From NCBI GenBank assembly GCA_023267435.1, contig JAHFNH010000001.1, forward strand, positions 174,839 to 238,838: a stretch of DNA of 64,000 nucleotides, read 5' to 3'. How positions within the stretch are numbered: position 1 is the stretch's first letter; every line of letters starts with the position of its first letter. The notes beneath the pieces were generated by a model. It was given only the letters and a program-made list of their open reading frames with translations. It did no database searches and was not told the DNA's origin. The stretch is from Candidatus Nomurabacteria bacterium (GTDB taxonomy: Bacteria; Patescibacteriota; Minisyncoccia; Phycocordibacterales; UBA9973). Below are positions 1-64,000 of this stretch, one piece after another. Position numbers and translations under genes: made by a program.

Positions 1-30
1 TTTGCAATTTTTGCTGGTTTATGCTAGGAT

Positions 31-300
31 ATGCACATGTTAGCTACAAAGAAAAAACAAGCAGTTATAAAGAAAAACCAAGTTCACGACAAAGATACAG
101 GTTCTCCTGAAGTTCAGGTAGCTGTGTTGTCTACTCAGATTGATGAACTTGCAAAACATTTAAAGAAACACAAGAAAGATCTTCACTCTCGCCGTGGTCT
201 TATCAAGATGGTTGCCGACAGACGCACACACCTGAAGTATTTAATGAGAAAAAGTAAACCTCGTTATGATGCATTGATGAAGAAAATGGACTTAGCTTAA
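31..300 (+). CDS. rpsO: 30S ribosomal protein S15
   Basis: 89-aa protein with S15 signature GSPEVQVAVLSTQI...HSRRGL..MV..RR.LLKYL. The start may instead be the second Met at 37. Confidence 0.9.
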   Translation: MHMLATKKKQAVIKKNQVHDKDTGSPEVQVAVLSTQIDELAKHLKKHKKDLHSRRGLIKMVADRRTHLKYLMRKSKPRYDALMKKMDLA

Positions 301-320
301 TTAAAAAAATACAAAACAAA

Positions 321-350
321 AAACCCGCATTATGCGGGTTTTTTGTTTTT
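321..350 (+). terminator. Intrinsic terminator after rpsO
   Basis: Stem cccgcat/atgcggg followed by a T-run. Confidence 0.7.
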
Positions 351-385
351 GAACTTTTAAATAGAAATTCTATTTATTGTTCTAG

Positions 386-2137
386 CTAGCGGTCGTTTTC
401 AGTGTTGTTTCCTTCACTGTTATCATCGTGTTTACGATCATCTGACCACTTTGCTGCTTTCTTGATCCAGTCTCCGACAATGCCAGTTACTTTATCGTTG
501 TTTTTGCCACTTAAACTAGGGCAACCAAACTTAAGTCTACTGTCATTCTCTTCACCGTCTCTTTTCTTATTGTCTTCTCTATCACTGTCGTTATAATTAC
601 CTTGGTCTTCGTTGTTCTTATCATCGATACTTTCTTTAGTTTGTTTATGGTCGATGATTTGAGCACAACTACATCCTCTGGTGTCAACCAAACTTACAGC
701 TTTTGCTGGAACGATATTTGGCTTCTTGGCTGTTCCAATGTTTGCCATCCAAGTCAATGCACCGTTTACATTAAACACTGCAAGATTGTTTGGCTTCAAT
801 GTTGTAACTGTATCAGCTACAGTTCCAGGACATTGATCAACTTCATCGGCGACTCCGTCTTTATCTGCATCTTTTACTCCGCAAGTAGCTACTACAGGGA
901 ATGACAAAGTTAGTGTTCCTTGATTTGGATCAAGAACAACTCCTACTGTAGTTGCTTCTCTACCAGGGGCTCTGCGTAGGGCAGGGGTTTGTGATTTAGT
1001 CAATTGCATTAATTGATCTACGTTCAATGAACTTGAATAACTTTTTCCACCGTCTGCAGACAATTCATTTGTTTTTGAACCTAAACTAAGAGTTCCTGGA
1101 TCAAAATAGAAATCTCCACCATCTGGTGCTACGTATGTAGTATTTGCTTTTGAAAGTACAACATCGTTTGTTGTTGTAGGTGCAACTGTATCAAACTTCA
1201 ATGTTCCATTTACTGCATCATATACAGCGTTGGTTAATGTGTATGTAGCTTTTGTTGTTACATCCATCATATATATAGTACCTGTTTTTGCTGTCATGTT
1301 GGCATCAAATTTAGGCATCCAATCTATATTGTTTGGAGAAAACTGTACATTTATATTGTCAGATACTAATGATCTTCCATCAAAAATTACTAGACTTAGA
1401 GGTGTTTTAAGTGTTGGATTTGTTTTATCCATAGTAACAGTTGTGTTACAAGGATCAACTGGAGGAGTACAATTATTTACCATTGATAATTTCAATGTTC
1501 CTAAATTGTTATCAGCTACCACAGAAATTTGTGTCACTACTCCTGCTGCATCCTTTACATACAATGTGGAATAATTCATTAATTCTGCTTTACCTAGAGA
1601 AGGAACGAATTTTACATTGTCGACAGAGAATGTAGCCGTTTTTGATGATAATGAAAATGTATTTACATCAAAAGATAAATCCACGCCCTTTACTGTTACT
1701 ATAGGATTTGTTTGTGAAAGTACAACGGTTGTTGTAGCTGTCACAACATCAAATGTAAGGGAAGCTCCTATTATATCAAATTTTGCATTAGTGAATGTTG
1801 TCGCTGCGTCGATAGTCTTTGTTGTTGAATAATAGAATATGCCTGATTTTGACATTAAGGTTGCCATATCAAAAGATTGAAACCAATTAGTTCCATCACT
1901 TGAAAATGCACCATTCATATTATTTGATACTAATGTAGATCTACCGTCATAAGTTATAGTATCTCCTGTGGATGTTGTATAAATGGTGTTTGTCTTATTA
2001 AGACTAACAGTTGTAGGTGGACAATTTGTCACAACCTGACCTCTTGTTAGATTTGCTATATAAACGATACCAGCAATAACAGCGACAGCTGCTAAGCCGA
2101 GGAAAACTTTGTGATGAATTTTATGCATGTTAAACAT
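386..2137 (-). CDS. Large secreted/surface protein with N-terminal signal-anchor and beta-rich S/T/N repeats. It has a thrombospondin type-3-like Ca-binding repeat (DADKDGVADEVDQC) and an acidic low-complexity C-terminus.
   Basis: 583-aa ORF with a hydrophobic N-terminus (LGLAAVAVIAGIVYIA). A DxDxDGxxDxxDxC motif is present. The LRRAPGREA motif is shared with the 1239-aa protein at 37608. Confidence 0.6.
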   Translation of the reverse strand: MFNMHKIHHKVFLGLAAVAVIAGIVYIANLTRGQVVTNCPPTTVSLNKTNTIYTTSTGDTITYDGRSTLVSNNMNGAFSSDGTNWFQSFDMATLMSKSGIFYYSTTKTIDAATTFTNAKFDIIGASLTFDVVTATTTVVLSQTNPIVTVKGVDLSFDVNTFSLSSKTATFSVDNVKFVPSLGKAELMNYSTLYVKDAAGVVTQISVVADNNLGTLKLSMVNNCTPPVDPCNTTVTMDKTNPTLKTPLSLVIFDGRSLVSDNINVQFSPNNIDWMPKFDANMTAKTGTIYMMDVTTKATYTLTNAVYDAVNGTLKFDTVAPTTTNDVVLSKANTTYVAPDGGDFYFDPGTLSLGSKTNELSADGGKSYSSSLNVDQLMQLTKSQTPALRRAPGREATTVGVVLDPNQGTLTLSFPVVATCGVKDADKDGVADEVDQCPGTVADTVTTLKPNNLAVFNVNGALTWMANIGTAKKPNIVPAKAVSLVDTRGCSCAQIIDHKQTKESIDDKNNEDQGNYNDSDREDNKKRDGEENDSRLKFGCPSLSGKNNDKVTGIVGDWIKKAAKWSDDRKHDDNSEGNNTENDR

Positions 2138-2483
2138 TTTTTTTAAAATTAAATTAATAAATTATTTTTATAATATTTTCTTTAAAACAAAACATTAGAG
2201 TCCGGTTTTTCTTTAACCAGAATCTTGTAACGACCTATTGTGTTTTTAAAGAATAACCAACTAATTGGTATATGGGATAATTTTAAACCGACAAGAACCT
2301 TAAGTCAAGGATTTAATAATTATCTTAATTTAAGTATTAATTACTTGATTTAATCAAGAAATGTTATAATTTCTTTAGGTCGATTTTTAATAATTTTATT
2401 AATTTTAATTTTAAGCGTCGCGCTTCAACAGTACGCATACCCCAAGGGTGATTCTGTTGAATCACATGATTTCGCTAAATCAT

Positions 2484-2990
2484 ATGACAGTCATAAAACA
2501 TAAAGAACAGAGAGTTGGAGTTTTTATCGATACGCAAAACGTGTATCACTCCGCTCGTAATTTGTATAAAGCGAGAGTGAATTTCGGTGCAGTTTTGAAA
2601 GAAGCGGTGGCGGGTAGAAAGCTCGTCCGCGCAGTCGCGTATGTCATCACCACAGAAGCTGGTGAAGAGAAGAATTTTTTTGAAGCTTTGACCAAGCTCG
2701 GTATCGAAACCAAGACAAAAGATTTGCAAATTTTTCATACTGGTACAAAGAAAGGAGATTGGGATGTGGGTCTCGCAGTGGACGCGATTAAAAATGCTCC
2801 GCGCTTGGACACTATCGTTCTTGTTTCCGGTGACGGTGATTTCGTTCCGCTTGTAGAATATCTTCAGACGATGACGCAAGTAGAAGTAATTTCTTTCGGA
2901 AAATCTACTTCTTCAAAACTCCGTGAAGTAGCAGACGACTTCGTGGATCTCTCAGAAAATCCTAGAAAATATTTATTTGGTAGTAAATAA
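2484..2990 (+). CDS. NYN-domain (LabA/DUF88-like, PIN-related) protein
   Basis: Motifs VGVFIDTQNV and SGDGDFVPL are typical of NYN/LabA. The ORF track starts at 2448; the Met at 2484 is preferred. Confidence 0.65.
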   Translation: MTVIKHKEQRVGVFIDTQNVYHSARNLYKARVNFGAVLKEAVAGRKLVRAVAYVITTEAGEEKNFFEALTKLGIETKTKDLQIFHTGTKKGDWDVGLAVDAIKNAPRLDTIVLVSGDGDFVPLVEYLQTMTQVEVISFGKSTSSKLREVADDFVDLSENPRKYLFGSK

Positions 2991-3000
2991 AAAGAAACAC

Positions 3001-3038
3001 AAAAGCCCCCGAGCATAGCTCGGGGGCTTTTGCTTTTT
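3001..3038 (+). terminator. Intrinsic terminator after the NYN gene
   Basis: Stem gcccccgagc/gctcgggggc plus a T-run. Confidence 0.7.
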
Positions 3039-3242
3039 ACCCTCAAAATGCTAGTATGATCAGTAGTTTTATTAGTTAATCAGTTCGCGTCTAGACACAA
3101 AGTAGTGTTCCATATCTAGGTATACAAAGTGTTAATCAACTAGTCATTCAAGAGGTTAATCACTTGGTTACAGAGATAGAGAAACAATACTGCAGTCTGG
3201 ATACGAACTAAACCTTTTCACAAGAAGTGAAAAGAAAAAAAT

Positions 3243-5363
3243 ATGCACAAGAAAGAGTATTCGATAGAAGTTGGCGGTAAAACATTAACCGCTATTTTTT
3301 CAGATTTGGCAGATCAAGCGCACGGTTCCGTGATGCTGAAATATGGCGAGACGATAGTCCTCGCGACTGCTTGTATGTCGAAAGATAAACAAGCTGGTTT
3401 AGGATTTTTTAATTTAACCGTCGACTATGCAGAAAAGTTTTATGCTGCAGGAAAAATTTTAGGTTCACAATATGTTCGTCGTGAAGGCAAACCTTCGACC
3501 GAAGCCATCCTTGCATCTCGCGTGATCGACAGAACTATCCGTCCTCTCTTTGATCAGAATCTTCGACACGCAGTGCAAGTGATCATCACAGTCATTGCTT
3601 GCGATGATAATGACCCAGCGATGCTTGCGGTGAATGCCGCATCTCTCGCTCTCGTTGTTTCAAACATTCCATGGAAGGGTCCGATCGGTTGCGTACGCGT
3701 CGGAAAGTACGATGACGAAAATTTGAAAATAAATCCTTCAACAAAACTTCGCGAAGAAGAATACCCATACAAATTTGATCTGACAGTTTGTGGAAGAGAA
3801 GGAACTATCAACATGATCGAAGCAGCCGCTCGCCAAGTGAAAGAAGAAGAACTAACCGAAGCCCTCGAACATGCCAGTGCAGAAATAACTAGACTCGAAG
3901 ATTTTCAGAAAAAAATCCAGTCAGAAATCGGCAAAGAAAAGAGAGTAATAATTCATGACAAAATCAGTGAAGAATCTGTCGCTTTATTTAAAGAAAATAT
4001 TTTACCTAAAATGGAAGCAGCAGTTTTCGCTGGTCCTGGAAAAAAGAAAATTGATGAACTTCATAACGAATGGAATAATTTGGTAAAAGAAAAATATATC
4101 AATGGTGACAGAAAAGATTTTCAGCTTGAAGATGATATTTTTGATGAAACAGAAAATGATATGCTTCATGAAAAAGCTATCAAAGAAAACAAACGTGCCG
4201 ATGGTCGCACAATGGATGAAGTGCGTGAACTCTATGCTCAGGCTGGAGGTCTCTCAAAAATTTTGCACGGTTCAGGAATATTTTATCGTGGAGGTACTCA
4301 CGTTCTTTCTGCGCTGACACTTGGTGGACCGGGAGATAAACAAGAAGTGAATGGAATGGATGTTCAGTCTTCACGCAGATTTATGCATCACTACAATTTC
4401 CCTCCATTCTCAGCCGGAGAACCAGGACGAAGCGGATTTACAAATCGTCGCGAGATAGGACACGGAGCTCTCGCTGAAAAAGCTGTCGCGATGGTTTTGC
4501 CTAGTATCGAAGAATTCCCATACACGATTCGTATCGTGTCTGAATCAATGGCATCGAATGGTTCCACTTCACAAGCAAGTATCTGTGCATCAACTCTCGC
4601 GCTCATGGATGCTGGTGTACCGATTAAAAATCCTGTCGCAGGTATTGCGATGGGTTTGATGCATGCGACTGATGATGAATATAAAATTTTGACCGACATC
4701 CAAGGTCCAGAAGATCATCACGGTGATATGGATTTCAAAGTTGCTGGTACTCGTGAAGGTATCACTGCAATACAGCTCGATGTGAAAGTAGATGGTGTGC
4801 CGATAAAAATTCTTTCTGAAGCGATGGCGCAAAGTAAAAAAGCTCGTTTAACAATCCTCGACACAATCGAAAAAGAAATTCCAAAACCTCGCGCAACTAT
4901 TTCTCCAAGTGCTCCAGAAATTTTAGTTATCAAAATCAAACCAGAACAAATCGGGGGAGTCATCGGTTCCGGTGGAAAAATAATTAAAGAGATAAAAGAA
5001 AGAACTGGCGCAGAAATAACTATCGAAGATGATGGTACTGTGTACTTCACAGGTCGTGACGGTTCTGCAGGAAAAGCAAAACAAATCGTGGAAGAAATGA
5101 CACATGAATTCAAACCCGGAGAAATCTTGCAGGGCGAGGTAGTAAAAATTGCCGACTTCGGAGCATTCGTACGTCTGAACTCTGCGACCGATGGTATGGT
5201 TCATATTTCTGAAATTGCTCCTTTCCGTGTAGAACGCGTAGCTGATATAATAAAAGAAGGTATGATCGTGCCGGTGAAAGTCATCGCTATCGATGCACAA
5301 AGAGGAAAGATTAGTCTTTCGATTAAAGAAGCAGACAAAAATTTCTTCGCACCGAAAGTTTAA
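3243..5363 (+). CDS. pnp: Polyribonucleotide nucleotidyltransferase (PNPase)
   Basis: 706 aa. Two RNase PH domains and C-terminal KH and S1 domains are recognisable. It lies in the conserved rpsO neighbourhood. Confidence 0.95.
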   Translation: MHKKEYSIEVGGKTLTAIFSDLADQAHGSVMLKYGETIVLATACMSKDKQAGLGFFNLTVDYAEKFYAAGKILGSQYVRREGKPSTEAILASRVIDRTIRPLFDQNLRHAVQVIITVIACDDNDPAMLAVNAASLALVVSNIPWKGPIGCVRVGKYDDENLKINPSTKLREEEYPYKFDLTVCGREGTINMIEAAARQVKEEELTEALEHASAEITRLEDFQKKIQSEIGKEKRVIIHDKISEESVALFKENILPKMEAAVFAGPGKKKIDELHNEWNNLVKEKYINGDRKDFQLEDDIFDETENDMLHEKAIKENKRADGRTMDEVRELYAQAGGLSKILHGSGIFYRGGTHVLSALTLGGPGDKQEVNGMDVQSSRRFMHHYNFPPFSAGEPGRSGFTNRREIGHGALAEKAVAMVLPSIEEFPYTIRIVSESMASNGSTSQASICASTLALMDAGVPIKNPVAGIAMGLMHATDDEYKILTDIQGPEDHHGDMDFKVAGTREGITAIQLDVKVDGVPIKILSEAMAQSKKARLTILDTIEKEIPKPRATISPSAPEILVIKIKPEQIGGVIGSGGKIIKEIKERTGAEITIEDDGTVYFTGRDGSAGKAKQIVEEMTHEFKPGEILQGEVVKIADFGAFVRLNSATDGMVHISEIAPFRVERVADIIKEGMIVPVKVIAIDAQRGKISLSIKEADKNFFAPKV

Positions 5364-5380
5364 GAAATTAAAAATAAAAA

Positions 5381-5420
5381 ATTCCCCACAAGATCTAATC
5401 TGTGGGGAATTTTGTTTTTC
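5381..5420 (+). terminator. Intrinsic terminator after pnp
   Basis: Stem ttccccaca/tgtggggaa plus a T-run. Confidence 0.7.
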
Positions 5421-5421
5421 A

Positions 5422-6021
5422 TTAAGAATAGTCAAAAACTGCATGTACTTTTTTATCTTCTATAATTTTAAGTTTACGCTTCATTCGCCATTCTTTTTCT
5501 GCTCTTTCATAATTATGTTTTTCTGGCATATTATCTATGCCTGTATTAACAAGTGTTACAAAAGTTTTTAATCTAGTCACATCTTTCTCAAGTGTTTTTA
5601 AAAGAAACATTCCTACATCTGAGGATCCGTCATTCATCATACTTTTAATGAAACCTGAAACATAATGCTTTGGTGAATAGTGCATAAGAGCTTCTCTTAG
5701 ACAATCAATCGCAACAGAATAATTGATTTCTTTATTTTGCTCTTTTGCTTCTTTTATGAAAAAAATCATATTACTTAATTCAGGATGCGGGTAACACAAT
5801 TTTTGTACATAAAATCGTATTAAAGCTTTTTCAAAATATGTATATTTTTTTGATTCACCACTTTTGATTAAATTAAGCATTTTTGAACAATTATCCGAAA
5901 CCATAATTTCATAGAATTTTATTTTTTTCATATGTCCACACGTAAATTCCCAAATTGCAATTACTATTGTAGAGTTCACAAGGGTTATAACCCAATACAA
6001 AGGATCTTTTAATGTTTCCAT
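5422..6021 (-). CDS. Hypothetical protein
   Basis: 199-aa ORF with no recognisable motif. Confidence 0.4.
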   Translation of the reverse strand: METLKDPLYWVITLVNSTIVIAIWEFTCGHMKKIKFYEIMVSDNCSKMLNLIKSGESKKYTYFEKALIRFYVQKLCYPHPELSNMIFFIKEAKEQNKEINYSVAIDCLREALMHYSPKHYVSGFIKSMMNDGSSDVGMFLLKTLEKDVTRLKTFVTLVNTGIDNMPEKHNYERAEKEWRMKRKLKIIEDKKVHAVFDYS

Positions 6022-6213
6022 TTTATTTAATTTTTAAGTTACAAATAACACTATTGTTATTCCGAGATAAGTATAGCAGATTGTCAATATAATGTCAAGT
6101 ATATTCGTCATAATATATTAAAATAATCTATATAAAATAAGCTATAATAATACTATTTAAAATAATGTGGGATTGACTTGACACAGATATAACAAATAAT
6201 ATATACTTAAATT

Positions 6214-6996
6214 ATGAAAAAAGAACTTTCACCAATTGAAAAACAGTTGAAAATAATAGGTCTTTCGGAAAATGAAATCGTTATGTATATGGCGCTTTTG
6301 GAACTTGGAAAAGGGACCGTTTCTCAGATATCAAGAAAAGCATTACTAAATAGAACGACTGGCTATGATGTTTTGAATAGATTGTCGTCAAAAAAACTGA
6401 TTAGTATTTCTGGAAAGGAACCAAAACAAGAATATGTCGCTGAATCACCAGATAATATCGAAAAGTTAATTGCAGGAGAACTGGAACGAAGACAAAATGA
6501 GTTAAATGAAGCAAGACAAATTATTCCAGAGCTTAAATCTATGCACAATGTAAGCGGTCGTCCGCAGATAAGATTTTATGAAGGTAAAGATGGTTTGAAA
6601 CAAGTATACGAAGATACGCTTAGTTCACACGAGCCGATTCTCGCATATGCTAGTGTTGATGATGTTCACGCTGCGCTTCCCGGATATTTTCCAACATATT
6701 ACAAGCGCAGATCGAAAAATGGTATATCTATCAGAGCAATATTTACAGATAATCCTGAAGGACGAGAACTTTCAAAACACGACAAAGAAGAAATGCGTGA
6801 ATCAGCTTTTGTTCCAGAAGATAAATTCGGATTTCACCCTGAAATAAACATTTACGACAATAAAGTGATGATCGCTTCATGGCGGGAGAAATTGGGAATC
6901 ATTATTGAATCAACTGAGATTGCTGATGCGATGAAAAAGATATACGAGCTGGCTTGGGCTGAGGCGAAAAGATTAGATAAGGAAATTACAAAATAA
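6214..6996 (+). CDS. TrmB-family winged-HTH transcriptional regulator
   Basis: N-terminus LKIIGLSENEIVMYMALLELGKGTVSQISRKALLNRTTGYDVLNRL resembles the TrmB HTH. Confidence 0.6.
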   Translation: MKKELSPIEKQLKIIGLSENEIVMYMALLELGKGTVSQISRKALLNRTTGYDVLNRLSSKKLISISGKEPKQEYVAESPDNIEKLIAGELERRQNELNEARQIIPELKSMHNVSGRPQIRFYEGKDGLKQVYEDTLSSHEPILAYASVDDVHAALPGYFPTYYKRRSKNGISIRAIFTDNPEGRELSKHDKEEMRESAFVPEDKFGFHPEINIYDNKVMIASWREKLGIIIESTEIADAMKKIYELAWAEAKRLDKEITK

Positions 6997-7062
6997 AACC
7001 ACTTTACAGTAGCTTTACAGTAATAAAAATACTACTTTACAGTAGATATTATTTCTGATAGA

Positions 7063-8112
7063 ATGGAAATCATGAATGAAGTAATTAAAAAAATTCATAC
7101 TTCTCTTGATAAGGAACCAGCAGGACTAAGGTCTAGTGATATTGCAAAACAAGTCGGAGTATCACGAGTAACTATTCTTTCCCAGTTAAAGAAACTTGAA
7201 AAACAAGGGTTGATTATTCGTTTTGATAATGGACCTAAAACTTGGTATATATTAACCAAACATCAAGATGCTTTATTTCAAAAAGGGCTTTCTTTTTGGA
7301 AAATTTACAAAAACACAAAACTAGAAGAACATATCGTTTTAGAAGAATTACAAAATTACCTTCTTAAAAAGATAAAATTATCTGACCAAGCTAAATCTAT
7401 ATTTGGCTATGCTTTTTCTGAAATGATGAATAATGCGATTGAACATTCTAGGTCCAAAAGAATAAAGGTTGAATGTTCTGTTCAAAAAAAAGATATTATA
7501 TGTGTAATAGAGGATTATGGTATTGGAGCTTTCAATAATGTTAAAACAAAAAAGAGACTTCCAAATGAAACAGAAGCAGCTCGCGAAATTTTGAAGGGTA
7601 AAGTTACCACAGACACAACAGCTCACACTGGACAGGGAATTTTCTTTACTTCACGAGCAACAGACAGGTTTATGATTGAAAGTCATTCCCATGCGATTGT
7701 CGTAGAAAATGAAAATGGAAATAATGTAAGAATAGTAGAATTAAAAAAGAAAATTCGAGGTACTGCAGTTACTTTTTTTATTAAAATAAATACAAAACTT
7801 CATTTAACTAGTGTTTTTAGTAAATATGCGGAAGCTGATATAGATGGATTTAATACAACTGAGATTCATGTTAATTTATATGCAAACGGAGACCATCTTG
7901 TTTCTAGGTCACAAGCAAGACGTATTGTTGTTGGGCTCGATAAGTTTTCAAAAATAATTTTTGATTTTTCAGGAATTGCTCATATAGGACAGGGATTTGC
8001 TGATGAAATATTCAGAGTTTTTGCAAAAAAATATTCAACAATCGAAATAAAACCAATTCATATGAAAAAAGAAGTGAGCTTTATGGTAAGGAGAGCACGA
8101 GCTGAAAAATAA
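7063..8112 (+). CDS. Fusion protein: winged HTH + GHKL/anti-sigma-type ATPase (HATPase_c) + C-terminal STAS-like DUF4325
   Basis: N-terminal wHTH (SDIAKQVGVSRVTILSQLKKLEKQGLI). N-box AFSEMMNNAIEHS and DYGIG of GHKL kinases. C-terminal SRSQARRIVVGLDKFSKIIFDFSGIAHIGQGFADEIF matches DUF4325/STAS. Confidence 0.6.
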   Translation: MEIMNEVIKKIHTSLDKEPAGLRSSDIAKQVGVSRVTILSQLKKLEKQGLIIRFDNGPKTWYILTKHQDALFQKGLSFWKIYKNTKLEEHIVLEELQNYLLKKIKLSDQAKSIFGYAFSEMMNNAIEHSRSKRIKVECSVQKKDIICVIEDYGIGAFNNVKTKKRLPNETEAAREILKGKVTTDTTAHTGQGIFFTSRATDRFMIESHSHAIVVENENGNNVRIVELKKKIRGTAVTFFIKINTKLHLTSVFSKYAEADIDGFNTTEIHVNLYANGDHLVSRSQARRIVVGLDKFSKIIFDFSGIAHIGQGFADEIFRVFAKKYSTIEIKPIHMKKEVSFMVRRARAEK

Positions 8113-8153
8113 ATTTATTGTGTATAATAAAGATATTATTGAATAATTAAAAT

Positions 8154-9005
8154 ATGGAAACAGAAAATAATAAAAAAAATAAAATTGTTAAAACTTATGC
8201 CGAAGATATGGCGAAGGTTATTGAGAGCAACGAAGCTGGAGTTGTGAGAGAGATAATTCATGAAAAGGAAGAGCAGGAAATGCAAAAGGAGAATCTATCT
8301 CCGGAAAGCAAAAGAAACAAAATGTTTATGCTGATCGGCATTGTTTGTATTTTTTTGGCTTTAGGTTCGATTGTTTTTATTGTCGTATTTCGACAGCAAA
8401 TTTTTTCTGTATCAGTCGCTCCGCAGTTCGTGCCGTTGATTTTTACTGACAAGGCGCAATTTGTGGAAGTGGGTGGTTTGGCAAAAGATAAAATCGCTCA
8501 GACAGTCTTAAATGAAGTGAATGCTACACAAGTGAAAGGTGGCGGAGTGGAAGGTATTTATCTGACAGAAAATAAGGCAGTTTTAGGATTGAGAAAATTT
8601 TTAACTCTAATCAAGGCGAATATCGACCAGACTCAGATGCAATTCGTGGATGATAACTTTTTAGTTGGCGTGGCAAAGAATGACACGAATGATTTATTTA
8701 TTTTATTGAAAACTCGTTCTTTTTCCGATATCTTTCCGCAAATGCGTAGTTGGGAACCGAAGATGTTTTCTGATTTGCATGGATTCTTCGGAGTGCCGAT
8801 TTCTGTCGATACGAATTATTTGTTGACCAAAAATTTCGAGGACGGAGTTATTGCTAACAAAAATGCCCGCATTCTTCATGATAAAGACGGCAAGATAGTA
8901 TTGATGTATGTATTTGTGGATGATACGTCTGTATTAATAACCGATACCGAGACAGCCACCAGCGAAGTAATCCTCCGCCTCGCTTCGAGCCAGATTAAGA
9001 AATAG
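8154..9005 (+). CDS. Single-pass membrane protein of unknown function
   Basis: One TM helix (MFMLIGIVCIFLALGSIVFIVVF) followed by a ~200-aa extracytoplasmic domain. Confidence 0.5.
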   Translation: METENNKKNKIVKTYAEDMAKVIESNEAGVVREIIHEKEEQEMQKENLSPESKRNKMFMLIGIVCIFLALGSIVFIVVFRQQIFSVSVAPQFVPLIFTDKAQFVEVGGLAKDKIAQTVLNEVNATQVKGGGVEGIYLTENKAVLGLRKFLTLIKANIDQTQMQFVDDNFLVGVAKNDTNDLFILLKTRSFSDIFPQMRSWEPKMFSDLHGFFGVPISVDTNYLLTKNFEDGVIANKNARILHDKDGKIVLMYVFVDDTSVLITDTETATSEVILRLASSQIKK

Positions 9006-9057
9006 ATCATCAAAATGGGCCATTTGCCATTAATCTTTAAAATGTTATCATACCAGT

Positions 9058-9417
9058 ATGCCATTAGATAAGAAAAAAATTAAAGAAGAATTAGAAAAAG
9101 AGAGAGATATTCTATTAGAAGAAATGAAAGACATGGGTAAATTAAACCCCGAAACAGGCGAATGGGAAGCTACTCCAGAGGAGCAAGACATTCCTGAAGC
9201 TGATCAGAATGATATGGCGGATAGATTTTCGAACTTTGAAGAAAAAAGTTCAATGATTAGAGATTTAGGCGCTAGGTTAAATAATATTTTACGCGCTTTG
9301 AAAGGAGTAAACAGGGAATCATTTGGTAAGTGTGAAGTTTGCAAAAAGCCTATTGAGGCGGCACGTCTTGCAGCTAATCCAGCGGCTCGAACTTGCAAGG
9401 AACATTTAAACAGTTAA
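9058..9417 (+). CDS. DksA/TraR-family C4 zinc-finger protein
   Basis: C-terminal CEVCKKPIEAARLAANPAARTCKEHL, i.e. CxxC-N17-CxxH, with an acidic coiled-coil N-terminus. Confidence 0.7.
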   Translation: MPLDKKKIKEELEKERDILLEEMKDMGKLNPETGEWEATPEEQDIPEADQNDMADRFSNFEEKSSMIRDLGARLNNILRALKGVNRESFGKCEVCKKPIEAARLAANPAARTCKEHLNS

Positions 9418-9429
9418 TTTTTTAAAAAA

Positions 9430-11046
9430 ATGAGTTTCGCAAAAGTTTATTCAGCACAAGTGAATCTACTTTCCGGAGTTATCGTGACTATCGAAGTGGA
9501 CTTGTCCCGAGGTCTTCATGCTTTCAGTATTGTCGGCTTGCCTGACAAGTCCGTCGACGAGTCTAAAGATCGCGTCAGCTCAGCTATCAAAAATTCAGGC
9601 TTTCAATCTCCTAAAGCCAAGAATCAAAAAATAATAGTTTCTTTATCACCCGCAGATCTTAAAAAAGAAGGGTCTTTTTTTGATCTCGGTATCGCACTTT
9701 CTTATATGCTTGCGGCTGGGGATTTGAAATTTAATCCGGAGAAAAAGATTTTCTTAGGTGAACTCGGGCTCGATGGCACTTTGCGCAGGATCAAAGGTGC
9801 TCTGCCTCTCGTGCAGGAGGCGAAAAGAATGGGTTTTGAAGAAGTTTATTTGCCGAAAGAAAATGCAGTCGAGGCGGCGTTGGTGGATGGGATTAAAATT
9901 TTCGGAGCAGGTAGTTTGAAAGAAGTTGTTGACCATATAGATGAAAGCAAACCTAGAAAATTTACTGATGGTCTGGCCGAGCGTACTCGCGAAGGAGAAC
10001 CGAGGACCTCAGAAAATTTTACTAGGTTTGCTGAAGAAGGAAAAATCCCCGTCCAGCCAAAAACAGAAATAAAATATGAAAAAGAAAGAAAAGGTTCCGA
10101 TTTTGCAGATGTTCGCGGACAAGAAGGTGCGAAACGTGGGCTCGAGATAGCCGCTGCCGGCGGGCATAATATAGCTATGTATGGCCCGCCGGGCACTGGC
10201 AAGACGATGCTGGCTCGAGCTTTCTCCGGACTTTTACCGGATTTAATTCTCGAAGATGTTTTGGAAATTACCGGCATACATTCTGTCGCAGGTGCGACGC
10301 GCGGAGAACTCGTTTCTAGTCCGCCTTTCCGTGCGCCACACCATACTTCGTCTTATGTTTCACTTATCGGTGGAGGAACTTTTCCAAAGCCAGGCGAAGT
10401 GACGCTCGCACATAAAGGAGTTTTATTTTTGGATGAATTTCCAGAATTTGAAAAAAGAGTTATTGAATCTTTGCGTCAGCCACTTGAAGACAATATCGTT
10501 TCGATTTCTCGCGCAAAAGGTTCGGCTATTTTTCCTTCGAATTTTATTTTAGTCGCAGCGATGAATCCGTGTCCTTGCGGAAATGCCGGCTCGAAACAAA
10601 AAGCTTGCATTTGCAAACCGTCAGACTTAGACAGATACAAAAGAAAACTTTCCGGCCCGATTATGGATCGTATTGATCTTTGGGTTTCCGTGAATAACAT
10701 TGATTACAAAAAACTTGGTGAAGACGGAATGGGGGAGAAGAGTGAAAATATAAAAGAGAGAGTCTCAAGAGCACGAGAAGTACAGAAAAATAGATTTCAG
10801 AAATTTGAAAGAACTATCAAAACAAACAGTGAGATGAATGTGAAAGATTTATCCAATATGGTGAAGCTAGCTGATGATGTTCGAAATCTTTTAGACAACA
10901 GTGCTGAAAGATTAGCCCTCTCCGCCCGTGCCTATCACCGCGTCATAAAAATAGCCCGCACGATAGCAGACCTTGAAAATTCTGAGGATATAACCTCAGC
11001 GCATATTCTCGAAGCTATACAATATCGTCCGAAAGTAAATAACTAA
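9430..11046 (+). CDS. comM: YifB/ComM-family Mg-chelatase-like AAA+ ATPase
   Basis: Lon-like N-domain, Walker A GPPGTGKT, and the MCM-like zinc insertion CPCGNAGSKQKACIC. Confidence 0.9.
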   Translation: MSFAKVYSAQVNLLSGVIVTIEVDLSRGLHAFSIVGLPDKSVDESKDRVSSAIKNSGFQSPKAKNQKIIVSLSPADLKKEGSFFDLGIALSYMLAAGDLKFNPEKKIFLGELGLDGTLRRIKGALPLVQEAKRMGFEEVYLPKENAVEAALVDGIKIFGAGSLKEVVDHIDESKPRKFTDGLAERTREGEPRTSENFTRFAEEGKIPVQPKTEIKYEKERKGSDFADVRGQEGAKRGLEIAAAGGHNIAMYGPPGTGKTMLARAFSGLLPDLILEDVLEITGIHSVAGATRGELVSSPPFRAPHHTSSYVSLIGGGTFPKPGEVTLAHKGVLFLDEFPEFEKRVIESLRQPLEDNIVSISRAKGSAIFPSNFILVAAMNPCPCGNAGSKQKACICKPSDLDRYKRKLSGPIMDRIDLWVSVNNIDYKKLGEDGMGEKSENIKERVSRAREVQKNRFQKFERTIKTNSEMNVKDLSNMVKLADDVRNLLDNSAERLALSARAYHRVIKIARTIADLENSEDITSAHILEAIQYRPKVNN

Positions 11047-11116
11047 TTTACTTGTTTCACCACAAATGATACTATCTAGATAAATAAACTTATCGTCGAA
11101 CCTTAACATAATCCTT

Positions 11117-11410
11117 ATGGAAACAAATAAACCTAAGTTACCCTTAATCTTTTTAGTGCGCAGAAAATGGAGAAATTCATTGTTTGCAGCCGGTATTCTT
11201 CATTATAAAATAGTTGGTTATAACTATATAGCTCCTGGTAGTAAAATGAGTGAGATTTCTCAAACAGGATGGATACCAATTAGACAGTATAATTTTGAAC
11301 ACCCGTATATGAAGAAAAGAATGGCGGAAGTTCAAAGGAAACAAGAAGAATGTTTAGAGCGAAAAAATGTGGACTGGGAAAGATTAAACAAAATTCGCAT
11401 AACGATTTAA
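11117..11410 (+). CDS. Hypothetical small protein
   Basis: 97-aa ORF followed by a terminator. Confidence 0.35.
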   Translation: METNKPKLPLIFLVRRKWRNSLFAAGILHYKIVGYNYIAPGSKMSEISQTGWIPIRQYNFEHPYMKKRMAEVQRKQEECLERKNVDWERLNKIRITI

Positions 11411-11420
11411 TCGTATGTGA

Positions 11421-11449
11421 AAAACCTGAGATATTCTCAGGTTTTTTTA
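11421..11449 (+). terminator. Intrinsic terminator
   Basis: Stem cctgaga/tctcagg plus a T-run. Confidence 0.65.
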
Positions 11450-11475
11450 ATTTATAGTTATCCACAACTATTTTA

Positions 11476-11504
11476 TTGACAGTGAACGAGCGTTCACTTA
11501 TACT
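11476..11504 (+). promoter_or_regulatory. Sigma70-like promoter (TTGACA-17-TATACT) with a LexA/SOS (Cheo-type) box in the spacer
   Basis: -35 TTGACA at 11476-11481, -10 TATACT at 11499-11504. The spacer contains the perfect palindrome AGTGAACGAGCGTTCACT, which includes GAAC-N4-GTTC. Confidence 0.6.
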
Positions 11505-11547
11505 ATTTATATAAGTCGAGATTAAAAATTTAACTTATAAAAATCGC

Positions 11548-11748
11548 ATGTCACAAACACAATATTTAAAATTATTAGAAAAGGAGATACAACATATCAA
11601 CAAGAAGATTGATATGAAAATAATGCAGGGAGAAGCTTATATGAAAGAGGCGAGAGATCATAAACTTCTTTTGAAAAAAGTGCGTTATCACTCTCGAAAG
11701 AGTTTCTTTAGCAGATTGTTTCCAACTTTTTTTAAATTTCAATTTTAA
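11548..11748 (+). CDS. Small basic protein, candidate SOS-regulated, co-transcribed with lexA
   Basis: 66-aa ORF between the SOS-box promoter and lexA. No homology is recognisable. Confidence 0.3.
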   Translation: MSQTQYLKLLEKEIQHINKKIDMKIMQGEAYMKEARDHKLLLKKVRYHSRKSFFSRLFPTFFKFQF

Positions 11749-11775
11749 ACTTTCTAATTTTTGTTTTAAATTTTT

Positions 11776-12342
11776 ATGCGTAATGTTTACCAAACACAAA
11801 TAGAATCTTTTTACTTGGATAATAAAAGAATGCCCACATATTCCGAAATGATGAAGCTTTTCGGATTCAAGTCAAAGAATGCTATTTTTAAAATTGTAAA
11901 CAAACTGCTCGAAGCAGGTGTCGTGGCAAAAGATCATCTTGGTAGATTGATACCGACAGAGTCTTTCGGAGAGATACCAATGCTTGGCTATGTGACGGCT
12001 GGACTGCCTGCGACTGTGGAAGAAGAATTGACTGACACAATAAAACTCGATGATCTTTTGATACAAAATAAATCTCTGACTTACATGTTGGAAGTTGATG
12101 GCGATTCGATGATCGATGCGCATATTGAAAAAGGAGATATGGTGCTCGTGGAGAAAACGAATCAAGCGAAAGATATGCAGATAGTCATCGCAGAAGTAGA
12201 TGGAGAATATACTATGAAATATTTTCGCAAAGAGGGTAATAAAGTCTGGCTCGAACCAGCTAATAAAAAATACAGTCCGATCTATCCCGAAAATAGTTTG
12301 AATGTCATTGCGGTCTTAAAAGCAGTAATCAGAAAATACTAA
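11776..12342 (+). CDS. lexA: LexA repressor (S24 peptidase)
   Basis: N-terminal wHTH. The catalytic Ser is in VDGDSM and the Lys in MKYF. The length and layout are typical of LexA. Confidence 0.85.
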   Translation: MRNVYQTQIESFYLDNKRMPTYSEMMKLFGFKSKNAIFKIVNKLLEAGVVAKDHLGRLIPTESFGEIPMLGYVTAGLPATVEEELTDTIKLDDLLIQNKSLTYMLEVDGDSMIDAHIEKGDMVLVEKTNQAKDMQIVIAEVDGEYTMKYFRKEGNKVWLEPANKKYSPIYPENSLNVIAVLKAVIRKY

Positions 12343-12356
12343 ATATAAAAATAGGT

Positions 12357-12394
12357 AAAACAAAAGCCACCCGAAGGTGGCTTTTGTTTTTTAT
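12357..12394. terminator. Bidirectional intrinsic terminator (lexA / hup)
   Basis: Stem aaagccacc/ggtggcttt flanked by A- and T-runs. Confidence 0.7.
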
Positions 12395-12408
12395 CTCGAG
12401 ATAAAATA

Positions 12409-12681
12409 TTATTCTACTGCGTCCTTCAAAGCTTTTGCAGCTCTGAATTTTGGAACTTTCTTAGCAGCTACTTTAACTTGCTCTCCAGTCTTTGGATTGC
12501 GAGCCATTCTAGCAGCTCTTGCCTTTACGGAAAAGATTCCGAATCCAGCAATTGATACATCTTCACCCTTTTTCATTGTTCCAACGATACCATCAAAGAT
12601 CGCATCGACGATTTCTTCAGCTTGTACTTTTGTACCGCCTAATTTTGCTTGTACTAATTCAACTAATGCTTGTTTATTCAT
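12409..12681 (-). CDS. hup: HU-family DNA-binding protein
   Basis: 90 aa with the typical HU sequence GFGIFSVKARAARMARNPKTGE. Confidence 0.9.
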   Translation of the reverse strand: MNKQALVELVQAKLGGTKVQAEEIVDAIFDGIVGTMKKGEDVSIAGFGIFSVKARAARMARNPKTGEQVKVAAKKVPKFRAAKALKDAVE

Positions 12682-12878
12682 ATTATTTTTTATATTAATT
12701 AAAATTTAATTGGTAATATTTCGACCTCTTTTTATAAAATAACTACGTATATATTATATACTAAGGGTTTTTTAAGGCAATAGCTTGCGCAAGTTATAAA
12801 TTTATTGATTAATTAATTTTTCTGTGGTAGATTTTGGGCAGATAAATAAAGTTATTCACAATTTTAAACCTTACTATT

Positions 12879-13976
12879 ATGCCGACAATTCAAAAAAAGG
12901 TGGAAGAAATAACCACTAGGCAGGAATTCAATGAATTTCTGCAAGAATGCCAGAAAAACCATAGCATGCCTTATGCTTACGCTAAAGGAGAGGGATTTTA
13001 CGAAGATAATAAACTTATTGCTGTCCGTTGGTTGTCTATTAACGTACAAAAGAATGATGATTTTCTTTCCAATTTAAAGGACAAAAATTCTAATTTTAAC
13101 GAAAAGATCACTAAACCAACCCTTATTTGTTTGAATGAAAATGAAACAATAGGAGAAGCTGTTTGTCGTGAAATTTACTCACCTTTTACAGAAGAAGATT
13201 GCTCTATTATTATGTTATATCCAACAAAGGAATCATTAACGGAAAAAGCACCCACCACAGCTGAAGATGCATTTTGCCGGCTTACCATGATTTCGCGCCT
13301 GGAGTTCAAACCGAATGAATTGAATTTGGATAACATTTTTTCTTTGCTTCCGACTTTAGTTTGGACAATGAAAGGAGTAATGACAGAAGATACATGGAAA
13401 AATGAATTCATGAAAAATAACGTCATTCAACCAATTGCAGTGGATAAGTTTCCCCCTATGTATTGGGGCGCTCCAATACCGAAAGGTGTGCGCATTGCAG
13501 ATCCTTCTCGTGTGCGCTTGGGAGCTTATCTTTCATCTGGGACCACGGTCATGCATGAGGGTTTTGTAAACTTTAATGCCGGCACTTTAGGAGCTTGCAT
13601 GGTTGAGGGCAGGATTTCTGCTGGTGTGGTAGTGGGTAAAGATTCAGATTTGGGCGGAGGATGTTCGATTATGGGCACACTTTCCGGCGGTGGAAAAGAA
13701 AAAATAACCATTGGAGAAAATTGCTTGATCGGAGCTAATGCTGGCACTGGAATTTCACTTGGAGATCGCTGTACGATAGAAGCAGGTTTGTATGTCACGG
13801 TTGGAATGAAAATATTTGTTTCGTCTTCACGTTTTGGTTTTGGTGAAAAAAATTATGTGAATGCGTCCGAACTTTCCGGAAAAACTGATATGCTTTTGCG
13901 TAGAGATTCCCATTCTGGTGTAGTAGAATTGCTTTGGAACGAAAAGCCGAACAAGCTCAACAAAGTTCTTCATTAA
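12879..13976 (+). CDS. Hexapeptide-repeat acyltransferase, DapD-like (tetrahydrodipicolinate N-succinyltransferase, long actinobacterial-type form)
   Basis: Left-handed beta-helix region VRLGAYLSSGTTVMHEGFVNFNAGTLGACMVEGRISAGVVVG recalls long-form DapD. Confidence 0.55.
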   Translation: MPTIQKKVEEITTRQEFNEFLQECQKNHSMPYAYAKGEGFYEDNKLIAVRWLSINVQKNDDFLSNLKDKNSNFNEKITKPTLICLNENETIGEAVCREIYSPFTEEDCSIIMLYPTKESLTEKAPTTAEDAFCRLTMISRLEFKPNELNLDNIFSLLPTLVWTMKGVMTEDTWKNEFMKNNVIQPIAVDKFPPMYWGAPIPKGVRIADPSRVRLGAYLSSGTTVMHEGFVNFNAGTLGACMVEGRISAGVVVGKDSDLGGGCSIMGTLSGGGKEKITIGENCLIGANAGTGISLGDRCTIEAGLYVTVGMKIFVSSSRFGFGEKNYVNASELSGKTDMLLRRDSHSGVVELLWNEKPNKLNKVLH

Positions 13977-13991
13977 TTAAGTTTAAAAATC

Positions 13992-14029
13992 AAAAAAGCC
14001 TTCCGATAAATCGGAAGGCTTTTTCTTTG
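13992..14029 (+). terminator. Intrinsic terminator
   Basis: Stem gccttccgat/atcggaaggc plus a T-run. Confidence 0.7.
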
Positions 14030-14071
14030 TTATTTAATTTTTATCTCGCGTACCCGGTAGTGAGACTTTGA

Positions 14072-14338
14072 TTAAGACTGAACATTTTTTGAAAAATAAT
14101 CTTTCAATCTCATTTTAAACATTCTTCTACCGATACTCGTTTTTAAATACTTTTCTCTACGTCTAGCATCAGACTCTAGTAAACACGCTTCGTAGTATAT
14201 TATTTTCCAAGGTCTGTATGGTTTGGTAGAAATGTTCAGTCCATTGTTATGTTCTTGAAGGCGTCGTTTAAGATCGTTCGTATATCCGAAGTATAATCTA
14301 CCAGTTTCTTTACTTTCAAGACTATAAACGTAGAACAT
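14072..14338 (-). CDS. GIY-YIG nuclease-domain protein (UPF0213-like)
   Basis: YVYSLESKETGRLYFGYTNDLKRRLQEHN is a GIY-YIG signature. Confidence 0.75.
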   Translation of the reverse strand: MFYVYSLESKETGRLYFGYTNDLKRRLQEHNNGLNISTKPYRPWKIIYYEACLLESDARRREKYLKTSIGRRMFKMRLKDYFSKNVQS

Positions 14339-14355
14339 AACGAATCAAAGATCTA

Positions 14356-15885
14356 CTACCGGGCGTATTCAATAACTCTTGTTTCGCGTATCAAGGTAAC
14401 TTTAATTTCACCTGGATATTTTAATTCTTGTTCTATTTTGAGAGCGATATCGCGAGCCATAAGCTTTGATTCAGCGTCAGATAATTTTTCTGGAGTAACA
14501 AAGATACGAATTTCACGGCCGGCTTGCAAAGCATAGGATTTTTCAACAGCAGGGAAGCCATTTACCAATGCTTCTAATTCTTGCAAGCGCTTCAAGTAGT
14601 TCTCAACAGAGTCTCGACGAGCTCCTGGACGTCCACCGGATATAGCATCGGCAGTTTGCACGATGACAGATTCGATAGTTTCATAAGGATAGTCCTCGTG
14701 GTGAGACTTCATGGCAGTGATGATGCGTTCATCCGCTCCGAATTTCTGCAAGATTCTCATACCGATTTCTATATGTGTTCCTTGGACTTCATGGTCAAGC
14801 GCCTTTCCGATGTCGTGCACCAAAGCTCCAGCTTTCGCTATTGCGACGTCAGCACCGAGTTCTTCTGCGATCATACCGGCGATATGCGCCATTTCGATAG
14901 AGTGTTGAAGAACGTTTTGTCCATAACTAGTTCGGAAGTATAAGCGTCCGATAATAGCGACGATGCGTGGATCGAAGTTGAAGATTCCACATTCGTAGAC
15001 AGCTTGTTCTCCTTTTTCTTTGATTATTTTATTTATTTCTTCTTTTGCTTTTTCAACTAGTTCTTCGATTTTGGCTGGCTGGATGCGTCCATCGAGAATT
15101 AAATTCTCAAGGGCGAAACGAGCCACTTGTCTGCGAACTGGATCAAAAGATGAGATGACGATTGTGCCGGGAGTATCATCCACGATAAGTTCAACTCCGG
15201 CTGCTCTTTCAAAGGCTCGAATATTGCGTCCTTCTTTTCCGATAATTTTTCCTTTGATTTCGTTATTGGGAATAGAGACAATTGTCGTCATCAATTCAGA
15301 AGCGGTGCTGGAAGCTAAACGTTGGATGGATGTGGCAAGAATATCCTTAGCACGTCTGTCCAATTTTTCTTCGTTATTATTCTCAAGCTTCTGCATTCTA
15401 ACCAAGATATCTTGTTCATATTTTCCCTCGATATCTTTAAAGAGAGCTTCCCTAGCTTCTTCTTCGGAGAGTCTAGCTACTTTTTCTAATTCAGTTCTTT
15501 TTTCTGCTTCAATGCCTAAGACTTTTTCCTGAATCTTTTTTATCTCTTCAACCTTTGTTTTTATATTTTCAACCTCTTTGTCTGTCTCGACTTGTCGAGC
15601 ATCCAAAAGCTCATCTTTTTTGATAAGTCTTTTTTCAGTCTCTTTAAATTCCTGCTCTTTCTTTTTCTCTTCTTCTTTCAACTCAGCGTAACCTTTTTCT
15701 GTTTTAGTCTTTGCTTCGTCGACTATTCTCTGCGCTTCTTCTTTCGCACCGACCATCATGTCTTTGATGTCGATTTCGATAGAGCGCTTTTTACCCAAGG
15801 CGATGATAAGTCGTAGGTAATATCCTACACCAACGCCTAAAAGGAGCGCGACGACTCCAAGTAGAATTATTGTTATTGTGCTCAT
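14356..15885 (-). CDS. rny: Ribonuclease Y
   Basis: N-terminal TM helix, a KH domain, and an HD domain (HDIGK). Confidence 0.9.
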   Translation of the reverse strand: MSTITIILLGVVALLLGVGVGYYLRLIIALGKKRSIEIDIKDMMVGAKEEAQRIVDEAKTKTEKGYAELKEEEKKKEQEFKETEKRLIKKDELLDARQVETDKEVENIKTKVEEIKKIQEKVLGIEAEKRTELEKVARLSEEEAREALFKDIEGKYEQDILVRMQKLENNNEEKLDRRAKDILATSIQRLASSTASELMTTIVSIPNNEIKGKIIGKEGRNIRAFERAAGVELIVDDTPGTIVISSFDPVRRQVARFALENLILDGRIQPAKIEELVEKAKEEINKIIKEKGEQAVYECGIFNFDPRIVAIIGRLYFRTSYGQNVLQHSIEMAHIAGMIAEELGADVAIAKAGALVHDIGKALDHEVQGTHIEIGMRILQKFGADERIITAMKSHHEDYPYETIESVIVQTADAISGGRPGARRDSVENYLKRLQELEALVNGFPAVEKSYALQAGREIRIFVTPEKLSDAESKLMARDIALKIEQELKYPGEIKVTLIRETRVIEYAR

Positions 15886-16084
15886 AAGTCTAATGTCGAC
15901 TCACAAGAACACTCCACTATATCTGTGGTTCTGTTTCCTTACTGTAAAATATTTGAAAGTTTTTCGTAAAGCACATAATATATGAGGTATTTCTGCAAGC
16001 CAAATCTAAATAAATTTTTAAAATCCAACATCTTCAATATAACAAATGCTGGATTTTTTGTCTATGGGAAGCCAAAAAGGAGAT

Positions 16085-16684
16085 TTAAGCTTTTTTATCG
16101 ACAATTTTTGATTTAGTGACGATTTCGTCGATGATTCCATATTTCTTGCCTTCTTCAGCATCCATAAAGAAATCTCTTTCTACATCCTTTTCTATTTGTG
16201 TAAGAGATTTACCTGTATTTTTTGCCAAAAGTTTATTTAAATTAGTTCTTGTTTTCAAAATATGTTTGGCAGTAATTTCAATATCTGTCGCTTGACCTTC
16301 GACTCCACCAGAAGGTTGGTGGATCATGATTTCAGCATTCGGTAAGATAAATCTTTTTCCTTTCTTTCCAGCTGACAATACGATAGCTGCACCAGAAGCT
16401 GCAATTCCTACGCAGAAAGTGGCGACATCAGGGCGAACATGATTCATAGTATCTACCATCGCCATAGTCGAAGTGACTGATCCACCCGGAGAATTGATAT
16501 AAAGATAAATATCTTTTTTAGCGTCTTCGGATTCTAGAAATAAAAGTTGTGCGATGACGATGTTTGCGGTGTTGTCATCTATAGGACCGCTCAAAAATAT
16601 AATTCTATCTCTTAATAAACGTGAATAAATATCGTAAGCTCTCTCTCCAAATTGTGATTTCTCTATAACTGTTGGTATTAACAT
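16085..16684 (-). CDS. clpP: ATP-dependent Clp protease proteolytic subunit
   Basis: Classic ClpP sequence with [10 protein letters not shown] and MIHQPSGG. Confidence 0.95.
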
Positions 16685-16819
16685 GCTCTTATCATATCTC
16701 TTGCCCCAAATTTTGCAAGTTGGAACTTTATAGACAAGGGATTGACAAATAAGTTTAATATTGTTATTGTCTGAGAAATATCTACTTTGAAAAAATATTT
16801 CACTTTAAATCCATAAGCC

Positions 16820-17194
16820 ATGAAAAAACATAAAAAAACAACAGTAAAGGCTTGCTGGATTTTCTTGCGAGCTTACTTTAAACCTACAGAGAAATATTTT
16901 TATTCTCTAAGTTCCACCAATAATCTAGGGGAAGATGAAATTGATCGCTCTCTTTGTCGTATGAATTTAATTGCACTTGAAACAGCTATTCCCAGATATT
17001 CCGAACAGTTTAGAGGGAAAGATAAAGTTTTTTCGAGTCTTAACACAATAGGGGATAATATTGAAATAATAAAAAGTTTTTTTGAAAAAAAAGAAGAAGA
17101 TGATAAAGAATCAAAATCGGAACAATTTGATTTTGATTTAACAGAATATCTTTCTTCAGTAAGAATCATTTCAAAAATTCTCGAATCAAAATGA
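16820..17194 (+). CDS. Hypothetical protein
   Basis: 124-aa ORF. Confidence 0.35.
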   Translation: MKKHKKTTVKACWIFLRAYFKPTEKYFYSLSSTNNLGEDEIDRSLCRMNLIALETAIPRYSEQFRGKDKVFSSLNTIGDNIEIIKSFFEKKEEDDKESKSEQFDFDLTEYLSSVRIISKILESK

Positions 17195-17203
17195 TTTTGT
17201 AAT

Positions 17204-17238
17204 CAAAAAAAGTCGACCCGATGGGTCGACTTTTTTAG
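17204..17238. terminator. Bidirectional intrinsic terminator
   Basis: Stem gtcgaccc/gggtcgac with a flanking T-run. Confidence 0.7.
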
Positions 17239-17259
17239 TTAATAGTGTTTGTTTAACGT

Positions 17260-18315
17260 TTATTGCGTTTCCAAGAATTGGAAAACTTTTTCGTTCGTCA
17301 AAACATTTTGTGCGTGAAGAGTGGCTCTTTCTCTATCTGCGTCTTTGTAATGTTCCAAAATATGGTCAACTTCTTTTTGAACTTGTTCCGGATCAGCGAC
17401 AATATTTTCAACTTCAGAAAGTTTATTTAATACCAAGCCAAGCTTAGCTTTCTTTTCAGCATCTTTTCTGAAATCTTTTCTAATTTCTTCAACTGTTTTA
17501 TTCAAGTGTTTCAAATAATCTTCAAATTTTAGGCCCATCTGGGTTATATCGGATTCCATTCGGAATAATATTTTATCTAATTCAGTTTCCACTAAAATTT
17601 CCGGCATATCGACTTCTGTCTTATCGATTATCTCTTCAACGATTTGTAATCTAGTTTTTTCTTTTTGCTGATTTTCTTTTTCTAGTTTTATATTTATTTT
17701 AAGTTTTTCTTTAAAATCTTCTACGTTTTCAAAGGGTCCGAGTTGTTGCACGAATTCATCATTGAAAGCAGGTAATTCCTCTTCTTTTGGTTCTAGACTT
17801 TCTTCACCCTCTACTGGTTCAGTGACGTGTTTCTTGGGTGCGCGAGATTTTCGGATATCCATGATGGTGTTTTCTACATCCTCGTCAGTGATAACGATAT
17901 TTTTCTCAGCATCGGTAACTTTAGAAATCACATCTTTAGCTATTTTTTTATAGTCGGGAAGTTTTGTTTCCGGCATGACAGCAGTTTTTATTTTAAATTC
18001 TAATGGATTATTACGAGCAAGTTTCGTGATAGCTATTTCTGGTCGGCTGATGGCGTCGATTTTATTTTCTTCGATTATTTTTGGATAGTGTTCACCTAGG
18101 GCCATTTGTGCCATTTCTTCCAGAATATGCATTTCAGGAATATGAGAAATTAAAATATTTTCAGGTGCTTTGCCTTTTCGGAATCCTGCGAGCTCTACAT
18201 TTTCACCGATTTTCTTCAATGCTTTATGATAATAGCCTTCGAAAGCTTCTGCTTCCAATTCTCCTTCGATTTCAACTTCGCTTTTTGCTAGTTTTTTTAT
18301 GTTTGTTTTAAGCAT
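17260..18315 (-). CDS. tig: Trigger factor (short form; the PPIase domain appears reduced or absent)
   Basis: N-terminal ribosome-binding motif GFRKGKAP. The length is 351 aa. Confidence 0.8.
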   Translation of the reverse strand: MLKTNIKKLAKSEVEIEGELEAEAFEGYYHKALKKIGENVELAGFRKGKAPENILISHIPEMHILEEMAQMALGEHYPKIIEENKIDAISRPEIAITKLARNNPLEFKIKTAVMPETKLPDYKKIAKDVISKVTDAEKNIVITDEDVENTIMDIRKSRAPKKHVTEPVEGEESLEPKEEELPAFNDEFVQQLGPFENVEDFKEKLKINIKLEKENQQKEKTRLQIVEEIIDKTEVDMPEILVETELDKILFRMESDITQMGLKFEDYLKHLNKTVEEIRKDFRKDAEKKAKLGLVLNKLSEVENIVADPEQVQKEVDHILEHYKDADRERATLHAQNVLTNEKVFQFLETQ

Positions 18316-18355
18316 CTTCGTATATTATATTTATTGGTCTTTTTTGTCAAAAAAT

Positions 18356-18394
18356 AAAAAACAGCCCCATCGCCTGCAGGCGACGGGGCTGTTT
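18356..18394 (-). terminator. Intrinsic terminator for the small minus-strand gene
   Basis: Stem cagcccc/ggggctg with a T-run on the minus strand. Confidence 0.6.
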
Positions 18395-18405
18395 AAAAAC
18401 TTCAA

Positions 18406-18603
18406 CTAGATTTTACTATCAAGATTATCGGAAACATTCTGAGTCGATCCGATATTTTGATCCGGAAGCGCAGGTTTTATTTTTCCCTTTACGCTTGTCT
18501 GCCAGAAATAAATTCCACCAATTATAAGGATGATTACAATAATAATTGAACCAACTAAAGCGCCATTTGATTTTTGTTCTTGAGATTGGTTATTCGATTC
18601 CAT
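18406..18603 (-). CDS. Small single-TM membrane protein
   Basis: 65 aa with the helix GALVGSIIIVIILIIGGIYFW. Confidence 0.4.
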   Translation of the reverse strand: MESNNQSQEQKSNGALVGSIIIVIILIIGGIYFWQTSVKGKIKPALPDQNIGSTQNVSDNLDSKI

Positions 18604-18700
18604 TCATTAATTATATACTAGATAATTTTTTTACCAAAATATCAAAAATACACAGGATAATTCTGTGTATTTTTGTGTTTGATTATATTGAATATTTTTT

Positions 18701-19288
18701 TTATTTTTCAAACTTTGGGGCGTATTCTTTTTGATATTTTTCAGAACATTCCTTTAGGACTTTAATAGCCTCATCTGGGCCATAAAAAGTTTCAACGACA
18801 CCAGTACCAGGTTTCTTTAAATATTTTATATTTTCCCAGAAATACTTTGTCTGTGTTTTGAAGTATTCTCCTAAATCATCAACGTGCTTAATATGGTCAG
18901 AACGACGATCATCATTTAGTACTGCAATTATTTTATCATCAACTTCGCCTCCATCGATGAATTTCATTACACCGATAACACGCGCTTCTACCAATGACCC
19001 AGGAACGAGAGGTTCTGTTATATTTACGATTTCTACATCAAGAGGATCACCATCGTAATCCCAAGTCATAGGTATTGCTCCGTATGTAAAAGGATATGCC
19101 ATTGAAGAATATCCGACACGGTCAAGTTTCAACTGTCCTGATTCTGTGATCATTTCATATTTATTGATTGAACCAGCAGAAACTTCGATGATTGCATTAA
19201 TGACACCTTTCTCTTCATTCGTGAATGGAGGAAGAACGTGCAAAAGATTTAACATGTATTTACTTGGAGGAACATTTATATTTGCCAT
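18701..19288 (-). CDS. ppa: Inorganic pyrophosphatase
   Basis: Family I PPase motifs are present (DGDPLDV). Confidence 0.9.
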   Translation of the reverse strand: MANINVPPSKYMLNLLHVLPPFTNEEKGVINAIIEVSAGSINKYEMITESGQLKLDRVGYSSMAYPFTYGAIPMTWDYDGDPLDVEIVNITEPLVPGSLVEARVIGVMKFIDGGEVDDKIIAVLNDDRRSDHIKHVDDLGEYFKTQTKYFWENIKYLKKPGTGVVETFYGPDEAIKVLKECSEKYQKEYAPKFEK

Positions 19289-19315
19289 ATAATTTCAAAA
19301 ATTATTATTAAGATT

Positions 19316-20503
19316 TTATTCTTCTATTTTTTCGACTTTTTCTTCAGCTTCTTCTGTAATTTCAACTTTCTCACCATCCGCAGCTACGACTTCTTTGCCA
19401 TTTCCTTGTATGTCGATTCTCCAGCCGGTTAATTTAGCTGCGAGGCGTACGTTTTGTCCGCCTTTTCCTATTGCGAGAGAAAGCTGATCATCAGCCACTT
19501 CTATCACAGCTTTGTGGTCTTTTTCGTCTATCTTAATAGAAAGGACTTTTGCAGGTGAGAGGGAATTGGAAACGAATTCTTTTGGATCTTCGGACCAAGG
19601 AATGATGTCGATTTTTTCTCCGGAAAGTTCTGCTGTGACAGTATTTACGCGTGTACCTTTTTGTCCGACACATGAACCGACTGGATCAATATGTTCATCG
19701 TTTGAAAAGACAGCTATTTTTGAACGAGATCCTGCTTCTCGGGCTATGGATTTTATTTCCACGATACCGCTCTGCACTTCTGGGGCTTCAGCGGCAAAAA
19801 GCTTTTCCAAGAATTTCGGATGTGTGTGGGAAAGGCGAAGATTGATTCCTCTTGGTGTGTCTTCTACTGAGTAAAGATATGCACGTATACGAGCTCCTCT
19901 CTGGAAAAATTCACCTGGAATTTGTTCTTCAGCTGGCAAAATACCTGTGGCACGATTGAAATCAACATATACATTACCTCTTTCAACTTTTTGCACGATA
20001 CCGGAAACTATTTCTCCTTCCTTTATTCCATATTCGTCTATTATAGATGTGCGTTCAGCTTCACGAATTCTTTGGATTATGACTTGCTTGGCTGTCTGAG
20101 CGGCAATACGTCCATAATCGTCCTTTGATTCAAGAGGAAATACGACCTCATCATTGAGTTCTACATCTTTTTTTATTTTTTTCGCATCTTCAAGCAGGAT
20201 GTGGTGTTCAGGGTTGAAATGTGGGCGTTCGTCTCCTTCTTCTTTGACTGAGTATTCTTTTTCTTCTCCTTCCTCTTCCATTCTGACGATTGTTTCGTCG
20301 ACAACGATTTTAACTTGAAAGAAATCTGTTTTTCCTGTTTCTAAATCGAATTTAGCGCGAATTATCTGACCCTTCTTGCCGTAATCTTTTTTATAGGCGG
20401 CAGCCATGGCTTGCTCTATTGCGTCTAGAATTTTTTCTTTTGGAATTTTTCTTTCTTCTTCTAACTGTTCCAATGCTGATTTAAATGTTTTTATATCTAA
20501 CAT
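19316..20503 (-). CDS. nusA: Transcription termination/antitermination factor NusA
   Basis: N-terminal domain plus S1 and two KH domains. Confidence 0.9.
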   Translation of the reverse strand: MLDIKTFKSALEQLEEERKIPKEKILDAIEQAMAAAYKKDYGKKGQIIRAKFDLETGKTDFFQVKIVVDETIVRMEEEGEEKEYSVKEEGDERPHFNPEHHILLEDAKKIKKDVELNDEVVFPLESKDDYGRIAAQTAKQVIIQRIREAERTSIIDEYGIKEGEIVSGIVQKVERGNVYVDFNRATGILPAEEQIPGEFFQRGARIRAYLYSVEDTPRGINLRLSHTHPKFLEKLFAAEAPEVQSGIVEIKSIAREAGSRSKIAVFSNDEHIDPVGSCVGQKGTRVNTVTAELSGEKIDIIPWSEDPKEFVSNSLSPAKVLSIKIDEKDHKAVIEVADDQLSLAIGKGGQNVRLAAKLTGWRIDIQGNGKEVVAADGEKVEITEEAEEKVEKIEE

Positions 20504-20654
20504 ATGTAATTTTACTATTAAATTTTTACTAAAAAAGCCCTGTTGCGACAGGACTAATATTTAGTATATTATTTTATTTTGTTAAAAAAGTCAATATGCA
20601 CATCCTTTTCCACTTTTTCTTTGTTTTTTGGTTTATTAGGTATATAATTAACGC

Positions 20655-21836
20655 GTGAGTATTTTAAATAACGCAAAGTTTAAATTTTCGTTGAATAAAA
20701 ATACAAAACTATTTTTGATAGTTTCTGTTTTTGCAGTGTTGGCGGTTTTTTCTATTTTTTCTTCACCAAAAATAAAGGTTCAAGCTTCCAGTACGGACAA
20801 TGTTCTAGGTTACGCCTGGTCTTCAAATATCGGTTGGATAAGTTTGAATGGATCAAACTACGGAGTGAATATTGATTCTTCAGGAAATATGACTGGTTAC
20901 GCCTGGTCTTCAAATATCGGTTGGATAAAATTCGGCGGATTGTCCGGTTTTCCAGCTGGCGGTGGTGATGCTCATTTGTCTGGTAATACTTTGACAGGCT
21001 GGGCCAGAGCTTGTAGTGGCCAAAATAATCAAAATACTCCTCCTCCAAATCAAACTGTTGCCAACAATACTTGTACCGGCTCATCTCGTACTGATGGTTG
21101 GGATGGATGGATCAGTTTAAGTGGCGCATCTCCAGCTTATGGCGTGACAGTAGATACAACTTCTGGCAATTTTTTCGGTTATGGTTGGGGTTCAGATGTT
21201 GTCGGTTGGGTTGATTTTTCGCTAGTAAAATATAATCCTACTCTTGATATGTGTTTAAACATTACCGGAATTCAAACTAGTGTACCGGTCGGAATGATTG
21301 CAGACTCATCTGGAAATTGTGTTACTGGCTCTGGTGACATGTGCCCAAACATCTCTGGAATTCAAAATACTATACCAAATGGAATGATTATAGATTCTTC
21401 TGGAAATTGCGTCAGTTCTTCTGGCGACATGTGCCCAAACATTACCGGAGTTCAAGGCAGTATTCCAACTGGAATGATTACGGATTCTTTCGGAAACTGT
21501 ATTGCACCTAATGACATGTGTCCAAACATTATTGGAATTCAAACAACAATTCCTCAAGATATGGTTATCGATCCAACAACTGGTTATTGTTTCACTTCAA
21601 TCCAAACAGATCTTTGTCCAAATGATCCTGGAATTCAAACGACGCTTCCTTGTGCAAATGGAGATTTTTGCCCAGACCAGCCAGGAATTCAAACTACACT
21701 TCCTTGTCTTTCTATTATTCATATTTATCCTAGCTGTCATTTCGACGGAGTAAAAAATTACACGGAGACTGGCATAGATTGCGGTGGACCTGATTGTCCT
21801 AATTGTAAAAAACCACCAAAGTTTATTGAAGGATAG
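20655..21836 (+). CDS. Secreted repeat protein (GYAWSSNIGWI repeats plus a Cys-containing 30-aa tandem repeat)
   Basis: Signal peptide or TM at the N-terminus. The GYAWSSNIGWI(S/K) repeat occurs three times. The unit DMCPNI(S/T)G(I/V)Q..IP.GMI.DS.GNC occurs about four times. Confidence 0.6.
   Translation: MSILNNAKFKFSLNKNTKLFLIVSVFAVLAVFSIFSSPKIKVQASSTDNVLGYAWSSNIGWISLNGSNYGVNIDSSGNMTGYAWSSNIGWIKFGGLSGFPAGGGDAHLSGNTLTGWARACSGQNNQNTPPPNQTVANNTCTGSSRTDGWDGWISLSGASPAYGVTVDTTSGNFFGYGWGSDVVGWVDFSLVKYNPTLDMCLNITGIQTSVPVGMIADSSGNCVTGSGDMCPNISGIQNTIPNGMIIDSSGNCVSSSGDMCPNITGVQGSIPTGMITDSFGNCIAPNDMCPNIIGIQTTIPQDMVIDPTTGYCFTSIQTDLCPNDPGIQTTLPCANGDFCPDQPGIQTTLPCLSIIHIYPSCHFDGVKNYTETGIDCGGPDCPNCKKPPKFIEG
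21246..21600 (+). repeat. About 4 tandem copies of an 87-90 bp coding repeat
   Basis: Units beginning gacatgtgcccaaacat... are 75-90% identical. Confidence 0.6.
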
Positions 21837-21865
21837 TTTATTGTTTAAAATTTAATTAAAAAACT

Positions 21866-22513
21866 GTGAAAAAAGAAATAATTCAAACATTAAAAATAAT
21901 TACTCTCGGCACGTTATTCATTACCGGTGTATCTTTTGCTTCACCAGCAAATCCTCCTAGTAATAATGCGCCAACTCCCATAAATGTAGGCGGAGCTTCT
22001 CAGGTGAAAATCGGAGGATTGGGTACTGGGCCATTGGCTGTTTTCGGTCTTTCACAAATGTATGGCAATGTGAACATTAAAAATGATTTAGATAATACAG
22101 CGGGAAATTTATATGTATCGGGAAATATCGGCGTCGGAATTGCATCGCCTACAGAAAAGCTTGATGTAGCCGGAAATATAAAAATAAGTTCTGTCGCTCA
22201 TCCGACAGTTGCTTCTAATGCTCAAGTTTGCGCTGACACGACAGGTAAAATAGTTTCTTGCGGTAATAAATGCGGTTCGGCTCAAGGTATAACCGGTTCT
22301 AAACCTACGACAAATCTTTGCGCAGTCGGAACACCTCACACTGTTTATTCTGGTTATCCTGGCTGTACTCCAGGTGTCTATGATGCTTCTTGTCCTGATA
22401 CCGGTCTTCCTGCTCAAGGAAATACATATTCACCCAATGATACAAATCAATGGCTCTGGACTTGTGAAGGTGCGGGAGTTCCTGTTAGTTGTAATTCATT
22501 TAGACCTATATAA
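21866..22513 (+). CDS. Secreted protein, paralog 1 of the conserved-leader family (GTG start)
   Basis: Leader MKKEIIQTLKIITLG. Motifs PINVGG...GPLAVFG and LYVSGNIGVGIASPTEKLDVAGNIKIS. Confidence 0.6.
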   Translation: MKKEIIQTLKIITLGTLFITGVSFASPANPPSNNAPTPINVGGASQVKIGGLGTGPLAVFGLSQMYGNVNIKNDLDNTAGNLYVSGNIGVGIASPTEKLDVAGNIKISSVAHPTVASNAQVCADTTGKIVSCGNKCGSAQGITGSKPTTNLCAVGTPHTVYSGYPGCTPGVYDASCPDTGLPAQGNTYSPNDTNQWLWTCEGAGVPVSCNSFRPI

Positions 22514-22519
22514 ATTTAT

Positions 22520-23956
22520 ATGAAAAAAGATTTAATTCAAACACTAAAAATAATTACTCTCAGCTTGATGCTCAGCGCAGGCTTTGCTTTGGCCTGGACA
22601 GCGCCGACAAGTTCACCGACAGCTAATGATGCTACACCTCCGATAAATGTCAGTGGTATTGTTCAATTAAAAGACGGAGCTCTAGCCACTGGACCATTAT
22701 TGGTCAGTGGTCCTACCACGATTCACGGCAATGTAAGTATCTTGGGTGATACTTCTACTCCTCCTACCGGAGGCGGAAGTAGAACTGCAATGAAATTTTT
22801 AAATAATATTTTTGCATCATTTTTAAACACAGCTTTTGCTGTCGGAAATCAACCGACAACCCCGACTTTAACCGAAGTCACTCCTGTCGGCGTGAATGGT
22901 GTGACTTCCGACTCTACTCCGAATTATACTTTTAATTCAAACGTAGCGGGAACAATTTCCTTTACTGGTGGATGTACTAGTTCTACTTCCAGTGTTCCTT
23001 ATGGTAATACGACTGTTACTTTAAATCATTTATATAATGGTGTGTATAGTTGTACAGTTCAATTAACTACGACAGATGGCACTCTTTCAAATTTACTTTA
23101 CTTTGATTTTGAGATTCAAAACAATCCATCTCCGACACCAACACCTCTACCAACCAGTGATCTATATGTATCGGGAAGGGTTGGTGTCGGTGTTCCAGTA
23201 CCTACAGAAAAGCTTGATGTATCCGGTAATGTTAAAATTGCTTCTCTTCAAAATACAGCTGTTAAATTAGTGCGCATTTGCGCTGATCAATTTGGAAAAA
23301 TAATTCTTTGCCCAAGCGGATCTTCATCATCAATGGGTGGAACTTTATTTCCATCGTATAATATGACAAATGGAGATGGTACTTGGACTGTGCCTGACGG
23401 AGTTTTTCGTATTCATGTTAAAGTTTCCGGTGCCGGCGGCGGTGGTGGTGGCGCTTATGATCATTCGGGTGGTGCTGCCGGCGGTGGCGGTGGTGGCGGT
23501 GGATTTTCAGAAGGAGATTTAAATGTCGTTCCAGGGGAAACTTATTTTTATCATGTTGGAAAGGGTGGTGCTAGTGGTACTACTATCAATTCAACTGCTC
23601 CTGGTCAAAATGGCGGTAATGGTGAGTCTAGTAATTTTGATTACTTTTTTTCAGCTAGTGGCGGTGCGGGTGGAAAAGCAAGCTATCATTTAGGTGGCGG
23701 CGGTGGAGGTGGAATAACTATCCCTGGTGTTGGTGGTGTGTTTGGGACAGGAACAAATGCTAACGGAACATCAGGAGGAACTGGTGGATATAATATAAAT
23801 CAAGCAGGTAGTGGTGGTAATTCCGGTGGCTCTGGCATAGGAGGAAGTGGCGGTAATGGCGAAGGACCTCATTGTACCAGTTATAGCGGTTGTGATTCTG
23901 CCAATCCAGGTGCTAATGGTGGTATTGTTATAACTTGGAATAATTTAATAAATTAA
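22520..23956 (+). CDS. Secreted glycine-rich protein, paralog 2
   Basis: Leader MKKDLIQTLKIITLS. The C-terminal ~200 aa carry runs of 6-8 consecutive Gly (GAGGGGGGAY, AAGGGGGGGGF) and end IVITWNN. Confidence 0.6.
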   Translation: MKKDLIQTLKIITLSLMLSAGFALAWTAPTSSPTANDATPPINVSGIVQLKDGALATGPLLVSGPTTIHGNVSILGDTSTPPTGGGSRTAMKFLNNIFASFLNTAFAVGNQPTTPTLTEVTPVGVNGVTSDSTPNYTFNSNVAGTISFTGGCTSSTSSVPYGNTTVTLNHLYNGVYSCTVQLTTTDGTLSNLLYFDFEIQNNPSPTPTPLPTSDLYVSGRVGVGVPVPTEKLDVSGNVKIASLQNTAVKLVRICADQFGKIILCPSGSSSSMGGTLFPSYNMTNGDGTWTVPDGVFRIHVKVSGAGGGGGGAYDHSGGAAGGGGGGGGFSEGDLNVVPGETYFYHVGKGGASGTTINSTAPGQNGGNGESSNFDYFFSASGGAGGKASYHLGGGGGGGITIPGVGGVFGTGTNANGTSGGTGGYNINQAGSGGNSGGSGIGGSGGNGEGPHCTSYSGCDSANPGANGGIVITWNNLIN

Positions 23957-24004
23957 TTGTCGCGCTTTAATGGACAGTTGCGCGACACGATTTTGTAAAA
24001 TCGC

Positions 24005-25177
24005 ATGAATAAAAACATAATTCAAACACTTAAAATAATTTCATTCGGACTAGTACTCAGTGCTGGATTTGCTTTGGCTCAAATTTTTACCGGACCATTT
24101 TCAAATCCTCCTTCAGTAAACATTCCCGCTCCGATCAATGATAGTTCTTATGGACAGATTAAATCCGGAGGCTTGGGAGTGGGACCACTGACAGTTTTTG
24201 GAGACTCAGCTTTTTATGGCAAACAAAGTATTCTCACAAGCGGTAATTTATACGCATCAAACAAAGCAGGAGTTGGAATTTTACCGACAGCATCATCAGA
24301 AAATCTTGAAATAGCTAATACCGCTGGTTTAAATGGCCAAGGTGATATAAAAAATTACATGAAGACCAGTTCGCTTTCTCTTGCCAGCAACCCTTCTCCA
24401 TCTAAGATAAGAGAAGTTTGTTCAGATAGCTCTGGGAAACTTGTCTTGTGCGCTATTACAGCTGCGACTTCTGTTGCGCATGGATCTAAGACTTGGAATA
24501 TCAATGGCGGTTATTCATTCACTGTACCTCACGGCATTTCAAGTTTAGTTATTGAGACATGGGGCGCTGGTGCCGGCGGTGCCGGCGGAACTGGTGCTTA
24601 TGGTTCTGATGGTATAGGTGTCGGTGGTAACGGTGGCGGTGGAGGTGGATATGCTAAAACGACTATTACCGTAGCTCCAAATCAAGTCATGAATATAACT
24701 GTCGGAGAAAGAGGTGTCTATGGCACTGGGAGTGGTTCTGATGGCTTCGGTGCTACTTCGGGTGGTTTTGGTACTGACAGTTTTGTTTTGTCTAATGGAA
24801 ATTTAATATTGAAAGCTTATGGAGGACAAGGACAGTCCCCTGGTACAGGTGTGACGTCTCCAGGTGGAGGATTCCTTGCTGGTCCAGGTATTACTGGTAC
24901 AAATGGTCAGGCTGGTTTACCCGCAGGAACAGGTACTGGTTTTGGCACTTATGGCGGTACGGGAGGATATGGTGCAAATGGTGGTGCGGGTGGCAGTGGC
25001 GGTGGGTCTCCAACTGGTAATAGTGGCAATGGCTCTGATGGTTTGTGGGGTAATTCTGGTATTGCACCAGGCGGAGGCGGTCAAGGCGGAGGCGGTGCTG
25101 ATGCAAAAGCACTTTATGGTTATTCCGGTGGAGGTGGAGGATATGGTGCTGACGGACAAGTTAGAATTACTTGGTAA
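24005..25177 (+). CDS. Secreted glycine-rich protein, paralog 3
   Basis: Leader MNKNIIQTLKIISFG. Gly runs (GGNGGGGGGYAK) and the ending VRITW. Confidence 0.6.
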   Translation: MNKNIIQTLKIISFGLVLSAGFALAQIFTGPFSNPPSVNIPAPINDSSYGQIKSGGLGVGPLTVFGDSAFYGKQSILTSGNLYASNKAGVGILPTASSENLEIANTAGLNGQGDIKNYMKTSSLSLASNPSPSKIREVCSDSSGKLVLCAITAATSVAHGSKTWNINGGYSFTVPHGISSLVIETWGAGAGGAGGTGAYGSDGIGVGGNGGGGGGYAKTTITVAPNQVMNITVGERGVYGTGSGSDGFGATSGGFGTDSFVLSNGNLILKAYGGQGQSPGTGVTSPGGGFLAGPGITGTNGQAGLPAGTGTGFGTYGGTGGYGANGGAGGSGGGSPTGNSGNGSDGLWGNSGIAPGGGGQGGGGADAKALYGYSGGGGGYGADGQVRITW

Positions 25178-25223
25178 TTTTAATTAGTTTGTTTTTAATA
25201 TTAAAGTTTTTGTAATAAATAAA

Positions 25224-25502
25224 ATGAATAAAAAGAAAATTTATATAATTTCTATTGTCGTAATAGTTGTCATTGCTCTGGCTTTGGTTGGTTTTTATTA
25301 TTATAAAAATGTCAATAAACCACTTACTGAACAAGACAAGATTAATATTCTAGATCAGCTTAGTAAAGAATCAAAAAGCAATTACAACAACCAGCAAAAG
25401 GCTATTATTTTAAATAATTTATCCAGTTCTTCCAAAGATAGCAATGTCAGTAAGCTTACTAAAGAACAAAAATTGCAGCTTATGCAGTCGGCTGCGCAGT
25501 AA
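25224..25502 (+). CDS. Small single-TM protein
   Basis: 92 aa with the helix IYIISIVVIVVIALALVGFYYY. Confidence 0.4.
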   Translation: MNKKKIYIISIVVIVVIALALVGFYYYKNVNKPLTEQDKINILDQLSKESKSNYNNQQKAIILNNLSSSSKDSNVSKLTKEQKLQLMQSAAQ

Positions 25503-25507
25503 TCTCT

Positions 25508-26260
25508 ATGTTGAAGAAAAAAATAGTCATAGGCAATTGGAAAATGAATCCACCTGCTAAAAAAGAGGCGGAAAGCATTTTCAAGTCTGTTTTGAAAAAT
25601 TTAAATCCAAAAAGAAAAACTGAAGTGGTTATTTGTCCGCCGTTTTTATACTTGGAAAGTTTAAAAAAATTATCCAAAAAAGTTTCCTTGGGAGCGCAAG
25701 ATGTTTTTTGGGAGGAGAAGGGTGCTTACACTGGGGAAGTTTCTGCTGATATGATTTATAATATCGGCGCCAGATATGTGATATTGGGGCACTCTGAAAG
25801 ACGAGCATTAGGTGAATCAAATATTGATGTAAATAAAAAAATAAAACAATCATTTTCTGTGGGTTTGATTCCTGTTGTGTGCGTGGGAGAAAGTGTACGC
25901 GATGAAAATCATGAATATCTTAATTTTGTAAAAACTCAAGTTGAAGAATGTTTGTTTGGAGTCTCTAAGAATTTTATTTCAAAAGTAATCATTGCATATG
26001 AACCAGTCTGGGCTATCGGCAAGAATGCTGTACGAGAAGCAACGTCAGAAGAATTTCGGGAGATGAGCATTTTTATCAAGAAAATTTTGAGCGATAAATT
26101 CGGAGCGAAAACGATAGAACAGATCAGAATAATTTACGGCGGATCAGTTCATCCAGAAAATGCGTTAGGATTTTTACAGGAAGGCGCTGATGGTTTTCTA
26201 GCAGGACGCGATAGTTTGGACCCTAAAAAGTTTTCAGAGATTATAAAAATATGTAGCTAA
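25508..26260 (+). CDS. tpiA: Triosephosphate isomerase
   Basis: TIM motifs GNWKMN, GHSERR and VCVGES. Confidence 0.9.
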   Translation: MLKKKIVIGNWKMNPPAKKEAESIFKSVLKNLNPKRKTEVVICPPFLYLESLKKLSKKVSLGAQDVFWEEKGAYTGEVSADMIYNIGARYVILGHSERRALGESNIDVNKKIKQSFSVGLIPVVCVGESVRDENHEYLNFVKTQVEECLFGVSKNFISKVIIAYEPVWAIGKNAVREATSEEFREMSIFIKKILSDKFGAKTIEQIRIIYGGSVHPENALGFLQEGADGFLAGRDSLDPKKFSEIIKICS

Positions 26261-26344
26261 ACTTATTGAAATTTTTTCCCACTGCGCCCTTCTCGGAATA
26301 CCGAGTGAGACCCTCGCGGATAAAAAATTTCAATAAGTTTAGCT
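26255..26344. repeat. 23-bp perfect inverted repeat enclosing a 44-nt GC-rich core; fills the whole tpiA-pgk spacer
   Basis: Arms agctaaacttattgaaatttttt (26255-26277) and aaaaaatttcaataagtttagct (26322-26344). The core contains the hairpin ctcgg-aata-ccgag. Confidence 0.6.
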
Positions 26345-26351
26345 TTAAATT

Positions 26352-27425
26352 ATGAAGTCAATTAAACAAGTAAAAAATATAAAAGGCAAAGTTGTGCTAG
26401 TACGTGTTGATTTCAATGTGCCGATCAAAGACGGCAAAATAGAGGATCCTTTCAGGATAAAAAAAGCTCTACCCACTATTGATTTCTTACATAAGAAAGG
26501 GGCGAAAATAATTTTAATAACGCATTTGGGTAAAGACGGCAGTGCTAGTCTGGAACCAGTAATTAAATCTTTTTTTAAAATATCTAAATACAAAAAATCA
26601 GAAATAAGTTTTTTTGAGAATGTTCGAAAGTTTCCAGGGGAAGAAAAGAATGATCCAACTTTTACTCGCAAGCTCGCTTCTCTTGGTGATGTTTATGTAA
26701 ACGATGCATTTTCCGTGTCACACCGGGCGCATGCTTCAGTGGTAGGCATTCCAAAATATTTGCCATCTTATGCTGGTTTTCAGCTTGAAGCTGAAATAAA
26801 AAATCTTTCTAAAGCTTTGAATCCTAAACACCCATTTTTATTTATTTTAGGTGGAGCAAAATTTTCTACTAAGATGCCTTTGATTAAGAAATATTTAAAA
26901 CTCGCAGATTATTGTTTTATCGGCGGTGCTCTTTTGAATGATTTTTTGAAAGCTAAAGGTTATGAGGTTGGCAAGTCACTCATTGATAATTCGAATTATG
27001 GTATTGAAAAGATTTTAAAAAATAAAAAATTAATATTACCTGTAGATGTAGTGGTAAAAAGTAGTGGTAAGTTAATTAATAAAGGAGTCACTGAAGTCTT
27101 AAAAGATGAAATTATTTTAGATATTGGTAGTGAATCGATAAAAATGATTGAGCCTTACATAAAAAAATCCAAACTTATTCTTTGGAATGGTCCGCTTGGA
27201 AAATACGAGGCAGGCGGAGGCGGAGCAACAAAAAAAGTATTGAAATTTGTCGCGAAATCTAAAGCGGAAAGCATTATTGGCGGGGGAGATACAGTTGAAT
27301 TAATTTCAGAAATGAAAATGGAAAAAGATTTTTCTTTTGTTTCCACTGGCGGTGGCGCAACGTTAGACTTCTTGGCGAACGGCACTCTGCCGGGAATTAA
27401 AGCTTTAGAAAATTCTAAAAAATAA
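26352..27425 (+). CDS. pgk: Phosphoglycerate kinase (short form)
   Basis: N-terminal VRVDFNVP and a C-terminal nucleotide-binding region GGGA...GGGD. Confidence 0.9.
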   Translation: MKSIKQVKNIKGKVVLVRVDFNVPIKDGKIEDPFRIKKALPTIDFLHKKGAKIILITHLGKDGSASLEPVIKSFFKISKYKKSEISFFENVRKFPGEEKNDPTFTRKLASLGDVYVNDAFSVSHRAHASVVGIPKYLPSYAGFQLEAEIKNLSKALNPKHPFLFILGGAKFSTKMPLIKKYLKLADYCFIGGALLNDFLKAKGYEVGKSLIDNSNYGIEKILKNKKLILPVDVVVKSSGKLINKGVTEVLKDEIILDIGSESIKMIEPYIKKSKLILWNGPLGKYEAGGGGATKKVLKFVAKSKAESIIGGGDTVELISEMKMEKDFSFVSTGGGATLDFLANGTLPGIKALENSKK

Positions 27426-27513
27426 AATATAGATTTTTTTTGACAAAATACTATAAAAGTAGTAGATTGAGGATAAAGAAAAATAGTTCTAAACAATTTA
27501 AAAAACTACCCAC

Positions 27514-28005
27514 ATGAACTTCAAAGACAAGTATTCGCTTGAATTTGTGCAAAGCATAAAATCAAACGTTAACCATGAATTTTCTGTAAATAGATTTATA
27601 GAAAATAACAAAGATCTATTGATTTCTGTTACAAGCGGAATGAATGATCAAAATTTTCCACTGGAGCAGGATTTTGAGGGAGATGTTGATTTTATTTTTT
27701 TTAAATCTGACAGGGGAATATATCCCACTAATCAATTTGTTTCAGATGCAAAGGATGATGGTTATATTCTGACAGGAGTGAAAGGTATCGCATTTTTAGT
27801 TTTAAAAATTAAAGATAGTCCTTTTTTACCTAAGGACATTGCGATATTCTCTCCAAACAAGACTTTTTCTCCGGAAGATAAAAACAAAAGTTTGGCGCTT
27901 CCTTACTTTATTTCAAGAACATTGGGTGGCATAGCGCTTCATCATTCCAATGATTCCACAACTATGATAGCGGCAGAGAATTATGTAGTTTTAGGCAGGC
28001 AGTAA
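27514..28005 (+). CDS. Hypothetical protein
   Basis: 163-aa ORF. Confidence 0.4.
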   Translation: MNFKDKYSLEFVQSIKSNVNHEFSVNRFIENNKDLLISVTSGMNDQNFPLEQDFEGDVDFIFFKSDRGIYPTNQFVSDAKDDGYILTGVKGIAFLVLKIKDSPFLPKDIAIFSPNKTFSPEDKNKSLALPYFISRTLGGIALHHSNDSTTMIAAENYVVLGRQ

Positions 28006-28018
28006 TAAACAGACAACA

Positions 28019-28052
28019 AAAAGCCTCAATATAATATTGAGGCTTTTCTTTT
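28019..28052. terminator. Bidirectional intrinsic terminator
   Basis: Stem gcctcaata/tattgaggc plus a T-run. Confidence 0.7.
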
Positions 28053-28060
28053 TGTAAATT

Positions 28061-28471
28061 TTAAAATACTCGGATGATTTTGTCGGCGACTTCTTGCATC
28101 TCGCCTTCGTTGTATGGGCGCTTGCCGTGCCAATGAGTGAAACCATCATCTCCAAAACGTGGAACGACATGTAGATGTGCGTGAGATACTAGTTGGCCAG
28201 CAGCTTTTTCATTATTCATTTCTATATTTATTCCGTCAGCTTTGGTGGCAGTTTTAATAGCTATGCTGAGTTGTTTTGCTATCTCCATCATCTCACAGAG
28301 TATTTTAGTCGGAGTCGTGTAAATATTTTCCCAATGATCTTTAGGCACGACGAGTGTGTGTCCGATATTTACCGGATTGATATCTAAAAAGACGAAAATA
28401 TTTCTATCTTCATAAATCTTAGTGCTAGGTATTTCTCTTTTTATTATTTTACAAAATAAGCAATCTGGCAT
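28061..28471 (-). CDS. HIT-family (histidine triad) hydrolase
   Basis: CLFCKII and HAHLHVVPR form an HxHxHxx triad. The start is the Met of MPDCLFCK. Confidence 0.8.
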   Translation of the reverse strand: MPDCLFCKIIKREIPSTKIYEDRNIFVFLDINPVNIGHTLVVPKDHWENIYTTPTKILCEMMEIAKQLSIAIKTATKADGINIEMNNEKAAGQLVSHAHLHVVPRFGDDGFTHWHGKRPYNEGEMQEVADKIIRVF

Positions 28472-28555
28472 ATGGGTGTTCATTTGTAGATTATAGCAGA
28501 AATTAAAAGACAATAAAAAACACCAATCATTTTGATCGGTGTTTTTAAATTTTTG

Positions 28556-28939
28556 TTATGGTTTAACTTTTTTAACCCGGTAATTTTTTGCGAGCATTCT
28601 TATACCAATAATTCTTTCCGTTGATCCTTCCGGGAACTGATTCATTATTCTTCTTAAGCCGTCATGATTTAATGAAGATAGTTTTGATCCTTTGGGAAGT
28701 TTCAATTTTTGTTTTGTTTTAAAAGCTTCTTCAATTTCTTTTATCCCGATTTCCTCCTTTTTTGACATCTGATGAACATCGGTTTTTGCAAATTCTCTTT
28801 CTCTTTTTTTGTGTTGATTTTTTGCAACTTCGTTGGTTTTTTCCTGTATTACAGTAGGTTTTTCTTCAAGATATTTATCATGAACATCTGTAATTAAAAT
28901 AATCGGCCCTGTGCCGATAGTAATTCGTTTGTTTCGCAT
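28556..28939 (-). CDS. Hypothetical protein
   Basis: 127-aa ORF. Confidence 0.35.
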   Translation of the reverse strand: MRNKRITIGTGPIILITDVHDKYLEEKPTVIQEKTNEVAKNQHKKREREFAKTDVHQMSKKEEIGIKEIEEAFKTKQKLKLPKGSKLSSLNHDGLRRIMNQFPEGSTERIIGIRMLAKNYRVKKVKP

Positions 28940-29059
28940 ACTTTTAAGTTTTAAAGTTAGACAATTATTTCGAGGTACTATTTACCTTTGTTACCATATT
29001 ACCCTCAAATTATTTTTTGTCAATCTAATTTTGCAAAACTAATTGCTATACTTCCATTT

Positions 29060-30856
29060 ATGAAAAGGTATTCCGAGCTAATGCAAAATCTTTTAGAAAA
29101 ACGGGGAATTACTGATCCAGAGCAAGCTGAGATTTTTTTGAATCCGAGTTATGAACGAGATCTATATGATCCATTTTTAATGCGTGATATGGAGAAAGCT
29201 TGCGTCAGAATTTTTGAGGCGATGGAAGCCAAAGAAAAAATTGTGATTTATGCCGATTATGATTGTGATGGCATTCCTGGGGCGGTTATTTTGCAAGATC
29301 TATTTAAGAAAATTAATTATCCAAATTTCGAAGTTTACCCCAACACTAAAATTAAAGAAAAAAATAATTTTGGTGTTGGGGTTTATATACCCCAAAGAAA
29401 TTCCGAAGGATATGGTTTGAATTTGTCTGCCATTAAACAATTTGCGGATAATGATGTAAAACTTTTAATTACCGTTGATCTTGGCATCACGGCGGTGGCT
29501 GAAGTTGCTCAAGCGAAAGTTGATGATATTGATGTCATTATTACCGACCACCATTTACCTAAAATTGCTTCGCCTCATGAAATTTCTTCCTCCTGTGCCC
29601 TTCCCGGAGTACCGGGTGGGACCCTCGGAGATAAGAAATTTCATGAGACTCTGCTTTTACCGCACGCTTATGCTATTTTAAATCCAAAAGTAGATGATTA
29701 CCCTGAAAAAATGTTATGTGGCGCAGGTGTGGCATTTAAGCTCGTGCAAGCATTTGTAAAAAAATATGGGGAATATTTTAAAATAACAGACGGCTGGGAA
29801 AAGTGGCTTTTAGATATGGCAGGCATGGCGACGCTTTCAGATATGGTGCCACTGTTGGGAGAGAATCGTGCGATTGCTAGTTTTGGAATAAAAGTTTTAA
29901 GAAAATCTCCTCGTCCGGGCTTGATGAAACTTTTAACTAAAATGAATATCGATCAAAGATATCTTACCGAAGATGACGTCGGTTTTATGATCGCTCCACG
30001 ATTAAATGCCGCTTCTCGAATGGATGATCCGATGCGTGCTTTTGAACTGTTAGCAACGAATGATGCAGCCCTAGCTGATACTCTGGCGAAACATCTTACA
30101 AAAATAAATGACGAAAGAAAATTAATCGTGGCCGGCATTATGCGTGAGGTGAATAAAAAATTTGGCAATAGTTCTTTGCATGAAATGAAAGAAGTTGTGG
30201 TAATAGGTAATCCAGCTTGGCGCGTGGGCGTCTTGGGTCTCGTAGCAGGTAAAATATCAGATGAATATAAGAAACCGGTTTTTGTTTGGGGTAGAGATGA
30301 GAATGATTGTATAAAAGGTTCTTGTCGTTCCGATGGTTCAGTATCAGTCGTGGAATTGATGACGGAAACAAAAGATCACTTTATAGAATTCGGTGGACAT
30401 GAATTGGCAGGCGGTTTTACTGCCCTAAATGAAAAAATACATTTTCTAGAAGAAACATTATCTGTCGCTTATGGAAAAGTAAAACGAGATAAAAAAGAAA
30501 CAGAAATATCTTTCGATGTAAAATCAGACTTAAGTATTGTAAATATGAAGAGTTGGAGAGAATTAGAAAAAATAGCTCCGTTTGGTTTGGAGAATCCTAA
30601 ACCAGTTTTCTTTTTTGAAGGAGCAAAGATTGAGAACTTAAAAAGTTTCGGCAAAAATAATTCCGGCGAGCATTTGGAAATAATTTTTTCTGACGCCAGC
30701 AAGAATAAAATTAAAGCTATTTCTTTTTTCTCCACGATTGATTCCTTTAAAGTTCCTTTGGCTCTGGGATTGAGCGTAAATTTATTGGCGACTTTTGATT
30801 TGTCTCATTTCGCTGGCAGAGAAGAGCTACGATTAAGAATTGTTGATATACTATAA
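29060..30856 (+). CDS. recJ: Single-stranded-DNA-specific exonuclease RecJ (DHH/DHHA1)
   Basis: YADYDCDGIPG and ITDHH are DHH motifs. The ORF track starts at 28988; the Met at 29060 is preferred. Confidence 0.85.
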   Translation: MKRYSELMQNLLEKRGITDPEQAEIFLNPSYERDLYDPFLMRDMEKACVRIFEAMEAKEKIVIYADYDCDGIPGAVILQDLFKKINYPNFEVYPNTKIKEKNNFGVGVYIPQRNSEGYGLNLSAIKQFADNDVKLLITVDLGITAVAEVAQAKVDDIDVIITDHHLPKIASPHEISSSCALPGVPGGTLGDKKFHETLLLPHAYAILNPKVDDYPEKMLCGAGVAFKLVQAFVKKYGEYFKITDGWEKWLLDMAGMATLSDMVPLLGENRAIASFGIKVLRKSPRPGLMKLLTKMNIDQRYLTEDDVGFMIAPRLNAASRMDDPMRAFELLATNDAALADTLAKHLTKINDERKLIVAGIMREVNKKFGNSSLHEMKEVVVIGNPAWRVGVLGLVAGKISDEYKKPVFVWGRDENDCIKGSCRSDGSVSVVELMTETKDHFIEFGGHELAGGFTALNEKIHFLEETLSVAYGKVKRDKKETEISFDVKSDLSIVNMKSWRELEKIAPFGLENPKPVFFFEGAKIENLKSFGKNNSGEHLEIIFSDASKNKIKAISFFSTIDSFKVPLALGLSVNLLATFDLSHFAGREELRLRIVDIL

Positions 30857-30858
30857 AA

Positions 30859-31629
30859 ATGCAAAATAAAGAAGATAAGCAAATCATAATACATACCGAC
30901 GGTGCGGCGAAAGGCAATCCTGGAAAGGGTGGTTGGGGGACGATAATTATTTTAGATAATAAAAAAGTTGTTGAACTTGGCGATAAGGTAAAACTCGCGA
31001 CCAATAATCAAATGGAACTTCAAGCGATGATTGAAGGTTTGAAATATGTTGCACAAAAAATAAAACCAAAAGATGCACAGATAAATATATTTTCAGATTC
31101 CAATTATCTTTTGAATGGCATAACTTCTTGGATAAAAAGTTGGCAGGCGAATGGCTGGCAGACGAAAGCTAAGCAAGATGTTTTAAACAAGGAATATTGG
31201 GAAGAATTAAGTATGTATAAAGAAAAACTTTCTCAAATATCTCTTGGCAATAAACTTTCTTTTAATAAAGTAAAAGGACATAACGGTGATCCATTAAATG
31301 AAAGGTGTGACGATATTGCCTCCGGTTTTGGATTAGAAGAAGATGTAGAACTTTTCTCTGGTGATTTAGAAAAATATAAAAAAGTTTTTAGTTTACCTGC
31401 GAATGTAGAAAAAGCTGTTGCAAAAAAAGTATCATCAAAAAAATCTAGTTCTAGCAAGCAAGTTTATTCTTATGTCTCGATGGTAGCTGATAAGGTCTTT
31501 GCCAATAAAACTTGGGCAGAGTGTGAAAAGAGGGTAAAAGGCAAATCCGGTGCGAAATACAAAAAGGTATTCTCCAAAGAAGAAGAACAAGATTTGATTG
31601 CTTTGTGGACACTAAAATCTCTATTTTAA
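30859..31629 (+). CDS. rnhA: Ribonuclease HI with a C-terminal hybrid-binding-domain-like extension
   Basis: RNase H core HTDGAAKGNPGKGGWG...SDSNYLLNG...KVKGHNG. The C-terminus KTWAECEKRVKGKSGAKYKKVFSKEEEQDL resembles the HBD/Cauli_VI motif W.EC...V.G..GA.YK.F. Confidence 0.8.
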   Translation: MQNKEDKQIIIHTDGAAKGNPGKGGWGTIIILDNKKVVELGDKVKLATNNQMELQAMIEGLKYVAQKIKPKDAQINIFSDSNYLLNGITSWIKSWQANGWQTKAKQDVLNKEYWEELSMYKEKLSQISLGNKLSFNKVKGHNGDPLNERCDDIASGFGLEEDVELFSGDLEKYKKVFSLPANVEKAVAKKVSSKKSSSSKQVYSYVSMVADKVFANKTWAECEKRVKGKSGAKYKKVFSKEEEQDLIALWTLKSLF

Positions 31630-31654
31630 TTTTGTTAAAAAATTTGAAAATAAA

Positions 31655-31712
31655 AAAGCCACTTCAATAATGAAGTGGCCCAAATCAACTATGTTGATTT
31701 TATTTTTTAAAG
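31655..31712. terminator. Terminator hairpins between convergent genes
   Basis: Hairpin gccacttca/tgaagtggc is followed by a T-run on the minus strand. Hairpin atcaac-tat-gttgat is followed by a T-run on the plus strand. Confidence 0.5.
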
Positions 31713-32236
31713 GCAGAAACCCAAAGTTCAAAATAAGCTGCGAAATCTTTCATTAAAGCATCTTTGTCGGCAATGGAAAGTTTTCCTTTTTCCAACTGTT
31801 TTCTTAATGCAACTGTTTTGTTCTTCAGCTCTGAAGTTTTGGCGATCAAATTTGTAGCTTCAGTTTCATCCAGTACCGGCTCATAATCCCCGGTGCTGAT
31901 CCTTTCATTCAGGATAGCCATCTTTGCTTTTTCGAACAAAATAGCTTGTTTAGGTGTAAACATGTCCTGTTCTGATGGTTTGATGAATTGATGCAAGCAT
32001 GAATCGATCTTTTTAAAGTTATCAATAGCTCTGTCGAGCGTGGCAGTAGAAATTTTGTCATACGATCTGCCGTCAATGGATGAAATATCGTAGGCATAAT
32101 TGAATGCCTGAAAACTGTAAACATAGCGGCTTTGTTCCTTGTCCGCATCAGAAAGTTTGTCTTGTGCGTGTGCGTTGCACGCAAAAAGTAACGCAGTCAT
32201 CACTATAAAAGTGATCATTTTGGCTTTGTTTTTCAT
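31700..32236 (-). CDS. Putative lipoprotein / secreted protein
   Basis: Signal peptide with the lipobox-like LLFAC. Confidence 0.5.
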   Translation of the reverse strand: MKNKAKMITFIVMTALLFACNAHAQDKLSDADKEQSRYVYSFQAFNYAYDISSIDGRSYDKISTATLDRAIDNFKKIDSCLHQFIKPSEQDMFTPKQAILFEKAKMAILNERISTGDYEPVLDETEATNLIAKTSELKNKTVALRKQLEKGKLSIADKDALMKDFAAYFELWVSAFKK

Positions 32237-32367
32237 GTGTATTTAATTATTAGGGGTTAAATTTTTGTTTATTTTTTAACTGACAAGTTCTTCTGTTTTT
32301 GATACTACAACATACTGATTAATAAGTCAACTAATCTTTCTGTAATTTCTTTTCTTCGCCCAATTAT

Positions 32368-32395
32368 TTGACATTACATTTTAATTTGCTAGTAT
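32368..32395 (+). promoter_or_regulatory. Promoter of the rpsS operon (TTGACA-16-TGcTAGTAT)
   Basis: -35 TTGACA at 32368-32373, extended -10 tgcTAGTAT at 32387-32395. The same architecture precedes rpsZ. Confidence 0.45.
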
Positions 32396-32435
32396 GACTT
32401 GAGGCTCAATTGGGAGCTTTTTGTTTACTCATTTT

Positions 32436-32783
32436 ATGACAAGATCAATCAAAAAAGGAATATTGGTGGACGAAAGGCTAATGAAAAAGATAGCCGGCAA
32501 GAGTCCGCTTCAGACTCCCATGATAAAAACATGGAAAAGAGCGTGTCAGATCCCTCCTGAAATGGTTGGTTTTACTTTTGGCGTATATAACGGTAAGACT
32601 CACGTCGAAGTTATCATCACCGAAGACATGGTTGGACACAGACTTGGAGAATTTTCCCCAACTAAGAAATTCATGAAACACGGAGGAAAGATGCAGAAAG
32701 AGCTTGAACAAAAGAAGAAGGAAGCTGAAATAACAGCAGCCAAGGGAGCAAGTGCCGCCGCAGCTGACGCAAAGAAGAAATAA
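32436..32783 (+). CDS. rpsS: 30S ribosomal protein S19 (K/A-rich C-terminal extension)
   Basis: Motif GHRLGEFSPTKKFMKHGG. The preferred start is the ATG at 32436. Confidence 0.9.
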   Translation: MTRSIKKGILVDERLMKKIAGKSPLQTPMIKTWKRACQIPPEMVGFTFGVYNGKTHVEVIITEDMVGHRLGEFSPTKKFMKHGGKMQKELEQKKKEAEITAAKGASAAAADAKKK

Positions 32784-32800
32784 TTTAAATATTAAATATA

Positions 32801-33250
32801 ATGAAAGCCTTTTTAAAAAATTATAGACAATCTCCTAGAAAAGTTCGCCTAGTGGCAGGACTAATCAGAGGAAAAGATGTTGACGAAGCTCTTGCAGAGT
32901 TGAGTTTTTTGGCGAAGCGTGCAGGTGAACCTATAAAAAAGCTTTTACTTTCAGCTGTTGCAAATGCAAAGCAGACTGGAGCAGAGAAAGAAAATTTATT
33001 TATTAAAGAAATACGAGTAGACAAAGGTATTGTAATGAAAAGAATGATGCCGGCAGCCATGGGTACTGGACACAGAATCAACAAGAGAACCAGTCACATC
33101 TTACTTGTATTAGCTGAAAAGGTTGCCAAAGAAGCTAAATCAAAAGCAAAAAAAGTTGAAAAGGCAGTAGTATCAAAGGTTGTAAAAGCAAAAGTAACAA
33201 AAACAGCCGCAAAGCCAAAAGTGGCAAAAGCTGTAAAGAAGACCAAATAA
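32801..33250 (+). CDS. rplV: 50S ribosomal protein L22 (Lys-rich C-terminal extension)
   Basis: L22 core sequence. Confidence 0.9.
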   Translation: MKAFLKNYRQSPRKVRLVAGLIRGKDVDEALAELSFLAKRAGEPIKKLLLSAVANAKQTGAEKENLFIKEIRVDKGIVMKRMMPAAMGTGHRINKRTSHILLVLAEKVAKEAKSKAKKVEKAVVSKVVKAKVTKTAAKPKVAKAVKKTK

Positions 33251-33254
33251 TTTT

Positions 33255-33941
33255 ATGTCAAAAATAGTACACCCATATGCACATAGATTAGTAATACTTA
33301 GAGACTGGAAGTCTCGCTGGTTTGCTGATCCTAAAAAATACTGTGAGTACCTAAAGGGTGACGTTCTTATTCGTGAATTCTTGGAAAAGAAATTGCGCGG
33401 AATGTATATTTCTACTATTGAAATAGAAAGAAACCAAAAGGCGACTCGTTTTATCATTAAAACATCCCGCCCAGGACTTATCATCGGACGATCCGGTGAA
33501 GGCGCGACAAAACTTAAAGAAGAAATTTTGAAAAAAATGGCAAAACTAAAACTAACAAAGCTTGAAGATTTCAAGCTTGAAATAGTTGAAGTTGCAAATC
33601 CAGAAGCTGATGCTGCTATCGTTGCTTATATGATCGCTGAAGGTTTAGAGAAAAGAATGCCATATCGCCGAGTCATCAAGCAAGTTATCGAAAAGTGTAT
33701 GACTACTCGCGGAGTAGAAGGAGCAAGAGTTGTTCTTTCCGGCAGACTTGGTGGAGCTGAAATCGCTCGTACGGAAGAGCTTAAGCGCGGATCTATCCCG
33801 CTTCAGACTTTCCGCGCGGACATTGATTTCAAAAGAGAAAAAGCCCATTTGCCATACGGAGATGTCGGTATAAAGGTCTGGATTTATCGCGGTAAAATAT
33901 TTTCTCAGAAGAAAAAAGGAGAAGATAAAACCTTAAATTAA
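33255..33941 (+). CDS. rpsC: 30S ribosomal protein S3
   Basis: KH and S3-C domains. Confidence 0.95.
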   Translation: MSKIVHPYAHRLVILRDWKSRWFADPKKYCEYLKGDVLIREFLEKKLRGMYISTIEIERNQKATRFIIKTSRPGLIIGRSGEGATKLKEEILKKMAKLKLTKLEDFKLEIVEVANPEADAAIVAYMIAEGLEKRMPYRRVIKQVIEKCMTTRGVEGARVVLSGRLGGAEIARTEELKRGSIPLQTFRADIDFKREKAHLPYGDVGIKVWIYRGKIFSQKKKGEDKTLN

Positions 33942-33950
33942 TAAAAATAT

Positions 33951-34379
33951 ATGTTATTACCCAAAAAAGTAAAATTCAGAAAGTGGCACACCATGCGCTT
34001 AAATCCAAAAGCCATGACGCCAGAGACCAGAGGCACTAAATTAGCCTTCGGTTCTTTTGGTCTTAAAGCTGAGACTCAGGCACGCGTAAAATCAAACCAA
34101 ATCGAATCTGCTCGAAAAGCCATGTCTCGTACTTTGACCAAAGCCGGAAAATACTGGATTCGAATTTTTCCAGACAGACCATATACTGCAAAAGCTGCAG
34201 AAGTGGGCATGGGAAAGGGAAAAGGAGATCCACAAGGTTATTGTTTCGAAGTTTTCCCTGGACGCATAATTTTCGAAGTTGATGGAATAGACGAAGCGAC
34301 TGCACGCGAATCATTGAGAAAGGCCGGTACAAAGCTTCCAGTTAAGACCAGAATAGTATCAAGAGTTCATAAGCAATAG
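33951..34379 (+). CDS. rplP: 50S ribosomal protein L16
   Basis: Begins MLLPKKVKFRK. Confidence 0.95.
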   Translation: MLLPKKVKFRKWHTMRLNPKAMTPETRGTKLAFGSFGLKAETQARVKSNQIESARKAMSRTLTKAGKYWIRIFPDRPYTAKAAEVGMGKGKGDPQGYCFEVFPGRIIFEVDGIDEATARESLRKAGTKLPVKTRIVSRVHKQ

Positions 34380-34412
34380 TTCGACAGGCTCACTATAAAT
34401 AATTATAAATAT

Positions 34413-34613
34413 ATGGCAAAGAAAACAGAAAACAATATAAAAGGAATGAAAGTTGATGAACTTAAAAAAATGCTTGCCGATTTACAGGAAAGCATCCGAG
34501 TCATCAAATTCAAAGGACAAGGTTCAAAAACAAAGAATGTCAAAGAAGCTAGCACTCTACGAAAAGAAATTGCTCGAGTGTTGACAGAAATGAATAAAAA
34601 CAATAAAAAGTAA
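34413..34613 (+). CDS. rpmC: 50S ribosomal protein L29
   Basis: 66-aa L29-like helical protein. Confidence 0.85.
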   Translation: MAKKTENNIKGMKVDELKKMLADLQESIRVIKFKGQGSKTKNVKEASTLRKEIARVLTEMNKNNKK

Positions 34614-34636
34614 TATAAAAGAATTAATACAAATAT

Positions 34637-34897
34637 ATGGCAACAAAAGTAAAAAAAGAAATAACAGAAAAGAAAGGCAATATCTTAAAAGGAGTTGTTG
34701 TTTCAGATAAGATGGATAAAACCGTCGTTGTTTCTGTTTCACGCTTTGTTAAGCATCCAAAGTATGGAAAATTTCAGAAAGTGAGCAAGAAATACAAAGC
34801 TCACGATGAAGAGAATAAATATAAAACAGGAGATACTGTTGAAATACAAGAAACCAGACCAATTTCAAAAGATAAGAACTTTAAAGTAATAAAATAA
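34637..34897 (+). CDS. rpsQ: 30S ribosomal protein S17
   Basis: Motif [14 protein letters not shown]...TGDTVEI. Confidence 0.9.
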
Positions 34898-34901
34898 TTT
34901 T

Positions 34902-35273
34902 ATGATTCAAACAGAAACATTAGTAAAAATAACAGACAATGCTGGAGGCACCGTAGGAAAGGTGTTCAAGGTTTTAGGCAGTGCCCACAAGAGATACGCT
35001 CAGCTCGGAGAGATAGTTATTATTTCTGTTAAAGTTGCTCAGCCTAGAAAGGGAGTTAAGAAGAAAGATGTTCACCAAGCTGTCGTCGTTAGACAACGCA
35101 ATGCTTTCAGAAGAAAAGACGGTTCTTATATAAGATTTGATGACAATGCGGTAGTAATATTAGAAAAAGGAAAGAAAGATCCAAAAGCAGGACGCGTATT
35201 CGGACCTATCCCAAGAGAGCTTGCAGAAAAGGGATTCCAGAAAATAATTTCTTTAGCACCTGAGGTTATATAA
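34902..35273 (+). CDS. rplN: 50S ribosomal protein L14
   Basis: Begins MIQTETLVKITDNAG. Confidence 0.95.
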   Translation: MIQTETLVKITDNAGGTVGKVFKVLGSAHKRYAQLGEIVIISVKVAQPRKGVKKKDVHQAVVVRQRNAFRRKDGSYIRFDDNAVVILEKGKKDPKAGRVFGPIPRELAEKGFQKIISLAPEVI

Positions 35274-35282
35274 ATCAAATAT

Positions 35283-35588
35283 ATGAAATTAAAAAAAGGA
35301 GACAATGTAATAATCGTAACAGGAAAAGATAAAGGTAAGAAAGGTAAAATTGCCCGTGTTTTGGTTGAGAAAAACAGAGTGGTAGTAGAAGGCATTAATA
35401 TGATGAAGAAACATCAGCGTCCTAGAAAGTCTGGTGAAAAAGGCCAGATGATCAATATCGCAATGCCTATCCACGCTTCCAATGTTATGATCGCAGATCC
35501 AAAGACAGGCAAGCCTTCACGCTTAGGCAAGAAGAAAATTGGTGATAAGGTGGTAAGAATCGCTCGAAAGAGCAGTCAAGAAGTTTAA
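35283..35588 (+). CDS. rplX: 50S ribosomal protein L24
   Basis: KOW motif KKGDNVIIVTGKDKGKKG. Confidence 0.9.
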   Translation: MKLKKGDNVIIVTGKDKGKKGKIARVLVEKNRVVVEGINMMKKHQRPRKSGEKGQMINIAMPIHASNVMIADPKTGKPSRLGKKKIGDKVVRIARKSSQEV

Positions 35589-35600
35589 TAACAAATATTT

Positions 35601-36167
35601 ATGAAACATTTAACTGTAAAAGAAAAAGAAGTACTAATTTTCGATAAAATGAAAAGTACTTTTCACTATAAGAACATAATGGCTTCTCCTAAATTAAAGA
35701 AGATCGTTTTGAACGTCGGTACTGGAACTGCTATCAAGAAAGACAAGAATAAAAATGAAGCTATTGCAGAACGTCTAGCAAAAATCACCGGACAGAAGCC
35801 AGCCAAGAGAGGAGCAAAACAGTCCATCGCTTCTTTCAAGATTCGCCAAGGCGATCCTGTCGGAGTCATGGTGACTCTTCGTGGAAAGAGAATGTATGCT
35901 TTCCTTGAAAAGTTGATCAATGTTGCCCTTCCTCGTACCAAAGACTTCCGCGGTATCAATCGCAGAGCAGTGGACAATATCGGCAACCTTACTATCGGTA
36001 TCAAAGAACACACTATTTTCCCTGAAACAGCTGATGAAGATATCAAAGATGTTTTCGGTCTTGCTATCACAATAGTATCAAGTGCTAAGACAAAACCCGA
36101 AGGTTTCATGTTTTATGAACTCTTAGGAATGCCTTTTAAGAAAGAAGACGACAAGAAAAAGAAATAA
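35601..36167 (+). CDS. rplE: 50S ribosomal protein L5
   Basis: N-terminus aligns with L5. Confidence 0.9.
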   Translation: MKHLTVKEKEVLIFDKMKSTFHYKNIMASPKLKKIVLNVGTGTAIKKDKNKNEAIAERLAKITGQKPAKRGAKQSIASFKIRQGDPVGVMVTLRGKRMYAFLEKLINVALPRTKDFRGINRRAVDNIGNLTIGIKEHTIFPETADEDIKDVFGLAITIVSSAKTKPEGFMFYELLGMPFKKEDDKKKK

Positions 36168-36175
36168 AAATAAAT

Positions 36176-36217
36176 TAAAAATCCCCCGCCGACGAAAGTC
36201 GGCGGGGGATTTTGTTT
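36176..36217 (+). terminator. Strong intrinsic terminator directly after rplE, ending the S19-L5 transcription unit
   Basis: Stem atcccccgccgac/gtcggcgggggat plus a T-run. Confidence 0.75.
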
Positions 36218-36308
36218 CACCCAACATTCAGTTGACTTTTTAAGTAATATATGATAGAGTGTGAAGGACTAACTTCTTTGAAATAACTAAAAATCTTATA
36301 TATAGAAA

Positions 36309-37508
36309 ATGAAAAAAACAGCTAATGTGTTGTTATTTATAGCGATAGCTGTAATAACAAATATTTCTTTTGCCCAACAGGGTAAAGGAATGAAATTCGA
36401 AAGTGATTCATCACTCGTTAGTGCTTTATCAAAAGCAAAAAGTGAAGGTAAGAATGTTTTCATTGATTGCTTTACCACCTGGTGTGGTCCGTGCAAATTG
36501 ATGGTGAAAAATGTTTTTCCCAATGATACGGTGGGTGAATTCTTTAATTCTCACTTTGTCTGTATCAGCTACGATATGGAAACAAGTATTGGAAAAGAAC
36601 TCGCCAGGACATTTGAAGTGAATTGCTATCCGACTTATCTTTTTTTAGATAAAGACGGTAAATTGTTACACAGATCAAGCGGTGCACAACCTGTAAAGGA
36701 TTTCGTACAACTTGGCCATGATGCAGTTAATCCGGAGAAACAATATGCAACACTTGAGTATGATTACAAATCAGGTGGCATTACTCCTTTAGAGCTTATT
36801 CAGTATATGCATCTGCGACAAAATTCCGGGATGTCGGTTGACCAAGAACTGGAAAAGTATTTCAGCACTCAAAAAGAAGCTGATTATACTAGTAGTATGA
36901 ACTGGTCTGTAATTCGTGATTTTGGTGTGGACTACAAATCGCCTGTGTTTCAGTATTTGCTTAAAAGCAGAGAGGAATTTTGTGAATTGCATAATGCTGA
37001 TTCTGTAAATATGGTTTGCGTGTCACCTTATGCCAAGTTAATGAATAAATATATTTTTGGTAAAGTTCCTGATACAACTGGTTACAAAAATATACGAACA
37101 GAATTAATTGCACTTAAATTGCCGTCCACTGAACGCTTCATCCTTGGTATGGATTTATCATTTTATGAAATAACTCAAAATTGGCAGCAATTTGCTAAAA
37201 CAGCTGTTATTCATATTGAAGGTTATCATTACGATAGTCCTGAAGAGATAAATTATACCGCTTATTCATTTTATGAGCATATAAACGACACAGCATATTT
37301 GGAAAAAGCATTAGAATGGACTAAATGTTCTTTGGATATAAAAGAAGATCCGGCTTACATGGACACTTATGCTTCTTTGCTCTTTAAATTGGGTAGAAAA
37401 AAAGAAGCTCAAGCCATGGAAGAAAAGGCACTTAAATTAGCAAAAGAAAATGGAGAAGATATTTCTCAGTATGAAGAAATGTTCGCTAAAATTAAAGGTT
37501 TAAAATAG
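36309..37508 (+). CDS. Secreted thioredoxin-fold protein (CxxC = WCGPC) with a C-terminal helical domain
   Basis: Signal peptide LLFIAIAVITNISFAQ followed by FIDCFTTWCGPCK. Confidence 0.7.
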   Translation: MKKTANVLLFIAIAVITNISFAQQGKGMKFESDSSLVSALSKAKSEGKNVFIDCFTTWCGPCKLMVKNVFPNDTVGEFFNSHFVCISYDMETSIGKELARTFEVNCYPTYLFLDKDGKLLHRSSGAQPVKDFVQLGHDAVNPEKQYATLEYDYKSGGITPLELIQYMHLRQNSGMSVDQELEKYFSTQKEADYTSSMNWSVIRDFGVDYKSPVFQYLLKSREEFCELHNADSVNMVCVSPYAKLMNKYIFGKVPDTTGYKNIRTELIALKLPSTERFILGMDLSFYEITQNWQQFAKTAVIHIEGYHYDSPEEINYTAYSFYEHINDTAYLEKALEWTKCSLDIKEDPAYMDTYASLLFKLGRKKEAQAMEEKALKLAKENGEDISQYEEMFAKIKGLK

Positions 37509-37516
37509 TTTTTAAT

Positions 37517-37550
37517 GAAAAACCGAGATAGATATCTCGGTTTTTTAATT
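37517..37550 (+). terminator. Intrinsic terminator
   Basis: Stem ccgagatag/atatctcgg plus a T-run. Confidence 0.7.
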
Positions 37551-37570
37551 TTTATGTGTGATATAATATA

Positions 37571-37630
37571 TCAAGTATTTTAATTATTAGTTTAATTTTA
37601 TAAAAAAATGAAAAAATATATATTAGGAAG
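37571..37630 (+). promoter_or_regulatory. Duplicated promoter/leader module, copy 1
   Basis: ttttaattattagtttaatttt(a)taaaaaaatgaaaaaatatatattagg is about 90% identical to 41432-41482. Confidence 0.5.
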
Positions 37631-40600
37631 TTTAGTTTTAATGAGTATGGTTGGTTTTTTAGGAGTTAACATTCAGCATGTCGATGCTAAAGTCAAGATT
37701 GGTGCTAAATGTGGTGGATCGACTAGAAGTTCTCAAGATGGAATGCTTGTTCCTAATCGCTGGACACTTTATTCTAATGGAAGTGGTGGATATTACGTAG
37801 CTTGTGGTATTTTACCAGTCCACCGTCCTTGGCCAATAGCCGAAAACATCCAAAGCCCAGTATCAAACACAGTAATTCCTAACACAGCAAATCCTGGAGT
37901 ATCTGCAACAAACCCTATCCAATATATATTTAGAACATATCCGTTATTACCAGGTGATCCTCTTCCTGCCAATGATCCTGCAACTATCGGAAATAATCCT
38001 CCACCAATAGATCCGTATTCAAATGGTACGGAAACTCCTGTAGATGTAAATGCAGATGGCACTGTTGGATCGATTTTTAGTACTATTGCTTCAACTGCTA
38101 AAGTAATTTGGGAGCCAACATCATTGTTTGATAATATGGAATTTTGGAATCAACCTATGATGAGCTCTTTCAGAGCATTTAGACAAAGTACTGGTGGTAA
38201 TACTCCGGCTGAAAAATGGTATCCTGCACAAATAAACACGCTTCCAAATCCTGCTTCACAAATTCCATTAACTCGAGTTAAATTAAGTTGGAAACCCGTG
38301 GCTGGAGCAGACAGTTACCATGTAAAAATCACAGTAGTTAACAATCCATTAAACGTAGATCCAAATACACCAGCAGAGGTGGTTGTACCTGCTACTACTA
38401 GAAATTATGAGTTCGATGGACGAGGCAAGGTTTGGTATAAGTCTGAAGCGGTACCGTTTGTAGCTGGTCAGGAAATTATAGGACCAGATATAATAGAACA
38501 ACCTATAGTTTCAATGGTTCAAGGAAATATAAATACCAGTCATCCAAATGATTACTACACTTATAAATGGCCTACTATTTTGGGAGCTGTGAGTTATAAA
38601 TTGCAATACGCAGTATCATTTGCACCAATTATAGAAGGAACTCCTTTTGCAGATGGTGCTACATTTGTTGAAAATTCAAAAACAGTGATTGGTACTCCCG
38701 GTGGTCTTTATACTGTAACAACACATGTTTTACCTGGTGTTATAAATGAAAACAGTAATGACTCAGATACTGGCTATCATTCATTTGATTTCGCAAATAG
38801 TCCTCTTGCTAGTATTCACCCTACTATTCCTTTTCAAGATATTTATTGGCGTGTTGAAGGTATCGATAATCAGGGTAATGTTATTAAAGAGAATATTAAA
38901 TCAACAAATTACTTCACTCCTCCTGTCGCAAAGAAACCATACGCTCAAGCTTTCCCAACTTGGAACAGTACCGCTGGTGCGACTTCTTATGTAGTCGATA
39001 TGGCTGAAACACCTGATGCCCTTAATCTATTGCCAAAATTAACAAATCAAACATCTGTTGCAGAAAAAACAGGCACAACTACAAGTTCTGGAACTTTTCT
39101 TCTTAGAAGAATAGCTCCTGCTCATTCATATACTACTGGCACATTGAATGCTGGTCTATATGCCAATGACAGCGCTAAAAAATTTGTAGTTGATGAAATA
39201 ATAAAGTCATTAAAAGAAGATAGAATTTCATTTGTTAATATTAATGCAGCAATGGGAATATATGATTTTGAAAATTCTGTAGATGAAGCAGATGCTTTGG
39301 ATAGAGGAGTACCATATGTACCGGTAGATTATCAAGGAAATGACATGGATATAGTGACAAATTTCGACAATAATAGTCCTTCAAATTACTCTGATTATCT
39401 TTCTGCGGAAAATTGGATATATCCGTTAGTCACCGATGAATTAGGTTTGGTTGTCGTACCTCAAACAGCTTCAAATGTTCTTAAATTCACCACTAATGCA
39501 CCTATTAGTATTAAAAAGATTCTGACTGGTAATGCCACAATAAGTGTCAGTCAAATCGTTACTAATTCTAGTCCTACTAACTACAAGATGACGACAACTC
39601 TGACTTTTGGAGGCACAAATGGTTCCTATGCATTCAATATAACCAAGCATGGTAACAACGGTCTGAACTTAGCGGATGAAAATGTAAATCAATATGATCT
39701 GACATATCCGACAATCGGACCTGTATCAGTGGTTCCAAGTTTGGGTGGCAAAGATATCACTGAGTTCGCAAGATTGCTTCCAGGCAAACAATATTTCTAC
39801 CGAGTTACACCTCTAACAGACTCAAGCGCTGAAACCAATGTACCATTTACTTTCGGACTAACATCTCCAGTAATGTCATTAACCACTCCGACTATGACTC
39901 CTGATTCAATGACCATCTCCACTGATGGTGAAACAACTCTTTCTGCATATGATTTACAAGGTACGATCAAATCATTAGATATTAATACTAATCAGAAACT
40001 ATTACTACGAAGACCTCCTGGCAGAGAAGCCATCAATACACCTATCACTTGGACTGTGGTTCCTAGTGCCATAGATTATGTTGTTACACTTAAGGATGCA
40101 AACCATCAAGTGATTCAGACTGTTGCAACAACAGGGTCAACATATACAATAACCGATCCTAATGTGGCTTATTATTCCTTGCAAGCTCGTAATTCTGTGG
40201 GTGCAGGAACAGCAAGTATAGACTATCTTTTGCCAGTTTCCGTAGTTTCCAAAACAGCAACAATAGGAACTGTTTCTGTAAAAACCTATCTTGCCAATCT
40301 CAAGGCTTATATGACATCTCTAAAGGCTACAAGAAAAGCTTATGAAGCTTCTTTCAAAGCTACAAGCGCTGCCAATAAAACACGTCTTACAGCTATTAAA
40401 ACAGCCAATGCAACGGTTTCTAAATCCATTAAAAATGTTAATGCATTGAGTGGTTCTGTTAAGGTTACTCCAACTCCAACCAATCCCAGTAGTCCTTTTA
40501 AATCTGCCCTAAATGTTCCTATTAACAATTTGAAAGTTCAAATAGTTGTGGAGACAGCGCCTGGTGTATATACATCTGTCAGCGTGCCCAGCGCTACTGT

Positions 40601-41327
40601 GATTTCTACTACTCCAGCAGGAATTATAAAATGTCCGGCAGTGGCCGGGGTAGCATATCCTGCGACAGTAGATTGTTCTGAAACAGGATTGGCATTGAAT
40701 TCCAGTGTAAAGTTATCAGCGACTTCCACCATACCGACAATATTAAACACTCACTTCTATCAGTGGACTATGATACCTGGTTCGACTTCAGCCGGAGTAA
40801 ATACTTGTACTTATCCTTCTTCCAGCAATAATATCTTGTGTACAATGACAGGCACCAGAGAGATTCAAGCAGTTTATCAGTGTAACGATGGCTATGGATT
40901 CAACACTAAATCAAATCAATGTGAGAAGTCTGCCGTAGTTCAGACAGCTTGTACTAAGTTTAGCCCTACGATGACAAATTGCGGTCTTGGTTTAAATATC
41001 AGCCGAATAAATAAAAATTCTTTTACTTACAATGTGGCTGTTTCTCCAGCATCGCCTCTAGTGTCTGTGAACACCGCGCCAAGTTCTTCTTCACAATGTG
41101 TTAATAGTGGAACTTCGACTGCGACAAATTGTTATTTGTTCTACAATTCTTCTCCGCAATCAGTGACCTTGACTGCGTCTTCTTCTTCAGGAAGTCTGCC
41201 AGTCGGTTTCAAATGGATAGCGGGAACAGGATTGCCTTGTAACAATTCCACTTCAGCTACTTGTACTGTAAATATCACTAACCTGACTTCACAAGTTGCC
41301 GGAGGCATAACTGCTTCATTTCCTTAA
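37608..41327 (+). CDS. Giant secreted surface protein (1239 aa, S/T/N/P-rich, probably Ig/FN3-like beta domains)
   Basis: Signal peptide MKKYILGSLVLMSMVGFLGV. The LLRRPPGREA motif is shared with the 386..2137 protein. Confidence 0.6.
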   Translation: MKKYILGSLVLMSMVGFLGVNIQHVDAKVKIGAKCGGSTRSSQDGMLVPNRWTLYSNGSGGYYVACGILPVHRPWPIAENIQSPVSNTVIPNTANPGVSATNPIQYIFRTYPLLPGDPLPANDPATIGNNPPPIDPYSNGTETPVDVNADGTVGSIFSTIASTAKVIWEPTSLFDNMEFWNQPMMSSFRAFRQSTGGNTPAEKWYPAQINTLPNPASQIPLTRVKLSWKPVAGADSYHVKITVVNNPLNVDPNTPAEVVVPATTRNYEFDGRGKVWYKSEAVPFVAGQEIIGPDIIEQPIVSMVQGNINTSHPNDYYTYKWPTILGAVSYKLQYAVSFAPIIEGTPFADGATFVENSKTVIGTPGGLYTVTTHVLPGVINENSNDSDTGYHSFDFANSPLASIHPTIPFQDIYWRVEGIDNQGNVIKENIKSTNYFTPPVAKKPYAQAFPTWNSTAGATSYVVDMAETPDALNLLPKLTNQTSVAEKTGTTTSSGTFLLRRIAPAHSYTTGTLNAGLYANDSAKKFVVDEIIKSLKEDRISFVNINAAMGIYDFENSVDEADALDRGVPYVPVDYQGNDMDIVTNFDNNSPSNYSDYLSAENWIYPLVTDELGLVVVPQTASNVLKFTTNAPISIKKILTGNATISVSQIVTNSSPTNYKMTTTLTFGGTNGSYAFNITKHGNNGLNLADENVNQYDLTYPTIGPVSVVPSLGGKDITEFARLLPGKQYFYRVTPLTDSSAETNVPFTFGLTSPVMSLTTPTMTPDSMTISTDGETTLSAYDLQGTIKSLDINTNQKLLLRRPPGREAINTPITWTVVPSAIDYVVTLKDANHQVIQTVATTGSTYTITDPNVAYYSLQARNSVGAGTASIDYLLPVSVVSKTATIGTVSVKTYLANLKAYMTSLKATRKAYEASFKATSAANKTRLTAIKTANATVSKSIKNVNALSGSVKVTPTPTNPSSPFKSALNVPINNLKVQIVVETAPGVYTSVSVPSATVISTTPAGIIKCPAVAGVAYPATVDCSETGLALNSSVKLSATSTIPTILNTHFYQWTMIPGSTSAGVNTCTYPSSSNNILCTMTGTREIQAVYQCNDGYGFNTKSNQCEKSAVVQTACTKFSPTMTNCGLGLNISRINKNSFTYNVAVSPASPLVSVNTAPSSSSQCVNSGTSTATNCYLFYNSSPQSVTLTASSSSGSLPVGFKWIAGTGLPCNNSTSATCTVNITNLTSQVAGGITASFP

Positions 41328-41347
41328 TAATTAAAAGTATTTTTAAC

Positions 41348-41380
41348 AAAAACAGCCTCAGAAATGGGGCTGTTTTTTAA
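41348..41380 (+). terminator. Intrinsic terminator
   Basis: Stem cagcctcag/atggggctg plus a T-run. Confidence 0.65.
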
Positions 41381-41422
41381 TTTGCTTGTTTGTTTCTTGT
41401 ATAGTGTTATAATAGATCCATT

Positions 41423-41482
41423 ATCAGTTTTTAATTATTAGTTTAATTTTGTAAAAAAATATGAAAAAATATATATTAGGTT
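41423..41482 (+). promoter_or_regulatory. Duplicated promoter/leader module, copy 2
   Basis: Near-identical to 37571-37630 through the first 8 codons (MKKYILG). Confidence 0.5.
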
Positions 41483-42153
41483 TGTCAGTTTTGACTTTGT
41501 TGGTTTTTGTTGGTTTTGGTGCTCAAAAGGCTTTTGCAGCTGCAAAGTGTAGCGTTGCTGCCGACTGTCCTGGTGCAACAGATAAGTGTTGGTATGGTTC
41601 ATGCGTAGCTACTATGACTGTAGGAGGAGGGGTTCTTAATAGTATTGATAATGCTTCCGTAGTTGCTAAAGATTCTAACGCTACTAATCTGCAACTCAGA
41701 ACAGCTCTTCAGGCATTAGTTGATGCTAATAAATTTGATATTGCTACTAGATCTGATTATCAAACACCAGTCGCAGGTCAAAAGACAGTAGCAGGAACTC
41801 CAGATGTTACTGCAACTAGTTATGAACTTGCTATTTATGATGTACAAGGTAATTATAAACTTTCAATCCATGATCTTCAAACACCAAAGGTAACTTTAAA
41901 CAATATAAATTACCCTGGTCTTCAGGCTGGAGATAAGTTTGCAACTAGATGGTATGTTAATAATAAGCTAGGAAAAAGTCCAGCTGGTGCTTTGACTGTT
42001 TTAACAGCTGATGCAGTTGCTGGTGGTAAATCAGCTACTTCTGTTGATGCTAAGAACTTTGCTTCTTGTGATGCACAACTCAAGGCTGTTTATCAAGGAT
42101 TTTCATTCCTTAATAGGATAATAAAAGATCCAACCGCTGGTCCTAAGTATTAA
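41461..42153 (+). CDS. Secreted protein sharing a leader with the giant protein
   Basis: Signal peptide MKKYILGLSVLTLLVFVGFGAQKAFA followed by the Cys-rich AAKCSVAADCPGATDKCWYGSC. Confidence 0.55.
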   Translation: MKKYILGLSVLTLLVFVGFGAQKAFAAAKCSVAADCPGATDKCWYGSCVATMTVGGGVLNSIDNASVVAKDSNATNLQLRTALQALVDANKFDIATRSDYQTPVAGQKTVAGTPDVTATSYELAIYDVQGNYKLSIHDLQTPKVTLNNINYPGLQAGDKFATRWYVNNKLGKSPAGALTVLTADAVAGGKSATSVDAKNFASCDAQLKAVYQGFSFLNRIIKDPTAGPKY

Positions 42154-42193
42154 TAACAAAAACTTGTTAATCTTTAACAAGAAATAGTTAATC

Positions 42194-42230
42194 AAAAAAT
42201 CCTCCGCCACTGGCGGAGGATTTTTTGTTG
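42194..42230. terminator. Intrinsic terminator (CCTCCGCCA...TGGCGGAGG family)
   Basis: Stem atcctccgccac/tggcggaggat flanked by A- and T-runs. Confidence 0.7.
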
Positions 42231-42257
42231 GTTGAGAGATTAAAGTTTGACTATTTT

Positions 42258-43313
42258 TTACTCAACTAAATATGTATTTGTGGAAAATATATATTGTTCA
42301 ATAAATATTTTTTTCATTGGCATTATTGAGTACGTTTCATAGAATACTAGTATAGCTTCGCGATAATTTACTTCATCGACACTCCTGTATGAAAGTGGTG
42401 CGCATTTATGTGCAAGTAAAATAGCATTGGCTAAAAGTCTAGCAGTTCTTTTATTTCCATCTTCGAATGGTTGAATATAACTCATTCCAAGTATTATGAG
42501 TAGTGCTTTGGTATAAGGGTTATTTGTATGGTTAACTAATTTATTCAGTTCTTCCAAAGCTTCATGAATTTGGTATTGATTATCAAGTGGCTTGTATACA
42601 GTACCAGTTATTCCAACTGGAGACTTTCTAATTCCAAAATTTACATTAAGTCCGGAAACTATTTTTTTATGAATTTCTTCAACAAGGGGATTTTGGATAT
42701 TTTTAGAAAAATCTCCTTCTCGCTCTAAAATAAACTCGAAAGCTTTTTTATGATTTAATATCATTATAGATTCATTTTTTGAGTGTCCTTTAGCCGGTAT
42801 CCCTTCACGAATTAGACGTTCAGTGTCAAGCAGAGTGTATGTATTTCCTTCTATTTTTGATGATTTCCAGGATAATTCTATAATGAATCTCTCCAATTCT
42901 TTTTTATGGATTCCTTTTGGAGAATTTTTTATGCGTATCCTATATTCTTTTGTTGCATTATCAAGTTCAATTTCTTCTTCTTTTGAGAATAAATTAAAAT
43001 CTATTTTAGAAAATAATTCAAAATTATAAGATTTTGAACCGCTTCTCTTATCTGGATCAATGGCACAATATGTTTTTGCATCAATAGGGGATAAGATTTC
43101 TCCTTGTACGCTTAATTTGTAGATTATAGATCTTCCTTTACCAGTTTTTTCTAAATATCCAAGTTTTAAAAGATTTGATAAATCTCTTTTTATTGTTACA
43201 AGAGAACTTCTTTCCTTTTTTTTAAGGATATTAAAAATACCCGACGAAGAAATTTCTTTTTCTTGCCTTATTATTTCTAGTATGTTTATTTGTCTATTTT
43301 TTAACTCTGTCAT
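42258..43313 (-). CDS. Fic/Doc-family protein with N-terminal wHTH and a degenerate active-site motif (QPFEDGNKRTAR)
   Basis: The Fic core is recognisable. The canonical HPFx[DE]GNGRxxR reads QPFEDGNKRTAR, confirmed on the DNA at 42447-42473 (ttg = Gln on the minus strand). Confidence 0.7.
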   Translation of the reverse strand: MTELKNRQINILEIIRQEKEISSSGIFNILKKKERSSLVTIKRDLSNLLKLGYLEKTGKGRSIIYKLSVQGEILSPIDAKTYCAIDPDKRSGSKSYNFELFSKIDFNLFSKEEEIELDNATKEYRIRIKNSPKGIHKKELERFIIELSWKSSKIEGNTYTLLDTERLIREGIPAKGHSKNESIMILNHKKAFEFILEREGDFSKNIQNPLVEEIHKKIVSGLNVNFGIRKSPVGITGTVYKPLDNQYQIHEALEELNKLVNHTNNPYTKALLIILGMSYIQPFEDGNKRTARLLANAILLAHKCAPLSYRSVDEVNYREAILVFYETYSIMPMKKIFIEQYIFSTNTYLVE

Positions 43314-43424
43314 TATCGTATCATTTTAACCATTTAATCGTATCATTTTGATACGTAAAAGGCAAGTTTTTTAGTGGTTTATTTTAAAGGTTTCTAGTTT
43401 TTTAATTATCTTAATTGATTAAAT

Positions 43425-43453
43425 TTGACTATTTTATTTCATTCTGCTAGTAT
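43425..43453 (+). promoter_or_regulatory. Promoter of the rpsZ-secY operon (TTGACT-17-TGcTAGTAT)
   Basis: Same architecture as the rpsS promoter. The 110-nt leader contains direct repeats AGGGAATA(G/A)G. Confidence 0.45.
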
Positions 43454-43567
43454 CAGAACTAAGGGAATAGGTTTTGATTAATCCATTTTTCTCCTTATTT
43501 TTTCAGGCAACTGAGGGAATAAGAAAAGAAGTGAGATATTGCAAAGCAAACCCGATATTATTTTTAT

Positions 43568-43753
43568 ATGGCAAAAACATCAGTTATAGCAAGAAGTAAA
43601 AAAACACCTAAGTTTTCAACTCGACAGAAGAATCGATGTTTTCGTTGTGGCCGTGGTAACGGTTTCATGAGAGATTTCGGCCTATGTCGTATTTGTTTCA
43701 GAGAATTGGCAAACGAAGGTATGTTGCCAGGTATTAGAAAGTCTTCTTGGTAA
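43568..43753 (+). CDS. rpsZ: 30S ribosomal protein S14, type Z (zinc-binding)
   Basis: 61 aa with CFRCGR...CRICFRE. Confidence 0.9.
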   Translation: MAKTSVIARSKKTPKFSTRQKNRCFRCGRGNGFMRDFGLCRICFRELANEGMLPGIRKSSW

Positions 43754-43766
43754 TTTCAAAAAATAT

Positions 43767-44153
43767 ATGGATTCAATTTCAAACATGATAATAATGCTTA
43801 AAAATGCAAGCCTTGCCGGCAAGGAGTCTGTTTCTTTACCATATTCAAAAATGAAAGCAGCGATAGCAGAATGTTTAAAGAAAGAAGGTTATGTTACTGA
43901 AATTTCAAAGAAAACAAAAAAAGGCCAGCCTTTGCTTGAAGTCGGCTTGGTCTATGTAGACAAGAAGCCAAAAATCACCGAAGTAGAAAGAATTTCCAAA
44001 CAATCCCGCCGAGTATATTTCGGAATGAAAGATATTCATACAGTTCGCAATGGTTCAGGACTTTTAGTTCTTTCCACACCCAAAGGCATTATGTCCGGCA
44101 AGCAAGCTAGAAAAGAACAAGTCGGAGGAGAGGCATTATTTAAAATTTGGTAA
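43767..44153 (+). CDS. rpsH: 30S ribosomal protein S8
   Basis: S8 sequence ending GGEALFKIW. Confidence 0.9.
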   Translation: MDSISNMIIMLKNASLAGKESVSLPYSKMKAAIAECLKKEGYVTEISKKTKKGQPLLEVGLVYVDKKPKITEVERISKQSRRVYFGMKDIHTVRNGSGLLVLSTPKGIMSGKQARKEQVGGEALFKIW

Positions 44154-44162
44154 TTAAAATAT

Positions 44163-44696
44163 ATGAGTAGAATAGGAAAACAAGAAATAGTAATACCAGC
44201 AGGAGTAGAAGTCACAAAGAATGGCGCTATTTTGACAGTGAAAGGTCCAAAAGGAACTTTGACTAAGACTTTCCGAGATGATATCGAAATAAAAATCGCA
44301 GACAAGATGGTTACTTTATCCATAAAGAGAAATGACAAATTTTCAAAATCTCTTTGGGGTACATACGCTTCTCATATCAAAAACATGATTGCCGGAGTAC
44401 AGACACCTTACCAGAAAAAGCTTATCCTAGAAGGAGTCGGATTTAAATCTGAAGTTAAAGGAAAAGAAATTCATTTTGCTTTAGGATTTTCTCATCCAGT
44501 TATCGTCCCTATTCCAGAAGGTCTGACTGTTACAGCTGAAAAAAATAACATTACTGTTACCGGTATCGACAAAGAATTAGTTGGTAGCTTCACAGCAGCT
44601 GTTCGCGCATTAAAGAAACCAGAACCTTACAAGGGTAAAGGTATGCGTTATGAAGGTGAAGTCATCAGAAGAAAACAAGGTAAGAAAACAGCATAG
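44163..44696 (+). CDS. rplF: 50S ribosomal protein L6
   Basis: Begins MSRIGKQEIVIP. Confidence 0.9.
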   Translation: MSRIGKQEIVIPAGVEVTKNGAILTVKGPKGTLTKTFRDDIEIKIADKMVTLSIKRNDKFSKSLWGTYASHIKNMIAGVQTPYQKKLILEGVGFKSEVKGKEIHFALGFSHPVIVPIPEGLTVTAEKNNITVTGIDKELVGSFTAAVRALKKPEPYKGKGMRYEGEVIRRKQGKKTA

Positions 44697-44715
44697 TAAT
44701 AATTAATTTAAATAT

Positions 44716-45057
44716 ATGATTAAGAAAGACGAAAAAAGAACAAGATTAAAAGCAAAAATCCGAGCAAAGATCAACGGTACTTCAGAGCGTCCAAGACTTT
44801 CTGTTTTTCGTTCAAATAAATTTATTTATGCGCAGATTATTGATGATGTTACAGGCAAGACTTTAGCACAGGCTAGCGATATTAAAACAAAGAAAGGTAC
44901 AAAGTCTGAAAGAGCAATGCAGATCGGCAAAGACATAGCCGCAGTCGCTATCGCCAAGAAGATCAGCCAAGTTGTTTTTGATAGAAACGGATTTAAATAC
45001 ACAGGCCGTATCAAATTAGTAGCTGACGAAGCAAGAGCTTCTGGATTGAAATTTTAA
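44716..45057 (+). CDS. rplR: 50S ribosomal protein L18
   Basis: Motif RLSVFRSNKFIYAQIIDD. Confidence 0.9.
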   Translation: MIKKDEKRTRLKAKIRAKINGTSERPRLSVFRSNKFIYAQIIDDVTGKTLAQASDIKTKKGTKSERAMQIGKDIAAVAIAKKISQVVFDRNGFKYTGRIKLVADEARASGLKF

Positions 45058-45065
45058 TAAAATAT

Positions 45066-45617
45066 ATGGAAAAAGGAAACGAAAAAAGAAATACCGGCCG
45101 CCGTCCATCATCTTTTGATAGGCCAAAACCTGAATTTGATCAGAAGATCTTAGACATTCGCCGTGTTACTCGTGTCGTCGCAGGAGGACGCAGATTCTCT
45201 TTCTCTGTTGCACTAGTAGCCGGTGACAGAAAAGGTGCTATCGGCTTAGGTTTAGGAAAAGCTGGAGACACATCTCTCGCGATCAATAAAGCATTGAGAA
45301 ACGCAAAGAAAAATATGGTTAGATTAAATTTGACCAAGACTATGTCTATTCCTTATGAAGTTTCCGCTAAGTTCTCCGCTTCTAGTGTTAAACTTATACC
45401 AAACAAAGGCCGTGGACTTGTAGCAGGATCAATAATGCGTGATATTATTAAATTAGCTGGTATGAAAGATATTACAGGAAAGATTTTATCTGGAACTAAG
45501 AATAAATTAAACAATTCTAAGGCTGTTATGTTGGCATTGTCAAAAATTTCTACTAAATATTCAAAACCAGTTGAGACTGTCGTTGTTGCCGGAAAAGAAG
45601 AAGTTAAGAAAGATTAA
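45066..45617 (+). CDS. rpsE: 30S ribosomal protein S5
   Basis: Motif RVTRVVAGGRRFSFSVALVAGDRKG. Confidence 0.9.
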   Translation: MEKGNEKRNTGRRPSSFDRPKPEFDQKILDIRRVTRVVAGGRRFSFSVALVAGDRKGAIGLGLGKAGDTSLAINKALRNAKKNMVRLNLTKTMSIPYEVSAKFSASSVKLIPNKGRGLVAGSIMRDIIKLAGMKDITGKILSGTKNKLNNSKAVMLALSKISTKYSKPVETVVVAGKEEVKKD

Positions 45618-45634
45618 TTTGATATAATAATTTT

Positions 45635-46105
45635 ATGCAGATACATAATTTAAAAAGACAACACAAAAATAAGAAAGACCGCTTGGTAGGACGCGGAGGC
45701 AAACATGCTAAGACTTCCGGCCGCGGAGGCAAGGGTCAGACAGCTCGTGCCGGAAACAAGCGCCGTCCAGAACTTCGCGATATCATCAAGAAATTGCCGA
45801 AGCATCGCGGATACATGTTTAATTCTTTCCAGATCAAGCCTGTTTGTATTTCTCTCGATAAAATTGCTAAAGCTTACTCAAAAGGCGGAGCAGTGAACCC
45901 AGTTTCCTTATTGGAGTTAAAGGTAATTAAAAAAATGAAAGGTGTTGTTCCAAAGATTAAACTCTTGGGCGGCAAGGAAGATTTCAATGTTAAGATCCAA
46001 GTTTCTAAATGTTTAGTTTCAGATTCTGCTAAAGAAAAAATAACAAAAGCTGGCGGAGAAGTTTCTCCGGTTAAGCCTGAAGAGATTGTGAAAAAAGCCA
46101 AATAA
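45635..46105 (+). CDS. rplO: 50S ribosomal protein L15 (follows S5 directly; no L30 gene)
   Basis: Motif GRGGKHAKTSGRGGKGQTARAG. Confidence 0.9.
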   Translation: MQIHNLKRQHKNKKDRLVGRGGKHAKTSGRGGKGQTARAGNKRRPELRDIIKKLPKHRGYMFNSFQIKPVCISLDKIAKAYSKGGAVNPVSLLELKVIKKMKGVVPKIKLLGGKEDFNVKIQVSKCLVSDSAKEKITKAGGEVSPVKPEEIVKKAK

Positions 46106-46108
46106 TAT

Positions 46109-47380
46109 ATGCAAAATTTTTGGGATAAAATAAAGGTAGTATGGATGGATGCTCTTTTAAGAAAGAGAATCTTGTTCGTACTTTTTGCATTGATAGTTTT
46201 CAGATTGTTGGCCGCTATTCCAATACCTGGTATTGATACAGTAGAGTTAAATAGATTTTTGAGCAATAACCAATTCTTTGGAATCTTGAATATATTCTCC
46301 GGAGGCGGACTCTCCAATCTTTCCATAATCATGCTCGGCGTCGGACCATTCATTACCGGTTCGATCATTATGCAGTTGATGACCATGATGATTCCTTCTT
46401 TAAAGAGACTTTATCAGGAAGAAGGCGAAGCAGGCAGAAAAAGATTTACTCAATATTCCAGATTGTTGACTGTCCCTCTCGCCGCTATTCAAGGATTCAG
46501 TTTGCTTATGATTCTTCAAAATCAACACATTTTGAGCAATTTGAGTGCGTTCTCCCGTATTTCAAATTTGCTTGTAGTTATTGCCGGTTCTGTTCTTCTA
46601 ATGTGGATCGGAGAGCTTATGTCTGAATTCGGTATTGGAAACGGAGTTTCTCTTATCATCTTCGCTGGTATCATCGCAGGTATTCCTACACACATCAGCC
46701 AGTTGATTTTCACTTTTGATGTTTCTCAGATTCCTCTTTATATTCTTTTTGTTGTTTTGGGTACAGCTGTCGTCGCCGGAGTTGTCGTTGTCACAGAAGC
46801 AGAACGACCTATTCCTGTTACTTATGCTAAGCAAGTTCGCGGAGCAAAGGTATACGGCGGGGGGTCAACTTACTTACCGCTTCGCGTGAATCAAGCTGGA
46901 GTTATTCCGATAATCTTCGCTTTGTCTATTTTGCTTTTCCCTCAAATGATCGGTACTTTTCTTTCAACTTCTTCAAATGCAGTACTCCTAAAGATAGGAC
47001 ATGTTCTTGCATCATTCTCACAGACAACATGGTTGTATTCCGTACTCTATTTTATTTTGGTTTTCTTATTCACTTATTTCTACACAGCAGTTACTTTCGA
47101 TCCAGAAGCACTTTCTACTAATCTGCAAAAGAACGGTGCATTTATTCCAGGTATTCGCCCAGGAGCTGCCACCTCTGCTTATATTTCCAAAGTCTTAAAT
47201 CGTATTACAATGTTGGGTGCAGTATTCTTAGGACTCATCGCCGTTCTTCCGCTTGTCATGCGCGCAGCGACTGGTATCACAGCGATAGCATTGGGTGGTA
47301 CAGCTCTTCTTATCGTTGTTTCCGTGGTTCTAGACTTGATCAAGAAAGTAGACGCTCAAATCTCAATGAGAGAATACTAA
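46109..47380 (+). CDS. secY: Preprotein translocase subunit SecY
   Basis: 10-TM SecY with the typical N-terminus. Confidence 0.95.
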   Translation: MQNFWDKIKVVWMDALLRKRILFVLFALIVFRLLAAIPIPGIDTVELNRFLSNNQFFGILNIFSGGGLSNLSIIMLGVGPFITGSIIMQLMTMMIPSLKRLYQEEGEAGRKRFTQYSRLLTVPLAAIQGFSLLMILQNQHILSNLSAFSRISNLLVVIAGSVLLMWIGELMSEFGIGNGVSLIIFAGIIAGIPTHISQLIFTFDVSQIPLYILFVVLGTAVVAGVVVVTEAERPIPVTYAKQVRGAKVYGGGSTYLPLRVNQAGVIPIIFALSILLFPQMIGTFLSTSSNAVLLKIGHVLASFSQTTWLYSVLYFILVFLFTYFYTAVTFDPEALSTNLQKNGAFIPGIRPGAATSAYISKVLNRITMLGAVFLGLIAVLPLVMRAATGITAIALGGTALLIVVSVVLDLIKKVDAQISMREY

Positions 47381-47403
47381 AATTTATAATTGACATATAC
47401 TCA

Positions 47404-47440
47404 AAAACCTGCTATAAATATAGCAGGTTTTTGTTTTTTG
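47404..47440 (+). terminator. Intrinsic terminator after secY
   Basis: Stem cctgctat/atagcagg plus a T-run. Confidence 0.7.
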
Positions 47441-47541
47441 AAATAAAAGTTTTTAGGTATTCTTGTTTTGTTTATTGAGTTTCCCGCTTTTGCAGGTGAT
47501 TCATAGACAAAATAATTTTTAATCTTAAAAACATACGACAT

Positions 47542-48324
47542 ATGAAAATTCCAAAAGACACAGAAGAAGGCAAATTGTTCATTGCTTTGTTTATGGGAGA
47601 CAACCCTATTTTTAAAAATCAGACCCGTTTAGCAGAAAAGCTATTGGAAAATGAGAAATCTTTTTTTAAGGCTGAAAAAGGAGAATCTGCTGAAAAAATA
47701 AACACAAAAATGGTGAATCTAAAATCTCTGCTTTCTCAAATTTTTAATCCTAACGCAAGAAGGAAAATAAAGAATGAGTTTATAGAATCAGTTTGTTTAG
47801 TTGTAACTGAACAGTTGAAATCGAAACAATTTTCTTCTGAGGAAATTGAAGCAATCGTTTCTTCCATTAGATCTTCTTTAATTGCTATTAAGGAATCGCC
47901 AAAATCTTTAAAGAAGGGCAAACAGGAAACAGACATCGGGTTACTAATAAAAGAATGCCAATTTTTTTATTTTGTTGGTTGTTCTTGTGACCTATTTAGA
48001 GCAATACCAGATTTAGAAAATCTTGAATTGTCTAAAGGAAAGTTTTTTGTACCAGCAATTTTTCCGAAAGTACAAAAGAAAATAATTGAAAGGAAATCAG
48101 AAATTTTTGAAATGAAAGGAAATTTTTTAGATTTTATTTTCTTTAGAAATTATAATTGGAAACCACAAGTTCGTGGGTTTCTAATTAGAAATAGTGGTGA
48201 ATTGCTAATTGAATTGAATGAAGGTGAAACATCAAGTTGGGAATATGAAATCTACAAAAATAAACTTATGACTATTGTTTACAACCAACGGTTTATTAAA
48301 AATGGTTCCGTAGATAAAGTTTAA
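47542..48324 (+). CDS. Hypothetical protein
   Basis: 260-aa ORF. Confidence 0.4.
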   Translation: MKIPKDTEEGKLFIALFMGDNPIFKNQTRLAEKLLENEKSFFKAEKGESAEKINTKMVNLKSLLSQIFNPNARRKIKNEFIESVCLVVTEQLKSKQFSSEEIEAIVSSIRSSLIAIKESPKSLKKGKQETDIGLLIKECQFFYFVGCSCDLFRAIPDLENLELSKGKFFVPAIFPKVQKKIIERKSEIFEMKGNFLDFIFFRNYNWKPQVRGFLIRNSGELLIELNEGETSSWEYEIYKNKLMTIVYNQRFIKNGSVDKV

Positions 48325-48340
48325 AAACATTTAAAGACAC

Positions 48341-48375
48341 AGCCCTGTAATGAATATTGCGGGGCTGTTTTAATT
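48341..48375. terminator. Bidirectional terminator
   Basis: Stem acagccctg/cggggctgt with one G-U pair. Confidence 0.55.
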
Positions 48376-48380
48376 ATTGT

Positions 48381-48947
48381 CTATTCTTTTATCCACTTTT
48401 TATATTCTTCAACAACAAGATGGGCGACTTGATGAAGGTTATTTTCATTTGTGTCGATCACTAGGTCAAAATTATTTTTGTCGGTATGATCCACGCCGTA
48501 ATAATCCATATATCTTTTTTTCTCGCTTTCGAGTCGGCGAGTTATTTTTTGACAAATTTCTTCTGCGTCAGTAGAGTGCTCGCTTTCTTGTCTTAGCTTG
48601 TTTACTTTTAAATTGCTGAGAATTCTTTGTTTGGCTATTTCCGGTGGAAGGTCGAGATATACTTTGAAAGATGTTGGTATCCAGTGAAAAGCCAAACGTG
48701 AATCAATAACAATATTATCCATTTCTCCAGCTTTCTTCACTTCTTCATCTATTTTTAAGTCTATTGAATGGTCGATCTCCGCCATGACTGAAAGCTCATT
48801 TAAGGAAATTCCCATATCGGTGGCAATTTTGCGCATAAAATCCCCAGAGGAAAATCGTTTAAAACCAAGTTCTTTCGCCACAAAATCAGCTGTGCTGGAT
48901 TTTCCACTGCCGGGTAAGCCGTTGATTGTTATAATCTCTTTTTTCAT
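48381..48947 (-). CDS. cmk: Cytidylate kinase-like NMP kinase (short, archaeal-type)
   Basis: P-loop INGLPGSGKSS and FSSGDFMRKIA. Confidence 0.6.
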   Translation of the reverse strand: MKKEIITINGLPGSGKSSTADFVAKELGFKRFSSGDFMRKIATDMGISLNELSVMAEIDHSIDLKIDEEVKKAGEMDNIVIDSRLAFHWIPTSFKVYLDLPPEIAKQRILSNLKVNKLRQESEHSTDAEEICQKITRRLESEKKRYMDYYGVDHTDKNNFDLVIDTNENNLHQVAHLVVEEYKKWIKE

Positions 48948-48970
48948 ATTTCAAGTATAACATAACAAAT

Positions 48971-49075
48971 CTCCCCCTTGATAAGGGGGAGTGCCTGAAA
49001 GGCGAGGGGGTAATTTTCAAAAAATCACCACTCTCCAAACCCCTCCTCAACAAGGAGGGGAATTATTTGATTTTG
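48971..49075 (+). promoter_or_regulatory. GC-rich leader with alternative hairpins upstream of adk
   Basis: Hairpin ctccccctt-gat-aagggggag (48971-48991) and hairpin cccctcct-caaca-aggagggg (49040-49060). Segment cgagggggta (49003-49012) can pair with either 5' arm. A weak U-tract follows the second hairpin. Confidence 0.4.
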
Positions 49076-49101
49076 AATATAAAATCCTGTATTCTTATTG
49101 G

Positions 49102-49689
49102 ATGCAAGGTGATACTTATGTATTTTTTGGAATGGTTGGCTCCGGCAAAGGGACTCAGGTAAAATTACTGATGGATTTTTTGAAAGTACGGGACGGCAAG
49201 GAGATAATTTACATCTATCCAGGCAGTGAATACAGGAAATTAGTGGACTCTGGAAGCTATACAGGCTCCTTGGTGAAGGATTCTTTGGCACGTGGAGAAT
49301 TACAGCCTGATTTCTTAACAAACTCAATTTTCACGAATATTTTGATTAATTCTCTTACTAACGAAGAGCATTTAATATCTGATGGGTATCCTAGAACCAT
49401 ATCTCAATCTCAAACTTTTGAGTCGATGGTTAATTTCTATAAGCGGGGAAATGTAAAGATGATCTATATTGAAGTTAGTAAAGAAGAATCAATGAAGCGA
49501 AATATGTTGCGTGGCAGAGGTGATGATACAGAAAAAGGTTTAGCAAAAAGATTTGACGAATATATAAACAAAGTTATTCCAGCGATGGATTATTTCAAAG
49601 ATAAAGAAGGGTATGAACTTTTATCTATCAATGGTGAGCAGTCAGTCGAAGACGTGCACAAAGATATTATTAAAGCATTAAGTTTTTAG
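49102..49689 (+). CDS. adk: Adenylate kinase
   Basis: FFGMVGSGKGTQ, LISDGYPRT and RGRGDDTEKGLAKRF. The ORF track starts at 48991; the Met at 49102 is preferred. Confidence 0.75.
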   Translation: MQGDTYVFFGMVGSGKGTQVKLLMDFLKVRDGKEIIYIYPGSEYRKLVDSGSYTGSLVKDSLARGELQPDFLTNSIFTNILINSLTNEEHLISDGYPRTISQSQTFESMVNFYKRGNVKMIYIEVSKEESMKRNMLRGRGDDTEKGLAKRFDEYINKVIPAMDYFKDKEGYELLSINGEQSVEDVHKDIIKALSF

Positions 49690-50384
49690 TGATGCCAAAT
49701 AAAACAGAAGAAATTATTGTCATTTCACTTGGCGGATCGCTTATCGTGCCGGATGCTATTGATACGGAGTTTTTGAAAGATTTTAAAAAGGTAATTTTAT
49801 CTGAAATAGAGAAGGGTAAGAAATTTATTATTATAACCGGTGGGGGAAAAATCTGCCGAAGATATCAGGAAGCAGCGAAAGAAGTATCTACTTCATCGAA
49901 TTACGATCTTGATTTGATCGGCATTACTGCATTGCGCATAAACGCTGAGCTCTTGAGAGTTATTTTCAGCGAACAAGCGCACGGCGAAGTTGTTTCAAAT
50001 ATGACCGGCGAACTTTCTTTTGAAAAGCCGATAATAATAGGCTCAGCTTATAAACCAGGAAGCAGTACGGATCTCGGAGCTATCTTGGCAGCAAAGTTGG
50101 TCGGTGCGAAAAAAGTGATCAATTTATCGAACACTGATTATGTTTATGATTCGGATCCGAAAGTTAATCCGGAAGCCAAAAAATTTGAAAAAATTTCCTG
50201 GGCGGATTATCGCGCCCTTATTCCGAAAGAATGGAATGCCGGACTTAATTCTCCTTTTGATCCAGTAGCTTCCGAACTTGCAGAGAAAGAAAATATTTCA
50301 GTCGTGATAATGAACGGCAAGCCGATTGAAAATTTTGCTAAATGTTTAAGTGGTGAAAATTTTATGGGCACGATTATTTCTTGA
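49689..50384 (+). CDS. pyrH: UMP kinase (amino-acid-kinase fold, archaeal-type)
   Basis: VISLGGS, ITGGG and a C-terminal aspartokinase-superfamily fold. Confidence 0.7.
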   Translation: MMPNKTEEIIVISLGGSLIVPDAIDTEFLKDFKKVILSEIEKGKKFIIITGGGKICRRYQEAAKEVSTSSNYDLDLIGITALRINAELLRVIFSEQAHGEVVSNMTGELSFEKPIIIGSAYKPGSSTDLGAILAAKLVGAKKVINLSNTDYVYDSDPKVNPEAKKFEKISWADYRALIPKEWNAGLNSPFDPVASELAEKENISVVIMNGKPIENFAKCLSGENFMGTIIS

Positions 50385-50489
50385 TATATGCTTGCCCCGT
50401 ACTAAATTTTTGATTAAAAAATAATAAATTAAAAATAAACAGTAAGAAGTAAAAGGGAATAAGATTAATAAATAAATGAAAATTTTAGT

Positions 50490-51263
50490 ATGGGGATAAT
50501 AATTAAAACACCAGCAGAAATAGAAAAGATAAGAGAAGCCAGTAAGCGATTGGCTTTTGTTTTGGACGAAGTAAAAAAAATAGTTAAGCCTGGAGTTTCC
50601 ACTAAAGAGCTTGATAAATATGCAGAGAAATTAATCAGGGAACAGGGTGATTCTCCCGCTTTCCTTAATTATCGTCCTGTTGGGGCAAAAAAACCTTTTC
50701 CAGCGTCATTGTGCGTTTCAGTGAATGAAGAAGTGGTACATGGCATTCCAAAGGAAGATAAAATATTACAAGAGGGCGACATTGTTTGCATTGATTTGGG
50801 GATTAATCATAAAGGTGTCTTTGCTGATATGGCTTACACTGTGCCGGTAGGGGAAGTTTCATCTGCATCTAAAAAACTTATGGATACCACACAGCGTAGT
50901 TTGATGGTAGGTATCGATGCGGCGCGTGGAGGTGGCAGGGTTGGAGATATTGGTTATGCGATTGAAAGTTTTGTTAAAAAACAAGGAAGGTTTGGTATCG
51001 TGGAAGTTTTAGCGGGGCATGGAGTCGGACGTGAGATACATGAGGATCCATATATTCCAAATTTTGGCAAAAAGGGGACAGGGGCGAAGCTAGTACCAGG
51101 AATGGTGATAGCCATCGAGCCGATGTTAAACAATGGCACCAAGAATGTAGTAATTGGAAAAGATGATTGGACCATATCAACTGCCGACAAAAAACGTAGC
51201 GCGCATTTCGAGCATACTATTTTAATTACCGAAGATGAACCAGAAATACTAACGATCCAATAA
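50490..51263 (+). CDS. map: Methionine aminopeptidase type I
   Basis: Metal ligands in DIVCIDLG, HGVGREIHE and EHT. Confidence 0.9.
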   Translation: MGIIIKTPAEIEKIREASKRLAFVLDEVKKIVKPGVSTKELDKYAEKLIREQGDSPAFLNYRPVGAKKPFPASLCVSVNEEVVHGIPKEDKILQEGDIVCIDLGINHKGVFADMAYTVPVGEVSSASKKLMDTTQRSLMVGIDAARGGGRVGDIGYAIESFVKKQGRFGIVEVLAGHGVGREIHEDPYIPNFGKKGTGAKLVPGMVIAIEPMLNNGTKNVVIGKDDWTISTADKKRSAHFEHTILITEDEPEILTIQ

Positions 51264-51267
51264 AAAT

Positions 51268-51302
51268 AAAAAATCCTCCACCAGATGGTGGAGGATTTTT
51301 TA
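51268..51302. terminator. Intrinsic terminator (CCTCCACCA...TGGTGGAGG variant)
   Basis: Stem atcctccaccag/tggtggaggat plus a T-run. Confidence 0.7.
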
Positions 51303-51318
51303 TTTTTATTATATTGTT

Positions 51319-51792
51319 TTAGTTACCACTGAAACTATCTGAATAACCTGATCCTTCCTCATAATCTTGTTTTTCTTGATTCCATATTGGAAATCCTACA
51401 CCTTTACCTAGCGCAATTTTATATTTTTCTGCTTTTTCTGGATTTATTTTCTCTATATCTGCTAATGATTTTTTAGTATGTTTATTTTCTAATTTTTTAT
51501 CTAAAACTTTTTGACTAAATTTTGTTTCAAATATGGAAGAAACTTTTTTACCCATTTTTTCCCATATACTCTGTCTCGTCTCTTCTATTTTTTGTTCTTT
51601 AGCGGCTTCCTTTTCTTCTTTTTTCATTTCTTGAGCAGAATCTATTTTCTGTTCAGCCATTCCCTTTTTTGCAGCTTCTTCAGTGCCTTCGACTTTTTGT
51701 TCTGGTAATTTTTCTTTAGATTGCGCAGTTTGTTTTGACTGCATCTCTAAAAGTTCTTCTCTTACATCTTTAGTTAATCCTTCTATTTTCAT
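51319..51792 (-). CDS. Lys/Glu-rich hypothetical protein
   Basis: 157 aa, highly charged and coiled-coil-like. Confidence 0.4.
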   Translation of the reverse strand: MKIEGLTKDVREELLEMQSKQTAQSKEKLPEQKVEGTEEAAKKGMAEQKIDSAQEMKKEEKEAAKEQKIEETRQSIWEKMGKKVSSIFETKFSQKVLDKKLENKHTKKSLADIEKINPEKAEKYKIALGKGVGFPIWNQEKQDYEEGSGYSDSFSGN

Positions 51793-51988
51793 ATTTTTTA
51801 ATTTAAAATTGTTTTTTAATAAACGACCCCCTAATAATCACCTCAAAAGTATAACATTATTATAATAATTTTTCATTGCTTTTACTGTTCCATTATATCA
51901 TATCGTAGTCAAATGTCAAGGTTGACTTATTTCAAAAAACTGATATTATCTTAAGTAAATATATTGTTTTTTAACTAAAAATTCAGCC

Positions 51989-52147
51989 ATGCTTATATTT
52001 CTTAAGAAATTTTTTCAGCCTTGGTTTCAGGAAAACCAACCGAAAAGGAGGATTGTTTCTAATACTCTTAATGGAAGGGTTTATAAGTTCAATTTTGCTC
52101 CAAAAGAATTAATAAAAAAAGATCCGTTGAAAGTAAATTTAAATTAA
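51989..52147 (+). CDS. Small upstream ORF (52 aa) followed by a terminator, ahead of the large ATPase gene
   Basis: ATG at 51989 downstream of TTGACT-N16-TATTAT. Terminator at 52146-52186. Confidence 0.2.
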   Translation: MLIFLKKFFQPWFQENQPKRRIVSNTLNGRVYKFNFAPKELIKKDPLKVNLN

Positions 52148-52217
52148 AACCGCATTGTTTGCAACAGAATGCGGTTTTTATTTTGTCTTTTAGTGAATTC
52201 AAAGTATAATTAAACCA

Positions 52218-54971
52218 ATGGAAGGATCATTTTTAGAGGAAATGCCAAAATTCAAAACTCCGGAAGAGGAGCTCGGTTATTTGCGCGCGCATGTGGCGAA
52301 ACGCGAACAAGAACTCATTAATGCCGGGCGTTTTGAGAGCGCTCAAGAAAATGCAGTTCAAGAAATAATTACTGAATACGAAAAAGTTCCGGTGAGTCAG
52401 GCTATTCATGAGCGCAATATAATAGAAAAAGAAGAGGCAGAAGAAGTTGTGCTCAGATTAAAACCAGAAACACACGATCGAGTGATGGAAGAACTTTTAG
52501 GTTTAGTTCTCACGAAAGGCATCAGAAATGCTTTGTCGGTAGTAGAAGCAATGAACAATCCGCATATTGATGACGATTTTCACCGATTGTTGATTCAATA
52601 TTTAAAAACAGGACAAAAAGTGCCAGACTTGAAAGAAGGCACGCCTCTTTGGAAACAATTAAACATTACACTTTATGAAGTTACTTTGCCGGAGCAATCA
52701 GGCGAAGAGAAAAAAGGTTTCAAGGAATTCATTGGCGCGATGGAGCAGTTCTATGCCGGCATGCAGTCTATTTCTTCCGGACGCAACAATGAAGAAAGAA
52801 ATTATTTTTCATTGGAAATAGCTTTAGGAAATCAAACCGACGAAGTTGTTGTTTATGTAGCTGTACCAAATAGCTTCGTTTCTCTTTTTGAAAAGCAGAT
52901 TTTAGCTTTTTACCACGATGCGAAAGTAGTAGAAGTTGAGGATGATTACAATGTTTTCACGGACAATGGTTTTTCTGCTGGAGCTTATGCTAAATTCTCC
53001 GAGCGTTCCGTATTACCTATTAAGACTTATGATGTGATAGACCATGATCCGATGAATACTATTCTGAGTGTTTTCTCAAAATTAAAGTCGAGTGGCGAGG
53101 GCGCGGCAATACAATTCGTTATAGCTCCAGCGGGAGAAAAATACATTAAAGAATTTCACCTTATTTTAGATGATGTGAAAGATGGAATGTCTGTGAAACA
53201 TGCTGCGGATAATTTTTATAAATTCAATAAAGCCATTTTGAAAGCTTCGAAGGAATTATTTTTCGGAGTAAAAAAAGAAACAGAGAAAAAAGAAAAATAC
53301 ATTGCTGGCAGAAGTGCAGTAGATGAAGGCGCAGCGGAAAAAATAGGCAATAAGCTAAAAAGTACCATTATGGAAGCCAATATTCGCCTCATCGCTTCAG
53401 CGGGAACAAAAGAAAGAGCGGATGCAATATTAAGAGAAATAGAATCATCTTTCAATCAATTTACCGAAACAGCCAGCAACTCGATTATTTTTGAAAAAGT
53501 TCAAGGAAGCGAAGTGAAAGAATTTTTCCACGATTTTTCTTATCGCGCTTTTTCGAAAAATAAATCTATGCCGATGAATTTAAAAGAGCTCGCATCCGTA
53601 TTTCATTTTCCTATTGGTGTGGAAGGCATGGCACAATTGCGTGAAGCCAAGTCCGGTATTGCTCCCGCTCCTATGCAAATGGGCGGAGATGGGATTGTAT
53701 TAGGTATAAATAGTTATCGCGGAAAAGACACTGAAATCCGCATGGCGCGAGAAGACAGAGTGCGCCATATGTATGTCATCGGTCAGACGGGAACAGGTAA
53801 GACGAATATTTTGCTTAATATGATTACTCAGGACATTAAAAATGGTGATGGATGTTGTTACATCGATCCGCACGGCACAGATATTCAAACCATACTTAGT
53901 CGTATTCCAAAAGAAAGAATAGATGATGTTATTTACTTCGATCCGGCTTATACAGCGCGACCAATGGGGCTCAATATGCTCGAGTATGATCCAAATTATC
54001 CTGAGCAAAAGACTTTCGTGGTCAATGAAATGATGGGTATTTTCAATAAGCTTTTCGATATGAAAGCTGGAGGCGGAGCGATGTTTGAACAATATTTTAG
54101 AAATAGCGCATTTCTGGTGATGGAAGATCCAGAATCAGGTTCGACTTTGCTTGAAATTACCAGAGTTTTGGCGGATAAAGAATTTCGTGATTTAAAACTT
54201 TCTAGATGTAAGAATCCGATCATTAAGCAGTTTTGGGTTTCTGCGGAACAAACTTCCGGTGATCAATCTTTGGCAAACTTCGTGCCATATATTTCTTCAA
54301 AGTTTGATAACTTTATTTCCAACGACATTATGCGTCCAGTCGTACTTCAGCAGAATTCAGTTTTCAATTTTAGAAAAATTATGGACGAGAAGAAAATTCT
54401 TTTGGTAAATCTTTCAAAAGGCAGACTCGGTGATATCAATGCGAACTTGATCGGTCTTGTACTGGTGGGTAAAATTCAAATGGCAGCGCTTTCCCGTGTG
54501 GATATGTTCGGCAAGCCTATGAATGATTTTTATCTTTATATTGATGAGTTTCAAAATGTTACTACTGATTCTATTTCTTCAATTCTTTCGGAAGCTAGAA
54601 AATATAGATTGTCTCTCAATATTGCGCACCAATATATTGCTCAGTTGGATGAGGGAATTAAGAATGCAGTCTTTGGCAACGTCGGCTCGATGGCAATCTT
54701 CCGTGTCAGTCCTGAAGATGCAACTTTCTTAGAACCAAAATTCAAACCGGTATTTACTTCTCATGATATAACCAAGCTCGACAACTACAATGCTTACATG
54801 AGCATGTTGGTAAATGGCCAGCCGACCAAGCCTTTCAATTTAAAAACTTTAGCGCCTGAAAGAGGTAATCCAGAAATAATAGATAGTCTCAAAGAACTTT
54901 CATATCTAAAATACGGCCGTGATAGAGAAGAAGTAGAAGCTGAAATCATGGCTCGCTACTCCTCGATGTAA
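52218..54971 (+). CDS. Large soluble P-loop ATPase of the FtsK/HerA/VirD4-TraG superfamily with an uncharacterised ~450-aa N-terminal domain
   Basis: Walker A GQTGTGKT followed by YIDPHG, Walker B LYIDEFQN. No TM helices. Confidence 0.6.
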   Translation: MEGSFLEEMPKFKTPEEELGYLRAHVAKREQELINAGRFESAQENAVQEIITEYEKVPVSQAIHERNIIEKEEAEEVVLRLKPETHDRVMEELLGLVLTKGIRNALSVVEAMNNPHIDDDFHRLLIQYLKTGQKVPDLKEGTPLWKQLNITLYEVTLPEQSGEEKKGFKEFIGAMEQFYAGMQSISSGRNNEERNYFSLEIALGNQTDEVVVYVAVPNSFVSLFEKQILAFYHDAKVVEVEDDYNVFTDNGFSAGAYAKFSERSVLPIKTYDVIDHDPMNTILSVFSKLKSSGEGAAIQFVIAPAGEKYIKEFHLILDDVKDGMSVKHAADNFYKFNKAILKASKELFFGVKKETEKKEKYIAGRSAVDEGAAEKIGNKLKSTIMEANIRLIASAGTKERADAILREIESSFNQFTETASNSIIFEKVQGSEVKEFFHDFSYRAFSKNKSMPMNLKELASVFHFPIGVEGMAQLREAKSGIAPAPMQMGGDGIVLGINSYRGKDTEIRMAREDRVRHMYVIGQTGTGKTNILLNMITQDIKNGDGCCYIDPHGTDIQTILSRIPKERIDDVIYFDPAYTARPMGLNMLEYDPNYPEQKTFVVNEMMGIFNKLFDMKAGGGAMFEQYFRNSAFLVMEDPESGSTLLEITRVLADKEFRDLKLSRCKNPIIKQFWVSAEQTSGDQSLANFVPYISSKFDNFISNDIMRPVVLQQNSVFNFRKIMDEKKILLVNLSKGRLGDINANLIGLVLVGKIQMAALSRVDMFGKPMNDFYLYIDEFQNVTTDSISSILSEARKYRLSLNIAHQYIAQLDEGIKNAVFGNVGSMAIFRVSPEDATFLEPKFKPVFTSHDITKLDNYNAYMSMLVNGQPTKPFNLKTLAPERGNPEIIDSLKELSYLKYGRDREEVEAEIMARYSSM

Positions 54972-55034
54972 TAGTTTGAGTAATTTTTCAAAACCTGCTA
55001 ATATAGCGGTATTACAATTTTAATTTAATTTTTT

Positions 55035-55511
55035 ATGGCAAAACCTAATGAAGAGAAATCCTTAATAATTATCAAGCCGGACGCAGTACAGCGTAACTTG
55101 GTTGGAGAAATGATAAGTCGTTTTGAAAGAAAAGGTCTTAAACTCATCGGAATGAAAATGATGAGTATTGAGGACGCAATATTAGAAGAACATTATGCGC
55201 ATATAAAAGACATGCCATTTTTCCCTGGTGTTCGAAACTACATGAAAGCTTGTCCTGTAATAGTAATGGCAATCGAGGGTATCAATGCTGTGTCAGCTAT
55301 TCGCTTGCTTGTAGGTCCAACAAAGGCATGGGAAGCAAATGCTGGTACTATTCGCGGTGATTTTTCTTTATCTAAACAGTCAAATCTTGTGCATGCTTCT
55401 GATTCTATTGAAAATGGAGAAGCAGAAATTAAAAGATTTTTTAAACACGAAGAATTGTTTAATTATTCAAAGATTGATACTGATTTTATTTACGCAGAAC
55501 ACAAAGAATAA
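55035..55511 (+). CDS. ndk: Nucleoside diphosphate kinase
   Basis: IIKPDAVQRNLVGEMISRFE and NLVHASDS. Confidence 0.9.
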   Translation: MAKPNEEKSLIIIKPDAVQRNLVGEMISRFERKGLKLIGMKMMSIEDAILEEHYAHIKDMPFFPGVRNYMKACPVIVMAIEGINAVSAIRLLVGPTKAWEANAGTIRGDFSLSKQSNLVHASDSIENGEAEIKRFFKHEELFNYSKIDTDFIYAEHKE

Positions 55512-55514
55512 TTT

Positions 55515-55550
55515 TAAAAAATCCTCCGCCAGCTGGCGGAGGATTTTTAT
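55515..55550. terminator. Intrinsic terminator (CCTCCGCCA...TGGCGGAGG family)
   Basis: Stem atcctccgccagc/tggcggaggat plus a T-run. Confidence 0.7.
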
Positions 55551-55642
55551 TTTGTCAAACAAAATCAAACTTGTTTTTAAATTTTTTCTGTGGTTTTTTG
55601 AAAAGCTTGTTGCAGAAATATTTTAAGATAGTATACTTTTAG

Positions 55643-55768
55643 TAGGGTTATTTCCGATTATTACCTAGAACAATAAATTATGGGAGTCTCGATCGGGTAA
55701 GGCTTAGGCCTCACACGTCTGACACCCACTTAGCTTTACGCTATGGTAATATATCGGAAATAGCCCTA
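55643..55768 (+). other. 126-bp element bounded by a 16-bp near-perfect inverted repeat; candidate structured cis-regulatory RNA or MITE
   Basis: tagggttatttccgat (55643-55658) pairs with atcggaaatagcccta (55753-55768), 16 bp with one G-U. Inner helix ttacc-tag / cta-t-ggtaa and internal hairpin aggc-ttag-gcct. Confidence 0.45.
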
Positions 55769-55777
55769 AAGAAGGAT

Positions 55778-55806
55778 TCCGCGCATTCGTTTTGGGCGGA
55801 TTTTTT
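55778..55806 (+). terminator. Terminator-like hairpin + U-tract between the structured element and the downstream membrane-protein gene
   Basis: tccgc-N13-gcgga followed by tttttt. Confidence 0.4.
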
Positions 55807-55822
55807 CTTCAATATAGACATA

Positions 55823-56227
55823 ATGCAAAATATTAATAAAGAAAAACTTTTAAAACGCATGTTATTCATGGTTTTTTTTGTTTTTGGGCTAAATTCTTTA
55901 GCAATGAAATTTTATTGGTATTCAATGATTTGGTGGTTTGATATGCCGATGCATTTTTTAGGGGGATTTTTTGTCGGATTGGCTTGGATGTTTGTTTTTT
56001 TACCAAAAGATTTCACATATCAGGGTGGGTGGGGTAAATCAATTTTTAAAATAATTTTAGGGGTTCTTTTAATAGGAGTTTTATGGGAGATATTTGAGAT
56101 ACTTGTTGATAAGACTATTTCTCAAAATCCTTTCAATACTTTAGACACTATCTCAGATATTTGTTTTGATGTGGCGGGCGGTTTTACTGCTATTTTCTAT
56201 TTTCTAAAGAGAATTATGTCTGTTTAA
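55823..56227 (+). CDS. Small polytopic membrane protein, possibly VanZ-like
   Basis: 3-4 TM helices. C-terminal WEIFEILVDKTISQNPFNTLDTISDICFDVAGG resembles the VanZ motif. Confidence 0.4.
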   Translation: MQNINKEKLLKRMLFMVFFVFGLNSLAMKFYWYSMIWWFDMPMHFLGGFFVGLAWMFVFLPKDFTYQGGWGKSIFKIILGVLLIGVLWEIFEILVDKTISQNPFNTLDTISDICFDVAGGFTAIFYFLKRIMSV

Positions 56228-56231
56228 AAAA

Positions 56232-57614
56232 TTGCTGTATAATGTATCTATGGAGAAAATTGCAAAGATAACTTTTTGTGGGGGAACAGGTTCCGTAACA
56301 GGTGCAAACTTTTTACTTGAAGTTGAAGGAAAAAAAATATTAGTTGATTGCGGACTTACTCAAGGAACGAAATTAGCAGATGATATAAACTGGGATCCTT
56401 TTATTTATGATCCGAAAGAGATAGACATTCTTTTTATTACTCATGGGCATATCGACCATTTGGGCCGTATTCCAAAACTTATTTATGATGGTTTTCGTGG
56501 AAAGATTTATTCAACTGCGCCGACCAAAGCTCTAGCAGCTCCAATGCTCGAGGATACGATGGGTATACTTTCAAAAAATAGAGAACATAATTTGGATAAA
56601 ATTTATACTGAAGAAAATATACAACTCGCTCTTTCTTTGTGGCAAGGATTTGAATATCATGAAAAAATACAAATTGTTGAAAATTTAGAAGTTTCTTTTC
56701 TAAACGCTGGACATATACTAGGATCCGCTATGGTTGAATTTATTTACAACCGCAAGAAAATTCTTTTTACTGGAGACTTAGGAAATTCACCTTCACCTCT
56801 ACTTCCTGATACTGAAAAAGTTACTGATGTGGATTATTTGATAATGGAAAGCGTTTACGGTGATAGAAATCATGAAGCCAGAGAAGAAAGAAGAAAGTTT
56901 TTAGAAGAAGCAATTGAAGACAACTATAAAAGAAAAGGAACTCTAATTATTCCGACTTTTTCACTCGAACGTTCACAAGAGCTTTTATTTGAAATAGATG
57001 CTTTAGTGGAAGATCAGCGTATTCCTATCATGCCGATATTTCTTGATTCGCCTTTAGCTATAAGACTCACAGATGTTTTCAAGCAGTATAAAAGTTATTT
57101 CAATGAGAATGCTCAGAAAGCCATATCCGACGGCAAACATTTATTTGATTTTCCTGGGCTTCATTCTACTTTACAATCAGAAGAATCAAGAAAGATTTTA
57201 ACTGTACCCAATCCTAAAATAATTATTGCCGGTTCAGGGATGTCTTCGGGTGGCAGAGTAGTGCATCATGAAAAGAATTATTTGCCTGATCCCAACAATA
57301 CGCTTTTACTTACGGGTTATCAGTCTGTGGGTACGATGGGACGTTTGATCGAAGAAGGCGTAAAAACAGTTCATATTTCCGGTGAAGATGTTATTGTCCG
57401 GGCACATATCGCAACCATTTCCGGATATTCTGGACACAAAGATTCAGATCACTTGATTAATTTTGTGGAAGATATGGAAGATAGTTTGAAAAAAGTTTTT
57501 GTGGTTATGGGCGAACCAAAATCGTCATTGTTTTTAGTGCAGAAACTTAGAGACAATTTGGCAATTGATGCATCTGCTCCAGATCGAGGAGATAGTGTTT
57601 CGCTTGTTTGTTAA
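56232..57614 (+). CDS. Beta-CASP family MBL-fold ribonuclease (RNase J / CPSF-like)
   Basis: THGHIDHLG metallo-beta-lactamase motif and a beta-CASP region. The start may be the Met at 56250. Confidence 0.75.
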   Translation: MLYNVSMEKIAKITFCGGTGSVTGANFLLEVEGKKILVDCGLTQGTKLADDINWDPFIYDPKEIDILFITHGHIDHLGRIPKLIYDGFRGKIYSTAPTKALAAPMLEDTMGILSKNREHNLDKIYTEENIQLALSLWQGFEYHEKIQIVENLEVSFLNAGHILGSAMVEFIYNRKKILFTGDLGNSPSPLLPDTEKVTDVDYLIMESVYGDRNHEAREERRKFLEEAIEDNYKRKGTLIIPTFSLERSQELLFEIDALVEDQRIPIMPIFLDSPLAIRLTDVFKQYKSYFNENAQKAISDGKHLFDFPGLHSTLQSEESRKILTVPNPKIIIAGSGMSSGGRVVHHEKNYLPDPNNTLLLTGYQSVGTMGRLIEEGVKTVHISGEDVIVRAHIATISGYSGHKDSDHLINFVEDMEDSLKKVFVVMGEPKSSLFLVQKLRDNLAIDASAPDRGDSVSLVC

Positions 57615-57644
57615 TTATTAATTTAATTTTATTTAAATAAATTT

Positions 57645-58247
57645 ATGGATATATTATCTTCAAACCCTTATGCAAAACATGGACACCGTCAGTTGAAACT
57701 TTGTGTTTCTGGCGCGGCGGAGACGGGTCATTGCGGTCCGAATGCTTTACAAAAAGCCAAAGAACTTGGTGCTGAAATAGTGCGTCAGGGTGGCATTTTG
57801 GTAACAGGAGCGACGACTGGCTTTCCTCTTTGGTCAGCGATGGGAGCGAAAGAAGTGGGAGGTATTTCTATTGGACTTTCACCAGCAGCGACAGAGCAAG
57901 AACATGTAAGTGTTTACAAACTTCCTGTGGATTATATGGATATTCTTATTTATACTGGTTTTGGTTTTCCAATGCGAGATATTTTATTGACTCGTTCGAC
58001 TGATGCTGTATTTATTGGTTGTGGACGTATCGGTACTATTCATGAATTTACTGTGGCTTTCGAAGATAGCAAGCCTATCGGAATACTGGAAGATGAAGGT
58101 TGGGAAATGGGTGATGAAATTAAAATGATTTTGGAGAAAGGTCATCGGCCAAATGCAAAAATAGTTTTCGATTCTGATCCAAAAAAACTTGTTCAAAAAG
58201 TGATAGAATTGATTATGAAAGATAAAGTTGAAGAGTTTAAAATATAA
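57645..58247 (+). CDS. SLOG/LOG-like Rossmann-fold protein (TIGR00725 family)
   Basis: LCVSGAAETG...GGILVTGATTGFPLWSAMGAKEVGGISIGLSP and FIGCGRIGTIHEF. Confidence 0.6.
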   Translation: MDILSSNPYAKHGHRQLKLCVSGAAETGHCGPNALQKAKELGAEIVRQGGILVTGATTGFPLWSAMGAKEVGGISIGLSPAATEQEHVSVYKLPVDYMDILIYTGFGFPMRDILLTRSTDAVFIGCGRIGTIHEFTVAFEDSKPIGILEDEGWEMGDEIKMILEKGHRPNAKIVFDSDPKKLVQKVIELIMKDKVEEFKI

Positions 58248-58253
58248 AAAGTT

Positions 58254-58292
58254 TAAAAACCCTCCGCCAAACTGGCGGAGGGTTTTTAGTTT
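58254..58292. terminator. Intrinsic terminator (CCTCCGCCA...TGGCGGAGG family)
   Basis: Stem accctccgccaa/tggcggagggt plus a T-run. Confidence 0.7.
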
Positions 58293-58362
58293 GACTTTTA
58301 ACATAAATCATGCTAAAGTTATAAAAAAGTTCATTAAGTAAACCAAAAAACCATCCGGAAAA

Positions 58363-58854
58363 ATGAAAAAAATAGTTCGATCCTTTTTGTTCATAGCAGT
58401 AGCTGCTGTGGCAAATATTTCTTTTGCTCAAAATATGAGCGATAGCATCCCATTTTACTCAGGAGTTCATCGTTATTCAGCAGAAGTAAAAAAAGAAATC
58501 AATCAAGATTCAGCTTTTGTTTATGTCAAAGTAATGCAAAACACTTTTGATCCATTTGAAGTTAGAGATATTTTTCACTTAAAATTTGCTCAGGCTGCTT
58601 GCGCATTAGAAAAAATAAATGAAACTTCAAAAGTAAAAAAAGAGGGGATAATCATTGTCGATGAATATGGTCGAACAATTTATTTTCCAGTCTCGGCCTT
58701 AGAAGAGAATGGATATCTTTTATTGGAAGGTGGGGAAGTAAAAAGGGGAGTTTTTTATCCGTATATTATTAGTGCTAATAATGTATTTTACAAACAGGAT
58801 AAAAACGAACCTGGCACGGTTATTCCGAACAAGAAGATTATTGATTTTAAATAA
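58363..58854 (+). CDS. Secreted hypothetical protein
   Basis: Signal peptide FLFIAVAAVANISFAQ, nearly identical in form to that of the thioredoxin-fold protein. Confidence 0.5.
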   Translation: MKKIVRSFLFIAVAAVANISFAQNMSDSIPFYSGVHRYSAEVKKEINQDSAFVYVKVMQNTFDPFEVRDIFHLKFAQAACALEKINETSKVKKEGIIIVDEYGRTIYFPVSALEENGYLLLEGGEVKRGVFYPYIISANNVFYKQDKNEPGTVIPNKKIIDFK

Positions 58855-58867
58855 TCAAATAAAGAAA

Positions 58868-58900
58868 ACAAAAAACACCTCGAGATTCGAGGTGTTTTTT
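58868..58900. terminator. Bidirectional terminator
   Basis: Stem cacctcga/tcgaggtg plus A- and T-runs. Confidence 0.7.
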
Positions 58901-58909
58901 AAATTTATA

Positions 58910-59254
58910 TTATTTAACTTTCGCTAGGACTCTGGAGAAACTTTCTGGATTGTTTTCTGCAAGGTCAGCCAACATTTTTCTGTTTAACATTATCTTTTTC
59001 TTTCCTAGTTCACCGATAAGTTTGGAGTAAGACATTCCGAGCTCGCGTGATCCTGCGTTGATCTTGATATTCCAAAGTGTACGGTTGTGACCTTTTTTGT
59101 CTTTTCTGTGTGCGAAGGAATAATTTCCTGCGTGTAGAAGAGCTTCTTTGGCTTGTCTTTCCTTAGTGCTTCGTCCGTGACGAAAACCCTTGGTTTGCTT
59201 CAAGATACTTCTTCTTCTTTTTAATGCATGTACTCCCTTTTTTACTCTTGTCAT
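58910..59254 (-). CDS. rplT: 50S ribosomal protein L20
   Basis: Classic L20 sequence. Confidence 0.9.
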   Translation of the reverse strand: MTRVKKGVHALKRRRSILKQTKGFRHGRSTKERQAKEALLHAGNYSFAHRKDKKGHNRTLWNIKINAGSRELGMSYSKLIGELGKKKIMLNRKMLADLAENNPESFSRVLAKVK

Positions 59255-59277
59255 GGTTTTTTACTGTTATTTTTTAA

Positions 59278-59466
59278 TTATGCGAACGGCAACAAGTGAC
59301 TCATCGGCTTGTTCTTGATTTTAAATTCTTGACCCTTGCGACCAGCTAATTGGGTTGTGCGTGACTGTTTGGCATTAAAGTGGTTGAAGCCTGGCTTGCG
59401 TCCAATGACCTTACCATTTTTGGTAACTTTTAATCTTTTTGAAAATGATTTGTTTGTTTTCATCAT
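59278..59466 (-). CDS. rpmI: 50S ribosomal protein L35
   Basis: 62-aa basic protein consistent with L35. Confidence 0.85.
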   Translation of the reverse strand: MMKTNKSFSKRLKVTKNGKVIGRKPGFNHFNAKQSRTTQLAGRKGQEFKIKNKPMSHLLPFA

Positions 59467-59475
59467 ATAATTTTA

Positions 59476-59982
59476 CTACTTTGCTTTTTCTATTGTTATA
59501 ATCAAACCTTTTGGACCTCTTTTGTATGAATCTGAAACTTTGTAATCTTCGGTGATAAAGTGAAGTACTCTATCCAAGCGCTCTTTTAGGAATTTATCAT
59601 CCATATATTTTGCGCGTCCGGAAAGGAAAAGTTCAACTTTTATTCGGTGGCCTTCTTTTAACCATTTGGAAGCAGTTTTAGCTTTTAATTCTAAATCATG
59701 GTCACCGGTGCCTATCTTTACTTGGATCGACTTGGTTTCTGTGGGTTTAGCTCCAGCCTTTGCTTTCTTTAGTTTTTTACTAGCTTCATACTGATACTTG
59801 CCGAAGTCCATTATTTTCCCTATTGGAGGGTTTGCATTCGGGGATATTTCAATCAAGTCCAAGCCTTTACTCTGTGCGAGTTCCAGCGCATCTTTAATGC
59901 TTAAAACTCCGAGGTTTTTATTTTCACTGTCTAAAACTCGTAATTCTTTGGCTCTTATTTGGTTGTTTATTCTTTCACGCAA
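59476..59982 (-). CDS. infC: Translation initiation factor IF-3
   Basis: IRAKELRVLD...GKIMDFGKYQYE. The true start may be a non-ATG codon. Confidence 0.85.
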   Translation of the reverse strand: MRERINNQIRAKELRVLDSENKNLGVLSIKDALELAQSKGLDLIEISPNANPPIGKIMDFGKYQYEASKKLKKAKAGAKPTETKSIQVKIGTGDHDLELKAKTASKWLKEGHRIKVELFLSGRAKYMDDKFLKERLDRVLHFITEDYKVSDSYKRGPKGLIITIEKAK

Positions 59983-60020
59983 TTGATCTAAAATAATGCT
60001 TTAGCTCTGAAGATAATAGC

Positions 60021-61379
60021 TTATTGAGAGTTTAAAGTCAACCGTACTTGATCAAAAATGGTATTTATTCGGTTTTCTTCCTTAGCTTCACCGATAATGC
60101 GTACAACTGGCTCAGTATTAGAGGGTCTGACGTGGATCCAACTAGAATCTGCCCAATCAAAACGCACTCCATCTAAAGTATTTAAAGTCGCATCTTTAAA
60201 GGTTATTTTTAGGTTTTCATAAAGTTCATCTAATTTACCAGTAAAAGTGATTTTATCTTTTTTCATTACATATTGAGGTAAAGACTCTGTAATTTCGGAA
60301 ATATTTTTGTTTTCACGCGCAAGGAGTTCAAGGGTGAGAGCTATGCCGACAAGGCTGTCGCGGGCAGTGTTTATTTTCGGATAAATCACTCCACCTCCAC
60401 CTTCGCCTCCCATTATTGAATTAGTAGCTTGGATCATTTCTACGACATTGGCTTCGCCGATTTTGGAACGATAAGTTTTTCCGCCATATGACTTTGCAAT
60501 ATCTTCATTCACTCGAGAGGTGGACATGTTAATGACGATATCGCCAGGATTTTTTGATAAAACACTTTTCACTGAGAGAGCCAAAGTGTATTCTTCATTT
60601 AAAACTTCTCCCTTCTCGTTTACGATGACGAGTCGGTCTGCGTCGGGGTCTTGGGCAAAGCCGACGATTGATTTGCTATCCAAGACGGCTTTGCCTATTT
60701 GTGCTAAATTTTTTGGCAATGGTTCTGGCTCATGTGCGAATTCTCCGTTTTGTTCTGTATTTATCGCGTACACTTCACAACTCAGTTCTTTTAATAATTC
60801 TTGAGCGATGATACTGCCGGCACTATTGATTGGATCCAGGGCAACTTTGAATTTTTTACTTTTAATCAAACTAACATCAATGTTTTTAAATATTTCATCA
60901 ATGTGTAATTTTCTGAATTTTGCATTATCAGGAAATTCCTGAGGCCTTGCCTCAGGGGAGTAAACAGGCAATGTTTGTGGAGATAAATCTTCTTTATTTT
61001 TAGTGATTTCTTCTATTTCTGTTTGAGTTGCAAAAAGTCCATTTTTATTTATAAATTTCAAACCATTGTATTCTGGTGGGTTATGCGAAGCGGTGATCAT
61101 TACTCCGCCATCGAAAGAAAGTTTCTTGATTAAGAAAAGCATTGAAGGTGTCGGTATGATGCCAGCATATTCTATTTCCAATCCTTCATTTTTAAATGCA
61201 GTCTGCAGGGATTCGAAAATAACTCCGCCAGTCTTGCGTGCGTCGCGTCCGACTAAAATTTCCTTGCCTCCAGAGTTTTTTATAAACTTAGCGAAAGCAA
61301 TTCCAAATTCAAAAGCAATTTGTTCATTTAAATCCTGACCCCATATTCCTCGATATCCTGAGACATTTAATTTAGGCAT
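60021..61379 (-). CDS. Phosphohexomutase (phosphoglucosamine/phosphomanno-mutase family)
   Basis: Active-site loop TASHNPPEYNGLKF and a four-domain architecture. Confidence 0.8.
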   Translation of the reverse strand: MPKLNVSGYRGIWGQDLNEQIAFEFGIAFAKFIKNSGGKEILVGRDARKTGGVIFESLQTAFKNEGLEIEYAGIIPTPSMLFLIKKLSFDGGVMITASHNPPEYNGLKFINKNGLFATQTEIEEITKNKEDLSPQTLPVYSPEARPQEFPDNAKFRKLHIDEIFKNIDVSLIKSKKFKVALDPINSAGSIIAQELLKELSCEVYAINTEQNGEFAHEPEPLPKNLAQIGKAVLDSKSIVGFAQDPDADRLVIVNEKGEVLNEEYTLALSVKSVLSKNPGDIVINMSTSRVNEDIAKSYGGKTYRSKIGEANVVEMIQATNSIMGGEGGGGVIYPKINTARDSLVGIALTLELLARENKNISEITESLPQYVMKKDKITFTGKLDELYENLKITFKDATLNTLDGVRFDWADSSWIHVRPSNTEPVVRIIGEAKEENRINTIFDQVRLTLNSQ

Positions 61380-61427
61380 ATTTGTATTTTATCATAATCA
61401 ACACCGTAAATATGATATTATAAAAAC

Positions 61428-61874
61428 ATGGCGCATTATGCGGAAAATAGAAAAGTCAGATTCGACTACGAAATCCTAGAGAAATTCGAGGCAGGTATTG
61501 AGCTTCTGGGAGAAGAAGTTAAATCAGTTCGAGGCGGACGAATGTCGCTCGAAGGGGCTTTTGTGTTGGTTCGCGGGAGAGAATGCTTTTTAATTAATTC
61601 AAATATTCCCCCGTATCAAGTGAAGAATGCTGCGAAAGATTATGACCCGATTCGGAATCGCAAGCTTTTGCTGACTAAAAAAGAAATAGCTGAACTAGCT
61701 GGAAGCGAGAAGAATAAAGCTTTGACAATAGTGCCGATTTCAGTGTATAATAAAGGCAGAAAAATTAAGGTAGAAATTGCCTTAGTAAAAGGTAAGAAAA
61801 AGTTCGATAAGCGTGAGAGTATCAAGAAACGCGATACGGAAAGAGAAGTCCGACGCGAATTCAAAGGACGTTGA
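61428..61874 (+). CDS. smpB: SsrA-binding protein SmpB
   Basis: Typical SmpB sequence with a basic C-terminal tail. Confidence 0.9.
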   Translation: MAHYAENRKVRFDYEILEKFEAGIELLGEEVKSVRGGRMSLEGAFVLVRGRECFLINSNIPPYQVKNAAKDYDPIRNRKLLLTKKEIAELAGSEKNKALTIVPISVYNKGRKIKVEIALVKGKKKFDKRESIKKRDTEREVRREFKGR

Positions 61875-61887
61875 TAACAGAATATTG

Positions 61888-62266
61888 GGACTGCAAGGCA
61901 TAGACAGTAAGCCATTTGCTATTGATGCATGCCGAGTATGGACGTAATCTCGTTAAAATTCGTTCAAATGTTAATTGCAAAATTGACTTCAAAGCAATCT
62001 CCATACTTCGGTATGAAAGATCTTGCTCTAGCCTTCGCGTAAGCCTCGGCTAGTGTCTCTCTCATAGACTTCCGATATATGAGTCGAGGCATAATATTAT
62101 CGGGATAGGGAAGAGAATGTCCTGACTCTTCTCCGAAACAAAAGGAATCGGTTCTGAAATATTTCGTGCACTTAAGAATTTCAGAATTTAAACAAAAAAG
62201 TGTACTAAGCATGTAGATTTCCTTGCAACTACTTTCTGCACTGGGGTTCAATTCCCCACAGTTCCA
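61888..62266 (+). ncRNA. ssrA: Transfer-messenger RNA (tmRNA, ssrA)
   Basis: Starts 13 nt after smpB. The 5' gggacug pairs with the 3' caguucc, giving a G3.U70 wobble with discriminator A. T-arm ugggg-uucaauu-cccca lies at 62242-62258. gcaugccgag (61927-61936) is shared with E. coli tmRNA. The tag ORF from GCA at 61977 reads AKLTSKQSPYFGMKDLALAFA and stops at 62040. Confidence 0.75.
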
Positions 62267-62382
62267 CAAATTCATTTAGCTATTATAATATAAAGGTATT
62301 TATATATTGACTTTTGTGTTTATTTATGATACAATTGCTTGTAAATAAGGATAACGTTGTTCTTATAAAAAAGGAGGTCTAA

Positions 62383-62622
62383 ATGGCGCTTACAAAAGAA
62401 AAACAAGGAGAAATTGCTTTGGCTTTTATGAAAGAAAAATTCAGAAAAGACAGAAGAATACCAGATGTTGAAAGTATGAAAAGAGAAATTGGTAATTCTG
62501 CTAAAAAAATGGGATTCTCAAAAGAGGAATTGTATGAATTTATGATTCTTTTAATTGAAGAGTTAACCGAAGAATTTATCTCTGAAGTAAAACAAATAAA
62601 TAAAACAGGTGCAAGCAAATAA
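62383..62622 (+). CDS. Hypothetical small protein
   Basis: 79-aa ORF preceded by the window's clearest Shine-Dalgarno (aaaggagg, 7 nt upstream). Confidence 0.5.
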   Translation: MALTKEKQGEIALAFMKEKFRKDRRIPDVESMKREIGNSAKKMGFSKEELYEFMILLIEELTEEFISEVKQINKTGASK

Positions 62623-62697
62623 TGTTTCCTAAAAGGGTAATTTGTCGTCCTCTTTGAGATATGACAAGAACAAGAACCTAGCCTCTTTATTTAAGGT

Positions 62698-62738
62698 TGA
62701 ACCAGTTAATTTATTAACTGGTTCTTTTTTTTATTTTC
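62698..62738 (+). terminator. Intrinsic terminator
   Basis: Perfect 11-bp stem gaaccagttaa/ttaactggttc plus a T-run. Confidence 0.75.
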
Positions 62739-62778
62739 CAAAATTAAGATTTTCAGAATAGTTTGATATACTCTTTGT

Positions 62779-63303
62779 ATGAATAAAGTGAATTTAGAAC
62801 TGAAATGTTATTGTCCGGATTTTTCTAAGGTAAGAAATGTTTTAAAACAAATCGGTGCAAAGAAAGAAATTGTAAAAAATCAGAAAGATTACTTTTTTGA
62901 ATTACCCGCTAGTAAAAAGAATTCTCCAAGATTAAAACTTCGTATTGAAGGTAAAGATAAAACTCTCGTTTATTATGAACGTCCAGATTTTACAAAAAAC
63001 AAAGGTGCTGTGGCTGATATAAAGCTTTATGATGTAAATGATAATGATTTATTTCCTTTTCTTGAAAAAGTTTTAGGAGTGAAGGCTATTGTAGAAAAAA
63101 AGAGGGAAGTATGGAGAAAAGAAAATACAGTATTTCATCTTGATACAGTAAAAAAAGTAGGAAAAATTTTTGAGATTGAATTGCAAAAGAAAGATAAAAT
63201 AAATGAAAAAGACAGAGCAATATTCGAGTCATATAAACAAAAACTTGAACCATTTTTGGGTAAAATCATCAAAGGTTCTAATGTTGATTTGGTTGTTAAA
63301 TAA
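62779..63303 (+). CDS. CYTH-domain protein (CyaB-like class IV adenylate cyclase / triphosphate tunnel metalloenzyme)
   Basis: N-terminal ELK and C-terminal VFHLDTVKKVGKIFEIELQ match the CYTH pattern. Confidence 0.65.
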   Translation: MNKVNLELKCYCPDFSKVRNVLKQIGAKKEIVKNQKDYFFELPASKKNSPRLKLRIEGKDKTLVYYERPDFTKNKGAVADIKLYDVNDNDLFPFLEKVLGVKAIVEKKREVWRKENTVFHLDTVKKVGKIFEIELQKKDKINEKDRAIFESYKQKLEPFLGKIIKGSNVDLVVK

Positions 63304-63311
63304 CGTATCTA

Positions 63312-63433
63312 TTGACATTCAGTCTAAAATGTGCTAAACTTGTTGTAGCTATAGTCCTTTGATATTAGGTTTAAATTGTTGTTGATTGAGTCACTTTGAG
63401 CTTCTGAAACGGAGACCAAAGTGACCTAATCAA
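63312..63433 (+). promoter_or_regulatory. Promoter (TTGACA-17-TAAACT) plus a 17-bp inverted repeat in the 5' leader of the last gene
   Basis: -35 at 63312-63317, -10 at 63335-63340. IR ttgattgagtcactttg (63382-63398) / caaagtgacctaatcaa (63417-63433). Confidence 0.4.
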
Positions 63434-63463
63434 CTAGTAAATAAAAACAATTAAATCTAAAAA

Positions 63464-64000
63464 TATGAAACCAATCGATTATTTTTCAACCTTTGAAGAA
63501 GGTAAAAACGAATTTATCGAAGCATCAAAGAAAAACGACACTCTTGCAAAATTGGAGGCTATTAAAAAAATGGGCAGTTCTGCTTCTAAAATTTTGGAGA
63601 ACAATTACCATATTAAACTTCAAACTTTGTTTGATAAAGAATCAAAAGAGAATCCAATAGTTGAGGCCAGAAAAGCTTTTAATACTTGGAAAAATCTAAT
63701 TAGCGTGAATTCGGAATATTTAGATCTTGTCGGAAAATTTTACCAAGAAACATCAACAAGAGTTCTACACTCCATTGATACATTGAAACTGGTAGAAAAT
63801 TATAAAAACACCAGTTCTAAAAATTCTGAAAAAATGAAGGAATTACTTGATGAAGATCCGTTTATACGGAACGTGTTAAAAGGTACTGAATATATAGTTA
63901 ATGGTGTGATTCCTTATTCGCATGTTATTCATATGATTCAGGAGCTCATAGAAGATTCTTTTTTCTTGAAAGATGAAGAAATAACTACAGGGTTAAATTA
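63464..64000 (+). CDS. Hypothetical protein, 3'-truncated by the window end
   Basis: ATG at 63464 with an open frame to the window edge. Confidence 0.35.

What the first reader, a model, noticed from the sequence alone, without database searches (positions are those of the whole stretch)
6214..11046. Operon encoding a single-chain partner-switching-like regulator (wHTH + GHKL kinase + STAS/DUF4325) with a TrmB regulator, a membrane protein, a DksA/TraR zinc finger and ComM
Gene 7063..8112 fuses a winged HTH, an anti-sigma-type GHKL ATPase (N-box EMMNNAIEHS) and a C-terminal STAS-like DUF4325. Anti-sigma-factor kinases and their STAS antagonists are normally separate proteins. It is flanked by a TrmB-like regulator, a single-pass membrane protein with a large outside domain, and a DksA/TraR-type zinc finger. 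All have 40-70 bp spacers, and the operon ends in comM. The arrangement reads like a self-contained signal-transduction module: membrane sensor, then kinase/STAS switch, then transcription output. It is unusual for a minimal genome.
Basis: partly seen in the sequence, partly recalled or inferred. Interest (0 to 1): 0.6.

Follow-up and report, generated by a model that had tools for sequence, protein, structure and literature searches.

The report
Self-regulated wHTH–kinase–STAS regulator, not an operon
The fused DNA-binding/kinase-like/STAS protein is real, but it belongs to a very large uncharacterised family typical of ultra-small (CPR) bacteria that carries a conserved repeat array in its own promoter, and the five neighbouring genes are not a dedicated signalling module.

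Summary
The gene calls and domains are confirmed. Gene 7063-8112 encodes wHTH + SpoIIAB/RsbW-like GHKL + STAS-like DUF4325, flanked by a TrmB-like regulator, a single-pass membrane protein, a DksA/TraR zinc-finger protein and ComM/YifB.

The "self-contained five-gene module" reading is not supported.
- The fusion is not rare: at least 961 clusters at 50% identity and at least 589 species, mostly CPR/Patescibacteria.
- Its neighbours change even at 57-60% identity. In one locus with the same neighbours the fusion gene is inverted.
- In 4 of 4 close relatives, membrane protein-DksA-ComM directly follow PNPase without the fusion or TrmB. The window's TrmB + fusion pair therefore sits in a variable slot.

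What is conserved is the gene plus its upstream DNA. Three exact CTTTACAGTA copies (7002-7044, spacing 11 and 22 nt) overlap a promoter-like site. Of 81 homologous loci, 58 carry at least 3 TT[G/T]ACA copies in the upstream 120 nt, against 0.1% of control windows. The repeats are phased at about 11 nt, and their 3' flank co-varies with the wHTH recognition helix.

Best reading: an autonomous, self-binding one-component regulator with an ATP-dependent GHKL-STAS switch. The canonical STAS phospho-serine position holds an invariant Gln. The closest characterised analogue is CapK/CapS. I rate it a new variant of a known kind, of moderate interest.

The parts
7002..7044 (+). Candidate operator array: three exact copies of CTTTACAGTA starting at 7002, 7013 and 7035 (spacing 11 and 22 nt) in the TrmB/fusion spacer.
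   Evidence: These are the only exact copies in the 64 kb. Equivalent arrays of TT[G/T]ACA repeats lie upstream of the homologous gene in 58 of 81 loci, against 0.1% of control windows.
7036..7064 (+). Promoter-like site: -35 TTTACA (inside repeat 3), 17 nt, TG-extended -10 TAGAAT. The predicted transcript start is about 7071-7072, which would make the mRNA leaderless from the ATG at 7072.
   Evidence: (10 of 12 matches, with TG). The transcript start and leaderless status are inferred, not shown.
7063..8112 (+). wHTH-GHKL-STAS(DUF4325) one-component regulator (349 aa; probably 346 aa from the ATG at 7072). wHTH is about aa 1-75, the SpoIIAB/RsbW-like GHKL domain about aa 89-245, and the STAS-like domain about aa 266-349.
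6214..6996 (+). TrmB-like regulator (260 aa). A neighbour with its own strong promoter-like site at 6178-6207. It is only loosely associated with the fusion gene: within +-4 genes in 7 of 81 loci, and within 8 kb in 7 of 80 by a separate count.
5422..6021 (-). 199-aa ORF with no family match. It is the third gene in the variable slot between pnp and the membrane-protein gene.
   Evidence: It has no counterpart in any of the 87 loci or in L088-L091.
8154..9005 (+). Single-pass membrane protein (283 aa, transmembrane segment at about 57-79). First gene of the conserved trio membrane protein-DksA-ComM that follows pnp in relatives. Not part of the regulator unit.
9058..9417 (+). DksA/TraR-type zinc-finger protein (119 aa). 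Zinc ligands CxxC...CxxH at C92, C95, C113 and H116; DxxDxA-type motif DQNDMA at residues 49-54. Second gene of the conserved trio.
9430..11046 (+). ComM/YifB Mg-chelatase-like AAA+ ATPase (538 aa). Third gene of the conserved trio.
   Evidence: TIGR00368, 561 bits. 77-86% identical in L088-L091.
3243..5363 (+). Polynucleotide phosphorylase. It anchors the conserved backbone S15-NYN-PNPase-membrane protein-DksA-ComM, into which the 199-aa ORF, TrmB and the fusion gene are inserted in this genome.

Best explanation
Gene 7063/7072-8112, together with the repeat array in front of it, is an autonomous transcription unit. It encodes a one-component regulator that binds its own promoter.

Proposed mechanism:
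- The N-terminal wHTH binds head-to-tail to 11-nt-phased direct repeats (CTTTACAGTA here; [G/C]TT[G/T]ACAAT in most relatives). The repeats overlap the -35/-10 region, so occupancy should repress the gene.
- The GHKL domain is a SpoIIAB/RsbW-type ATP-binding or kinase domain with all nucleotide-binding and catalytic motifs intact.
- The C-terminal DUF4325 domain has a STAS fold but carries an invariant Gln where anti-sigma antagonists and CapS carry the phospho-serine. I therefore read it as a non-phosphorylatable internal partner of the GHKL domain: either a pseudo-substrate or a CapK-like regulatory STAS.
- The GHKL-STAS pair would then act as a nucleotide- or ligand-controlled switch that changes oligomerisation and DNA binding of the wHTH.

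The other four genes are not part of this device. Membrane protein-DksA-ComM is a separately conserved trio downstream of pnp. TrmB and the fusion gene occupy a variable slot between pnp and that trio.

Shown by comparative analysis: the domain identities, the size of the family, the lack of conserved neighbours, and the conserved phased repeat array with helix/motif co-variation.

Inferred only: repression, the direction of the ATP effect, what the kinase phosphorylates, the signal, and any targets beyond the gene's own promoter.
For: Domains:
- Pfam.
- Invariant E120, N123, N124, H128, D151-x-G153-x-G155 and H188-x-G190-x-G192-IFF.

Family size and uniformity:
- 4,412 hits; the best 120 are 338-385 aa.
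- 961 clusters at 50% identity with E <= 1e-30.
- At least 589 GTDB species.

No conserved operon:
- Different neighbours at 43-60% identity.
- Within 8 kb in 80 loci: TrmB-like 7, membrane protein 1, DksA 1, ComM 2.
- Unbiased neighbour clustering finds no family in more than 8 of 81 loci. The median upstream gap is about 134 nt.
- L029 has the same neighbours, but the fusion gene is on the opposite strand.
- L088-L091 have PNPase followed, directly or after unrelated genes, by membrane protein-DksA-ComM, with no fusion gene in the locus.

Repeat array:
- Three exact 10-mers at 7002-7044, the only exact copies in the 64 kb.
- At least 3 TTKACA copies in the upstream 120 nt in 58 of 81 loci, against 0.10% of 8,215 control windows and 0.26% of 771 other ORF upstream regions. 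Spacing peaks at 11-12, 21-22 and 33 nt.
- No other cluster of the motif in the 64-kb window.
- The 3' flank co-varies with the recognition helix: AT with SRQY (31 of 41), AC with SR[A/V/T]Y (12 of 20, plus one SKAY), GTA with S[R/K][V/P]T (4 of 4). Fisher p = 8e-7 and 1.4e-5, not corrected for phylogeny.

Precedent for an autoregulating STAS/wHTH repressor controlled by an anti-sigma-type kinase: CapK/CapS (PMC13373217).
Against: - There is no experimental evidence of DNA binding, ATP binding or kinase activity.
- TTGACA/TTTACA is also the sigma-70 -35 consensus, so part of the motif signal could reflect promoter architecture rather than a repressor site.
- The co-variation statistics ignore shared ancestry.
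- Only +-8 kb was examined around each homologue, so a wider regulon or a distant partner (a substrate or a phosphatase) could exist.
- Residue-level equivalence of Q310 to the SpoIIAA/CapS phospho-serine rests on fold topology (the start of helix alpha2). A profile alignment to SpoIIAA failed.
pTM is only 0.67.
- In this window there is no terminator-like site between TrmB and ComM, so read-through co-transcription remains possible.
Confidence: 0.7

Rival explanations
1. The five genes form one co-transcribed signalling module in which the membrane protein senses an outside signal, passes it to the kinase/STAS switch, and TrmB and/or DksA deliver the transcriptional output.
For: - All five genes are on the same strand, with spacers of 12-66 nt and no terminator-like site between them.
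- The same five genes are neighbours in L029.
- TrmB-like genes lie within +-4 genes of the fusion gene in 7 of 81 loci, more than the roughly 1% expected by chance.
Against: - In L029 the fusion gene is on the opposite strand from the other four.
- In L088-L091 the membrane protein-DksA-ComM trio is intact directly after pnp, or after unrelated genes, with no fusion gene within 5 kb.
- Homologues at 57-60% identity have entirely different neighbours.
- Membrane protein, DksA and ComM are near the fusion gene in only 1-2 of 80 loci.
- The fusion gene carries its own conserved promoter and repeat array.
Confidence: 0.06
2. A CapK-like stress or defence controller. [quoted passage not shown] It phosphorylates a target to de-repress genes elsewhere, and the protein is an accessory, mobile stress or immunity regulator rather than a core housekeeping regulator.
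For: - It has the same three domain types as CapK (HTH, STAS, GHKL), and it has an array at its own promoter, comparable to CapS, which binds its own promoter (PMC13373217).
- DUF4325 genes are coupled to VapC-type PIN toxins (PMC5499597), which fits the VapK/S/C system.
- The genomic position is variable.
- The most frequent neighbours are Fic-wHTH proteins (8 of 81 loci), and toxin-antitoxin genes are nearby in L007 and L088.
- LexA-like and ComM genes lie nearby in the window.
- Invariant basic residues (K178, R282, R318; K180, R286 and R287 in at least 90% of sequences) could line a nucleic-acid groove.
Against: - The domain order differs: wHTH-GHKL-STAS against HTH-STAS-GHKL.
- There is no adjacent STAS-wHTH (CapS-like) gene and no conserved downstream operon.
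- PADLOC gives no significant hit beyond the generic wHTH.
- Mean column identity of 55% across phylum-level CPR lineages, together with a very uniform length, is more typical of a core gene than of a defence gene.
Confidence: 0.15
3. The repeat array is not bound by the fusion protein. It is either a reiterated promoter (stacked -35/-10-like elements) or the site of another factor such as the TrmB-like regulator, and the wHTH has a different role, for example protein-protein contacts or non-specific DNA binding.
For: - TTGACA/TTTACA equals the -35 consensus, and TACAAT inside the repeat resembles a -10.
- In CapK, deleting the HTH had no detectable effect.
- In L041 a TrmB-like gene has four TTGACA-like copies upstream.
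Against: - The arrays travel with the fusion gene in the 74 loci that have no TrmB-like gene within +-4 genes.
- Other ORF upstream regions almost never have them (0.26%).
- The bases outside the -35-like hexamer co-vary with the recognition helix of this protein.
- The 11-nt phasing is what head-to-tail binding of winged-helix proteins to direct repeats would produce (general knowledge of OmpR/PhoB-type regulators).
Confidence: 0.08

Closest known systems
CapK/CapS (Chambers et al., EMBO J 2026, PMC13373217)
   Same: Both combine an anti-sigma-type GHKL kinase domain, a STAS domain and an (w)HTH. A STAS/wHTH protein binds repeated sites in its own promoter and is controlled by the kinase. CapS oligomerises along DNA.
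   Different: - CapK is HTH-STAS-GHKL and CapS is a separate STAS-wHTH protein. Here a single chain runs wHTH-GHKL-STAS.
- CapS has an invariant Ser on alpha2 that is phosphorylated. Here that position is an invariant Gln.
- capK and capS are always adjacent and usually precede an immune operon. Here there is no conserved partner or downstream operon.
- CapS binds palindromes. The CPR proteins have direct repeats.
- Sequence-level homology to CapK/CapS could not be tested because I had no sequences for them.
SpoIIAB/SpoIIAA and RsbW/RsbV partner-switching modules
   Different: The domains are fused into one chain with a DNA-binding domain. No sigma factor partner is evident. There is no phosphorylatable Ser/Thr at the start of alpha2. 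No PP2C phosphatase gene is nearby.
Mycobacterium tuberculosis Rv1364c (PDB 3ke6)
   Different: From my own knowledge of the protein, Rv1364c also carries a PAS sensor and a PP2C (RsbU-like) phosphatase, has a phosphorylatable Ser, and has no wHTH. The family here has a wHTH and no PAS or PP2C domain.
Fic-wHTH proteins (SoFic-like) in the same genomes
   Same: An enzyme domain fused to the same kind of wHTH, each with direct or inverted repeats just upstream of its own gene. In L053 the Fic gene carries the same CTTTACAA repeats at 11-nt spacing.
   Different: The enzyme is a Fic AMPylase-type domain and the wHTH is C-terminal. Most of these genes have unrelated repeat sequences.

Membership tests
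Pfam DUF4325 (PF14213, STAS clan) | Score above the Pfam gathering threshold | tested here: met
   43.3 bits against a cutoff of 23, residues 287-338. The precomputed PF14213 hit is present in nearly all homologues.
SpoIIAB/RsbW-type anti-sigma serine kinases (HATPase_c_2) | Bergerat-fold GHKL domain with N-box (E..N..H), G1 (DxGxG) and G2 (GxG) motifs | tested here: met
SpoIIAB/RsbW-type anti-sigma serine kinases (HATPase_c_2) | Binds and inhibits a cognate sigma factor | not testable with these tools
   No sigma factor gene is among the recurrent neighbours. Binding itself cannot be assessed from sequence.
SpoIIAB/RsbW-type anti-sigma serine kinases (HATPase_c_2) | Full-length match to the equivalog models (spIIAB TIGR01925, RsbW NF003144) | tested here: not met
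   17.5 bits against a cutoff of 135, and 14.8 against 145.
Anti-sigma-factor antagonists (SpoIIAA/RsbV-type STAS) | STAS fold | tested here: met
Anti-sigma-factor antagonists (SpoIIAA/RsbV-type STAS) | Conserved phosphorylatable Ser/Thr at the N-terminus of helix alpha2 | tested here: not met
   Helix alpha2 begins at residue 310 in both models. G309 and Q310 are invariant, and there is no conserved Ser/Thr in the beta3-alpha2 loop or the first turn of the helix. The equivalence rests on topology only, because the profile alignment to SpoIIAA failed.
CapK/CapS regulators | CapK domain order HTH-STAS-GHKL | tested here: not met
   The order here is wHTH-GHKL-STAS. The CapK order is taken from PMC13373217.
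CapK/CapS regulators | An adjacent capS gene (STAS-wHTH) immediately downstream, usually followed by an immune operon | tested here: not met
   No recurrent STAS-wHTH neighbour and no conserved downstream operon in 81 loci. In the paper all 443 capK genes are followed by capS.
CapK/CapS regulators | Kinase activated by single-stranded DNA | not testable with these tools
   This needs biochemistry.
One-component transcription regulators | A DNA-binding domain and an input or enzymatic domain in one polypeptide, with a cognate operator | tested here: met
   wHTH plus GHKL-STAS in one chain. A conserved phased repeat array at the gene's own promoter co-varies with the recognition helix. Binding itself is inferred.
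Five-gene operon or module (TrmB-fusion-membrane protein-DksA-ComM) | Gene order and co-orientation conserved in related genomes | tested here: not met
   The order is found only in L029, and there the fusion gene is inverted. The membrane protein-DksA-ComM trio is conserved without the fusion gene, and without a TrmB gene between pnp and the trio.
Five-gene operon or module (TrmB-fusion-membrane protein-DksA-ComM) | A single promoter with no internal promoters or terminators | tested here: inconclusive
   There is no internal terminator-like site, but promoter-like sites lie before the fusion gene (7036-7064) and before dksA (9024-9051), in addition to the one before trmB (6178-6207). Consensus scans are not evidence of function.
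YifB/ComM (TIGR00368) | Score above the curated cutoff | tested here: met
   561 bits against 362.
DksA (RNA polymerase-binding, equivalog models) | Score above the curated cutoff for DksA or DksA-like models | tested here: not met
   NF033459 41.1 bits against 105; TIGR02420 35.8 against 115.5; yteA TIGR02890 47.1 against 134.4. Only the zinc-finger domain passes (PF01258, 33.6 against 24.9). A DxxDxA-type motif (DQNDMA, residues 49-54) is present.

The most novel reading that the evidence does not exclude
The family is a CPR-wide master regulator that works as a single-chain partner switch. The GHKL domain would alternate, according to ATP/ADP (energy charge) or a CapK-like nucleic-acid signal, between holding its own non-phosphorylatable STAS domain and releasing the wHTH to polymerise on -35-like TT[G/T]ACA arrays. 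It would thereby compete with sigma-70 region 4 at promoters, in organisms that have very few other regulators. If so, it is a new mechanistic class of one-component regulator and one of the first cis-element/regulator pairs defined for the Candidate Phyla Radiation.
Probability: 0.15. Interest if true: 0.8.

Novelty: new variant of a known kind. Interest (0 to 1): 0.5.

Why it matters
Almost nothing is known about gene regulation in CPR/Patescibacteria, which make up a large share of bacterial diversity and have very few recognisable regulators.

This analysis turns an anonymous "DUF4325 domain-containing protein" into a defined regulator family:
- It has at least 961 clusters at 50% identity.
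- It has a predicted DNA motif, a predicted autoregulatory architecture and a helix/base co-variation. All of these can be tested with a purified protein and a 45-bp probe.

It also extends the theme recently shown for CapK/CapS, an anti-sigma-type kinase plus STAS domain controlling a DNA-binding domain, to a fused and permuted form that probably does not use the canonical phospho-serine. That form sits outside the defence islands where the theme was discovered.

For genome annotation, it is a warning that same-strand, tightly packed genes in minimal genomes should not be read as functional operons without checking synteny.

Tried and rejected
1. Defence-system membership. PADLOC gave only generic wHTH hits (CasR/Csa3, E about 1e-5) and a weak SoFic hit, with nothing for the GHKL-STAS part.
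2. Solved relatives by sequence. phmmer and profile searches of the PDB gave only weak wHTH (CodY, AspA) and histidine-kinase hits, with no STAS hit. The C-terminal domain alone gave only noise, matching stomatin at E about 1.
hhalign gave a probability of 0.1%, so the result is unusable.
4. A regulon search. No second cluster of the motif exists in the 64-kb window. Only 10 non-own clusters were found in 1.09 Mb of loci, and most look like chance. The exceptions are a Fic-wHTH gene in L053 and a duplicate array in L075.
5. A shared operator between the fusion gene and neighbouring Fic-wHTH genes. Rejected, because 6 of the 7 Fic genes have different repeats or none of this type.
6. The 336-aa minus-strand gene in the pnp/membrane-protein slot of L091 as an inverted fusion homologue. 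Rejected: no phmmer hit and no Pfam hit.
7. An AFDB50 fold search for the full architecture. The library was not available.
8. Source names for the window's proteins. The cluster look-up returned none.
9. Literature. "DUF4325" appears in only 3 papers, each time in passing. No paper describing this architecture in CPR was found.

Full report
**1. Observation**

Pfam gives:
- 6214-6996: a TrmB-type HTH, 49.5 bits.
- 7063-8112: HTH_24 at residues 4-51, HATPase_c_2 at 92-207 and DUF4325 at 287-338, all above the gathering thresholds.
- 8154-9005: no family match.
- 9058-9417: the DksA/TraR zinc finger.
- 9430-11046: the ChlI / Mg_chelatase / Mg_chelatase_C triad.

NCBIfam identifies 9430-11046 as YifB/ComM, with 561 bits against a cutoff of 362. 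The 8154-9005 product has a single hydrophobic segment at about residues 57-79.

The spacers are 66, 41, 52 and 12 nt. No terminator-like site lies between 6214 and 11046. The first one on this strand is at 11419-11447.

**2. The fusion protein is a member of a very large, uniform family**

A word-indexed search found 4,412 homologues. The best 120 are all 338-385 aa, and nearly all carry PF14213 plus PF13581 or PF02518. The source names they carry come from Patescibacteria, Kaiserbacteria, Gracilibacteria and Ryanbacteria.

An exhaustive profile search of 1.84 billion cluster representatives gave 961 clusters with E <= 1e-30 and 2,240 with E <= 1e-10. Almost all of the listed hits are full length.

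These cover most CPR lineages, plus MAGs labelled Omnitrophota, Deltaproteobacteria, KSB1, Krumholzibacteriales, Coriobacteriales, Saganbacteria and Planctomycetia.

Mean column identity in a 40-sequence alignment is 55%. The invariant residues are:
- E120, N123, N124, H128 and S129 (N-box);
- D151, G153 and G155 (G1);
- K178, G179, T182 and T183;
- H188, G190, G192 and I193-F-F-T196 (G2);
- S281-R-S-Q-A285;
- D301, G309, Q310, F312, D314;
- R318-V-F320.

The architecture is therefore typical of CPR genomes, not unusual for a minimal genome.

**3. Structure**

The AlphaFold2 model has a mean pLDDT of 85.2 and a pTM of 0.67. Confidence is low only in the ATP lid (residues 180-188) and in the linker (259-265).

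**4. The canonical phospho-site is absent**

In SpoIIAA, RsbV and CapS the phosphorylated serine sits at the start of the second helix of the STAS domain (PMC13373217). In both models that helix starts at residue 310.

G309 and Q310 are invariant across the family. No Ser/Thr is conserved in the preceding loop or in the first turn of the helix.

A sequence-level alignment to SpoIIAA could not be obtained, so this equivalence rests on topology. A classical partner switch through Ser phosphorylation at that position is therefore unlikely.

The conserved surface (S281-R287, G309-E315, R318) still argues for a specific partner. The most economical candidate is the protein's own GHKL domain.

**5. 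The five genes are not a conserved module**

Homologues at 43% identity sit between RNase Y and ClpP, or between an ammonium transporter and a 2,043-aa protein. Homologues at 57-60% identity sit next to EPSP synthase and an aldehyde dehydrogenase, or next to the CCA-adding enzyme and an Exo_endo_phos protein.

In 80 species-level loci with +-8 kb of flank, homologues of the window's neighbours occur as follows:

| Neighbour | Loci of 80 |
|---|---|
| TrmB-like | 7 |
| Membrane protein | 1 |
| DksA | 1 |
| ComM | 2 |

Unbiased clustering of all genes within +-4 positions finds no family in more than 8 of 81 loci. The top three are Fic-wHTH (8), TrmB-like (7) and NYN (6).

The one locus that shares all four neighbours, L029, has PNPase(-), TrmB(-), fusion(+), membrane protein(-), DksA(-), ComM(-). 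The fusion gene there is inverted relative to the rest, so it cannot be co-transcribed with them.

The membrane protein belongs to its own well-conserved family: 806 hits, from Paceibacterota, Nomurabacteria and Minisyncoccia. In 4 of 4 long contigs from relatives the order is (S15-NYN-)PNPase, then a slot, then membrane protein-DksA-ComM, with S24/LexA-like, HU and RNase Y genes in varying combinations further downstream. There is no fusion gene within 5 kb, and no TrmB gene lies between pnp and the trio; L089 has a TrmB-like gene further downstream on the other strand. Identity to the window is 77-86% for ComM and 73-84% for DksA.

The slot contents are:

| Locus | Between pnp and the membrane-protein gene |
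|---|---|
| L089, L090 | Empty; the membrane-protein gene abuts or overlaps the pnp stop |
| L088 | EamA plus a YafQ-like toxin-antitoxin pair |
| L091 | An unrelated 336-aa gene |
| L029 | TrmB plus the inverted fusion gene |
| Window | The 199-aa ORF, TrmB and the fusion gene |

The window has the same backbone: S15 at 31-300, NYN at 2448-2990 and PNPase at 3243-5363. The apparent operon is therefore a composite. It consists of a conserved trio downstream of pnp plus genes that occupy a variable slot.

**6. What is conserved with the fusion gene is its upstream DNA**

The 66-nt TrmB/fusion spacer contains three exact copies of CTTTACAGTA, starting at 7002, 7013 and 7035 (spacing 11 and 22 nt). 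These are the only exact copies in the 64 kb.

Repeat 3 supplies the -35 (TTTACA) of a promoter-like site with a TG-extended -10 (TAGAAT, 7059-7064). The predicted transcript start coincides with the ATG at 7072 (Met4), which is where homologues begin. A leaderless mRNA is therefore plausible, but this is an inference.

Across 81 non-redundant loci:
- The 120 nt upstream of the homologous gene contains on average 2.7 forward TT[G/T]ACA copies. Control windows of 120 nt contain 0.13.
- 58 of 81 loci have at least 3 copies. Among controls, 0.10% of 8,215 windows and 0.26% of 771 other ORF upstream regions do.
- Successive copies are 11-12 nt apart (63 cases), 21-22 nt (54 cases) or 33 nt (5 cases), so they lie on one face of the helix.

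In most CPR loci the unit is [G/C]TT[G/T]ACAAT[T][A/G] (114 sites). In many non-CPR-labelled MAGs the motif appears instead as an inverted pair, GTTGACAAC...GTTGTCAAC, around a -10.

The bases 3' of the hexamer co-vary with the start of the recognition helix:

| 3' flank | Recognition helix | Count |
|---|---|---|
| AT | SRQY | 31 of 41 |
| AC(TT) | SR[A/V/T]Y | 12 of 20 (plus one SKAY) |
| GTA (the window's clade) | S[R/K][V/P]T | 4 of 4 |

Fisher p is 8e-7 for AT/AC against Q/non-Q, and 1.4e-5 for GTA against a Thr at the fourth position. Neither value is corrected for shared ancestry.

No other cluster of the motif exists in the window.

I conclude that the wHTH binds these repeats and that the protein regulates its own promoter. 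The conclusion rests on comparative evidence only.

**7. Mechanism**

Shown:
- an intact ATP-binding and catalytic motif set of a SpoIIAB-type GHKL domain;
- a STAS fold that lacks the canonical acceptor;
- a wHTH paired with a co-varying, phased operator that overlaps the promoter.

Inferred:
- Binding represses transcription.
- The GHKL-STAS pair acts as an intramolecular switch, driven by ATP/ADP or by a ligand, that controls oligomerisation on the repeats. In this picture the Gln-bearing STAS is either a pseudo-substrate or a regulatory partner, like CapK's internal STAS, which forms the ssDNA-binding groove together with the kinase domain (PMC13373217).

Unknown: the signal, any phospho-acceptor, and any targets beyond the protein's own promoter. 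Invariant S281/S283 at the start of alpha1 and the near-invariant S34 at the start of the recognition helix are candidate acceptors.

**8. Comparison with known systems**

The closest characterised analogue is CapK/CapS. CapK is an ssDNA-activated HTH-STAS-GHKL kinase. It phosphorylates the STAS-wHTH autorepressor CapS on Ser54, which dissolves the CapS dimer and releases it from DNA.

The CPR family differs in several ways: the domain order is permuted, everything is in one chain, there is no adjacent CapS-like gene, there is no downstream immune operon, and there is no alpha2 serine. It therefore plausibly works like CapK/CapS but is not a member of that family.

Rv1364c shows that kinase-STAS fusion is not new.

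DUF4325 genes were previously noted only as being coupled to a VapC subgroup (PMC5499597). That fits the VapK/S/C system described in the CapK paper.

I found no paper describing this architecture or its operator.

**9. Verdict**

The operon-as-module interpretation is not supported.

The real feature is an autonomous, self-binding wHTH-GHKL-STAS regulator that belongs to a very widespread, uncharacterised family, most of it CPR. I rate it a new variant of a known kind.

Interest is moderate (0.5). The fusion itself is common and has precedents. The conserved operator array and the helix/base co-variation, however, give a directly testable handle on regulation in CPR bacteria.

Noticed in passing
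window 3218-12706 (25 nt upstream of each of 11 gene starts): None of the 11 genes from pnp to hup has a Shine-Dalgarno-like motif (GGAG, GAGG, AGGA or AAGG) in the 25 nt before its start codon. The upstream regions are A/T-rich, which suggests SD-independent or leaderless initiation in this genome.
   Followed up: partly
L053:1143-2218 (- strand); also L078:3843-4895, L084:5110-6027, L049:1457-2398, L014, L024, L036: Fic-domain proteins (HPFxxGNGR motif), most of them with a C-terminal wHTH, are the most frequent neighbours of the fusion gene (8 of 81 loci). Several carry their own direct or inverted repeats just upstream. In L053 these are three CTTTACAA copies at 11-nt spacing, the same motif as that genome's fusion gene. 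In L078 they are three copies of GCGCGATTCTT.
   Followed up: partly
window 5364-8153 compared with L088, L089, L090, L091 and L029: The interval between pnp and the membrane-protein gene is a variable slot in this lineage. It is empty in two relatives, holds EamA plus a YafQ-like toxin-antitoxin pair in a third, and an unknown 336-aa gene in a fourth. In L029 it holds TrmB plus the inverted fusion gene, and in the window it holds a 199-aa ORF plus TrmB plus the fusion gene.
   Followed up: yes
window 386-2137 (-) and 5422-6021 (-): Two minus-strand ORFs (583 aa and 199 aa) have no Pfam hits (the 199-aa one was also negative in NCBIfam and PADLOC). They interrupt the otherwise conserved plus-strand backbone S15-NYN-PNPase-membrane protein-DksA-ComM and look like lineage-specific insertions.
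   Followed up: partly
window 9058-9417: The DksA/TraR-like protein has CxxC...CxxH (C92, C95, C113, H116) instead of four cysteines, and a DxxDxA-type motif (DQNDMA, residues 49-54) like the coiled-coil tip of DksA. It scores far below the curated DksA and yteA cutoffs. Its gene is always followed by comM in the relatives examined.
   Followed up: partly
L075:12403-12443: A second copy of that locus's own operator-like array (GGGTTGACAAATGAATTTTATTTAGGTTGACAATGTGGTTGACAAT) lies 4.5 kb downstream of the fusion gene, with no obvious + strand ORF after it.
   Followed up: no
L041:13350-13385: Four TTGACA/TGTCAA copies in mixed orientation lie immediately upstream of a TrmB-like gene (13405-14133). 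TrmB-like genes lie within +-4 genes of the fusion gene in 7 of 81 loci, several of them adjacent and convergent (L029, L070).
   Followed up: partly
window 6070-6207: The divergent intergenic region between the 199-aa ORF and trmB holds two near-consensus promoter-like sites, one on each strand (TTGACA-17/18-TATACT, 11 of 12 matches). It also holds a 22-nt imperfect inverted repeat (6093-6114 / 6162-6183) that overlaps both -35 elements.
   Followed up: no
L010, L012, L027, L041, L050, L063, L085 (record titles): Several MAGs that carry a typical CPR-type copy of the gene and operator are titled "uncultured Gammaproteobacteria", "Pseudomonadales" or "Pseudomonadota". These labels may be wrong, so the apparent non-CPR distribution should be checked against GTDB taxonomy.
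   Followed up: no
window 11776-12342 and 12409-12681: A LexA-like S24 peptidase (only a weak LexA DNA-binding match) and HU lie just downstream of comM, and the same is true in relatives. ComM, the LexA-like gene and HU form part of the same conserved backbone.
   Followed up: no

What the first reader, a model, noticed from the sequence alone, without database searches (positions are those of the whole stretch)
11476..11775. Textbook SOS promoter with a LexA box in the spacer, driving a small ORF plus lexA
TTGACA-17-TATACT has perfect -35 and near-perfect -10 elements. Its 17-nt spacer contains the perfect palindrome AGTGAACGAGCGTTCACT at 11483-11498, which matches the GAAC-N4-GTTC LexA (Cheo) box of Firmicutes and relatives. 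It sits 270 bp upstream of lexA. A 66-aa basic ORF (11548..11748) lies between them. That ORF would be the first SOS-induced product and is a candidate SulA/YneA-like damage-inducible small protein. It shows that this lineage keeps a Gram-positive-type LexA regulon, and the operator sequence can be used to define that regulon.
Basis: partly seen in the sequence, partly recalled or inferred. Interest (0 to 1): 0.5.

Follow-up and report, generated by a model that had tools for sequence, protein, structure and literature searches.

The report
LexA-repressed promoter for a two-gene lexA operon
This is the self-repressed DNA-damage (SOS) promoter of a Nomurabacteria (candidate phyla radiation) lexA operon; its type is ordinary, but it always carries a replication-initiator (DnaA) box and an uncharacterised small protein gene found only next to lexA.

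Summary
TTGACA (11476-11481), a 17-nt spacer and TATACT (11499-11504) enclose GTGAACGAGCGTTCAC (11482-11497). This is an 8+8 inverted repeat with a non-palindromic AG centre, so it is not a perfect palindrome.

One GAAC-N4-GTTC in 64 kb is what chance gives. Conservation carries the argument: the -35/operator/-10 block is present in 80 of 80 orthologous loci and 7 of 7 distant ones.

The 66-aa ORF is a real gene under purifying selection. It sits between promoter and lexA in 81 of 81 loci and often overlaps lexA by 8 nt. It belongs to an unnamed family (292 clusters) that was next to a LexA-like gene in all 8 distant loci.

It is a very basic helical hairpin with a short hydrophobic tail. It has no transmembrane segment, no LysM domain and no SulA, YneA, DinI or Sda similarity. 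The division-inhibitor idea is therefore untested and structurally unsupported.

It is exact in 76 of 81 loci. It occurs with the small gene and not at lexA promoters that lack it.

No other operator lies in the window, so the regulon remains undefined.

The parts
11419..11447 (+). Intrinsic terminator of the upstream, window-specific orf97. It marks the 5' boundary of the transcription unit.
   Evidence: 13-pair stem, 3-nt loop, T-run. orf97 is absent from the 80 related loci.
11458..11466 (+). Consensus DnaA box TTATCCACA (extended AGTTATCCACAA, 11456-11467). It lies 9 nt upstream of the -35, about -53 to -45 relative to the inferred start.
   Evidence: It is the only exact copy in the 64-kb window. 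It is exact in 76 of 81 orthologous promoters and one mismatch off in the other 5, always on the same strand and 7-10 nt from the -35. Only 5 other copies occur in 481 kb. It matches at 8/9 or better in 12 of 13 distant small-ORF/lexA promoters and in 0 of 10 lexA promoters without the small ORF. DnaA binding itself is inferred.
11476..11481 (+). -35 hexamer TTGACA
   Evidence: TTGACA in 80 of 81 loci.
11482..11497 (.). Predicted LexA operator GTGAACGAGCGTTCAC (GAAC-N4-GTTC core 11484-11495; inverted repeat 11481-11498). It fills the promoter spacer.
   Evidence: It is present in 81 of 81 close loci and 7 of 7 distant loci. The central dinucleotide is AG or its complement CT, as expected for a site read by a symmetric dimer.
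11499..11504 (+). -10 hexamer TATACT
   Evidence: TATACT in 76 of 81 loci.
11505..11547 (+). Inferred transcription start (about 11511) and short, unstructured 5' UTR without a clear Shine-Dalgarno sequence. It contains AAGTCG at 11514-11519.
   Evidence: No Rfam family reaches its threshold. Fold z-score is -0.59. UTR length ranges from 6 to 144 nt among orthologues, and two are leaderless. An RGTCR motif occurs in 50 of 78 UTRs against 6% of shuffles.
11548..11748 (+). Gene for a 66-aa basic helical-hairpin protein of an unnamed family linked to lexA.
   Evidence: 242 close homologues and 292 clusters at 50% identity by profile search. Codon-position divergence is 0.175/0.132/0.479. AlphaFold2 pLDDT is 83.6 with helices 3-27 and 32-63. 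No hit in Pfam, NCBIfam, PHROGs or the PDB.
11776..12342 (+). lexA (188 aa): winged-helix N-terminal domain plus S24 autopeptidase domain.
   Evidence: TIGR00498 125.1 bits against a cut-off of 110.95. Peptidase_S24 E = 1.7e-28. It aligns to E. coli LexA including VTAG/VAAG, GDSM/GMSM and TMKYF/TVKRL. The residues are Ala75-Gly76, Ser111 and Lys148.
12357..12390 (.). Terminator hairpin shared between lexA (+) and the convergent HU gene (-). It marks the 3' boundary of the operon.
   Evidence: 15-pair stem, reported on the - strand. U/A runs lie on both sides in the sequence.

Best explanation
The region is the single promoter of a two-gene operon (small gene, then lexA) in a Nomurabacteria (Paceibacterota, candidate phyla radiation) chromosome.

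Shown:
- A near-consensus sigma-70 promoter has its 17-nt spacer filled by a 16-bp GTGAAC-N4-GTTCAC dyad of the Firmicutes/Actinobacteria LexA type.
- The promoter, the dyad, the small gene and lexA are conserved as one block in every related locus examined.
- The LexA has all the autocleavage residues.

Inferred:
- A LexA dimer on the dyad covers both the -35 and -10 contacts and blocks RNA polymerase.
- After DNA damage, RecA-stimulated self-cleavage of LexA frees the promoter. The small protein and new LexA are then made together, often by translational coupling. The response therefore produces its own shut-off.
- A consensus DnaA box at about -53 to -45, where an upstream-bound factor could touch RNA polymerase, lets the replication initiator DnaA also tune this promoter. 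Output would then report replication status as well as damage. The direction of that effect, activation or repression, is unknown.
- The small protein is a soluble, strongly basic two-helix hairpin with a short hydrophobic C-terminal peptide. It is most likely the effector or partner that this circuit exists to deliver: a damage/replication-stress protein acting by binding a protein or nucleic acid. It is not a membrane-anchored division inhibitor of the YneA/SosA type.
For: Promoter and box.

Conservation: 80 of 80 orthologous loci with diverged flanks, and 7 of 7 distant loci with GC 36-46% and no shared synteny.

Motif type: GAAC-N4-GTTC is the LexA motif of Firmicutes and Actinobacteria (PMC4951493).

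LexA identity.

Operon structure:
- Flanking terminators.
- The small ORF lies between promoter and lexA in 81 of 81 loci.
- The gap between its stop and the lexA ATG is -8 nt in 31 of 81 loci and 0-104 nt in most others.
- Two loci have leaderless starts 6 nt after the -10.

The small ORF is coding: third-position divergence is 0.479 against 0.175 and 0.132 at positions 1 and 2.

Family breadth and linkage: 292 clusters. All 8 distant members looked up lie next to a Peptidase_S24 gene. Three more were found through the operator scan.

DNA-repair company: an Ogt-like gene (L082), UDG (L083), and NUDIX-NUDIX-RarA-YgjP-DinB (L088).

DnaA box. Tandem boxes occur in L087 and L186. The consensus TTATCCACA and DnaA acting as a transcription factor are described in PMC8203912. 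E. coli DnaA and LexA co-regulate uvrB, recN and dinJ (PMC6015884).

Fold and lack of a membrane segment.
Against: - No binding or expression data exist for LexA or for DnaA.
- The box occurs once in the window, which is the chance expectation, and no second target was found there. A regulon beyond autoregulation is therefore not shown.
- The LexA N-terminal domain matches Pfam LexA_DNA_bind only weakly (E = 0.063).
- Most loci have a single DnaA box, whereas DnaA often acts through several.
- One small-ORF locus (L165) has no box within 60 nt. L088 has the reverse gene order and no GAAC-N4-GTTC.
- That these organisms' DnaA recognises TTATCCACA could not be checked, because no dnaA or oriC locus was obtainable.
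- The small protein's function rests on context only.
Confidence: 0.7

Rival explanations
1. The small protein is a dedicated partner of LexA rather than a downstream effector. It would bind LexA, or LexA-bound DNA, and modulate operator binding or self-cleavage as a co-repressor, anti-repressor or cleavage modulator.
For: The gene sits next to a LexA-like gene in every locus examined, including distant lineages with no other shared synteny. An 8-nt overlap, or a gap of 0-3 nt, in many loci suggests coupled, stoichiometric synthesis. The family was seen only beside lexA. High positive charge (+9) would suit DNA contact.
Against: The gap is not fixed (up to 104 nt in close loci, 123-195 nt in L081, L083 and L085). 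LexA proteins elsewhere need no partner. At least one CPR-like lexA promoter (L206) has no small gene. No interaction was modelled or measured.
Confidence: 0.3
2. One reading: the small protein is the SOS cell-division inhibitor of this lineage, a functional analogue of SulA, YneA or SosA.
For: It would be de-repressed with the SOS response and lies next to lexA. Unrelated Gram-positive division inhibitors also lie next to lexA (PMC6851548). Such inhibitors are small and poorly conserved between groups.
Against: It has no transmembrane segment: the median uncharged C-terminal run is 7 residues, and the body is a charged hairpin. It has no LysM or SulA domain. A profile search of the PDB at E up to 10 returned only three marginal, unrelated chains. 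The gene is co-directional and upstream of lexA, not divergent. The DnaA box points to replication as much as to division.
Confidence: 0.2
3. The conserved AGTTATCCACAG element is not a DnaA site. It would be the target of another regulator, possibly the small protein itself, or a promoter-proximal element for RNA polymerase.
For: Mostly a single 9-mer. No DnaA data exist for this phylum (searches found no literature). The element co-occurs with the small gene, which would also fit autoregulation by that protein.
Against: It is identical to the canonical DnaA box over all 9 positions in 76 of 81 loci plus most distant loci. The site is asymmetric with a fixed orientation, typical of monomeric DnaA domain IV recognition rather than a small dimer. 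It occurs as head-to-tail tandems in L087 and L186. It is too G/C-containing and too sequence-specific for an UP element.
Confidence: 0.25
4. The S24 gene and small gene form a prophage or mobile-element repressor module (CI-like), and the dyad is its operator rather than an SOS box.
For: LexA also matches phage S24 families (PHROG UmuD-like and repressor families).
Against: Synteny is stable (DksA-like, ComM, small gene, lexA, HU, RNase Y) across dozens of genomes. The protein passes the LexA equivalog cut-off. The small protein has no PHROG hit and no relative in 2.9 million viral contigs.
Confidence: 0.03

Closest known systems
Autoregulated lexA promoters with the Firmicutes/Actinobacteria LexA (Cheo/SOS) box GAAC-N4-GTTC
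   Same: Same dyad core, same logic (operator overlapping the -35/-10 of lexA's own promoter), and the same LexA chemistry (Ala-Gly site, Ser/Lys dyad). The identical TTGACA / GTGAAC-N4-GTTCAC / TATAAT layout also turned up in unrelated higher-GC metagenome contigs with lexA directly downstream.
   Different: Here lexA is the second gene. A conserved small gene comes first, and a DnaA box precedes the -35. Neither feature is present at the 10 comparison lexA promoters. The SOS network of Patescibacteria was analysed by Sanchez-Osuna, Barbe and Erill (Environ Microbiol 2017, cited in PMC8565304). That paper is not in the library, so I could not check what it reports about this motif or operon.
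SOS cell-division inhibitors encoded next to lexA (YneA, SosA, ChiZ, DivS; SulA in E. coli)
   Same: Small, LexA-controlled, lineage-specific, and physically linked to lexA (PMC6851548).
   Different: Those are divergently transcribed, single-pass membrane proteins with an extracellular C-terminus and usually a LysM domain. This protein is co-transcribed upstream of lexA, soluble, highly basic, all-helical, and has no LysM or SulA similarity.
DnaA/LexA dual control of SOS genes in E. coli (uvrB, recN, dinJ)
   Same: A DnaA box and a LexA box in one promoter region, coupling replication status and the damage response (PMC6015884).
   Different: In E. coli the boxes overlap or lie around the start site, and lexA itself is not the reported target. 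Here the box lies upstream of the -35 of the lexA operon itself, is conserved across a whole lineage, and tracks the presence of the small gene.
Sda of Bacillus subtilis (DnaA-controlled replication checkpoint protein)
   Same: A very small helical-hairpin protein whose promoter carries DnaA boxes and which relays replication trouble to another process (PMC8203912).
   Different: No sequence similarity: neither the profile search nor the structural search of the PDB returned Sda. There is no sporulation phosphorelay in these organisms. Sda is not in a lexA operon. The resemblance is in logic only.

Membership tests
LexA-autoregulated SOS promoter (GAAC-N4-GTTC type) | Inverted repeat matching GAAC-N4-GTTC | tested here: met
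   GAACGAGCGTTC at 11484-11495. Extended consensus GTGAAC-N4-GTTCAC from 88 loci.
LexA-autoregulated SOS promoter (GAAC-N4-GTTC type) | Operator overlaps core promoter elements of the regulated gene | tested here: met
   It fills the 17-nt spacer between TTGACA and TATACT. The spacer is 17 nt in 55 loci and 18 nt in 26.
LexA-autoregulated SOS promoter (GAAC-N4-GTTC type) | Site conserved in orthologous lexA promoters | tested here: met
   80 of 80 close and 7 of 7 distant loci, with unconserved flanks.
LexA-autoregulated SOS promoter (GAAC-N4-GTTC type) | Downstream regulator is a true LexA (wHTH plus S24 domain with Ala-Gly, Ser, Lys) | tested here: met
   TIGR00498 125.1 bits against 110.95. 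Alignment to E. coli LexA. Residues A75-G76, S111, K148. The Pfam DNA-binding-domain match is weak (E = 0.063).
LexA-autoregulated SOS promoter (GAAC-N4-GTTC type) | LexA binds the site; transcription is induced by DNA damage | not testable with these tools
   Needs EMSA or footprinting and expression data.
LexA-autoregulated SOS promoter (GAAC-N4-GTTC type) | Same box upstream of other SOS genes (a regulon) | tested here: inconclusive
   There is no second site in the window, even at 3 mismatches, and none at the GIY-YIG gene. No RecA, UvrA, UvrB or Y-family polymerase signature motif was found in the window's ORFs. A metagenome scan that excluded the common lexA-promoter layout gave one UmuD-like target (L167) and one RhuM-like target (L089) in low-GC contigs among many unrelated hits.
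YneA/SosA/ChiZ/DivS-type SOS division inhibitor | Single transmembrane segment with extracellular C-terminus | tested here: not met
   The AlphaFold2 model is a charged two-helix hairpin. The uncharged C-terminal run has a median of 7 residues over 157 family members. The window tail SFFSRLFPTFFKFQF contains R and K.
YneA/SosA/ChiZ/DivS-type SOS division inhibitor | LysM domain (YneA, ChiZ) | tested here: not met
   No Pfam family for the window protein (only a sub-threshold Vps23_core hit) or for 48 family members.
YneA/SosA/ChiZ/DivS-type SOS division inhibitor | Encoded next to lexA under a LexA box | tested here: met
   It is adjacent, but co-directional and upstream in the same operon rather than divergent (PMC6851548 for the known layout).
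YneA/SosA/ChiZ/DivS-type SOS division inhibitor | Blocks division when expressed | not testable with these tools
   Needs expression experiments.
SulA family | Sequence or fold homology to SulA | tested here: not met
   No Pfam, NCBIfam or PDB-profile hit. Foldseek against the PDB gave only generic helical hairpins, none with E below 1.
DnaA-regulated promoter | 9-mer matching TTATCCACA near the promoter | tested here: met
   An exact match at 11458-11466, the only one in the window.
DnaA-regulated promoter | Box conserved in position and orientation across orthologues | tested here: met
   76 of 81 exact and 5 of 81 with one mismatch, 7-10 nt from the -35. 12 of 13 distant loci match at 8/9 or better.
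DnaA-regulated promoter | DnaA of this organism recognises this sequence (for example, clustered boxes at its oriC) and binds here | not testable with these tools
   No dnaA or oriC locus of this lineage could be fetched. No DnaA Walker motif occurs in the window. No literature was found.
Phage CI-like repressor module | Located in a mobile element or has phage relatives | tested here: not met
   Chromosomal synteny is conserved. The small protein has no viral-contig relatives and no PHROG hit.

The most novel reading that the evidence does not exclude
In this large group of minimal-genome candidate-phyla-radiation bacteria, the replication initiator DnaA and the damage repressor LexA converge on one promoter. 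That promoter's first product is a previously undescribed, lineage-wide 60-75-aa helical-hairpin protein. The protein would be either a new kind of SOS/replication checkpoint effector or an obligatory LexA partner. The core of the SOS circuit in these organisms would then be a three-component module (DnaA box, small protein, LexA) rather than LexA alone.
Probability: 0.35. Interest if true: 0.7.

Novelty: new variant of a known kind. Interest (0 to 1): 0.5.

Why it matters
The promoter itself is a textbook case and confirms that Nomurabacteria-type Patescibacteria use the ancestral GAAC-N4-GTTC LexA motif. A 16-bp consensus (GTGAAC-N4-GTTCAC) built from about 90 independent promoters is now available for scanning genomes.

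Two features go beyond the textbook.

- **An unnamed small protein family.** At least 292 sequence clusters exist. In every locus examined the gene sits beside lexA, usually ahead of it and often translationally coupled. This makes it the best candidate for a lineage-specific SOS effector or LexA cofactor in organisms that cannot yet be grown alone.
- **A consensus DnaA box fixed just upstream of the -35.** It co-occurs with that small gene. This suggests damage sensing and replication-status sensing are wired into a single promoter.

Both are directly testable in vitro with three small recombinant proteins and a 90-bp DNA fragment.

Tried and rejected
- **Chance test.** The bare motif in the window is not significant. 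The argument therefore rests on conservation.
- **Regulon inside the window.** There is no second operator, and no RecA, UvrA, UvrB, DinB or DnaA signature motifs in its ORFs.
- **Extending the window.** One edge protein was not on record. The other returned gene calls without DNA and with no repair genes.
- **Metagenome scan.** I used GTGAACGNNCGTTCACNM, designed to skip the common lexA-promoter layout. These were mostly unrelated high-GC sequence or further lexA promoters, with only two possible non-lexA targets.
- **Known-family searches for the small protein.** Pfam, NCBIfam, PHROGs, a PDB sequence profile and Foldseek against the PDB gave nothing meaningful. The top structural hits are generic hairpins (SSV1 D-63, the seryl-tRNA synthetase arm, designed proteins).
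- **Taxonomy of distant family members.** Cluster look-up gave no names.
- **RNA explanations.** No Rfam family reaches threshold and the UTR is unstructured. The dyad was flagged as 'terminator-like', but it lies upstream of the inferred start and just after a real terminator, so I rejected an attenuator reading.
- **The 2017 Patescibacteria SOS paper.** It could not be read, so overlap with prior work is uncertain.
- **Complex model of the small protein with LexA.** Not attempted. The tool folds single chains, and paired alignments from other loci are not admissible.

Full report
**1. What is in the sequence**

The region reads, 5' to 3':
- a strong intrinsic terminator (11419-11447);
- AGTTATCCACAA (11456-11467);
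- nine bases, then TTGACA (11476-11481);
- GTGAACGAGCGTTCAC plus T (11482-11498);
- TATACT (11499-11504);
- a 43-nt A/T-rich stretch, then an ATG at 11548 opening a 66-codon ORF that stops at 11748;
- 27 nt, then a 188-codon ORF (11776-12342);
- a 15-pair terminator hairpin (12357-12390), shared with a convergent HU gene.

The promoter scan ranks TTGACA-17-TATACT first in the region at 11 of 12 matches. Two details are not. The 18-mer spans 11481-11498, and the repeat is 8+8 around a non-palindromic AG, so it is not a perfect palindrome.

**2. Is it more than chance?**

On its own, no. GAAC-N4-GTTC occurs once in the window against 0.8 expected. Relaxing GTGAACGNNCGTTCAC to three mismatches finds nothing else.

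The decisive evidence is comparative. A scan of one genome per species found 236 relatives of the downstream protein. The best 80 loci were fetched; they are 75-94% identical at the protein level and nearly all are labelled Nomurabacteria, Paceibacterota or Patescibacteria.

- Every one has GTGAACG-NN-CGTTCAC about 240-400 nt upstream of lexA.
- The dyad is set between TTGACA (80 of 81) and TATACT (76 of 81), with a 17- or 18-nt spacer.
- Sequence on either side of this block is not alignable.
- In 481 kb of these loci only two other GAAC-N4-GTTC occur.
- The central dinucleotide is AG in some loci and CT, its reverse complement, in others. The site can therefore be flipped relative to the promoter, as expected if a symmetric dimer reads it.

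**3. The regulator**

The 188-aa product passes the NCBIfam LexA equivalog model (125.1 bits, cut-off 110.95). It has a Peptidase_S24 domain (E = 1.7e-28). It aligns to E. coli LexA from the winged helix through the catalytic core. The cleavage site is Ala75-Gly76, the nucleophile is Ser111 and the general base is Lys148.

The Pfam DNA-binding-domain match is weak (E = 0.063), so the recognition helix has diverged. GAAC-N4-GTTC is the established LexA motif of Firmicutes and Actinobacteria and is thought to be ancestral (PMC4951493).

A prophage-repressor reading is unlikely. The neighbourhood (DksA-like, ComM, small gene, lexA, HU, RNase Y) is stable across dozens of genomes.

**4. The small ORF is a real gene tied to lexA**

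- It has 242 close homologues, all unnamed.
- It is present between promoter and lexA in 81 of 81 loci, at 62-75 aa.
- Pairwise divergence by codon position over its first 47 codons is 0.175, 0.132 and 0.479. This is the signature of purifying selection on a protein.
- Its stop overlaps the lexA ATG by 8 nt in 31 of 81 loci and lies 0-20 nt away in most others.
- In L001 and L056 its ATG begins 6 nt after the -10. That mRNA would be leaderless, which ties this promoter directly to this ORF.

An exhaustive profile search found 292 clusters at 50% identity, almost all 60-75 aa. The shared signature is M-S/T-x-x-Q-Y...E...LN..ID.KI..G..Y..EAR.HK.LL, followed by a basic linker and a short hydrophobic, aromatic C-terminus.

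Eight distant members on long contigs were looked up. These have GC 36-46% and no shared synteny with the window or with each other. All eight lie beside a Peptidase_S24 gene of 170-210 aa.

- Seven have the order small gene then lexA.
- L088 has lexA, small gene, NUDIX, NUDIX, RarA, YgjP, DinB.
- In L082 an Ogt-like gene follows lexA. In L083 a uracil-DNA glycosylase does.

The pair therefore travels together and keeps DNA-repair company. No relative exists in 2.9 million viral contigs.

**5. What the small protein looks like**

AlphaFold2, run with a 35-sequence alignment, gives a confident two-helix hairpin (pLDDT 83.6; helices 3-27 and 32-63). Structural neighbours in the PDB are generic hairpins with E above 1.

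There is no Pfam hit for the window protein or for 48 family members. NCBIfam, PHROGs and a PDB sequence profile also give nothing. That profile search at E up to 10 returned only three marginal, unrelated chains.

The protein is strongly basic (+9; family median +8). Its uncharged C-terminal run has a median of only 7 residues, which is too short for a membrane span.

The defining features of the Gram-positive SOS division inhibitors are divergent transcription from lexA, a single transmembrane segment, an extracellular C-terminus and usually a LysM domain (PMC6851548). Apart from proximity to lexA, none of these is met. 'SulA/YneA-like' is at most a functional guess. An effector or LexA-partner role fits the context equally well or better.

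**6.

Nine bases upstream of the -35 lies TTATCCACA (11458-11466), the canonical DnaA box (PMC8203912). It is the only exact copy in the window.

- It is exact in 76 of 81 orthologous promoters and one mismatch off in the other five.
- It is always on the same strand and 7-10 nt from the -35.
- Only five other copies occur in 481 kb. From base composition I estimate roughly six copies by chance.
- The bases between the box and the -35 are not conserved.

In distant lineages the box persists as TTATCCACA, CTATCCACA or TTTTCCACA in 12 of 13 small-gene/lexA promoters. It is sometimes tandem (L087, L186) or abuts the -35 (L087, L196).

None of 10 lexA promoters that use the same operator layout but lack the small gene has better than a 6/9 match. 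The box therefore tracks the small gene, not lexA as such.

If transcription starts about 7 nt after the -10, the box sits at -53 to -45. From there an upstream-bound factor could contact RNA polymerase.

DnaA acting with LexA on SOS promoters is documented for E. coli uvrB, recN and dinJ (PMC6015884). DnaA control of the small hairpin checkpoint protein Sda is documented in B. subtilis (PMC8203912). That DnaA binds here, and with what sign, is inference. I could not retrieve a dnaA or oriC locus of this lineage to confirm its box consensus.

**7. Regulon**

The window holds no second operator and no RecA, UvrA, UvrB or DinB signature motifs.

It returned the following:
- mostly unrelated high-GC sequence;
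- further lexA promoters, which shows that the TTGACA/operator/TATAAT design is widespread outside this phylum, often with a second operator;
- two possible extra targets in low-GC contigs: a UmuD-like S24-only gene (L167), and a RhuM-like gene preceded by the operator and two TTATCCAC boxes (L089).

The regulon therefore remains undefined.

**8. Other checks**

No Rfam family reaches threshold in 10800-12900, and the 5' UTR is not structured. The UTR varies from 6 to 144 nt among orthologues, and the long ones contain recurrent GC-rich palindromic inserts. A short RGTCR motif near the inferred start is enriched, in 50 of 78 UTRs against 6% of shuffles, and is unexplained.

**9. Verdict**

The promoter type is already known, and the SOS network of Patescibacteria has been studied before (Sanchez-Osuna et al. 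2017; not readable here).

Two things raise it above ordinary. The small gene belongs to a broad, unnamed protein family that lies beside lexA in every locus examined. A consensus DnaA box is fixed at this promoter and co-occurs with that gene.

I rate it a new variant of a known kind, with moderate interest (0.5). The bolder reading is a DnaA/LexA dual-input module delivering a new checkpoint or LexA-partner protein. I give that about 0.35 probability.

Noticed in passing
L003, L006, L013, L028, L033, L048, L067, L075 (5' UTR between -10 and small-gene ATG); also L005/L008/L039/L047/L051/L052/L060/L062/L071 and L036/L058/L065/L070: The 5' UTR of the operon ranges from 6 to 144 nt among orthologues. 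The long versions carry at least three recurrent GC-rich palindromic inserts, for example TACCCCTACCCAGCCTCCCCCTA...TAGGGGGAGG...GGAGGGGGTA. They look like small mobile repeat elements landing in the same spot.
   Followed up: no
window 11514-11519 (AAGTCG); first 35 nt after the -10 in 50 of 78 related loci: A short RGTCR motif (AAGTCG or AGGTCA), sometimes in the loop of a small hairpin whose stem shows compensatory differences between loci (TGACC..GGTCA against TAGCC..GGCTA). It is enriched near the inferred transcription start, at 64% against 6% in shuffles. Its role is unknown.
   Followed up: partly
window 11117-11410 (orf97), 12879-13976 (hexapeptide transferase), 14072-14338 (GIY-YIG): These three genes are absent from the corresponding positions in the 80 related loci. 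There ComM is followed, directly or after other variable sequence, by the promoter, and HU by RNase Y, sometimes after variable inserts. They look like window-specific insertions into a conserved backbone. orf97 has no family hit.
   Followed up: partly
L088 2339-6201: A distant family member sits in the reverse order inside a long repair-type gene string: lexA-like (210 aa), small gene, NUDIX, NUDIX, MgsA/RarA, YgjP-like, Y-family polymerase. No GAAC-N4-GTTC lies upstream, so this LexA may use a different operator.
   Followed up: partly
L082 3206-4099; L083 3310-4508: In two distant loci lexA is followed at close range by a DNA-repair gene on the same strand: an Ogt-like PF01035 protein in L082 and a uracil-DNA glycosylase in L083.
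   Followed up: no
L167 11736-12077; L089 2850-3093: The same operator sits in promoter-like contexts in front of non-lexA genes in low-GC contigs. One is a UmuD-like S24-only ORF lacking the GDSM motif (L167). The other is a RhuM-like N-terminus preceded by two TTATCCAC boxes (L089).
   Followed up: partly
L100 10802-10844, L132 1009-1060, L161 8038-8090, L181 12553-12610: Higher-GC, apparently non-CPR contigs carry the same TTGACA / GTGAAC-N4-GTTCAC / TATAxT promoter with a second operator copy a few bases downstream of the -10. Other higher-GC contigs with this layout have lexA directly after the promoter. The design is widespread beyond this lineage.
   Followed up: no
L206 (operator at 353; TGTGGATAA about 40 nt downstream of the -10): This CPR-like lexA promoter lacks both the small gene and the upstream DnaA box. 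It has a reversed DnaA-box sequence in a 287-nt repeat-rich leader.
   Followed up: no
window 11539-11547 and 11767-11775: Neither the small gene nor lexA has a recognisable Shine-Dalgarno sequence upstream of its ATG (AAAAATCGC-ATG; AAATTTTT-ATG). Two orthologous operons appear leaderless.
   Followed up: no

What the first reader, a model, noticed from the sequence alone, without database searches (positions are those of the whole stretch)
20655..25177. Tandem array of four secreted proteins; three are recent paralogs with a conserved leader and poly-glycine C-terminal domains
The genes at 21866, 22520 and 24005 begin with almost the same 45 nt (aaaaaagaWWtaattcaaacaYtaaaaataatt, giving M-K/N-K-x-I/L-IQTLKII). 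They share two internal motifs, PIN(V/D)xG..Q.K.G.L.TGPL.V.G and LYVSG.IGVG...PTEKLDV.GN.KI.S, which read like a beta-helix or tail-fibre sequence. Two of them carry C-terminal regions with repeated runs of 5-8 consecutive glycines separated by short beta-like segments. Both end in the same I(V/R)ITW. Such spacing of hexa-Gly runs recalls the polyglycine-II helix lattice of the Gly_rich domain family (ALK/LTK-like). This resemblance is my inference. The first gene (20655) adds GYAWSSNIGWI repeats and Cys-containing tandem repeats. Together they look like a diversifying surface or adhesion module, plausibly for host or episymbiont attachment.
Basis: partly seen in the sequence, partly recalled or inferred. 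Interest (0 to 1): 0.7.

Follow-up and report, generated by a model that had tools for sequence, protein, structure and literature searches.

The report
Secreted phage-fibre-like surface proteins, polyglycine heads
A tiny candidate-phyla-radiation (CPR) bacterium carries a conserved five-gene operon for exported fibre-like proteins, two of them tipped with the rigid polyglycine "brush" domain that phages use to recognise hosts, so these are probably its own attachment fibres.

Summary
The four ORFs, the shared leader, the two internal motifs, the Gly runs and the gene-1 repeats are all present as described. The three leader genes are not recent paralogs. They are 35-43% identical, and each has a positional ortholog in three other Paceibacteria-type contigs. 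Together with a fifth gene, a 92-aa membrane protein at 25224-25502, they form a conserved operon between nusA and tpiA.

The "leader" is a 62-aa N-terminal module found in about 8,400 protein clusters. Pfam and NCBIfam have no model for it, and it was not found in viral contigs. It is fused to interchangeable phage-fibre-type heads (Gly_rich_2, GP38, Collar, Gp10_C, S74, collagen).

The most likely function is Sec-exported, probably trimeric surface fibres that present variable loop tips for attachment. The domain identity is well supported; the adhesive function is inferred.

The parts
20655..21836 (+). Gene 1 (393 aa). It has an N-terminal hydrophobic helix (aa 15-35), an 8-stranded beta-barrel-like domain built from G[YW]AWS.N.GWI hairpin repeats (aa ~50-200, nt ~20802-21254), Cys-containing 30-aa tandem repeats (nt ~21245-21707), and a conserved extreme C-terminal tag KKPPKFIEG (nt 21807-21833).
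21866..22513 (+). p2 (215 aa, GTG start). It has the leader module (aa 1-61, nt 21866-22048), the stalk motif LYVSGNIGVGIASPTEKLDVAGNIKIS (nt 22107-22192), and a small Cys-rich head ending in WLWTCEGAGVPVSC (nt ~22229-22510). It has no Gly-rich domain.
   Evidence: A7 profile hit E 1.3e-19. The ortholog L010_2 is 69% identical with the same head. The position-2 orthologs in L002 and L003 carry a Gly-rich head instead.
22520..23956 (+). p3 (478 aa). It has the leader module (nt 22520-22711), an Ig-like insert (aa ~117-199, nt ~22868-23116), the stalk motif (nt 23160-23245), a CAD..GKI..C loop, and a TNF-like/polyglycine head (aa ~279-473, nt ~23354-23938).
24005..25177 (+). p4 (390 aa). It has the leader module (nt 24005-24202), a degenerate stalk motif, and a TNF-like/polyglycine head (aa 167-390, nt ~24503-25174) ending in QVRITW.
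   Evidence: Pfam Gly_rich_2 scores 19.5 bits, below the cutoff of 24.3, but covers profile positions 3-225 of 226. PHROG 863 hit E 1.3e-9. The C-domain is 41% identical to p3 over 200 columns. Orthologs at position 4 always carry this head.
25224..25502 (+). Small single-pass membrane protein (92 aa). It has an N-terminal Lys-rich stretch, a TM helix, and three '(T/S)xx(E/Q)K.xIL..L' repeats. It is the fifth gene of the unit, and its stop lies 5 nt before tpiA.
   Evidence: Orthologs sit at the same position in L001 (two copies), L002, L003 and L010, 46-55% identical where compared. Homologs directly abut leader-family genes in 10 of 25 long metagenome loci.
20504..20654 (.). Divergent intergenic region between nusA (- strand) and gene 1. 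It is the only sizeable non-coding gap upstream of the array and is probably the promoter region.
   Evidence: Gene spacing: gaps inside the array are 6-48 nt. A weak sigma-70-like match lies at 20543-20572, but such matches are not enriched over shuffles.

Best explanation
The region is a conserved five-gene operon of a Paceibacteria-type (CPR/Patescibacteria) bacterium, inserted between nusA and tpiA-pgk. It encodes exported cell-surface proteins.

**Genes 2-4.** These are ancient paralogs of a very large Patescibacteria family defined by a 62-aa N-terminal module. The module is a Sec-type signal peptide with an unusually conserved n/h region, followed by (W)TAPT..PP..N..(A)PIN.S...Q.K.G.L. 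After the module come tail-fibre-like stalk motifs and an exchangeable C-terminal head.

**Heads.**
- In p3 and p4 the head is a TNF-like beta-sandwich. About six Gly-rich hairpins extend from it and pack into a polyglycine-II-type lattice. This is the same domain that forms the receptor-binding tip of phage tail fibres (Pam3 gp24, Bxb1 gp33), and it is more distantly related to the ALK/LTK ligand-binding domain.
- p2 carries a small Cys-rich head.

**Proposed mechanism (inferred).** The proteins are exported by Sec and cleaved after A-x-A. They assemble into fibres, probably trimeric, that are held at the envelope through the conserved N-terminal module. Assembly or anchoring may be helped by the co-encoded small membrane protein and the GYAWS beta-barrel protein. 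The rigid Gly lattice presents variable loop tips that bind a ligand on a partner or host cell, or on some other surface. Specificity changes through head swapping and loop indels.

**Shown:** domain identity, fold, family distribution, synteny and fast divergence.
**Inferred:** export, trimerisation, surface retention and adhesion.
For: **Head identity.**
- Pfam Gly_rich_2 above threshold for p3.
- PHROG tail families hit both p3 and p4.
- The family profile matches the Pam3 fibre at E 2.4e-18 and Bxb1 gp33 at 3e-7.
- The AF2 head has pLDDT 85-96 and 10 strands.
- In Pam3 this domain is described as a TNF-like domain plus 12 Gly-rich motifs in a four-layer lattice, with a hypervariable receptor-binding tip (PMC9608196).

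**Loop variation.** Gly stems and strands are conserved, while the inter-stem tips vary in sequence and by indels of up to about 40 aa.

**Cellular rather than phage origin.**
- The flanks are housekeeping genes: RNase Y, ClpP, tig, ppa and nusA upstream; tpiA, pgk, recJ and rnhA downstream.
- The same locus and gene order occur in L001, L002, L003 and L010.
- The N-module was not found in 2.9 M viral contigs, and p3 has no tblastn hit in the phage database.

**Fibre nature of the family.** The 62-aa module is found in 8410 cluster representatives, always starting at residue 1. It is fused to Gly_rich_2, GP38, Peptidase_S74, Collar, Gp10_C and collagen repeats.

**Functional linkage.** Leader genes, GYAWS-barrel genes and the small TM gene are adjacent on one strand in 13 of 25 long metagenome loci.

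**Fast evolution.** Array proteins are 35-48% identical where NusA, Tig and Ppa are 83-91% identical.
Against: - There is no experimental or localisation evidence. No signal-peptide predictor or multimer model could be run.
- The stalk and N-module were modelled with low confidence as a monomer (pLDDT <50 for aa 43-114).
PGII geometry is therefore inferred from confidence values and from superposition on solved lattices, not measured.
- p4 is below the Pfam gathering score.
- No cell-wall anchor motif (LPXTG, lipobox, S-layer homology) was seen, so how the fibres stay on the cell is unknown.
- Paceibacteria lifestyles are mostly unknown, so 'host attachment' is an extrapolation from other CPR lineages.
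Confidence: 0.6

Rival explanations
1. The proteins are accessory or tip components of another envelope machine (type IV pili or the monoderm-type T4SS) rather than autonomous fibres. The conserved N-module would dock them onto that machine.
For: - In L004, leader genes and a GYAWS gene lie directly upstream of a PilB/GspE-type ATPase.
- A Gly_rich_2 protein with a pilin N_methyl domain exists (P0016). One gene-1 relative is labelled pseudopilin by JGI (P0136).
- In Nomurabacteria and Yonathbacteria, a leader/Gly-rich gene sits next to an orphan VirD4/TraG-like ATPase.
- A paper on the Patescibacteria T4SS reports that no adhesin was detected for that system (PMC12102498).
Against: - p2-p4 have no prepilin motif (no G|F...E and no PF07963 hit).
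- There are no pilus or VirB genes near the array in the window. The VirD4-like gene lies 27 kb away.
- The three-family neighbourhood recurs without such machines.
Confidence: 0.12
2. The proteins have a surface role other than adhesion, for example an envelope or S-layer-like coat, or decoys or shields that interfere with phage receptor-binding proteins. The fast divergence would then be driven by phage pressure rather than by partner recognition.
For: - The operon lies in a housekeeping location and may be co-transcribed with tpiA-pgk. No terminator-like site lies between the genes, and a 5-nt gap separates the last gene from tpiA.
- Divergence is very fast.
- The heads are homologous to phage receptor-binding domains.
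Against: - All characterised homologs of the head are ligand- or receptor-binding tips (PMC9608196; PMC13243795).
- The family heads are typical receptor-binding modules.
- No repetitive lattice-forming domains were detected.
Confidence: 0.12
3. The genes are prophage or tailocin remnants, that is, genuine virion tail-fibre genes.
For: The best sequence and structure matches are phage tail fibres, and PHROG families annotated 'tail' are hit.
Against: - No other phage gene is in the neighbourhood, and the housekeeping synteny is identical in several genomes.
- The N-termini are Sec-type signal peptides, which virion proteins assembled in the cytoplasm do not carry.
- The module is absent from IMG/VR viral contigs under the pattern used, and there is no tblastn hit in 50,697 phage records.
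Confidence: 0.04
4. The Gly-rich tails are disordered low-complexity linkers, or PE-PGRS-like, as some NCBI records name relatives.
For: - Relatives are named 'PE-PGRS family protein' in NCBI records.
- Single-sequence phmmer finds nothing in the PDB.
Against: - The model has pLDDT 85-96 across the Gly runs.
- The strand-Gly-strand pattern is conserved.
- No PE domain hit was found.
- Orthologs that lost the Gly hairpins keep the beta-strands in register (P0004, P0005, P0024).
Confidence: 0.02

Closest known systems
Cyanophage Pam3 tail fibre gp24 (PDB 7YPX/7YFW), TNF-like + glycine-rich domain
   Different: - gp24 is a virion protein with an N-terminal alpha-helical trimerisation and baseplate-docking domain, and it needs the chaperone gp25 (PMC9608196).
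- The window proteins have a signal peptide, a different N-module and stalk, and sit in a cellular operon.
- No gp25/Tfa-like gene was detected. The downstream 92-aa membrane protein is a candidate partner by position only.
Mycobacteriophage Bxb1 'tail wing brush' gp33 (PDB 9D93) and other phage polyglycine 'brush' antireceptor domains
   Different: The phage domains are part of the tail tip. The ones here are exported cellular proteins.
ALK/LTK extracellular TNF-like/glycine-rich (TG/GRD) domain, Pfam Gly_rich PF12810
   Different: - There is no PF12810 HMM hit.
- The similarity is far lower than to the phage fibres.
- The ALK domain binds ALKAL cytokines within a receptor kinase, and nothing comparable is present here.
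Phage S16/T2-type gp38 adhesin (Pfam GP38 PF05268, PDB 6F45)
   Same: It also has a polyglycine sandwich head at a fibre tip. Other members of the same N-module family do hit PF05268 (P0110 scores 36.9 bits against a cutoff of 25).
   Different: p3 and p4 do not hit PF05268. gp38 has a beta-helix rather than a TNF-like base (PMC9608196).
Conserved-motif signal peptides of Gram-positive surface proteins (YSIRK-G/S type). Comparison made from my own knowledge, not tested.
   Same: Both are Sec signal peptides whose n/h region is conserved across many otherwise unrelated surface proteins.
   Different: The motif and the taxon are different. Here the conservation extends about 35 residues past the predicted cleavage site. 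No evidence on targeting is available.

Membership tests
Pfam Gly_rich_2 (PF21722) / Pam3-gp24-type TNF-like + polyglycine head | HMM score above the curated gathering threshold | tested here: met
   p3 scores 33.2 bits against a cutoff of 24.3 (aa 284-468), so the feature is met. p4 scores 19.5 bits, below the cutoff, but covers profile positions 3-225 of 226. p4 is tied to p3 by 41% identity over 200 columns and by a PHROG 863 hit at E 1.3e-9.
Pfam Gly_rich_2 (PF21722) / Pam3-gp24-type TNF-like + polyglycine head | Sequence homology to a structurally solved member over the whole domain | tested here: met
   The profile of A4 matches the Pam3 fibre at E 2.4e-18 (query 148-347, chain 86-283) and Bxb1 gp33 at 3.1e-7.
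Pfam Gly_rich_2 (PF21722) / Pam3-gp24-type TNF-like + polyglycine head | Fold: ten-stranded TNF-like sandwich with Gly hairpins packed as a PGII lattice | tested here: met
Pfam Gly_rich_2 (PF21722) / Pam3-gp24-type TNF-like + polyglycine head | Trimeric fibre assembly and receptor binding by the distal loop tips | not testable with these tools
   Only monomer prediction was available. The evidence is indirect: variable tips and trimer-specific modules (S74, collagen, Collar, Gp10_C) in other family members.
Pfam Gly_rich (PF12810), ALK/LTK-type glycine-rich domain | HMM match to PF12810 | tested here: not met
   No PF12810 hit for p3 or p4 at E<=1.
Pfam Gly_rich (PF12810), ALK/LTK-type glycine-rich domain | Structural similarity to the ALK/LTK TG domain | tested here: met
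Phage virion tail fibre / receptor-binding protein | Encoded within a phage or prophage together with other virion genes | tested here: not met
   The neighbours are housekeeping genes. The locus is syntenic in other genomes. No phage-database hit was found, and the N-module was not found in viral contigs.
Phage virion tail fibre / receptor-binding protein | No export signal (virions assemble in the cytoplasm) | tested here: not met
   All three proteins start with a basic n-region, a 13-16-residue hydrophobic stretch and A-x-A (SFA, ALA, ALA). The model places a helix at aa 3-23. No dedicated predictor was run.
PE-PGRS (the name given to relatives in NCBI records) | N-terminal PE domain followed by GGA/GGN repeats | tested here: not met
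   No PE-domain hit was found in Pfam or NCBIfam. The N-terminus is the 62-aa leader module.
Type IV pilin / pseudopilin | Class III signal peptide (G|F/M...E) / N_methyl motif | tested here: not met
   There is no PF07963 hit and no such motif in p1-p4. Pilin fusions exist only in other proteins (P0016).
Patescibacteria 62-aa 'WTAPT' N-terminal module family (defined here, not in Pfam or NCBIfam) | The module lies at residue 1: conserved K.I..L..(L)S.G, an A-x-A site, then (W)TAPT..PP..N..(A)PIN.S...Q.K.G.L | tested here: met
   The A7 profile hits p4 at 7e-28, p3 at 1.4e-24 and p2 at 1.3e-19. It finds 8410 representatives at E<=1e-3, always at the N-terminus. Pfam and NCBIfam have no model for canonical members. 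p2 lacks the W-T-A-P-T residues themselves.

The most novel reading that the evidence does not exclude
Three gene families together form a previously undescribed, Patescibacteria-wide surface-fibre system. The first is the 62-aa N-module fibre family (about 8,400 clusters). The second is the GYAWS-repeat beta-barrel family with its C-terminal '..P.F.E.' tag (about 3,000 hits). The third is a small TM protein with EK.KIL repeats. In this system ultra-small bacteria display phage-tail-fibre-type receptor-binding heads (polyglycine brush, GP38, Collar, Gp10_C, S74-processed fibres) on a common exported stalk and exchange them like cassettes. The system would be the partner-recognition apparatus of these epibionts, and a cellular reservoir of, or sink for, phage receptor-binding-protein modules.
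Probability: 0.35. Interest if true: 0.75.

Novelty: new variant of a known kind. Interest (0 to 1): 0.55.

Why it matters
How CPR/Patescibacteria recognise and hold on to partner cells is largely unknown outside Saccharibacteria, where type IV pili are implicated. This locus offers concrete, testable candidates: exported fibres carrying the same polyglycine-lattice receptor-binding domain that phages use. They are embedded in a conserved operon and belong to a very large family that the domain libraries do not model.

The finding also extends the known range of the rare polyglycine-II 'brush' fold from phage tips and metazoan ALK/LTK receptors to cellular bacterial surface proteins. In addition, it provides natural variants in which the Gly hairpins have been deleted from the TNF-like core, which is useful for studying how this fold is built. 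Finally, it corrects the 'PE-PGRS' annotations of CPR relatives.

Tried and rejected
- **Single-sequence phmmer against the PDB.** p3 and p4 found nothing relevant. Only the family profile detected Pam3 and Bxb1.
- **tblastn against phages.** p3 against 50,697 phage records gave no match.
- **Related-locus scans.** The first genome-contig scan with the full-length alignment failed for lack of a conserved stretch. The leader-only alignment returned just 2 loci. The subfamily leader pattern found nothing in JGI metagenomes. A canonical-member alignment (A8) then gave 80 loci.
- **Viral contigs.** The N-module pattern returned no relative. The pattern is narrow, so absence is not proof.
- **Promoter and terminator scans.** These were not enriched over shuffles and were not used as evidence.
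- **DGR-type diversification or recent gene conversion.** No long near-identical DNA repeats lie between the genes. The best inter-gene repeats are 72-78% identical. I found no reverse transcriptase among the ORFs I scanned, but not every ORF of the window was scanned.
- **Literature.** Searches for PF21722/Gly_rich_2, for the WTAPT motif and for Patescibacteria plus polyglycine found nothing relevant.
- **Model coordinates.** These are not exposed to scripts, so PGII dihedral angles could not be measured.
Full report
**1. What is in the sequence**

The four + strand ORFs lie exactly where stated. The motif [IL]Q[TA].K[IL][IV] occurs only at the starts of 21866, 22520 and 24005 in all six frames of the window. 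A profile of the N-terminal module also hits only these three ORFs.

- Residues 1-12 are 75-83% identical between the paralogs. The h/c region is 23-69% identical, the next 50 residues 42-53%, and the C-domains 13-41%.
- The DNA of the leader region is only 72-75% identical. The synonymous positions that match use codons that are common in this genome. The conservation therefore reflects selection on the peptide, not recent duplication or gene conversion.
- Gly runs of 6, 8 and 7 residues (p3) and of 6 and 5 residues (p4) are present, as are the terminal ...ITW strands (p3 continues with NNLIN).
- In gene 1, the two GYAWSSNIGWI copies are encoded by a perfect 34-nt duplication. The Cys repeats form a 90-nt tandem array of 3.2 copies plus two shorter copies.

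**2. Genomic setting**

- Upstream, on the minus strand, lie RNase Y, ClpP, trigger factor, inorganic pyrophosphatase and NusA.
- Downstream lie a 92-aa membrane protein, then TIM, PGK, RecJ, RNase H and ribosomal proteins.
- No phage, pilus or secretion-system gene is adjacent.
- Gaps inside the array are 6-48 nt. The 92-aa gene ends 5 nt before tpiA.

Close relatives come from genomes labelled Paceibacterota, Nomurabacteria, Yonathbacteria and Kaiserbacteria.

**3. The array is an old, conserved operon**

The same nusA...tpiA locus in GCA_039739835.1 (L001) holds two gene-1-like genes, four leader genes and two small TM genes. Three other contigs (L002, L003, L010) have exactly the window's order: gene 1, three leader genes, small TM gene.

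Reciprocal comparison shows positional orthology. The best hits of p2, p3 and p4 are the genes at positions 2, 3 and 4 respectively in each contig. The triplication therefore predates these genomes.

| Comparison | Housekeeping proteins | Array proteins |
|---|---|---|
| Window vs L003 | NusA 91%, Ppa 85%, Tig 83% | gene 1 44%, p2 43%, p3 39%, p4 36%, TM 46% |

The heads differ by position:

| Position | Window and L010 | L002 and L003 |
|---|---|---|
| 2 | small Cys-rich domain | Gly-rich head |
| 3 | Gly-rich head | the same beta-strands with the Gly hairpins deleted (also P0004, P0024) |
| 4 | Gly-rich head | Gly-rich head |

**4. The Gly-rich head**

- *HMM evidence.* p3 passes the Pfam gathering score for Gly_rich_2 (PF21722). 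p4 is below it but covers the whole profile. PF12810 is not hit. PHROG 863, annotated as a tail family, is hit by both.
- *Sequence homology to solved structures.* A profile of 36 family members matches the sequence of the cyanophage Pam3 tail fibre over the entire domain (E 2.4e-18). It also matches Bxb1 gp33 (3e-7).
- *Structure prediction.* AlphaFold2 with that alignment gives pLDDT 85-96 for residues 279-478, with ten short strands and the rest non-helical. The stalk is low-confidence.

Pam3 gp24 is described as a TNF-like sandwich whose strands extend into six loops. These loops carry twelve Gly-rich motifs stacked in a four-layer lattice, with a conserved stem and a hypervariable receptor-binding tip (PMC9608196). 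Bxb1 gp33 and the Pam3 fibre are listed as PPII/polyglycine bundles (PMC13243192).

An alignment of ten heads from the arrays shows the same pattern. The strands and Gly stems are conserved, while the segments between paired stems vary in sequence and in length.

ALK/LTK is a true but more distant relative. A PF12810 protein shares the first 65 columns of the domain at hhalign probability 99%.

**5. The leader is a family-wide N-terminal module**

Homologs share M-K-x-x-I-x-Q-x-L-K-(I/V)-I-x-L-A-x-V-L-S-F-G-(L/I)-S-Y-V-Y-A | W-T-A-P-T-x-x-P-P-x-G-N-V-S-A-P-I-N-x-S-x-x-x-Q-x-K-x-G-x-L.

- A profile of these 62-65 residues finds 8,410 cluster representatives at E<=1e-3 and 2,044 at E<=1e-10. The match is at the extreme N-terminus in nearly every listed hit.
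- Neither Pfam nor NCBIfam has a model for it.
- The pattern-based scan of 2.9 M viral contigs found no relative.
- The layout fits a Sec signal peptide cleaved before W/Q/S: a basic n-region, a hydrophobic core, and small residues at positions -3 and -1. This is inference. The conservation inside and just after the signal is much higher than usual, which suggests a dedicated interaction such as targeting, anchoring or docking.

Heads attached to this module fall into the following classes:

| Head (Pfam) | Members of 76 metagenomic proteins |
|---|---|
| Gly_rich_2 | 14 |
| Collagen repeats | 2 |
| Gp10_C | 2 |
| GP38 | 1 |
| Phage Tail Collar | 1 |
| Peptidase_S74 intramolecular chaperone | 1 |
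| beta-propellers, PKD and other scattered Pfam hits | a few |
| no recognisable Pfam head | the rest |

By established knowledge, the named modules are typical of trimeric phage fibres and receptor-binding tips. This is the basis for inferring a trimeric fibre.

**6. The partners**

*The 92-aa protein.* It has one TM helix and three '(T/S)..(E/Q)K..IL..L' repeats.

*Linkage.* Twenty-five metagenome loci of at least 8 kb were retrieved through the canonical N-module. In 10 of them the small TM gene abuts a leader gene. Eight carry a GYAWS-barrel gene on the same strand, 13 have one or the other, and 6 have two to seven tandem leader genes. This recurrent linkage across distant members argues that the three families work together.

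**7. Mechanism and alternatives**

The best-supported reading is a set of exported surface fibres whose polyglycine heads present variable loops for binding. The domain identity is strong. Export, trimerisation, retention and adhesion are inferred.

Four alternatives are weighed in the rival explanations:
- docking onto pili or a T4SS, supported by the neighbourhoods of L004 and L006-L009 and by pilin fusions;
- a coat or decoy role;
- a prophage remnant;
- disordered PE-PGRS-like tails.

**8. Novelty**

The head is a member of a known Pfam family with solved phage structures. What appears undescribed in the libraries and papers searched is its use on Sec-exported proteins in a conserved CPR operon. 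The large N-module family and its two partner families also appear undescribed.

Noticed in passing
window 21807-21833 (C-terminus of gene 1); A5; L011-L090 gene-1 relatives: The GYAWS-repeat family ends in a conserved extreme C-terminal tag (KK.P.[FY]IE., more broadly ..P[VI][FW].E[FIK]) with a near-invariant Glu at the penultimate residue. No TM helix follows it. It looks like a recognition or sorting tag of unknown type.
   Followed up: partly
window 25224-25502; L001 7674-7958 and 9348-9632; L030, L033, L037, L045, L049, L052, L079, L085, L088: A small single-pass membrane protein with three '(T/S)xxEKxKILxxL' repeats is the fifth gene of the operon. Its homologs directly abut, and often overlap, leader-family genes in 10 of 25 long loci. 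It may be an assembly factor or an anchor. Its position recalls the chaperone gene next to phage fibre genes, but no homology to such chaperones was found.
   Followed up: partly
window 20808-20841 and 20895-20928: A perfect 34-nt direct duplication encodes the two GYAWSSNIGWI copies. The surrounding repeats are much more diverged.
   Followed up: no
window ~22775-22850 (p3 aa 86-110): A hydrophobic segment (KFLNNIFASFLNTAFAVG) is conserved in position-3 orthologs as F..IFASL...N.AYA. It resembles a second signal-peptide-like or amphipathic element that ends in A-x-A. It was modelled with low confidence.
   Followed up: no
P0004, P0005, P0024, P0025; L001 5252-6376: These position-3 orthologs keep the TNF-like strands (FTVPDGVFRINV...LYVYP...GIYVAY) but have lost all Gly hairpins. 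They are natural 'de-glycinated' versions of the head.
   Followed up: partly
window 52218-54971; L006-L009: A 917-aa VirD4/TraG-like coupling-protein homolog lies far from any VirB4 gene in the window. In Nomurabacteria and Yonathbacteria contigs, a leader/Gly-rich gene flanked by two small ORFs sits immediately upstream of the ortholog (map - 135 aa - leader gene - 189 aa - ATPase - ndk).
   Followed up: no
L004 1106-6003: On a contig labelled Saccharibacteria, a GYAWS gene, two leader-family genes and a Cys-rich secreted protein lie directly upstream of a PilB/GspE-type ATPase.
   Followed up: no
window 37608-41327 (+) and 386-2137 (-): Two large ORFs of 1239 aa and 583 aa have no Pfam hit at E<=1e-4.
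   Followed up: no
P0008, P0092 (NCBI records): CPR relatives of these proteins are named 'PE-PGRS family protein' in public records. They have no PE domain and carry the N-module plus Gly_rich_2 or GP38 heads, so the name is a composition-driven misannotation.
   Followed up: yes
window 22229-22510 (p2 head): The Cys-rich head of p2 (CG.A.G....P..NLC..G......W.WTC.G.G....C) resembles a small disulfide-rich module seen at the C-termini of several gene-1 relatives in A5 (for example ...KWTWTC.G.DG..). It has no Pfam model.
   Followed up: no
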